The notes beneath the pieces are model-generated. The model had not been told where the DNA came from and made no database searches. It was given only the letters and a program-made list of their open reading frames with translations. A DNA stretch of 35,493 nucleotides, taken from the NCBI GenBank assembly GCA_000934665.2, contig KZ537957.1:186001-221493 (forward strand), given 5' to 3'. Shown here in pieces: positions 1-35,493 of the stretch (its first letter is position 1; each line of letters starts with the position of its first letter). The position numbers were made by a program, and so were the translations under genes. Source of the DNA: Catajapyx aquilonaris (taxonomy: Eukaryota).

Positions 1-3000
1 TACATCGCAAGTTTTTCGAGAGTCCTAATAATCGAACGCCTATCTGCATTTTAGTACGTTCAGTGCCTCCAACGTGGCGGAAAGGTCGTACTTTCCAAGA
101 CCCCATTTCGTGGATGCCGTTGATGACACGGGATACGAGCCAGTATGTCACTTTACACGTAGATGAGCCGTCTCTAGAAGTTCATTATAGCCGTAGAGAC
201 TTGGGTAGGAAAAATGTTCACACTGTACTCTTGGCAATAGTGCAAATTCGATGCATACCAGGTTCGAGAGTTATAGCTAATAAATTCGCGTTCACAATAG
301 GGAAGTATAGTTCAAGGCAGGGACTTTATCTCGCATGTCCAAAGAATGGCGTCAGTTTCATATTTGTGTTTTTCGCAGTACTGAAACAATAGGGGTTATT
401 GCGTTTTCGGATGCGTGTAGCACTTGCATTATTATGGGGGGGACGTGCCAAATTCCATGGACATCCATCACGCTGTTGTTTCAGGGAATGCAAGGCGCAC
501 ACTCTTATGCCATGATTGCCAGAAAACTGGTTCCAGATTACAGGAAATCAGTGGAGCGTGTGTGATGAAAAGGGTCAGCACTGGTGTTATGATGCGCAGT
601 TTGCTTCGGCTGGAGCTGCAGGTCAGATTTGTTGTTATTCAAACACAGGTCTCGTCAACAATACTTGCTTATTAAGGTGAACACTGTCCAATTTGCATAT
701 ACAAATTGTAGTATGCTGAGCCTGGGGGATTTTCTCAGAAACTGAAGTTATGGTACATGACGTCACACACATCCAGACGTTTCTTTTGAACCGGTTGTGC
801 CAGTTAATTAATCGGAAGTCCGAACACTTAATTTGCTCCATTTAAATACCACATATCTCAACGGCCATGATGATAGAAACCTCTCAACAACTGTTAAGAG
901 ACGTAGAAAGGAGGCAAAAAAGTGTGTCAAATAATAAGCGAAGGCCATCAAGTAGTTATTGGATTGTTGATATCCACTATTCGGCCAATGTCCCGTCACA
1001 AAAGCTTAACTTGAACCACGCTTTCTCCATCAAGGGCAGCATATGTTGTTTATTACGCCTTACTAGGTCCATCTCAATGATTTATTTTCCACACCCTACT
1101 TTTTCTGAATGAAGATTGAGTATCCCATGGATACACCCGAAGTAATAGTGTTGCCCCCATAAATTCAGGGTTTGGTCACAATATATGAGATTGAAACTTT
1201 CTTCCTGCTTGTGACACTAAGAAGGGATGAGCCAAGAGCAGTTTCCAGGAAGCTGGACCGCATCTTCCGTGTGCGTTGTTGCGTTTCCACGATGACTAGT
1301 TTCACTTTGTCAGTCGAATAAGCACAGCGTGCATCAAGACGTCCTTAACTAGGACAGTGTTTCAGGATGTAATCCATAATGAATGAATGTATTGCCCCGT
1401 CTGGCGGTTGTCACATTTTTGTGTACCGTTTTGCGGTGTTTGTCTTGACCTTACACGTATAGAGAAGAGTAGGTGCTATTAAGGGATCACTTTCATTTCT
1501 GAAACACTTGATTCCATTCAAAGGATACGCATAAGCCTTGTCCGTTTCGGACTAGTAATAAGGGGATGAGCCAAGCTGAACTAAATTGAACTTAAATGTG
1601 AGGGATTTTCTTATGGCGTTGAAAGGTCGGCGAAAGTATACTTAAGAAGGAGGGGAAAAAATAGAATGAAAAAAAAATTACGAGAGGACATGGAACCTTG
1701 AGCTCCAGAACTTTCACTTCGGATTTTTTGGTTATAAAACTCTGATTTTATTCACAGATTTCAGGATGGCTAAAAAGTTTTGCCAAAACGTCATCCAATT
1801 TGTGGTGAAGATGTCGCCATAAGCTAGACCACCGATTGCACAATTTTGACAATATTTTGACCCAAATTTTTGACAATCATTTGGTACTAGTATGCAATAT
1901 TTTGTATAGTTTTTTTAAAAAATCCAAGCATACTCGTACGACTTGTCCAGGGAATGTGCAGGAGACTTCATCGCGCGGATGGTAAAGGAACTGGTAATAA
2001 CGGTTTCCGAAAGAGCTGTTTAAAAAAAATTATGCTTTAAAAAAATCCTGCTTAGGAAACGGATCCAAGCTTCTCGGAGGTCACGAAACCAACGACCGTG
2101 TCTCTGCCACACAGTATTTACTAACTGCAGCAGTCATACTTACAGCACCGTAAAGAACTTATTTTTGCGACGTATTTGCTGGAAACTGTATTGTTATAAA
2201 CAATCGTGTGATCTGGAGGCAGCGAAAAGGGCAAGTGGGGCAAGTTCACGACTTTGTGACCTACTTAAGTGTCGTAATTATGACAGCATTAACTTTACAT
2301 CCGCACTGTTCTAGTTGGGCTGTGTACATATACACACATAATTACAAGTACAGTTAGAACCTGGCCCATATGTGGAGGAGCATATGAAGCTGTCAGCCTT
2401 CAGTTGTTGACTGTCCCAAGGCCTGTCCCCAACAATACCAGAGCGGTAACAGTCCAGGAATGCCAATTCGCGTTGGTCCCGTGCGGTGGCAAGTGCAAAA
2501 TAGAAATGGAAAGTAAAGCGCCTTATTGTAGGTCAAGGAGAATCGGGCGGACCAGTAAGAGTAAGGTCAGCATCAACCAAAGGGGCCAGTGACCACCATA
2601 GGGGCAAATGCAGCAGGAAGTACCCTTCTTCCCTCGTCACCCTGATCCGATCTGGCTGGAAGGTGACTTCCTTCCAGAAATGACTCTGAGGTATAGCCTT
2701 CGTTTCACGCCTAATTTCAAGCATTGCGAACCAAGTGAAAGTAACTGGTTCCATCCTGATTGAAACCCTGAACCAGCACTCGTTGCACACGATGTTTCCG
2801 ATCTTCTGTCGCGACCGTGAAATTCTTGCGAGAGATGGAACAGCCCGATGCGATGATAGAACAATAGGTGTTGCAGAGTTATTCCGAAATATTGTTGATG
2901 ACGAGAAAATGTTTTCTGGGGGAGGTAGAACGGTACTGCAATATTCAAAAATGCGTGTACTGTTATATGGCGTTGAAAATAAGTTCAGCATGCAGAATCG

Positions 3001-6000
3001 TGTATACCGAAAGTGCGGAAGTTATCCACCGTTCAATTTTATGTCCAGGGTAGCATTCGAAAGGCACCTGTACTATTCTGATGATCTACTGGATGGAAAA
3101 CTCTTGTCGGATGTACAGGACATCCGCACTATTTTCATATTTTTAGCTTGAATGGTATGGCCTCACTTGATTCATAAATAGAACGTAAGTGATCATTAGG
3201 GCCTGCTTCATGCGGTAAACCACCCTCCTTCAGGATGAGGATAATGATGATACTCAGGTTGAATAGCAATTGAGACCATATTTTTCTCAGCAGTGTTGCT
3301 TCCGTTTTTTTTATGTTGCTTGTTAGTAGCCCAACTTATAATCCGGTAATGCTTTCTCCGGGTTGTGGTTCAAGCAGAAATCGTAAAAGGTGGGAATATT
3401 TCACCGCATCTTCACAGTGAAAGTGGAACTATACAGTAGTACTAAATCTGTCTTCCCAAAGCAAATATTACCACCATAGAGATTTGATGACCATGCTATT
3501 GAAAGATTTCCCCTAGGCTACGAGGGTGAAAGCAATTTGCTGCATGCGAAAATGGGGTTCAGAAGATTAAATCAATTGCACTGGAAGGGTATATTTACAC
3601 TATTGAAGGTCCTACAACTGGTACTATTTTGCGTTTCTGGGGCACATTAGCATAAGTGCTATAGCAAAACAAGGTGGGGGTACCTTCAGGCGGAGGGTGT
3701 TATAAAGGTGTTGGATTGTGCACTCTGCGATAGCGACAATTAACGATCTGGCCCACGGGCGTATCCTGCTTCATACTATACACTGTGGGATATATTTCCC
3801 AGCTGGATCGTACTCCTAACTGTGCACTTAGCAATTTTTACTAGAATTGATAAAATTTGCAACAACTGTTGAGTAGGGTGTGAAATTTTCATGGAACTGA
3901 CTTATATTCACATTTAGCAAGTTGATTACATCACAAAGGTACAGCTCCCATAGGCACGTAGAATTTAGTGGCTTTAGGAGCATAACTTGTGGAACTTGGC
4001 GATCCTTGGCCTAAAATTAAGCGCATAGCCTTCTTTAAAAGTGCACACTAGAAAGTTGTAAAATAAATAATTGGAGGGCAGACATGCTTCAAACAGTGGA
4101 TTGAGGAAATTTCAACTTTTTTTTTAAAGGAGCAATTTGCATGTAGACATGATAATTTATTTATTTATACTAATGCATGTCGAACCTTCCCATGCAGTAC
4201 TGCTCAATTTCACGGCCTACCTTTTTGGAAACCCCCAAATTTGACGCACTGATGTTCTTTTTAGCATTTTTGCTTTCAAGTTCAAGACGGCACAAATACA
4301 TGCAGAAATTTTTTAGCATGATTCATAATTTATCAGAACCTCCAACTCTGAATTCTGAAACAATTTTATTAAATCAAATAATTATGTGAAACTTGCATTA
4401 CTTGATATGTGTACATATATTTCATAGTGTCACCAAGTCAGCAGCTATATTTGGGTATAGTAAGGGTGATTAATTACCCGCATTAGGTGGCACCACCCGC
4501 AAGTTGAACCACAAGATTTTCTTCTCCAGTTAGTTAATTCTCTGCATAGTAAATAGGGCGAGCCCGCCATAATTTGCACAAACTCCAGTGTTTCGTACTG
4601 ATAAGGAAGTTTCGGGGGTATAGGAGAGACTCCCGAGAGGTTCTTTGTCCTGGCAACAAAACTGCTGGCCGTGAATAACAAGTACGGGGGGTGGGGAGCC
4701 TGTTTTAACTCGCATAAGACGCGAAAAAGCCGAAATAATGAGCGGTCATCAATTACACCCCATAATGAGGAAGGTTCGAGATAACTGTTGTGATGTTATA
4801 ACTGTTATATTCACAAAGAATAGTGTGCGCTTCACAGTATCGTCACGAGGTCACAGATTATTTGTATTACCTTCACCCCCTTTCTTATATGTGACACCAT
4901 CCAAAAGACAACAATGCCAAGGATTTCGTTGTATTTAGACGTCAACGAGTATGTGACCTGACCTACGTTGCCTGCGCATCATTGTTATATGATACAGGTA
5001 GAAGGCCTTGACCACAGTTTCTACATCTGTAAAAGAGGTCAGGTGTGTGAAGCTGTGTCAAGGAAACAATTTTTCGTGGGTCCAAACCACATTTTAACAC
5101 TTGTCTAAACCGCAAGAACAAGGTTAGACACCTGCAAAAAAAAAAAACAAGTGACAAGTGTGGCGAATTTTCTCTCGATAATTTTGGGCAGGGAAAGTAA
5201 AAGAGTTACATGGCATGACATAGAGGTTTCCCTCTTCTTAGGGTAGCATGGTGATGTCGCAATTGGTCCATTTCTTATCTACCGATCTGACAAATGTTTC
5301 CTTGCAGTACCAACCATAGAATTATCATTGACACGATAAAACAATTCGGTCAAAAGGTTCTCTCGAAGAACTGTTTTGCGCAGGATCTTTTCTGAACATT
5401 GAGGAAAACCTGCTGGGAGGGAAGTGAAAGTACAAATTTTTGTCCTCTCACTTTCGTTCTGGTGTGACGCACATTTTCGGTGCTGCCTAGGCTAATGGCC
5501 CTTTACCAACCACGTTTGTTATCTAACATTTCGGTAACGTGTTATGCAGTAGAAAAAAATAAACAAATTCATTATGACAAGGTGGGGAAATTAATGATGC
5601 ATACACAATGCATCGTTGTTGCAATCAAATTCTTGAGGCTTAGTCGACAAAAATTTGTTGATAATTGCGGTCATAAACTATTTAAGATTTTCACTATTTT
5701 TTTAAAAAAGGGAAGGCCTCAGCACGCATTGTATGAGCGAACATCTTATTTTGCCTGGGGAAAACGCGGAGAAGATCGTAATTCATTGATCCGAGAAAGG
5801 GGTTGCTATCTCGGTCATTAGCAGTTGTTGCTAAATCATGTGCCGTTTTTTTTAAAAAAGATATAGTACCTGAAAGGAAGCTGTAAATCACGATGCAATA
5901 GTGCAGTCTGTGTCATTTTGTGCACTTACGCACGTGAGAAATCACCAAGTCATTAAATTATGCAATAGTGTGAATCACTCCGCGTCATAGCATCCATTAC

Positions 6001-7012
6001 CTAAGCGATATACGGATTAAAGTTAATTAAATCAAAGCAAGTCCGCCAGTAAATCTGGAAATACCCGTACTTCTAGTACATCCATTTGTCGACCAGCATT
6101 TCCTTTCATGCGCATAAGCATAGGTCATGGAAAGGCCCCCCATCAGGAGTCAAATATCAAGTTGCTTACATGTTACAGTAAGTCACGATAGTTGCACTTT
6201 CTAAACCAAACTTAATCGCCATTGGCTCGTTCCAGGTTATAAATTGGAAAACATTTAGGAGGCTGTTTCACTCTTTCTTACAGGGACATGCCTCTTTGCT
6301 GTTCTTCTGCCGGTGATTATCGGACTGTTTAATAGGGCTATTGGCGAAATAAACTGGGCCAGAATTTCCATTTCAAACTCGAGACCCGATTCTTCGCCGT
6401 TGAAAACGGGCCATGCTTCACCTTGAACTATGACCCGACCCAGCCCGTTAACCCTGTCAGGTCGGGCCGCCCGATAAACACGACCACGTGACTCCTAATA
6501 TTCATGGCCGACAATTCACATGAATTGCACAACCCTTTATAATATTTAAAACGTTTTTTTATGTATTATCCTCCTGACCCACTGGCTGAGTCGGTCGCCA
6601 AGTTTTTGCTTGGTAACCGGTTAGTCTCGGAAGAATTAGACAAGAAATAGCATGTGCTGTGTCGCATAGAAGTCTGAATTTCTCCCCCGGTAGTTGTGTA
6701 ACTTTTATAGTACCGTAAACGCAACGTGTGGGGGCGATGAGCAGACCTTCACAAGTATGTGAAAGCAATGAACAGTTTGTCACTGGAACACTGTCCACAC
6801 CGTTAGGTCGTGCCTTGCACCGAACATTAACCGATTTTTCCAAGAATCGGTGGAATGGTTGGCCTTATTAGTGACCCACAACAGTTGTTTGTAAACACCT
6901 CCTAAAAACCTGTGTTTTTTTCCCCTTGGGCCACCAGACCCTGTACCATCAATCAATCCCGTTAGACGGTGTTTATAAAACACCTTGTTGGCGGTTGTTT
7001 GCATTGGGGGGT

Positions 7013-7025
7013 NNNNNNNNNNNNN
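7013..7025. other. Assembly gap (13 N)
   Basis: Run of n characters between G-rich flanks. Confidence 1.
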
Positions 7026-9564
7026 NGGGGCTCCGTCCCCGTGGCAATTAGTGGCCGAGGCCCATTGGCTCGGTTTTATTGCCCCAGCGCCGTAACGTGC
7101 TGACCAACGTGCGACTAATTACGAGGCCTGCCGCAGCCTCAAGTGCGCACATATAGACTTTATAGAGAATGGAAGGGTTCATTTGGAGCTTGGCAGATTT
7201 GTTTTTTTTTTTTTTTGCGAAAACCACTATTTCTGGTTATCTGTATGAAACTAGCATTGACGTAATTTATTTGGCTAATTGAAGTAGAGCGATTCAAGTT
7301 GGTGATGCATATTGAGGACAAACATGTGGAAAGTAAGTGAGATGAGTTGTCAGCAATTTATGTATTTGCACTAGAATTTGAAAATAATTGCGGCGGTTAA
7401 ATCTAACTTTCACAACATTGCGCTGAAGCGTACGTTTCAGTACCGGTGTTAGACACGGCTCATTGCAAGCAGGAAGTAAACACCGTACTGGACTTGTGAT
7501 GAAATCTGCACGTTGACAACACCCATGTTTTTCGCCTGCCCCATATTCAATATTTTTTTTCATAACAATTTTGGACTTAACATGTTATACGCATCGTTTA
7601 GTCTTTTGATTTGAAAGGGCTTATTGACCCGCATTTTGTTGATCTGGATTTTCGGCACTTATGCAGCATGTCAAGGATTTATGTGCTAACTGCATTGTCC
7701 TAACGCGTTCGAACTAGGCTGACACGTTCTTGAAGTCAATCGACTAGACCTGGTTGTGCATGCGCAACTTTGCACGCAGTCATGTAAAAAAAAGTGTTGG
7801 CATATAAACACACTTTTTTTTTCTTCATATGGAACTCTTCGTGTAGTTAAATGGGACTAATCTTAAGACGTCCATAAATTCAGAAAATGTGTGAAATTGC
7901 AAGTTCATGATTTAATGCAAATATTTTGTTTTCCCTGGAACATATCGTTCGTCTTGGATCATTTTTGGCATAGTTTTCGCAAAATTAATTTTAGTGGGTT
8001 ATTTTCACAATTTTCTCCACTTTTCACCCAATGTTTTCTGCTGTGTTTCTCTTTCAATGGATCAATTCGTATATTTTTTTTGTCACTTTCAGCAAAATAT
8101 TTCCGTGAAATTATTTTAGTGGAAGTACAAATTGAGCTGAAATATTATTTGTGGACTAGATAACATCAAATGTGAATTTTGGACATTTCATATATTTTCC
8201 AGGTGTTACAGGCATGCAACTTTGTATGTCCGTGCATAATAACAAATCACGAACAGAATAGCTAAATAACTGCTGTTCAACTGAGCGTGGAAGTTCTCAC
8301 ACGGGGTTTTGCCCCCTGTTCTCATCCATTCAGTTTCCTGACTGCGACCTTGGTTGACTTGCAAATCACGAAGCGACTTTCGCATGGAATCCCGTTCCTT
8401 TTCTTCCCGCCGAATCCATGACCCGGGGTAACGGGGTAACACGGGCAAAAGTGGTGGACTCCACCGAAATAATTGGGGTGAATCGGCTGGGAGGGAAAAA
8501 AATTTAACAAGTCTGACCAGTTTCTCCAAATGGGTGCTTATTATGGTATGCAGATTTCTGACAATTTGGAATCGGGCTGTAGGTTAGTAGTCCATCGAAA
8601 GAGCGCGATTTTTTTTACAGGATTTGTTATACACCCTGTAGTAATCTGGCGCTCAGAAAATTACATCCTTTTTTTTTTTTACAATTTAGTGTAGGTCGGG
8701 AATGAGGTCAAAATTGTTTCCTGCATAGTTAACCTTGTCATCGGGGCCGATATGTATCATTAGGAAGTTCAGGGCAGGAGTGACCTTACCTCTAGGTTGG
8801 AATCGCCCAAGGAATGACCTCCCGAGGCAGCGGATGCATCCCTGTTAGTAATCAATGGGTGGAGGTGCTATCGATAGAAGCCTTGGCCCCATCGTGATGG
8901 GGCTTCTAAGAGTGGTGCAAGGATCTAAGTAATTCATCCTTTCACTTTCACTCAAGATAAGGATAAAATTTATTAGGAATTATTACCTGCGACATGTCAC
9001 GACCTAGGTCCCTATACATAAGTCCAAAATGGTTGGTAAAACCCGTTGGATTTAGTCTCCAAGGTAAATATATATATAAAAAAGTGGGTGTTGAGACGCC
9101 ATGACGTTACGGATTATTAAAAGGTTACAATTACCTTGAGTCCCTAATTTTTCCTGGTGTTTCGATACAGTTGTAACCTTGGGTGTTACCAACCTGAGTT
9201 CGTGCCCTCAAAGTAGCGGAAATGCAATATTTTTCACCATCGACGTTCTGGTGTCATTAAAACCACAAGCCTACAATTAACACTTTCTAGCCCGAAATAG
9301 GCGCTAAACAATATAACCTGTCACATAATCAGACTTTTGGCGACATATCTTGAGGTGAAAGGCTTTACGCAACATGTACACACCGGAAAATAAATGGAGC
9401 GAGGCTACACCTGTAGTGTGTCAGGCAAGAATCGGGCCAACTAACAGACACAACAAAGTAAAATTGACCGCTTTTCTGGTCACAAGGTTATGAAATTTGC
9501 ACCGTCAGTGACCTCCGTGCAGTGTCAGGGTGGTTCTAATTGCAAGTCATCTTTTTATTTACAG

Positions 9565-9747
9565 GGCCGGAAGGCATCTGTCGTTGATACCTGGCAACTA
9601 TGAGATGAGCGACATTATAACACATGACCGATGGGTGGTATTGTCTTCGGAACGAAACGACACCGAGTTCCCGTGTTCACTGGTGGAGGTCAGCATCGAA
9701 TCTGGATGGAGACCATTGGTGCTGGGAGACGAAGTGCATTGCTGCAG
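9565..9747 (+). CDS. STELLO/DUF288-like glycosyltransferase-family gene, first recognisable internal exon (true first exon not found)
   Basis: Acceptor ttttatttacag|, donor gcag|gtacga. Translates ...HDRWVVLSS...SGWRPLVLGD, resembling the STELLO N-terminal 'KWIVV...GW.V.AIG' segment. Ends in phase 2, matching the exon at 13063. Confidence 0.75.
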
Positions 9748-12700
9748 GTACGAGCACGCTTGACCTTTTCAGTGGACAACCCTGTACAATGGGGGTTGTC
9801 CCCGGATACAACACACCAAGGACAGGGCTTGGGGTTTCACGGAAGTGCATGGTTGCAGCAAAATCCTTGGTGGATCGTCTTTTTTTCAGGGGGAAGACCG
9901 AGGTCAGCGGGTCAAATTATTGTTATTACCTGTTAGTGTTTACTTCATTATACATATGTCGCAAATTGAATGATATAGTTGCGGTTCCAACCGGTATCAG
10001 TGTGCTACTTAAGTACATGTACGACTGGTGCGTCACGAGATTTATATTGTGTCCTTATCGCGTTTATGGATCTACGTCACGAAAAGATTAGTCCGTATAC
10101 ATATTAGACTTAATTGCATGTGCTTAGAAGCGGGATTTTCCTAAGGCCTTAGGACTGTTCTTCGAATTTTTGTAGTATGTTTATCCCAAGAAGGTGGTTC
10201 AGCATCCTAGTTTGCATTCTTCATTGAATTTTAGTAGACTAGTAGAGTATGTACAGGAAAACAAGTAGTACTATTAATATAATTCGCTAGAAGCACACTT
10301 GACCTGATTCGGATGAAAAATGTAGCTCGTTAGTTTTAAAGCGTAAAAATGTGCGACACCTACTTAAGATTTTAATTGCCTACTTGACTGCAATTAGCAT
10401 GCTCATATGCAGAAAATTACATTAATTAACCACTAGGTATTAGAAATTAAAACACCTTGACACGTGTACCTACTGTATATTTGTGACGTACCAAGTGATC
10501 GTAAATGATAAGGTCAACAGTTTGTGACGAAATTAGACACACGTTGCGGTTGTCGGTTTCAATTCACTTGCATGCAAAGAAATCGACTGTCTATGTACAG
10601 CTATTACTACAAAGGCTTAACCTTGAATTTAGATACAGTTTTTTTTGTAGCCTCGCTCGTGCCAATGACAACCTAGGAGTGATATGCAATTTTGTATTCT
10701 GGAGCAGGCTTGACTTTGAGGAAGCAATTGTACCACAGGTGTTCTAATTGAGAGTCATTTGTGTACCCTATTTTTACATACCCTTGAGGCTCAAACCTCC
10801 TTGACACTGGAGGGTCATTATTACTGTACTTTTTCCCTCAAAAAGTCATTGTGAAGCTACCTTAATGGTACGGTACCGGCATAATAATATTCGGCATTTC
10901 GTATGTCCTTCTGTCGGAAACGGGTTAGGAGGGTGGGTACATGGGTATTCCGAAGTCGTAGTTCACCTTGAACGGTACCGAGCTTGGATCCATCTCCAAG
11001 GTGGAATAGCAATCAAATTGCCTTTATAAATATCCTCATATAGACACGGGGTTGTGCAACAATCAGACCCCCTTTTTCTGGGTATATTTATAAGGATTAT
11101 AAGGATCCGGCTGGAAGGTCGTGTAAAATTGTTGACAAGGACAAGGGTAGTGAATGTGTAAATAATCGAATTTGTGTTGGACCGGGTCCACTAGCCTCCC
11201 TGTAATGAGCCGAAAATTCGCTGATGAAACGCGTTTAATTCCCCGTCTAATATGTGACAATGTCAATTAAAACCGCTGTTCAAATCGTGATTATAGGATG
11301 AAACCGCTCTCATATGTCTGTTAATTGATTACTGTCAATTAGCACGTCGATTGGTGGCCGGCAGTAATTGGCCAAATGGTACAGGATGTTGCAAATACTA
11401 ATTGCAACTTGGTTTTCAGTGCACTCATGCCAAAATTGTGTCCAGCACCCAACTTGAATTTTGCAAGCATCTAGGGGTGTAAATAAGTGATCTAAGCTAG
11501 TAATTATCTCTCACCCAGAGGAACAATTAAGTAATGGGCTTCATTCAACCATAATGCATTATTACCTCGAGTGTCATTAACCCACTTTCTCATCCCCCTG
11601 AATATTTACGGCGCATATTGCGCTGCCTGGAGGAAGATTCCAGGTTATGCCCGGTTTCATCTTGGAAGAAGCAGACTCCAGAGGATTATGGTGTAATGTG
11701 CTCTCCACAAAATCTGGTGGATGCATGGTAAAGATCGTTGGAACGCGCATGCGCAGGATCCTGACTGGACATGCTCAGGCTTGCCGGTCGCCATTTTTGG
11801 GACCTTGAACCGACCTGAAATCTTTCAGGGACTATTCTCTAGCTGCAATAAGCACGACTGGTTTTATTAGGGGCAGAAAAAAAAAATAGGGGATAGAAAC
11901 TTTTCAGGAGCTGGAGCTTTATTATACGGCGGGAATGACCCTCAACCGCACCCAGTCCTTTCTGAGGCCCGATCCTATTTTATGTGATCGGTTTTTCCAT
12001 GTGTGAATGGCGGGTGTACGGACCTGAGTGGCTTTTCCAAACTCATGGGCGACTGTTGCAAGGCTCGTCACTCTGAAGTCGTATAGCTCGAGCCAATGGT
12101 GACCCCTTTTTTCCTATTTCTTGTGGCCCATACGGTGATATTTCGACAATAAATCAGCGCTTTTCTGGTGTACTTTGATACCGTACTGTGAGAGGAAACA
12201 GCGGGGTGAGTTATATCGGAAATGCGATGCCATGCAGAATTTCACGCTATTAAAGTCAGACTGGCATAATGTATAGGTGAAAGCAGTGCTAAACTTGCAA
12301 GTATAACGACGGTCATGTCGAATTCCTTGGTATGCATTGGGCGTCAACAGAGCATGCAACCGTTGATTGTAATTGTGCATAAGATTCCTGGAGTATTAAT
12401 TGCTAGTTGACCCGTAAACCACACAAGAGTGGCTTAAAACGTCTCAATTTGCTTTCCGTGTAATTAGGTTTGAAACAATAGCGACTCCAGAGAAACACAT
12501 ATAAAAGGAAACAACTAGTGGTGACGCCATACAATAAATGAGGTAAGCCGGAATCGGCAAATCGCCTTCTTCACGCTTTCCGGTCACGAGAGTGAAACAT
12601 GTGAAATGTAAACACGCAACTAGCGCGATTTCACTCAGAACGACTTGTTTAAACTTCATATTGTGAACCAGAAAAGCGCGAGTTTCCACGAATATCGCTT

Positions 12701-13062
12701 GTCACAACTGGCCCGAATAAATCAAGGTACCTTTATATAGGGTACAAGTTTTCAACAAAAGAACGCGATCCCTCCGTAGTTCTAGGTCATTATCGGGGTC
12801 ACCTTGTCATTGGCTAGATGGCATGCGCGTAAAGATGTACTGTGTGAACTTGGCTTCTTCTCGCATGCACACTGCCTATTATTTTGCAAGAACTTTGATC
12901 GTGGCCTTCTCAGGGTGGCGTGCCTTGCCCTTGAGACGATGGGTTGACCTACTGGCTGGAATCTTCAGTTTTACAATCAGCGAACTTTCTATAATATATT
13001 CAGTATATGCGAAAACTGGTTTTGCTCAGGCCTAAAATAAATGCGATGTTTTGTCTCCATAG

Positions 13063-13465
13063 CAAACCCAAGTGTGTTCTTCTTCATCGACTGAAGAGAG
13101 CCCAGCAGTTCTTCCATGTCCTGCCTCACCTGGAGGCTTCCTTGGAGTCCTTACGCAATTTGGGGTTCCTGTATGCCATCCAGCATGGTGCCAGGTTCGT
13201 GTTCGATGCATACACGGACGTCTTCGAAGATGCGGGTGTCCCTGTGCACCAGTACAAGCGGGAGATGAAGAGGCAGATGCAGTCTTTAACTCTGGACGTA
13301 TCTTTAGGCCTGGTGTACGAAAAACCGTACACTCGCCGGGTGTACAATCCATACACTCACTTCGGACGATCTGAACTTTGGACACATGGCTTCAGGCCTA
13401 TAAGAAGCCGTGAGATCTTCCAGTCATACCGAATATGTGAAGCCAGACCACCATCAATGGAAAAG
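13063..13465 (+). CDS. STELLO/DUF288-like gene, internal exon
   Basis: ctccatag| acceptor, aag|gtaatc donor. RNLGFLYAIQHGARFVFD and VYNPYTHFGRSELWTHGF match the STELLO motifs 'KN.GYL.AIQHGAK.IFD' and 'NPY.HFG...WPRG'. Confidence 0.88.
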
Positions 13466-14923
13466 GTAATCACACGTGCTGACTAATAAAGTCAACGACT
13501 TCCAGAACCAATCCACGTCCCACTTCCGATTCTTTTTCCTCGAAACGGAGGTCAATATTTAGTTTTAATCTTGTCCTACTGACCCTGAAAGGGAAAGCCC
13601 GACATGTTGCGCATGAGAAGCAATCCAGGTTACCAACTCCGTAAATTCGAGCCTACATCTTAACAGGTGAGAGAGATGTATAAGAAAAAAAAAATGGGCA
13701 CGTGATGGGCCACATTTCTCACTCAGACAAGGGTGAAAATATTGTCATTGTGATTCAGTCGTGCGTGTAACAGCCAGTGACCACTTATCACTTGGGACAG
13801 GAAACTGGATGACCTTCGTCGTAATATTGTGGCTAGATATCAAAAAATTGCGATTTTAGATGTAAAAAGTGGTTACATAAAAGAAGCGATGGATCAGTGT
13901 CACATGTGTTGCGGCAGGTTGTTGACATACGCGTACTGTAGATGTTGATTTGTTGTTTTGTTGGACAAACATCTGTGCCAACAAATTCCATCGGGCTTTG
14001 ACGTGAAAGTCGCGATGACAGGCTTATAATGACCCCGGGTGTTTATCCACCACTCACAGTATGTGTGTCACGGGTTAAAGTTTAATTGAGTCTATTTTGG
14101 GACAATGCCATGTATTGATGGGAACAACATTGTGAAGTATCAGCAGGCTCGATTTGAAACCAGTCATAAGATTAGGTGTTCTAATATGCAAAATTTCAAG
14201 TTTTGATAGATTTCTAAATGGCCCGTTTGTACTGTAAAGTTTGCAGAAAAAAACTTGTTGTACCAGTATGTGCAGTCAACAATATTTTGAACAATACCTT
14301 GACCTGATAATTTGATTCGGCTTAACTCCTGCGCACTTCGCTTACATCACACAAAAAATATGGCATGCATAGCCAAAGGAAATTCTTACGTTAATTTCCC
14401 ACAGTAAAGAATAAGTTCCGGTTGCTTCATTTAATTTTTTCCCCCTCAATGATACATCAGAGTTACATCAGCGCACCTTGGCATTCATCTTAAGCAACAC
14501 ATCTTGGAAGTTAGCCAAAGTGAAATATCATGAAATGCATTCTGCACATATGATTCGGCATGTTTTTTTTTTCCTTTAAAAAAAGGCTCAGAAATAACAA
14601 TATGCACTTTCCATCCATCCATCTGACAAGAGCAGGATGAACATTGTTAAGCTGCAACACATTATAGTATTCAACGTCACAACCAGAGCGAGAAATTGCA
14701 TTCCCTGATTCGTGAGGCAGGACTTCCTCAGGCATACATTTCGTGTCGCTTTTTTTTTTCATTCAGTGTGTTAACAATGAGAGACCTGTCATTCGCTTTC
14801 AACAGGGTCGTCGACATGCTGAAATTGAATCTGCGCGCAAAAATGCGGGTGTATTCTCCGAAAATGGAAATTGTAGACAAACAGTGTTGTGAAACAATTG
14901 GCTGATTGTTATGCACATTTCAG

Positions 14924-15171
14924 TTCCTGGAGGTGGACCAGGGCTTCCTGGACAAGTCAGCCCCGTCGGTGATCCTTCCTGGCGACACTGTGGCGCCTTT
15001 CTCTACCAAGAACACCCTGTACTCGATGGAGGCCTTCTGGGCACTCCCTCTGGTGCCATCAATGGCTCACATGGATAGCCACCTCTTCCGTGGCCTTTGG
15101 AATCACGCTCTTCTTGGAGACATGGCAGGAAGTGTCAAGCTGTCCTTGGCTTCAGTGCCAACTTTGGAAAG
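14924..15171 (+). CDS. STELLO/DUF288-like gene, internal exon
   Basis: tttcag| acceptor, ag|gtaacc donor. DKSAPSVILPGDTVAPFSTKNTLYSMEAFWALPL...FRGLW matches STELLO 'AP.V.LP.GT..P.N..NTL....AFWAL.LP'. Phases 0 and 2 join both neighbouring exons in frame. Confidence 0.88.
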
Positions 15172-15874
15172 GTAACCCTTGTTTCGTTATCGCGCTCTTT
15201 TGTATGTAAATATTGTAGCAGGTTGCAGAAAGTGGGTAACGGAGGGGAAAATTCCACCGTAACTGCAATTACACAGTTAGTGAGATTTGCATATGGCTCC
15301 GTTTGATAAACAGAGTTTGAAGAAACCTAATTCGTCACATTTTAACGGGTAAGTTATGTCCTCAGGTCTAGTCAAATATAATGCAGACACATTGTCTGCG
15401 GTTGCAATGTAAAGAGCTTCTGGCTCTGCGTCTGCAGAATGGTTAACGACTTTGCAAGGTAAATTCAATGTAAGGCTCTTGCTGCAGGCTATATGTGTGA
15501 AACAAAGTTACTTGGGGAGGCAGGCCCCAGTAAGGTAGGCTCTCAACAATTTTTGCGGCGTTATTTCCCATTTCATGAAATCCAATTGAATGGGCGTGTA
15601 AGCATGAAAGACTTACCATAAAGATACTGGGTGATGCCGTCATAACACTGCAGTGTAGGCTCCCTGGGGCATTACTGTAAAGCACTGTAAAGAGAAGTAA
15701 AGCGTTACCCATAGGTGTTTGAATGGTTATGTGAATAGCCATAAACTACACATTGATGTCAATGCAAACTAGTTTTATACCGCAATCTACATGTTGAAAT
15801 TGTGACAGAAAAAGTTACTGGACTGTCAACTACTGATATAGCTGAAAATTAATATCACTCTTGCCTTGATCCAG

Positions 15875-18092
15875 GTGGTCATCTGAAGTGGCCAATTCAA
15901 CAGCTCTTGAGACTAGTGCAGAGCTGTCATCAGTCCTGCTGAGGTGGCGGTGCAGGACCAGGTCAACCCTCCGATGCCTCCAGCAGCTGTCCAGAGATTT
16001 GCAAGGGTCTGGATTTCTCCATGAAAGAGGTGTCACCTTCTTGGAGGCCTGGGCTGCTGACCTACGCCGGGTGCACTACCTGGAACCACCCATGGTGCCT
16101 AGACGCAGGGGTCATGCCAACCCGTGCCTTGGAGCAGATGGGCTGTACGGTGTGTCCTTCTTCCCAGCCTTGCCTCCAGTCTTGCCATCGCCACAGCAGC
16201 AGATCAGGAGGAACATGACGCTGAGACGGTATGCTGAAAGTGAGAGCCAGCTGGACTGGATCCGGAAGCTGGACCAGGAGCATGATGGGAGGAGGAATGA
16301 GACATACCGCCTCGATGGGGTGGTACCAGAGTCGGAGCTTCTGGAGGTGGCACTGGAGGAAGACGAAGGGGGTCAGAGGGCAAGGGAGGTGGACAATGAT
16401 GAGAGGGTGGAGGAGATTGAGCGGGAGGTGGAGAGGGAGGAAGGAGGATCCGTACTAAGGGAGATGGCTGACAACATGTGCTTAGGATTCTCATCACTGC
16501 TGCCATATCAGCCGACCACTGTTTTCTCCAGCATCCTGCTGGTCGTGGTGTTCACAAACCTCCATTACGATCACATACCAATGTTGGAGGTGATCTACAG
16601 GGCAAATTTTCCCAACATGCTATACTGTGGTGGAAGTGGGGCACCTCCAGAATCCATTGAGATATTCCTGCGCAAGTACCAGTCAGCAGAAAACCGCTCC
16701 TTCTCTTACCTTCCAACGCACTCCAAGGCAAGCTACGAGTGTGTGTTGGGTGCTCTGGAAATGGGATATGATGTTGAGGGATACCTGGTCGTCACTGACG
16801 AGGCATTGCTCAGCACCTGGATGCTGCCAGAGTTGGACCGCAACATGTGGTGGGCAGGATCAACTGCACTGCACAAAGTGTCACGCAAAGAGGCCAAGCT
16901 CCTGGATCCTGCAGGTCAGAAGTTCAAGCGTGGAATGGAAGGAATGCTGTCGGCATGGAAGTTCTTGGCGTACCTGCTTGGAAACAGGGATGCACTGCAT
17001 GATCATAATGTCCACAAGAGAAGTGTGGAAGAAACTGAACCAGTAGGTCGTGAAGTGAATGTATCGGCTGAGGTGCCAAAGGTGGAGGAAGATGCAGCGG
17101 CAGACGTGGTCGTAGTGCAGGAAGAAAGTGACGCTGAATCAGGTCGTGCAGAGGGGGTTCTGAAGCCAGGGGCACCATTTCTGGATCTGCTCCTCACCAG
17201 GTGGGATTCAGGAGAGTCAACTTCTGAACCCAGCTTGCCATCATCATCTGAAAGTCCAACTTCATCTTCATTGCCACCATCTCAAAATGAGTCCATAGTT
17301 GAAGTAGAGATACACGTCCCTCCATACCGCTTGGACAACCAGGAAGAAGGCAGCAAGGTCGAAAAGGAGGATTTACCATCTGAACAAACACCAGAAGATG
17401 AATCTGTAATCATAATTGCACAGCCTGGAATTGAACCAGAAGAGACACCACACAACACCACTCAGGAGGTGCCAGAAGAGGAAGGTTATGATGTGGACAG
17501 AGTGCTCCAAACGCTGCAGGAGATTTACACTGATCTGCTGTCACGTGTTGGGACAGTTGACAGTGCTGAAGATGAGGAGCAGGAAGAGGAGGAGGAGGAA
17601 GAAGAGTATGTCATTGAGGAAGATGGCAGGGTGGCATTCAGGCTGAAACCCCGTGAGTTCCGCCACCTTCGATGCGAGAGGGAAGGACTTGCTGAATTGT
17701 GCACCATACTGCGACGATTTGTACGCCGCCTGGGGAGATCAGTGGGACGCGAGTTACGTCTCTTTTATGACAGTGTACCAGCCTACTACGTTCCTGCAAA
17801 AGCCTCTCGTGGGTTCTACCTTCTAGCAAACATCCTTTTACACCACGGTGTTCTAGACGAGTTGGGTCTTCCTTTGCTATTGAGGGGTCTCACTTCTGGC
17901 AATGAGGGCTGGCTACCCCTCAGCAAAACCAAGTTTGGACTAGATGCATCATCACATATAGACCCCAAGTACCCCCTGTTCAAGGAAGACGCACACTTCC
18001 TGTACCCTGTCAACCTGCACGACATATACACAGATGCACACCTGCAGAAGGTGTTCTGCCTCAAGTACCTGCTGCACGTTCTCAAAACGTGA
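15875..18092 (+). CDS. STELLO/DUF288-like gene, large terminal exon (second domain plus acidic insertions)
   Basis: atccag|g acceptor in frame with the 734-aa ORF. ILLVVVFTNLHYDHIPMLEVIYRANFPNMLYCG and GYLVVTDE resemble the C-terminal half of STELLO-like proteins. Stop TGA ends at 18092. The four exons give about 1016 codons. Confidence 0.85.
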
Positions 18093-18909
18093 TGATTTTA
18101 AAAAGTGAGTTGAAGCTGGGCTTCCGACCTCATGTATTTTTAGAAACAGTTCAATTGACTGGATTATTTTTCAATCCAGGTCTCTGGAACTAGTGAATCA
18201 ATTATAAGTTCCTAACCAGGTGGGAATTGGACCGTTAAGTGGTCGCCAGTATTAACCCATCTGGTGAGGATTGACGGACATAGTTGCACACGCCACCTAT
18301 CACCTACAGAAAAAAGGGGGAAAATCTCACTGTAAAAGTGTGCCAAAAAGTGAAATTAATTTTGCACCATATTATTATTCCACAAGTTCCTGCACACTCA
18401 TGCATCTCCCACGCAGCATCCATGGCGTATTATTTCCCTGCCCCGGACCAAGTACCTACGAATGAAATCAATAGTGATATTTAAGCCGTCCACATCACCC
18501 GAGAGAGTTGACTTGAAGGACGAGCGTTTCTCACACTCACGAATGAAGTGCTTTCTACAGGATAGCTTGTTTGGTTATCCATTTTCTACACCAACTCTCT
18601 CTTTCACCTCTCCCCTCTCCAAAAACTCAAAGATTACTTTGTAAATATTGAAAATGAAAAATAAAAATATTTTATCATTTTTGTGCAGGTTGTAAAACAT
18701 TTATTAAAGAAAACAATGAGGTGAACCTGAGTGTATGGACGGATATAGAGTGTGCATCAATTGTTGGTTTGCAATAAATTGGCCAGTACTTGAGGTAAAA
18801 AGAAATTGACCTGACTGGCAGAAACCGTGGCATCACTTGCATTTGTAGAGCACCATTGATTCTTATGTTGCCAACAGAGACTAATTCGGCATGGGCCAAA
18901 CATAAACGA

Positions 18910-19299
18910 CTACTGTAACACCAGTGTTTCCATCCCAGGCTCCCTCCTAAGTAACTCCATCTGTGCCTGGGCTGTTTTTGCAGCAGTCATGCACCTTTTC
19001 TTGCATTCAAAGAGTTTGGAAACTTCTTCCCACAGCTTCATCTGACGTGCATTTTCTGCATGGCTGTCCCTCACTACTGCTGAGTGTTCCTTCAGAATCA
19101 GGCTCCTCTTTTCTTGCTCGGCGATTTTCTGCAGGTACTTCTCGCGCATGGAGTTCTTCCTGTCACGGACTGTTCCAGACACATACAAGCGCATCTCATC
19201 AGCTGCCTGCTGCTGGCTGGCCTGTAGGATCCGCACCTGAGCCTCCAAGAGATGGTACTGACCCTCGTTATTCAAGATGTCCTGCTCCATCTGACGTAC
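18910..19299 (-). CDS. IFT81: Intraflagellar transport protein 81, exon 4 (last)
   Basis: Acceptor ctgcag| then VRQMEQDIL...SMREKYLQKIAEQEK...QMKLWEEVSKLFECKKRC...ETLVLQ*, matching the IFT81 C-terminus. Confidence 0.93.
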   Translation of the reverse strand, partial: VRQMEQDILNNEGQYHLLEAQVRILQASQQQAADEMRLYVSGTVRDRKNSMREKYLQKIAEQEKRSLILKEHSAVVRDSHAENARQMKLWEEVSKLFECKKRCMTAAKTAQAQMELLRREPGMETLVLQ

Positions 19300-20166
19300 C
19301 TGCAGTAAAGAATAGTGTGAGTCGCAATGCATTGGTCAATTCTAAACATGTTTTTCCAACAAATACTGCATTGTCAATTTCGTATCCATGTCAGAAAAAC
19401 GGAAGCTGTGTGTCAAGTGACTTTCCAAAAATTCTATGTGAAAACATGCCCACAGTGTTGAAGCAATGAGTAAAAAGGCTTTATTTTATTTTTGTACTTA
19501 CTTTATGATGGACATGTTTTCATATGGAAGCAGTAGTTTGTCAGTACAAGCAAGGTTAACTGGTTGTTAGAATCCCCCAATCTGGTGGTAATACCAGCAC
19601 GGCAGCACAAGGTCACAATATGCCAGCGTACGAAAATCATAGGTCCACCAGTCTCGAAACTTTTGGATAGGCTGACCACAAATGAAACAGGGGTCAAAAA
19701 AACAGGAAGTTGAAGTTGTCATGCTGTGATTACAAATACTGGGAAATGATTAGCTGCCATATTAATATCATTTAGAGGGTTTTTTTCTGAGAACTAGTAA
19801 TTTATGCAATTAAGTCACTTTCAGCATTTCTCATTCAAGAAATGACTCGCATAAACCTACTTAACAGCAACTTTTTTTATTTTTCTATTCTTTAGCTAGT
19901 GTCTTACTTAAATCATTAACTATTGATGATTTGGTGTCGGCACTAATTTTTACTTTCACTTTTTTCTTTCAGGAGTGGTTGCACTACCTCCAGAATTTGT
20001 CAGCTAAAAGAGAGGACTAGTTGTTATCAACAGTGAATAACAAATGCTTTGGGCTATTTTTTTCTGGAGGCAGTGCAACCTGACCTAAGTAACCTATCCA
20101 ACAACTAATTACAATATCTTGCTTATTTCATCTGTGCAAATAAATAAATATCTTGCATAATGGTAC

Positions 20167-20862
20167 CTCATTCTCCATCTTAGTCAGATTCAAATCCAGT
20201 CCAGCTGAGACGGTCTCAAATGCTTGTTTCCTCTCATCGTAGTGCATCTGCATCTCCTGCGCCTGCTGCCTGAGTGGACGCAGCTCCTTCAGCACTGGGG
20301 CCAGCCTAGCCTTCCGCTCTGCTATCCTCTGAGTCAGCTGCACCACCAGAGATGACATTTCCTCCAGGGTCTTCCCCTTCACCTGGTCTACATCTGCCTT
20401 CTCTGTGGACACCTTCACCAGCTCCTCCTTAGCATCCCTGAAGCCTTCCACTCCCCGTTGGGACTCCATGGCTGCTAGAGCCGAATTGATGGTCTCCTCC
20501 TTGGTTCTAATTATTTCCAGGGAGCGGACAAGGACTCCATGCTCTGACCTCAGCTCAGACAACTCGGCCCGCTGTTTCTTGTAAACAGAACTTTTGGTTC
20601 GGAGCTTGTTAACGTACAGCTTGAAGTCATCCCCACGGAGAACTGTATCACCCCCAAAGGTCTTGAGCTGCTCCTGCTTCTCATTGGCTTCCTCCTGAAG
20701 GCGGTCCGCCTCCTTCTTGATGCGGTTCAATTCCTCTGCCAGGTTGTCCTTCTTACGGCGGGCAATGGCTGCTTGCTGGCGGAACATGGCCAGCTTGTCC
20801 TCCATCGGGTCATTCCCCATCATGCGCTTCTCGGTCCGGGATGTTATCTCCGCACTCACCTC
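20167..20862 (-). CDS. IFT81: Intraflagellar transport protein 81, exon 3
   Basis: KRMMGNDPMEDKLAMFRQQAAIARRKK, VLRGDDFKLYVNKLRTKSSVYKK, KGKTLEEMS and LAPVLKELRPLRQ are IFT81 signatures. Acceptor gcgcag|, donor gag|gtacca. Confidence 0.95.
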
Positions 20863-21116
20863 CTGCGCAAAGGTGAAAGGTTCCCATAATTAACTCAGAG
20901 GATATCACCAGATTATGATTGCCATATAATTGTTACATCGCAACCATTTCCAGATTGCATAAGTGATAGTCTTGATAATCTGACCTAAATGAGGTCAATA
21001 ACTGGTTCAATGAACTTAATTAGAATGTCAGATTTCCTGAGTATGGGACTGGCCAAAAATTGGCAGCATAACAACTGTTCAGGTAGAACTAGCGATTATA
21101 TTTTCAAAATCCTTGC

Positions 21117-21819
21117 CTGAATCTGCCTGTTAATGTGGTCCACATCTCCTCGTGCAAGAGGTTCAGCAACAACACGATGCAAGGTGGCCACCCTCTTCCG
21201 CTTCTCCGCTATCTCTTTTGGCAGCTTTTCAGCCAGCATGTACCGGTCAACATCCACCTCTTCCTGCAATTTCTGCATGATGGTCTCTGGTGTTGCCCCT
21301 GCCACACTCTTCTTGACATCCTCCAGCTGCCTTTGCAACCGCAGAAGTTTCTGCTCGGCATGCGCATATCCAGCAGTTTGCTCATGCAGTTGGGTTGCAA
21401 GCTCCTTCTCCTTCTCCCTTTCTCTGCGCAACCTACGGGCCACCTCCAGCATGGCGTCCTTGTTAGGAACTCCCTCCACCTTGCGATGCATTCTCTCGAT
21501 CCTCTTCATCACTAGCTCCTTCTCATTCTCCATGGCATCTATATCTTTGCGCAGCTCCCCGGTCGAAAAACCAGAATTGAGCATGGACTCATACTCGCGA
21601 TGCGTAGCCTTGAAGTTCTCAATCAGCATCTCGTACTGCTCGTACAGCTCATCAACATCAATGTCCCCACGCATCTCGTCTGGTACCTCCACCCGCACCA
21701 GGTAACGTGCCAGGTAGGTTCGCTTCTTCAGCTCCGGGATGCGCTGCAGGAGCCACTCCAGTATGGGGTACATGACTTCCTTGTCTGCCTGGACCACACA
21801 CTGCCTGAACTGCGACGCA
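21117..21819 (-). CDS. IFT81: Intraflagellar transport protein 81, exon 2
   Basis: PILEWLLQRIPELKKRTYLARYL and SGFSTGELRKDIDAMENEKE. Acceptor tattccag|, non-canonical donor cag|gcaagg. Confidence 0.93.
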
Positions 21820-21876
21820 CTGGAATAGCAGACGAGTAATGAGAACATGGGATGGGCAGATGCATGCACCACGTAC

Positions 21877-22121
21877 CTGAGGTGCTCCGGTGGCTTGTAC
21901 TTGAGTATCCGCAGCATTTCGAGCATCCTGACTGCTGTGTCCTCTGGCACCTCCTCCCTGATGTCCACCTTGTTCTTTGGGTCAACCTCTGTCAGCACGT
22001 CGTTGAGCACCTGCAGGAGCTGCTCGGTCTGCAGGGCGTCGAAGGAGATGACGTTGAAGTTGGCCCTGTCGAAGGGGGGCTTGGCCAGCTCCCCCACTAT
22101 ATACTTGAGCCTCTCGCCCAT
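21877..22121 (-). CDS. IFT81: Intraflagellar transport protein 81, exon 1 (CH-like domain). Whole CDS 2034 nt = 677 aa
   Basis: MGERLKYIVGELAKPPF...FNVISFDAL...LLQVLNDVL...DIREE...RILKYKPP is the IFT81 N-terminus. Donor ag|gtacgt. An in-frame upstream ATG at 22166 would add MPPPPPPPPTTPSAT. Confidence 0.95.
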
Positions 22122-22265
22122 CGTCGCTGACGGGGTCGTCGGCGGAGGTGGAGGAGGCGGCGGCATCTTCGACCAGCTGGCCTTAGGGGCACACTAGGGG
22201 CCCAACCCGAGGCAAAGAGAGAGGAAGGAATCGAACACCACTTTCGCCACTGGCGGATCGATACG

Positions 22266-22278
22266 GTTTCCAGGCAAC
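22266..22278. promoter_or_regulatory. RFX X-box candidate of the IFT81 promoter
   Basis: GTTTCC-A-GGCAAC about 145 bp upstream of the IFT81 ATG. X-boxes are the established regulatory element of animal ciliary genes. A DRE-like ATCGATA is adjacent (22257-22263). Confidence 0.7.
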
Positions 22279-22399
22279 GATCCACCACTTTAGAGTATGG
22301 TTGGTTCCATTGGCCGGAAGAGGCGCTGGTGGGGTTTGGCCACCTGTTGGAGGTTGGGTGAGGTACGGCCACAGTTATGGCGGCGGGTCTTCTGGAAGC

Positions 22400-23513
22400 A
22401 CTTACAGAAAAACCAAAGTACTGGGCTCCTTCGTGGTAGTCTTTGGTGCATCCGAAGTGAGGGTAACTTTATTCGTGACTGGATGCACCAGCATGTTGTC
22501 AGTTTTTATGTCAAAATGTATCACACCAATGTTTTGCAGTGCAAACGCAACGTCCCGCACCTGTCGGAAAATTTATTTGGCCTCGGATTCCCGTAGTCCT
22601 TGGCGATGCTGGTCGTGGAGGGTGATGGCCCCCACGGGCCTCTCCATGATGAACACCACATCGTCCCCGACTTAAAACACATTATACAATTTCACCGCAC
22701 CCTCCACGTTAGCCACTTTGCTCATTATTGCCGCCTCTACTGGTACGCGGTCCCCACTGCTCTTCCATGTCCACCGCGTCCGCCTTGACGTATTTCCAGG
22801 CAGCAGGCTACATATATGTAGTGTACCGGTAACACTTATCAAGGAAAGGCAGAGGAGAACGTGTCACAGGGGGTGTAAGGAATGAATATTGAGTCGAGAG
22901 TAATTGGAGTAACTGATGTATTGAGGCAAATAGCTGTTACAGAGTGTAATAAGGTGAGAATTGACGAGGATGGGGTAGGTGCAGGAGGAGGAAGAAGGGT
23001 GTCATCTGGACTTCTGGAGTGGGATGAAATCCAGACTATCACTATAGCTAACTCAAAAAGGCAGGGGAAAGCAGGAGGGTGCCCGGGTGCCCAAGAAGCA
23101 TGGGGGTGGCGAGGTCAAGAGAGGATCGTACCGTTGGGTAGTTGAGCAATCAGGGTCGTGACATTCACTGAGGCGGAGTTTTTATGGGATGTAGGGGCAG
23201 GAATTATTGGACTGAATGGTGGAGGGCAATAAATAGGGGGTAGCATGGAAATGGCAGGCTGGTATGTAAGATGGGCAGAAGAAAGGGAGTGGGGTAACGG
23301 ATACCGTTACAGTAGCCAACGCCGCGCCGTCCCCCCGCCATCAACTACCCTCCCGTGGCCCCCTTCCCCCAACTCGACCCCGAGTGTGAACATTTGCTGG
23401 AAGCGTGTTGTGGTCAGCAGATAGGGGTCTTCCTCCACTTCGATGACCACCTCCTCCTCCTCCTCCTCGACGTCAATGACCATCACCACCTATTCCTCCT
23501 CCACGTCGATTAG
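22400..23513 (-). pseudogene. PIM-like Ser/Thr protein kinase pseudogene (no introns seen; frameshifts, stops, LTR insertion)
   Basis: Joined - strand frames read FTLGVELGEGGHGRV (Gly loop) / [LTR] / KYVKADAV..WKSSGDRVPVEAAIMSKV / VKLYNVF*VGDDVVFIMERP (PIM-type ERP hinge) / LRESEAK*IFRQV...IGVIHFDIKTDNMLV (catalytic loop) / frameshifted (D)FGC. The 3' boundary is approximate. Confidence 0.85.
22822..23311. mobile_element. Solo LTR, 490 bp (Gypsy-like by target-site duplication length)
   Basis: Termini TGTACCGGTA...TACCGTTACA (TG..CA, 9/10 inverted match), flanked by a 4-bp duplication GTAG (22818-22821 and 23312-23315). Interrupts the kinase between the Gly loop and the catalytic Lys. Confidence 0.85.
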
Positions 23514-23524
23514 CCTACCTCGGT

Positions 23525-23640
23525 TAATCGATATATCGATTTATTACGAACCGATTATTCGATTTTATCGATTTCTGCCTAAACCGATAAATTGTTTCTT
23601 ATCGATTTGTTCAAAACTATATTTACATCCGATAATTTCG
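23525..23640. promoter_or_regulatory. Cluster of ATCGAT/CCGAT (DRE-like) motifs
   Basis: About 7 ATCGAT/CCGAT words in 115 bp directly upstream of the kinase remnant, with a second cluster containing a perfect TATCGATA at 24575-24630. Could equally be transposon subterminal repeats. Confidence 0.35.
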
Positions 23641-24366
23641 TGTTTTGGTCCTTGTTCAGTAGGCCTACAACAAATTCAAACTTTTTTTTCTACCCTGTGA
23701 AAGGGAGAGGGTGTTTCTAAAAGGCCTTTTCACGCTGATTCCCAATATGAAGGCAGAAGGGGGGGGGGGGACCAATTCTGACTTCATATTCGGCTAATAA
23801 AAACTGGTTTAGGTACAGTAGTGAGCTATCCGTTTGCCTATTTAGAAGAAGAACCTGGAACACATACCTGGCAAGTGTGTTAAGTTTCATATATTTGTAC
23901 TTTGATTAGGTTTTTAAGTAATTTTGACAAACTGGCAAGTTGAAAATTCTCCAAGTATGAAAACTGTGAAGATAATGACTGTGGAATACACTGTATGGGT
24001 AATGGAATGAAGTATTCCCAATGGCAACCTTGCAGCTTCTGTATCAGGCAGGGTGGACTGGTTCTTCAAAAGATGGAATAAAGTTGTTCTGGGAACGTGG
24101 TATCACTGGTATGTTTTAGCTGCAAGTAAATAGCCCATCCTCTTTTCTCGCACAGCCTGAAGTCCATGAGACATATCATCTGGATCACATAGTTTCTCTT
24201 TGCATTTGCATCCTTTCTTCAGCATGTCTTATTTAGCCGTTCAATAGTGTTATGTATTTCAGACAGTCTAATTTACTAGTTTGACAAGTCTACTATATAT
24301 GTCTAGTCTATAGCTACTGTGTGTCCCTGATTCTGTGATTGGCCATGTAAGTTTACTACAACAATG

Positions 24367-24501
24367 ATGCCCGATTGCACCAACGAAATTACCGATTCGA
24401 AAGCTCCTAACGGATCGTTAGCACATGTTAAAAGGTCTACCTAACGCACGATCTGTTAGGATAGCTATCGGATCGGTAATTCAGTTGGTGCAATCAGGCA
24501 T
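24367..24501. mobile_element. MITE-like foldback element
   Basis: About 50-bp imperfect inverted arms (atgcccgattgcaccaac...cggatcgt / acgatctg...gttggtgcaatcaggcat). Confidence 0.65.
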
Positions 24502-24651
24502 GAGAGCATTACCTAGAACCCATTATTACTTCTGTTTAGAGCTGTTCTGCGACAGAAACACAAATAATAGCCAAAATCGATTTTTAATATATCGGTTTCT
24601 TGGATATCGATTCTGCTCCTTATCGATATATTTACAAGTGTGCCCATCACT

Positions 24652-24751
24652 CCACCACAGCAGCCTCTTCCACCACACCCTCTTGCACCACAGCCTCTTG
24701 CACCACACCATCTTGCACCACACCCTCTTGTCCCACACCCTCTTGCGCCAC
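24652..24751. repeat. 15-bp minisatellite (CACCACACCCTCTTG)x~6.5
   Basis: Directly visible tandem units with a few substitutions. Confidence 0.9.
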
Positions 24752-25535
24752 AGCTACAGCCACGTTTGGGCCGGGGGCGTTGACGTCAGCATGAACTTTA
24801 TTTTTGAAGACTCCCTGTGTTTGTACATGCTATACAGCCTCTGACCTGTCTTCCTTAGCGTGCTGGAGACCCGACAGCGTGGCTTTATGGCGGCCGCCAC
24901 CCGATCCCAGAAGCACCCAGGGCTCCCGCAGGACTTTACCGACACAGATGGAGTCACGGCCAAAATTGCCCTGGCCGCCGCGCCGCCACGGCCTCGTCCA
25001 CGGGTATGACCATGCGGCACTTCATGACTACAGAAAAATATATTACTCATTAGTGTGAGGAATGGCATCAGGAAGTCATGGACACTTCCTGGAAAGTGTC
25101 CATGGCTTCCTGTGCAGAAGAAGAAGGAATTAAATATTAGGCCTATATTGGGTCCAGTTTATCAGACGTAGACCACGATGGATATTTGGGGCGAATCGAT
25201 GACAATATATTCTGTCAAAATCAAATAAAAATTCTCGGACATTTTCTGGATGGAAGGTTATAGGTTTTATAAATCGTAATAGCTTACGAACAATTTAAAA
25301 AATTTGGTTTTTAAATTTGTGAGTCATTTTTTAAAAGTCATTTTCAATACGAAACTGCAAATAAGTTTAAAAATTCCTATTTTTACTGTTCCCGGCGCGG
25401 AGGTATAGGCGAGAAGTAGGCTACAGTTGAATCTGGATAAGTAGACTACATGATTTTTCTTACGAGAAATTTCTAACGCTTATTCCTGCGTCCTGGATAG
25501 GGTGAAGGATAATAATATTATTCAGATGTTTCCCA

Positions 25536-25564
25536 CTCTCTCTCTCTCCCTCCCTCTCTCTCTC
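25536..25564. repeat. (CT)n microsatellite, interrupted
   Basis: ctctctctctctccctccctctctctctc. Confidence 0.8.
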
Positions 25565-25708
25565 CGCCAGGGACGATTCAAATAGGGGTCTTTCCGAATC
25601 AAGTGGACCTAAACGTTGCCAGACCATCTCGGATCTTGGTTAAAATAATCACAGATATACCCACCTATTCCTTAATGCGGCTGATAAATTTTCAGCCATA
25701 TTGCACAA

Positions 25709-26217
25709 TACCACGATGAGGGAAAATTGCAAAATCTGGAAATGGTTGAAATTTTTGGAAAAAAAATTCGGTTAGGGGAAGTGGTCAAAACGCAATGAAC
25801 GTGTACGAGTACGGTATATCAAAAGAAAGATAAACACCAGGAAAATGTGTCCATGGAATTAGTTTTCCTCTCAAATGTAAAAATAAAATTAAAATAAGTT
25901 TTTGAGATATACTGCATTTACTTTATAGATAACTTAGCCCATTGGTAAATGCAGTATACCTCAGAAACAGTGCCTTACACTGCTTACAGCAGAAAATAAT
26001 TCTAATGGCCGGTTTCACCAAGCCTGGTTTTCATAAAAACCCCGGTTCTTTCGGAAAATCCCTATTCTATTTGCAGAGATTTATTTTCCAAAAGAACCGG
26101 AGTTTTTATGAAAACCGGGCTTGGTGGAACCGGCCATAAGTGCAGATTTGAACCGGAAGAAATTCTCCAAAATTTTCAACCATTTCCAGATTTTGCAATT
26201 TTCCCTCATCATGGTAT
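25709..26217. mobile_element. Non-autonomous DNA-transposon-like foldback (outer arms ~55 bp) hosting a nested MITE
   Basis: taccacgatgagggaaaattgcaaaatctggaaatggttgaaatttttgga (25709-25759) is inverted at ~26165-26217. True element ends not resolved. Confidence 0.6.
26006..26136. mobile_element. PIF/Harbinger (Tourist-like) MITE, 131 bp
   Basis: About 54-bp terminal inverted repeats TGGCCGGT...ACCGGCCA flanked by a TAA duplication (26003-26005, 26137-26139). Confidence 0.85.
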
Positions 26218-26861
26218 GGAGCATGTGATTCCGAGAAAAAGATTCCAGAACGGAAGGCATGTATACATCGATTTTCATATTTTCCAACAATTGACCTAAT
26301 ATCCAGCTAATATGACAGCAGATACAAGTTTCATCTTTAGTACAGTATGACGCACAGTGGTTCAAAACGAGAAAAAGGCGCGAAAAAAATTGATTTTTGA
26401 CTATTTAGTGTGAGCTTGCAAACTGCGCAAATGAAAGTGCAGCATGTGAGGTACTGTACATGTGGTACTACTTGTTTGTTCAATCCTTATTGCATAATAA
26501 ATACCCCATGTTCCGAAAGTAATGAAAAAAATTGCAAAAATTGCAGTTTTTTCCGTCATGGCCATTTTTCCTTGAAAATCTCCATATTGTCGTTCATTAC
26601 AGTGACACTGCTTTCGCTATTTTATTTTAAATGCTTTCTAAAACTTAAACTACATCATGACGGACTTAATGATTGAAAAATATTTCATTTCTTTTATACA
26701 GTATGAATGTGACCAAAATGCATGATACAAGGTGTCAAGCATTTTTGATATTCTTGGAAATTTATCATCTATACCGTATGCGTGCATATTTTTGCAGCAG
26801 TTCTGTTATACTTGGAGTCTAAAATGTGACACTGTAATTTATGCAATTAGTGGAACCATTT

Positions 26862-27150
26862 AAAAAAAATCTCGGCAAGCTCTGCCCCGAGGCCAAACCA
26901 CCAAACGCGGACAATAAGAGCGGATATAATAATGAGAAAGGCGCTGTCACCGCTCACAAAATAACTCCGGGGGCAGTTCGCCTCGGGGCCGATTCACCGG
27001 GTAAGAGAAGGTCCGGTCTCTGGTCACTCCAAAAAAATTACCAGCAAGATCTGCCCCGGGACCAAGCCATAAGACGCGGACAATCGGAGCCCTGACAGCA
27101 ATGAGAAAAGCGCAATCACCATTCACAAGATCACTCCGGCGGCATCGGCC
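26862..27150. repeat. Diverged tandem duplication, period ~170 bp
   Basis: gcaag.tctgcccc...acgcggacaat...aatgagaaa.gcgc..tcacc..tcacaa.at.actccgg occurs at ~26875-26975 and ~27044-27143. Confidence 0.75.
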
Positions 27151-27171
27151 CTGGCTATTGTGTCCAGCACT

Positions 27172-27246
27172 GGAGACGTATACTCATCCAGGTCACTCGC
27201 AATCGACTTTGTCGATTGCAAGTGACCTGGATGAGTATACGCCTCC
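27172..27246. repeat. Hairpin: 36-bp arms, 3-nt loop, 2 mismatches
   Basis: ggagacgtatactcatccaggtcactcgcaatcgac-ttt-gtcgattgcaagtgacctggatgagtatacgcctcc. Confidence 0.92.
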
Positions 27247-27861
27247 TGTACCAGCGGAGGTGTACATTGTACCCATTAGCATCGCAAAGAGTAACGACTA
27301 ACGAGTGCCGAGTAAAGCCTCGGCGACGCCTCGAACGACACTTACTTGCTCAGCACGCTGTAGTCCTGCTGTAGTATAGTGATAAGTTCTACAGTACCGG
27401 CCGGTAGTCCACCAGTAAGCTAAGCGTCGTCGGTAAACTCCGCAGCTCCAAAACAGAGTGACTGAAGCGTCGCGTCGGTGGGATCTAGCAGGAATCAGTG
27501 TCAGCCAAAAAATACCTGAAAAATACCACGTGGAAAACTTTCTCAAAACCACTTAAGGACAATAAAAATCCCTTGGCGTTGATTCTGAAGAGGCCGCGGC
27601 GAAACGATAACATCTTTCCTTTCCCAACCCCACCACCTCCTACGGTACCAAGTCTAATCCGCAAAAGCAGGGTCCGAATGACCATGCTGGGTTAGGTCAG
27701 AATCCGGCGTTGCCTAGTTAGGAGCTTAGGACGCCGGTACACGACCACAAATGCTGTGTGTGTCATTCGTGCAGTTAGCACCATGATGGCTTGTGTTCCT
27801 GAGATGTAGTATATCATCAATGGCAAAACGTTGTACGTACACGATGTGTGCCTGTTTATCT

Positions 27862-27919
27862 GGCCGGAATGAACCTCGACAAAACACCACTTGGTGTTTT
27901 GTCGAGGTTCATTCCGGCC
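27862..27919. repeat. Perfect palindrome: 28-bp arms, 2-nt spacer
   Basis: ggccggaatgaacctcgacaaaacacca-ct-tggtgttttgtcgaggttcattccggcc. Confidence 0.95.
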
Positions 27920-28235
27920 CGTGGTCCGCCCAGGGGCGACGCGACGGAAGGAGTGCGTCAAGGGATTGGCAGGTAAGATGGGTTACACGTAGCGTAGTAG
28001 GATGAGTGCAAGGTAAAGGAAACGTATGCCACGTAATAGAGTGTAAGAATATTTTATTTCACAGAAATACATTGAACAAGATTTGATCATTCGGCGAAAG
28101 TGTATGCAATTGATATTTGATGAATTTCAGATAAATGATGCGATTTTCCCCGTGAATGTACCGTTTTTATTTTATTACTATATTTGCCTCAACTGCTTCA
28201 ACATTCAACTACTGACGTTTCACTCTAAGGATACC

Positions 28236-28877
28236 TCACGCCTTGTCCTTGTCCTTGCCCTTGAAGCACTCATCGCCGAGTGCATCGAATCCGGAGCAGT
28301 CCTTACCGTCATATTTTCGCTCTGTAACGTACCAGCATTAGTAAACATTCAAAAATAATATTGGGGTGGATCACTTACGTTTCTTGACGCATTCTACAAC
28401 CTTCTTTTTGGCATCTTCAGGGACGTCCTTTGGAGAGCAGCCTTCAACGTACTGAGCGACTTTTTCTATATCAGGAGTACGATCGGGCTTCAGCTGTAGA
28501 TGGCGTTTAGTAGGGAATTATTTCAAGTTCCACATTTATAACCAATAACATGCAGTAGCGTAGGCCTACTTACCATGCTCATCTTGTCCATGACACACTG
28601 AATCTGGCACTGAAATTAGAAGCAGGTATCACACAATTGTCCAGCACAATCTCCATTGCGTTCCTACCTTAGGTTTATCCTTGGTTTCTTCCTTGCATGG
28701 TTCTATGAAATCTTTGGGGGTTTTTTGTGGGCACTGTAAAAAAAATTGATATCAATTTTTGGACCTGCAAGAAATGTACAGTGATATACCTACCTGGGCC
28801 GAGGCAGCGCCAGATTCGTCTCTGAGAAACAAAGCGACGGCACAGAGCAGGAGAAGTAGTCTGCAGATGTGGTTCAT
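28236..28877 (-). CDS. Secreted Cys-rich OBP-like protein, copy A (128 aa, 5 exons, most divergent)
   Basis: Exons 28877-28794, 28733-28668, 28609-28574, 28493-28379, 28321-28236, all GT-AG, phases 0/0/0/1. MNHICRLLLLLCAVALFLRDESGAASAQ|CPQKTPKDFIEPCKEETKDKPK|CQIQCVMDKMSM|LKPDRTPDIEKVAQYVEGCSPKDVPEDAKKKVVECVKK|QRKYDGKDCSGFDALGDECFKGKDKDKA*. Confidence 0.85.
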
Positions 28878-29689
28878 GGTGACTGGTACCTTGTCGCAGA
28901 AATAACAGCGATTTTATGTTGAACCTGATGCTTCGTTTTTCTACGGTTCAGAAGACATCTACAATGCAGCGTTTGCGTCGAAACCGAACTAAATGAAGAT
29001 CCGGATCTTTGTCCCAATCAGAGGCTTTATGTTGTAAAGCACTCTACTTGTTTGTAGCACGCACTTTGTTGCGGTATATGAGTACGCTAATAGTAAAAAT
29101 TGGCTAAATTGAGACATACCTGCGAAAAGAGCATTGTTCGAGTTTGGCTGTAAAGAACTTGTGGGCACAAGCACGGAATTACACTCGTATGACATCAGTA
29201 TATGACGTCCGAATTTTTAAGTACAGCGGATTCGGTTGCATCAATGCTTGAAGGACAGTTTAGCTCTGTAGGTTGGGCTGGTCATACGCTATTTTTAGTT
29301 GAGGAATATTCGAATTTGCGGTTATACAAAGCCTTTTAGCGAAAGCAAATGTTGGGTACTGATATGTTTCTAATGCGAATAATTCAAAATACATTGCATC
29401 TAATGCGTGGCGTTGTGTGGATTGTTGTAACAATAAAACCTATATGGATGTCAGCTTAATTCTGAAATGCAATGCACATGTAAGTCCCTGCTTCATTTCT
29501 CAGGGCAATGCCTAATAGGCCTACTCCAGCTACTGTATATTCCCAATTTTCTTGATTGAAATCAGATATATCAAAGCCATATACTTGCATACTTTTATTG
29601 TTTGCACTGAAAGGGAATGACATGTAAGCTACATGCTGCACACGCTTTTCTTCATGCCAAACCCATAAGACAATCCCTTATCCACAATG

Positions 29690-30603
29690 CTAAGGTGCTG
29701 GTCCTGGTGGTCCATAACACTCATCCAAATCTTCGTAAGTGCTGCATACATTTTCATTGCATTTACTCTCTGGAAAGGTGAAAAGTGCATTAGTTTCTGA
29801 AATGTACTGTGTATTGCAGTAAGTATTACACCCGCATCGGGTGCAATTGCGGATTCTCCTGCGTCAAGTTGTTGCTCTGTTGCGTCAAATTAGCAGACCA
29901 GAAGAACTTGTCATTAATTCCCCAATTATCCCTCCCCTCCTCTCCAGGGCCTGTATATCTGTAAATCTAGTTACCCTGTTACTTACCTTTGCCTTTCAAG
30001 CAAAGTTGCATAGACTCAGGTACTTCTATTGGGGGACCTTCGGGACCGTTGGGACCATAGGAACTAGGACACTTTTCCAGCTCCTCAATGAATTTGTCGC
30101 TGTCCAATGCACCGCCCTCCTTCAGCTGCAACAGTGGCACAAATCAGACGAAGCAGTTTTGGAATCAAGCTTATGCGAAAATAGTTTCCTGGTAATGAGC
30201 AGTGATCTGATAGAAACTTACCACGCCAGCCATCTTGAGTGAGCATCTCTCAGGGCACTCCTAAAACGAGTCCAGCAAAATTAATGACGTGGGTGGCTAT
30301 TGATTTAGTGAGTAGGCTACTGGTATATGCTTACCTTATCCTCCTCTTTGCATTTCTCGATGTTCTGGGGGGAAAACTTACACTGTAAGAAAATGACGTC
30401 ATTATAAAATTAACAGAAATTCTGAAGTCGGTAGTTCTTGCAAATACACCTGTGCAACATCACTAAGGTAATCAAGAGTGTATCTCTGTTCCTGTGATGA
30501 TTTGATCTACCTAGAGTCTTGAGTAAACCTGACTTACGTCATCAGCCTGAACCTGATTGCTCAGGAGAAACACCGTCACGCAGAAGAAAATGACTGTCTT
30601 CAT
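29690..30603 (-). CDS. Secreted Cys-rich OBP-like protein, copy B (123 aa, 5 exons)
   Basis: Exons 30603-30538, 30382-30335, 30260-30222, 30125-29987, 29769-29690. MKTVIFFCVTVFLLSNQVQADD|CKFSPQNIEKCKEEDK|ECPERCSLKMAGV|LKEGGALDSDKFIEELEKCPSSYGPNGPEGPPIEVPESMQLCLKGK|ESKCNENVCSTYEDLDECYGPPGPAP*. Confidence 0.9.
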
Positions 30604-30628
30604 GGTTATCACGGAATGAGAAAACCAC

Positions 30629-30660
30629 ACTGATTTGCAAAGTGTCACTCTTATTTTATA
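30629..30660 (-). promoter_or_regulatory. TATA box plus TCAGT initiator of copy B
   Basis: On the - strand, TATAAAA starts at 30660 and TCAGT spans 30633-30629, so the TATA begins 29 nt before the Inr A. Homologous TATAAAA at 32721 (copy C) and 34779 (copy D). Confidence 0.7.
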
Positions 30661-31665
30661 GCCTTGCTGTAATATAGAGATGACTGAGTATGTAACTATG
30701 TCACCTTGGACGTGTTGACAGTGTGCCTTACGTGATGCGAATTATGTAATTTCCTTCTGATTCGTTACGAACAAATGCATGAGATTGGGTTTCAGGGTGT
30801 GATAGAATTCATGGACATGTAAATCACGCGAATGATCACATCCTGCACTGTACCTAGAGTGTACTATGTATCAAATAAAGACGTAACTTTTGGTTACCCA
30901 GTATTTTTCATGCTTTTGCAAGACCAGAATTCGTGTGACAAGGAAATGCTTCCGATGGCATGTCACTGATGACAAGATAGTAGAGGAGAGATATTTATCG
31001 TATGGGTTAAAGATTATTATGGATATTATTTTCCTTTCACTGTGCTTTCTACGAAATTCCAGACATTTCAAAGTTCATTACGTATTGGAGTTTTAGAAGA
31101 TGCTGCGTTCCTTATAATCTCACATCACCGTATGCACAGAGTATGCACAGGTATGCAGGATACCGTATACGCCTATAAGGTAATGCCTTTCCTCCATCAA
31201 ATTTTTGCTAGCAAAATGAGAGAGGTCATCCAGGAAGAATATTTGACCTAGGTTGCCTTCTACACTTGTGAGAATAGAACTGACAGCTGGACCAATCAGT
31301 GTTCATTTTTTGTTACGTGTTATTCTCCGCCGTTTCATCCTAAATCACCCTTTTAATTAGGTATACTATAAGATATAGGACTTAGACAAGAACTCTGAAA
31401 ACAATGTCATATACAGATATACTTGCCTTTTTATTGTTCGTACTGAAATCGTACGGGGACCTATAGGTTGTTCGAAATTTAATTTGTGATCATCCATTTT
31501 ATACTGTAAAACCCTAATACAATAGCTCGTAGTTACCAACACCATACACTACTATAGGCTTACTTGCACATCTGCATTTTTATTGTTCCCACTGAAATCG
31601 CATGACATATTGACAGCCTTTATGCTCACCCCTGCACCACACAGTCACATACCAAACCCACAAGG

Positions 31666-32665
31666 CTACGGTTGTCGTTCAAAACACCGTTCCAATGGTT
31701 TGTAAGTGTCGCACTTGCCTTCGACGCATTTACTTCCTGTAAGGGTGGAAAGTGCGTAAGTTGATTAATTGCACCGGACAAGTCAGAATATTGTGACTAC
31801 ATCAGTATCGGCAGAAATATCGTGTACTCTCCTGCGTCAAGTTGGTACTCCTGTACCGCCAAATTTTAGTAGGAGACCAGAAGGGCCTATTACGTGGATG
31901 TGTAACTTACTAACCATATCTCCTGTTTTATCCCTTCTCTCCCCAATGTACCAACATGAGTAGTGGATATCTGCGACATGTCCACCGATACGGATGTAAG
32001 CTTATAATATTATGAAACACACGATATGTTATGCATTGCATACTGTGTGAATGGTAATTATAGTCACGCTGTTCCTTATACCTGCGTTTTTCACACAATC
32101 TTGCATTCCCTGAGGAGGTTCTATCGCTTTACCGTTAGGACCAGGGCACTTTTTCAGCTCCCCAAAGAATTTGTCACAGTCCAATGCACCACCCTCCTTA
32201 AGCTGCATGGAACAAAATAATATTAGACATGGTGATTTTTGTTATAGATTTTGTGGAAATATCGGTGATTGAGCACTGTTGGTAGAAACTTACCACCCCA
32301 GCCGCCTTCAGAAGACAACTAAATCGGCAATCCTAAAATGAGTTTAGTGAAATTAATGACGCTGTACTTGTTAAATTAGGGAGGTTTATGGTTACCTTTT
32401 CTTCACCAGCACAATTTCTGAAATTCGGGGGTGAAAATTTACACTGCAAGAAAATGAAGTCGTATAAGTGACATTAAAATTATAACTAATGTTCTGAAGT
32501 CGGTTGACCTTGCAACTGCAACACCTCTACGGTAATCAAGAGTGGATCTCTGTTCAGGTGGTGATTTGATCTACCGAGTCTTTAGTAAACCTGACTTACA
32601 TCATCTGCCTGAACTTGATTGCTCAGAAGCACAGCCACGCAGAAGAAAAAAATGACAGTCTTCAT
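31666..32665 (-). CDS. Secreted Cys-rich OBP-like protein, copy C (114 aa, 5 exons)
   Basis: Exons 32665-32600, 32443-32396, 32332-32294, 32202-32082, 31736-31666. MKTVIFFFCVAVLLSNQVQADD|CKFSPPNFRNCAGEEK|DCRFSCLLKAAGV|LKEGGALDCDKFFGELKKCPGPNGKAIEPPQGMQDCVKNA|GSKCVEGKCDTYKPLERCFERQP*. Confidence 0.9.
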
Positions 32666-33365
32666 GGTTTACCCTCAAGTGAGAAAATGATAATCATTGC
32701 AGACTTTCACGTCTTTTTATAACGTCGCTGTGCCATAGGGATGATTGATGATGTAATTGTGTCACCTTGCACTTATTGATGGCGTGTCTCATATGCGTGT
32801 ATGCTTGAGAGAGGATGTGGGATGTGGGTTTGTATAGTTTGTTGCATTATATGGGACAAATGCAAAAAAATGTGAAAAATTGAATCAACGCAGGTGGAAC
32901 TGTTTTATTAAAATGTCATCGAATTATGAGGTATATTGCATTATTTTGATAATAATCGGAGACAGGAGAGGAGTAGCCCAGTTTGCCAACTAAATGAGAG
33001 AGACCTGTATACTCTGGGTCCAGCCTGGGACAACCAAGAAGAATATTCATTTCAACCAGGTTGCCTTCAACACTTTCAAGAATCGTACTGTAAGCTGGAC
33101 GTTGATTCTTGTCCAATCAGCACTTATTTTTTCATTACGTGTGACATGGGGACACGATTTTTCGCAATTTAATCATAAATCATTATTTTCATAAAACTGT
33201 AATGATATAAGACGGTCTAATAAAACGAGTACGCAGATAATAAGGCCATATACAGTAGGCTACATGCATTTTTATTGTTCGTACTGATATCGTAGTACAT
33301 GTAGACGACATGATGCACATGATTTACTTCACACCAAACCCATAAGATCATTCTCATCCACCATG

Positions 33366-34726
33366 CTAAGGTTTCTGTGGTGGTTTAAAACACTCTTTCA
33401 ATGATTGGTAAGAGTCGCAATCGTTTTCATTGCATTTACTTCCTGTATACGTGAAAAGTGCGTTAGTTTCTGAAATGTACAGCGTGATACCAGGGAGCAT
33501 ATACTACATATAGTATATGCTCCCTGGTATCACACTGTACATTTCAGTGTTAATATTGCATCCGTATCTGTAGTAATATCGAGGACTCTGTGTCATGTTG
33601 TTCCTCCTGTACTGCCAAATAATAGCTGTTCCTTACCTTTGTCTGCCAAGCAGGTTTTCATAGAGTCAGGTATTTCCATTCCCCCTGGGGGTCCTCCGGA
33701 AGGACCAGGGCACTTTTTCATCTCGGTAATGAATTGTTCACAGTTCAACGCACCACCCTCCTTCAGCTGCGTGGAACAATTCAGACGTGGTCAAATAAAG
33801 TTTTAGAAGCAAAATTTTCTAAATATATACAGGGTGTTTCCGAGCTATCTTTAGAAACTTCTAGGGGTAATAGAGGGGACCACGACAAACATATTTCATA
33901 TAGGAACCCGTGTCCGGAAACGCCATCTAGAGGGGGTTCTCATAGACGAGGAACGGGTGCGCTCAGATGCTTCACGCGGGAGGCGCTAGTAGAGCAGACT
34001 GTTTTCTTGATAGATGGCGCTCTAATAGTAAGCACCAATGCGATGTGCCATAACCTGGCAACAGCAGAGCCATCTAGCAACTAAAGTCTACCTCCTAGGA
34101 GACGCGTGGAGAGTAAACAACAGTTCTGTTGCTGCCAGGTTATGGCGTATCGCGTCGTTGTAAGCAAACAACGACGCGATATGCCATAACCTGGCCATCT
34201 GTCAACAAAACAGTCCGCTCGCCTAGCGCCTCCTGCGTGACGCATCTGAGCGCACCCGTTCCTCGTCTATGAACCCCCTCTAGATGGCGTTTTCGGACAC
34301 GGGTTCCTATATGAAATGATCACTGTTGGTAGAAACCTACCGTTCCAGCATTCTTGAGCAAGCATTTTCCAATGCATTTCTGTAATGAGATCAGTAAATT
34401 AATAATTTAGTACTATTAAATTAGAGAAGTGTTTAGTTACCGGATCCTTTTCCGCTGTCTTGCATTTCTCCATGTTCGCGACCGAAAACATACACTATAA
34501 CAAAAATGATACTGTGAATAATGATTTTAAAATTAACTGAAGTTCTGAAGGAGATTGTCCTTTCAAATACAACACCGCTACTGTAATCAAGAGTGACTCT
34601 CTATTCGGGCTGTGATTTGTTCTACCGATATAGTATTGAGTAAACCTGACTTACATCCTCGGCCTGAACGTGATTGCTCAGAAATAGCACAGCCATCACG
34701 CAGAACAATATCATGAGTGTCCTCAT
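33366..34726 (-). CDS. Secreted Cys-rich OBP-like protein, copy D (123 aa, 5 exons)
   Basis: Exons 34726-34655, 34494-34441, 34379-34341, 33766-33637, 33442-33366. MRTLMILFCVMAVLFLSNHVQAED|CMFSVANMEKCKTAEKDP|KCIGKCLLKNAGT|LKEGGALNCEQFITEMKKCPGPSGGPPGGMEIPDSMKTCLADK|GSKCNENDCDSYQSLKECFKPPQKP*. Confidence 0.9.
33470..33547. repeat. Intronic hairpin: 37-bp arms, 4-nt loop, 1 mismatch (intron 4 of copy D)
   Basis: ctgaaatgtacagcgtgataccagggagcatatacta-cata-tagtatatgctccctggtatcacactgtacatttcag. Confidence 0.93.
33830..34317. mobile_element. Tc1/mariner-type foldback MITE in intron 3 of copy D, right end truncated
   Basis: Starts TA|CAGGGTG. Long inverted arms run from 33893 to 34317 (atttcatataggaacccgtgtcc.../...ggacacgggttcctatatgaaat). 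Absent from the equivalent introns of copies B and C. Confidence 0.85.
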
Positions 34727-35140
34727 GGTTTATTCCCAAGTGAGAAATTCATATTTGCAGAGTTTCACACCGTTTTATAGTCCAGTGGGCTGTATTGCCT
34801 GTATAAAGCTGAATTGTACCACCTGGCCGCACCTGGTACGTATTGATAGCATGCATTCCGTGATGCAAAATTGCGTAATTTCCTTCTGATTTGTTAAGAA
34901 CAAATGCATGGGTGTAGTTATTCAGTCAGGATGATAGAAAAGTCTTGAATCACGTGTAAATCACAACGACTGATCACAACTTGCACTATACCTACAGTGC
35001 ATACAGGGTACCAAATATAGATACGTTTTGTTGATCACTGAATAGAATTTCGATTCATTTAGCACGAAATGTTTCCGGTGACGTCACTGAAAAAAATTTG
35101 ACTGAAGGATCAAGGAGGCCATTTATCACACTCATTAAAC

Positions 35141-35493
35141 TTAACCCTTTGCTGCCTACGGCCATCCTATGATTTCCGAGCTTGCATTGCTGGAGGGCCT
35201 ACGGCCATCATATGATGTCCGGAGATTTGCCCTGCCAACTTGGGTCATTTTTCAACGCAAAAAATTTCAACCTCACCGATTTTCTTGAAATTTGGTGCAT
35301 TGGTAGCCCACCCCAAGGGATGAAAAACGCACCTATAGTTACCTGATCAAAAAAATGACCTCGTGACCCAATTTGAGGGGGGCAGAGGTCAAATTATAAA
35401 ATTTCGACCTCACCGATTTTCTTCAAATTCGGTGCATTGGTAGCCCACACCAAGGGATGAAAAACGCACCTATAGTTACCTGATCAAAATGAC
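35141..35493. mobile_element. Left end of a piggyBac-like non-autonomous element with internal tandem repeats (runs off the window)
   Basis: TTAA|CCCTTTG start, subterminal direct repeat gcctacggccatc.tatgat.tccg x2, and a ~137-bp tandem unit x2 (from ~35262 and ~35399). Confidence 0.65.

Follow-up and report, generated by a model that had tools for sequence, protein, structure and literature searches.

The question raised by this locus is whether four small tandem genes, located in the window (the whole stretch of DNA analysed here, 35,493 nucleotides), encode relatives of the insect OBPs. The first-pass annotation had described a head-to-tail array of four genes with five exons each, intron phases 0/0/0/1, open spliced frames, hydrophobic leader exons, exons of 36 to 139 nt, TATA boxes in genes B to D, and AATAAA signals after the stop codons. 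All of these features were recovered at the same positions.

The array is real, spliced and transcribed. The four genes are located head-to-tail on the minus strand at positions 28236-34726, from the gene A stop codon, which begins at 28236, to the gene D ATG at 34726. Each gene consists of 5 exons, with sizes of 36 to 139 nt across all four genes, and the introns are of the GT..AG type (16 of 16) with phases 0/0/0/1 in every gene. The spliced frames are all open and encode precursors of 128 aa (A), 123 aa (B), 114 aa (C) and 123 aa (D). A TATAAA box is located 57, 56 and 53 nt upstream of the ATG in genes B, C and D, respectively, whereas none was found within 200 nt upstream of the gene A ATG. 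AATAAA follows the stop codon at a distance of 60 to 91 nt in all four genes. A tblastn search of the whole window with the four proteins as queries gave no fifth copy, and no Rfam family was found in the window. The features are listed below; the contigs that serve as transcript evidence belong to run X5, the kind of which is not recorded, and run X1 is the DNA control.

28794-28877, minus strand: gene A exon 1 (hydrophobic leader with the ATG); GT follows, frame open
28668-28733, minus strand: gene A exon 2 (two Cys, one of them as the first codon); preceded by AG and followed by GT, phase 0
28574-28609, minus strand: gene A exon 3 (C-x3-C), 36 nt; gene model
28379-28493, minus strand: gene A exon 4 (2 Cys); model and X5 contig, directly joined to 28200-28321
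28236-28321, minus strand: gene A exon 5 (C-x9-C, stop); model and X5 contig
28166-28176, minus strand: two AATAAA signals of gene A that overlap, 60 and 65 nt past the stop (poly(A))
30655-30660, minus strand: gene B TATAAA, 57 nt before the ATG; X5 contig reaches 30621
30538-30603, minus strand: gene B exon 1 (leader); model and X5 contig piece 30538-30621
30335-30382, minus strand: gene B exon 2; model and X5 contig letter count (exons 2 and 3 = 87)
30222-30260, minus strand: gene B exon 3 (C-x3-C); model and joint from 30125 to 30222, in X5 only
29987-30125, minus strand: gene B exon 4, 139 nt; model and X5 contig
29690-29769, minus strand: gene B exon 5 (C-x4-C-x8-C, stop); model only
29594-29599, minus strand: gene B AATAAA, 91 nt past the stop
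32716-32721, minus strand: gene C TATAAA, 56 nt before the ATG
32600-32665, minus strand: gene C exon 1 (leader); model and X5 contig letter count (exons 1 to 3 = 153)
32396-32443, minus strand: gene C exon 2; model and X5 contig
32294-32332, minus strand: gene C exon 3 (C-x3-C); model and X5 contig
32082-32202, minus strand: gene C exon 4; model and X5 piece 32081-32202 joined to 31557-31735
31666-31736, minus strand: gene C exon 5 (stop); model and X5 contig
31579-31584, minus strand: gene C AATAAA, 82 nt past the stop
34774-34779, minus strand: gene D TATAAA, 53 nt before the ATG
34655-34726, minus strand: gene D exon 1 (leader); model only
34441-34494, minus strand: gene D exon 2; model only
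34341-34379, minus strand: gene D exon 3 (C-x3-C); model only
33893-34317, no strand assigned: high-copy inverted-repeat element (MITE-like) in gene D intron 3; nested inverted arms and DNA depth
33637-33766, minus strand: gene D exon 4; gene model
33366-33442, minus strand: gene D exon 5 (stop); model and X5 piece 33259-33441
33271-33276, minus strand: gene D AATAAA, 90 nt past the stop

The X5 contigs skip the introns at the modelled borders. Exons 5 and 4 are linked by the joint between 28321 and 28379 in gene A and by that between 31735 and 32081 in gene C, while the joint between 30125 and 30222 in gene B skips 96 nt with the ends CT..AC, corresponding to GT..AG on the minus strand. Furthermore, a 454-nt contig from gene C contained 153 extra letters, which is the exact sum of exons 1 to 3, and in a 266-nt contig from gene B the pieces of exons 4 and 1 were separated by 87 letters, which corresponds to exons 2 and 3. 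The gene C contig terminates at position 31557, about 22 nt beyond the AATAAA signal, and the gene D piece 33259-33441 ends at the exon 5 acceptor in a contig with 53 further letters. Exon 5 of gene B and exons 1 to 3 of gene D were not covered by X5 contigs. In the DNA run X1, a single contig was colinear across 28200-32683 and contained none of the X5 joints.

It was also noted that intron 3 of gene D is 574 nt long because of the inserted MITE-like element. The nested inverted arms of this element are 47 nt at 98% identity and 88 nt at 88% identity, and its DNA word depth is 59,000 to 139,000, compared to about 36 in the adjoining sequence.

Exon 1 of each gene encodes a hydrophobic N-terminal leader of 20 to 27 aa with small residues at positions -3 and -1, as judged by inspection. 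The leader ends with V-Q-A in B, C and D and with A-S-A in A, and in every gene exon 2 opens with the codon for the first cysteine, just after the leader. On inspection of this leader, the proteins share the N-terminal signal peptide of the insect OBPs, and they would probably be secreted. The mature parts, 94 to 103 aa in length, contain 8 cysteines at conserved positions in all four proteins and 8 to 10 cysteines in total, with an odd number (9) in the gene B protein. Among the 16 columns without variation in the alignment, seven hold cysteine, although the gene A protein is only 22% to 30% identical to B, C and D. The mature parts are strongly hydrophilic and Pro/Gly-rich, with GRAVY values of -0.73 to -1.14, about 19% ILVFMWY, 30% to 44% charged residues and 13% to 20% Pro plus Gly. 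This hydrophilic composition is unlike that of a carrier with a hydrophobic pocket and speaks against an OBP carrier, as the 8 to 10 cysteines, compared to 6 in classic OBPs, speak against an OBP reading. A hydrophobic-moment scan gave a helical amphipathy weakly above that of shuffled sequences (z 1.5 to 2.4), and because these values are weak the scan was not counted as fold evidence.

The copies have diverged rapidly in their mature part. Identity was 80.5% for the leader exon and 80.9% for intron 1, whereas the mature-peptide exons were 68.6% identical as compared to 73.1% for the introns. The overall dN/dS values among genes B, C and D ranged from 0.37 to 0.54. Mature-peptide exons that are conserved no better than introns, together with the unpaired ninth cysteine in B, would also be expected of transcribed but non-functional duplicates, either young pseudogenes or non-coding transcripts. 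We consider this explanation very improbable, given that all 4 frames are open over 5 exons, that all 16 introns have intact splice sites, that spliced transcripts are present with dN/dS values below 1, and that the cysteine scaffold is retained even in the highly divergent gene A protein.

A conserved leader followed by a fast-diverging mature peptide is a pattern known for venom and immune peptides. This points to another explanation, namely that the proteins are lineage-restricted, small, secreted, disulfide-rich effectors unrelated to OBPs, such as antimicrobial or defence peptides, toxin-like peptides or peptides of a reproductive fluid, which would bind to a macromolecule or a membrane as their target instead of carrying small ligands, and in which the likeness to the OBP cysteines would be convergent. 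We regard this as a serious candidate with a little less than an even chance. It agrees with mature exons at least as diverged as the introns next to a conserved leader exon and intron 1, and with a hydrophilic, highly charged and Pro/Gly-rich chain that holds 8 to 10 cysteines in about 100 aa. It agrees less well with the overall dN/dS below 1 and, as described below, with the arrangement of the cysteines.

The annotation had drawn attention to a C-x3-C pair followed by LLKAAGVLKEGGALD.DKF and then by C-x11/12-C-x8-C, with x9 in copy A, and this motif is present. The stretch after C-x3-C reads LLKAAGVLKEGGALD.DKF in gene C, with variant stretches in B and D. The downstream part is C-x12-C-x8-C in B, C and D, with one additional cysteine within x12, and C-x11-C-x9-C in A. 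At defined distances after the second cysteine of C-x3-C, we noted a small residue or Gly (+6), Gly (+12) and hydrophobic residues (+7, +8 and +14), followed by an acidic residue and Lys (+17 and +18), spacings that we take to be those of several insect OBPs. The OBP reading predicts both the arrangement C-x3-C ... C-x11/12-C-x8/9-C and the distances of the conserved Gly and hydrophobic residues, which counts against the effector explanation. So does the fact that, to our knowledge, no cysteine pattern of another family fits the four proteins.

The arrangement had also been equated with the PBP/GOBP cysteine skeleton, which was upheld only in part. The classic OBP motif is given as C1-x23-35-C2-x3-C3-x27-45-C4-x7-14-C5-x8-C6 (PMC3149280), with alternative ranges of x25-44, x36-43 and x8-19 (PMC7474526). 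C2-x3-C3 was found in all four proteins, as was a C4-C5 spacing within the range (11 to 12), while C5-x8-C6 was found in three (A has x9) and a C3-C4 spacing inside 27-45 also in three (48 in B). However, the complete 6-Cys motif was found in none of the four mature proteins, as the effector explanation would have it, and the C1-C2 spacing of 16 to 21 is below the published 23-35 or 25-44 in every case. The C2 to C6 part alone is present in C and D, where it also appears in 1.6% to 1.8% of 20,000 shuffles of their sequences, so that the match is suggestive and not strong. The precursors (114 to 128 aa) and mature parts (94 to 103 aa) did not conform to the 120 to 140 aa given for insect OBP polypeptides in a passage of PMC8222343 that leaves unstated whether the leader is included. 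Judged from these sequence features, the proteins are possibly akin to the insect OBPs.

The homology searches were made with single-exon peptides of 38 to 46 aa, and their outcomes therefore weigh little either way. None of the four exon-4 peptides, each within this size range, matched PF01395 at E ≤ 0.1. The gene C exon 4 peptide had no match in a word-indexed search among longer proteins of 5.8 billion clusters, and no usable match to exon-level queries was obtained from the Atlas. None of 140 pattern matches in metagenome contigs was confirmed, and an exon-4 profile gave 6 weak matches in the PDB (E 0.036 to 6.3), none of which is an OBP. The motifs of the family were not found in the literature searched. 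Three matches to the gene B exon 4 peptide among 1.84 billion representatives were repeat proteins with summed short stretches, and were judged to be spurious. The lack of a sequence relative in the cluster, representative, metagenome and Atlas searches, all at the exon level, is in line with a lineage-restricted effector. It could also mean that the genes belong to some other, already described small secreted family that single-exon searches fail to recognise, since queries of 38 to 46 aa are too short for divergent families. We find this improbable, as all four exon-4 peptides were without a Pfam match at E ≤ 0.1 and no cysteine pattern of such a family is known to fit. We conclude that the genes form a real, expressed family without relatives detectable in exon-level searches, and that the family is possibly related to OBPs.

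Our preferred reading, to which we assign a probability of roughly 0.4, is that the proteins belong to the arthropod OBP/OBP-like superfamily, as a branch that has been shortened and has diverged very far, and that they carry small molecules. The four transcribed paralogues would encode small secreted proteins from which the exon 1 leader is cleaved, leaving a mature part of 94 to 103 aa held together by disulfide bonds, four in A and up to five in C and D, on an eight-cysteine scaffold with positions fixed relative to the exon borders. As extracellular proteins of compact and mainly helical structure, they would bind small molecules and transport them in a body fluid, and rapid change in the residues other than cysteine after duplication may have given each copy a different specificity.

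The significance of this reading depends on the host, for which the annotation had raised a non-hexapod arthropod as a possibility and suggested placement by IFT81. The IFT81 phylogeny placed the host within the pancrustaceans, outside the sampled Malacostraca clade, and best with the copepods (support 71/89.8). In AU tests, a union with the Hexapoda was not rejected (p 0.128) and neither was a union with the Malacostraca (p 0.064), whereas a union with the five sampled insects was rejected only marginally (p 0.048). The host is thus a pancrustacean, for which the copepod side is weakly indicated, and because a hexapod placement is not rejected, and the host may be a basal hexapod, "non-hexapod" remains a premise only. 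For the neighbouring STELLO-like ORF, the one relative with a name was from a springtail (27% of the query aligned at 50% identity).

According to PMC5850775, insect-type OBPs occur in Hexapoda only and are absent from 13 crustacean genomes and transcriptomes. OBP-like proteins are described from chelicerates and myriapods, with none in annotated crustacean proteomes (PMC5381604, PMC8214410, PMC8222343), and the origin of OBPs has been linked to life on land (PMC3134979). It is unlikely, yet worth considering, that the genes are the first of the OBP superfamily in a non-hexapod pancrustacean, a shortened, 8-Cys, hydrophilic branch that would have been overlooked because of its exons of 36 to 139 nt and its fast divergence. 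If true, this would form a bridge between the hexapod OBPs and the OBP-like proteins known from chelicerates and myriapods, and imply that the crustacean stem retained the superfamily instead of losing it, perhaps with an adaptation to ligands soluble in water. A real crustacean relative would alter the inferred history of soluble carriers in arthropods, and also question the proposed link to life on land (PMC3134979). The family is a good lead and not a demonstrated non-hexapod OBP. Even if unrelated to OBPs, it is an expressed secreted family without relatives in exon-level protein-database searches, and it bears on claims of gene-family absence that are based on annotated proteomes.

Compared to the classic insect OBPs (PF01395), the proteins are alike in their signal peptide, small size, C-x3-C, C-terminal C-x8-C in three of four, and C3-C4 and C4-C5 spacings mostly within the published ranges, and tandem arrays that diverge fast are typical of the OBP family. 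Classic OBPs are characterised by six helices around one hydrophobic pocket and by the disulfide pairs C1-C3, C2-C5 and C4-C6. The proteins of the array differ in a shorter N-terminal part (C1-C2 of 16 to 21 versus 23 to 35 or more), with the mature start 0 to 2 residues ahead of the first cysteine depending on the gene, and in their 94 to 103 aa, 8 to 10 cysteines, hydrophilic character and Pro/Gly-rich central loop. Like the Atypical (9 to 10 Cys) and Plus-C (8 Cys) insect OBPs, they have additional cysteines, beyond six, on a core that resembles that of OBPs. A long C-terminus is described for Atypical OBPs, and a conserved proline that accompanies the extra cysteines for Plus-C OBPs (PMC7474526, PMC3149280), whereas the proteins studied here, compared by description, are shorter than classic OBPs and have their extra cysteines before C-x3-C and in mid-protein.

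CSPs (OS-D) are small secreted arthropod carriers that occur in crustaceans (PMC8214410), with the pattern C-x6-8-C-x18-19-C-x2-C (PMC3149280). This pattern cannot fit because the x2 spacing is absent from all four proteins, and a CSP identity was rejected.

The OBP-like proteins of chelicerates and myriapods were found by their authors via BLAST or profile likeness to insect OBPs. They are described as weakly similar to OBPs, with a fold one helix short of that of classic OBPs, a low copy number in each genome and ligands that are unclear (PMC8222343, PMC5381604, PMC8214410), and as having six cysteines paired C1-C6, C2-C3 and C4-C5, and five helices (PMC8222343); in Varroa VdesOBP1, the cysteine positions extend to residue 141 (PMC8222343). 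Like them, the proteins of the array are arthropod proteins not of the insect type with a weak likeness to OBPs; compared by description, they differ from the chelicerate and myriapod proteins in having 8 to 10 cysteines instead of six.

The four genes A to D are arranged head to tail on the minus strand at 28236-34726, and each contains five exons of 36 to 139 nt, as read from the minus strand of 28200-34800 with the borders checked by coordinates. Each of the 16 introns starts with GT and ends with AG, with phases of 0/0/0/1 for all four genes, and the spliced frames are open, encoding proteins of 128 (A), 123 (B), 114 (C), and 123 (D) amino acids. The first-pass annotation had proposed such a four-gene array; its outer coordinates were matched exactly, and its exon plan, phases, and open frames agreed with the coordinate check. 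The TATA boxes and polyadenylation-type signals that it listed were also present, with TATAAA located 57, 56, and 53 nt upstream of the ATG in B, C, and D, respectively, and AATAAA 60 to 91 nt downstream of the stop codon in all four genes. No TATAAA was found within 200 nt upstream of the ATG in gene A, and a tblastn search with the four proteins against the whole window identified no fifth copy.

It was also noted that the 60 nt preceding the ATG of B (30604-30663), C (32666-32725), and D (34727-34786), all on the minus strand, contained conserved blocks beyond the TATA box, which were missing from gene A. The aligned upstream identity was 75% to 83% for the first 150 nt in pairwise alignments and 59% to 71% over 250 nt in a three-way alignment. 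The blocks may represent a common regulatory element.

To the window we compared contigs from 2 sequencing runs of the same organism, X5, the kind of which is unrecorded, and X1, a DNA run. The X1 contig was colinear across 28200-32683. In X5 contigs, exon 5 was joined to exon 4 in gene A (28321/28379) and gene C (31735/32081), and exon 4 to exon 3 in gene B (30125/30222), with 96 nt skipped that have GT..AG ends on the minus strand; this last joint was absent from the X1 DNA. The gene C contig carried 153 extra letters corresponding to C exons 1 to 3, and 87 letters between the exon 4 and exon 1 pieces of the gene B contig corresponded to B exons 2 and 3. For gene D, a single low-depth contig stopped at the exon 5 acceptor, with 53 letters continuing elsewhere. 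At least three of the genes (A, B, and C) are therefore represented in X5 in spliced form, and D is so in part. A check of the junctions by transcripts had been suggested, and the X5 contigs skip introns at the modelled borders of A, B, and C; each border seen supports its gene model. The C and D contigs ended 13 to 22 nt beyond AATAAA.

The encoded proteins are by all signs secreted. Exon 1 encodes a hydrophobic leader with small residues at -3/-1 at its end, and in all four genes exon 2 opens with the codon for the first cysteine. The mature parts are 94 to 103 amino acids long, with a pI of 4.4 to 8.1, a GRAVY score of -0.73 to -1.14, about 19% ILVFMWY, 30% to 44% charged residues, and 13% to 20% proline plus glycine. 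The protein identities among B, C, and D were 52% to 61% and those between A and the other three only 22% to 30%, but the exon plan and the cysteine scaffold are nonetheless common to all. Cysteine occupied 7 of the 16 invariant alignment columns, and eight cysteine positions were shared; two additional cysteines occur in C and D, one of which is lost in B, leaving nine.

The family is fast-evolving. The dN/dS values within B, C, and D were 0.37 to 0.54, and conservation in their three-way DNA alignment was highest in the leader exon (80.5%) and in intron 1 (80.9%). The mature-peptide exons were 68.6% identical (846 aligned columns) versus 73.1% for the introns (1388 columns), values that omit gapped columns, which flatters the introns, so that the two read as about equally conserved. 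Since conservation of the mature exons does not exceed that of the introns, the mature part is under weak or diversifying constraint, the scaffold excepted.

The length of intron 3 in gene D is due to a nested inverted-repeat, MITE-like element within it (33893-34317), with 47-nt arms that are 98% and 88-nt arms that are 88% complementary. The DNA word depth was 59,000 to 139,000 in the element versus about 36 in the flanks, a difference of three orders of magnitude, and the element is therefore repeated in this genome at very high copy number. DNA contigs showed it with many variant joints. Intron 4 of D contained a near-perfect 37-nt hairpin (33470-33547; 97% complementary, 4-nt loop), and a unit of about 120 nt appeared twice by eye close to the end of the window (35140-35493), where the tandem-repeat finder gave no such repeat. 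Short tandem repeats were located at 23431-23507 (33-nt unit, 2.3 copies) and 24651-24754 (15-nt unit, about 6 copies), in a GC-richer stretch between the array and the IFT81 gene.

Two neighboring genes bear on the host:
15870-18092, plus strand, STELLO-like ORF, single exon, 740 amino acids
18913-22121, minus strand, IFT81 gene, three large coding exons, about 697 amino acids

The IFT81 gene is intron-poor, unlike the small genes nearby. Its best named matches were malacostracan crustaceans (52% to 54% identity). In a tree of 29 rows and 676 columns, in which branchiopods, barnacles, remipedes, diplurans, and many further lineages are unrepresented because they were absent among the IFT81 matches listed, the window sequence was placed in Pancrustacea with a support of 100/99, separate from the Malacostraca clade (100/100), and adjoined a copepod clade in the best tree (71/89.8). 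AU tests rejected neither a union with Malacostraca (p 0.064) nor one with insects plus springtail (p 0.128), and a union with the five insects alone was marginal (p 0.048). By IFT81 phylogeny, the placement that had been proposed, the host is a pancrustacean, either hexapod or non-hexapod. The 740-aa ORF scored 24.8 bits against the STELLO glycosyltransferase Pfam family, short of the 27.8 cut-off, and its relatives were mostly unnamed environmental proteins, the sole named one being from a springtail. No near-identical proteins to either gene product were present in the protein library searched, which agrees with that library lacking the proteome of the host. A 163-aa ORF upstream of the 740-aa one (12995-13486, plus strand), guessed to be a possible second STELLO-like piece, had no Pfam match.

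The cysteine skeleton of insect odorant-binding proteins (OBPs; PBP/GOBP, PF01395), which A to D had been said to carry, was recovered in part. Judged against the motif ranges in excerpts of PMC3149280 and PMC7474526, C2-x3-C3 and the C4-C5 spacing (11 to 12) fit in all four proteins, C5-x8-C6 in three, with the x9 noted earlier in copy A confirmed by spacing count, and C3-C4 in three (B has 48). The C1-C2 spacing is 23 to 35 or 25 to 44 in classic OBPs according to these excerpts but 16 to 21 in A to D, and thus none of the four carries the full six-cysteine motif. The partial C2 to C6 motif occurs in C and D; when these two sequences were shuffled 20,000 times, it was seen in 1.6% to 1.8% of the shuffles. 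Downstream of C-x3-C, the residues look to be spaced as in several insect OBPs, which we take as a lead and not as a test.

The array as first described is correct and has the backing of spliced transcripts. The family is real and has no detectable sequence relatives in searches with single-exon queries, pieces of 38 to 46 amino acids that weigh little either way; a literature text search for the family motifs gave no match in the papers covered. It is plausible that A to D are relatives of OBPs, with a probability of roughly two in five. A lineage-specific cysteine-rich effector family unrelated to OBPs is equally likely. The proteins are much more hydrophilic than expected of a carrier with a hydrophobic pocket. 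That A to D are OBPs and the host also a non-hexapod is improbable.

[quoted passage not shown] The excerpted text of PMC8222343 gives insect OBPs a length of 120 to 140 amino acids, compared to which the A to D proteins are shorter, and describes Varroa OBP1 as a five-helix protein whose disulfide pattern is different.
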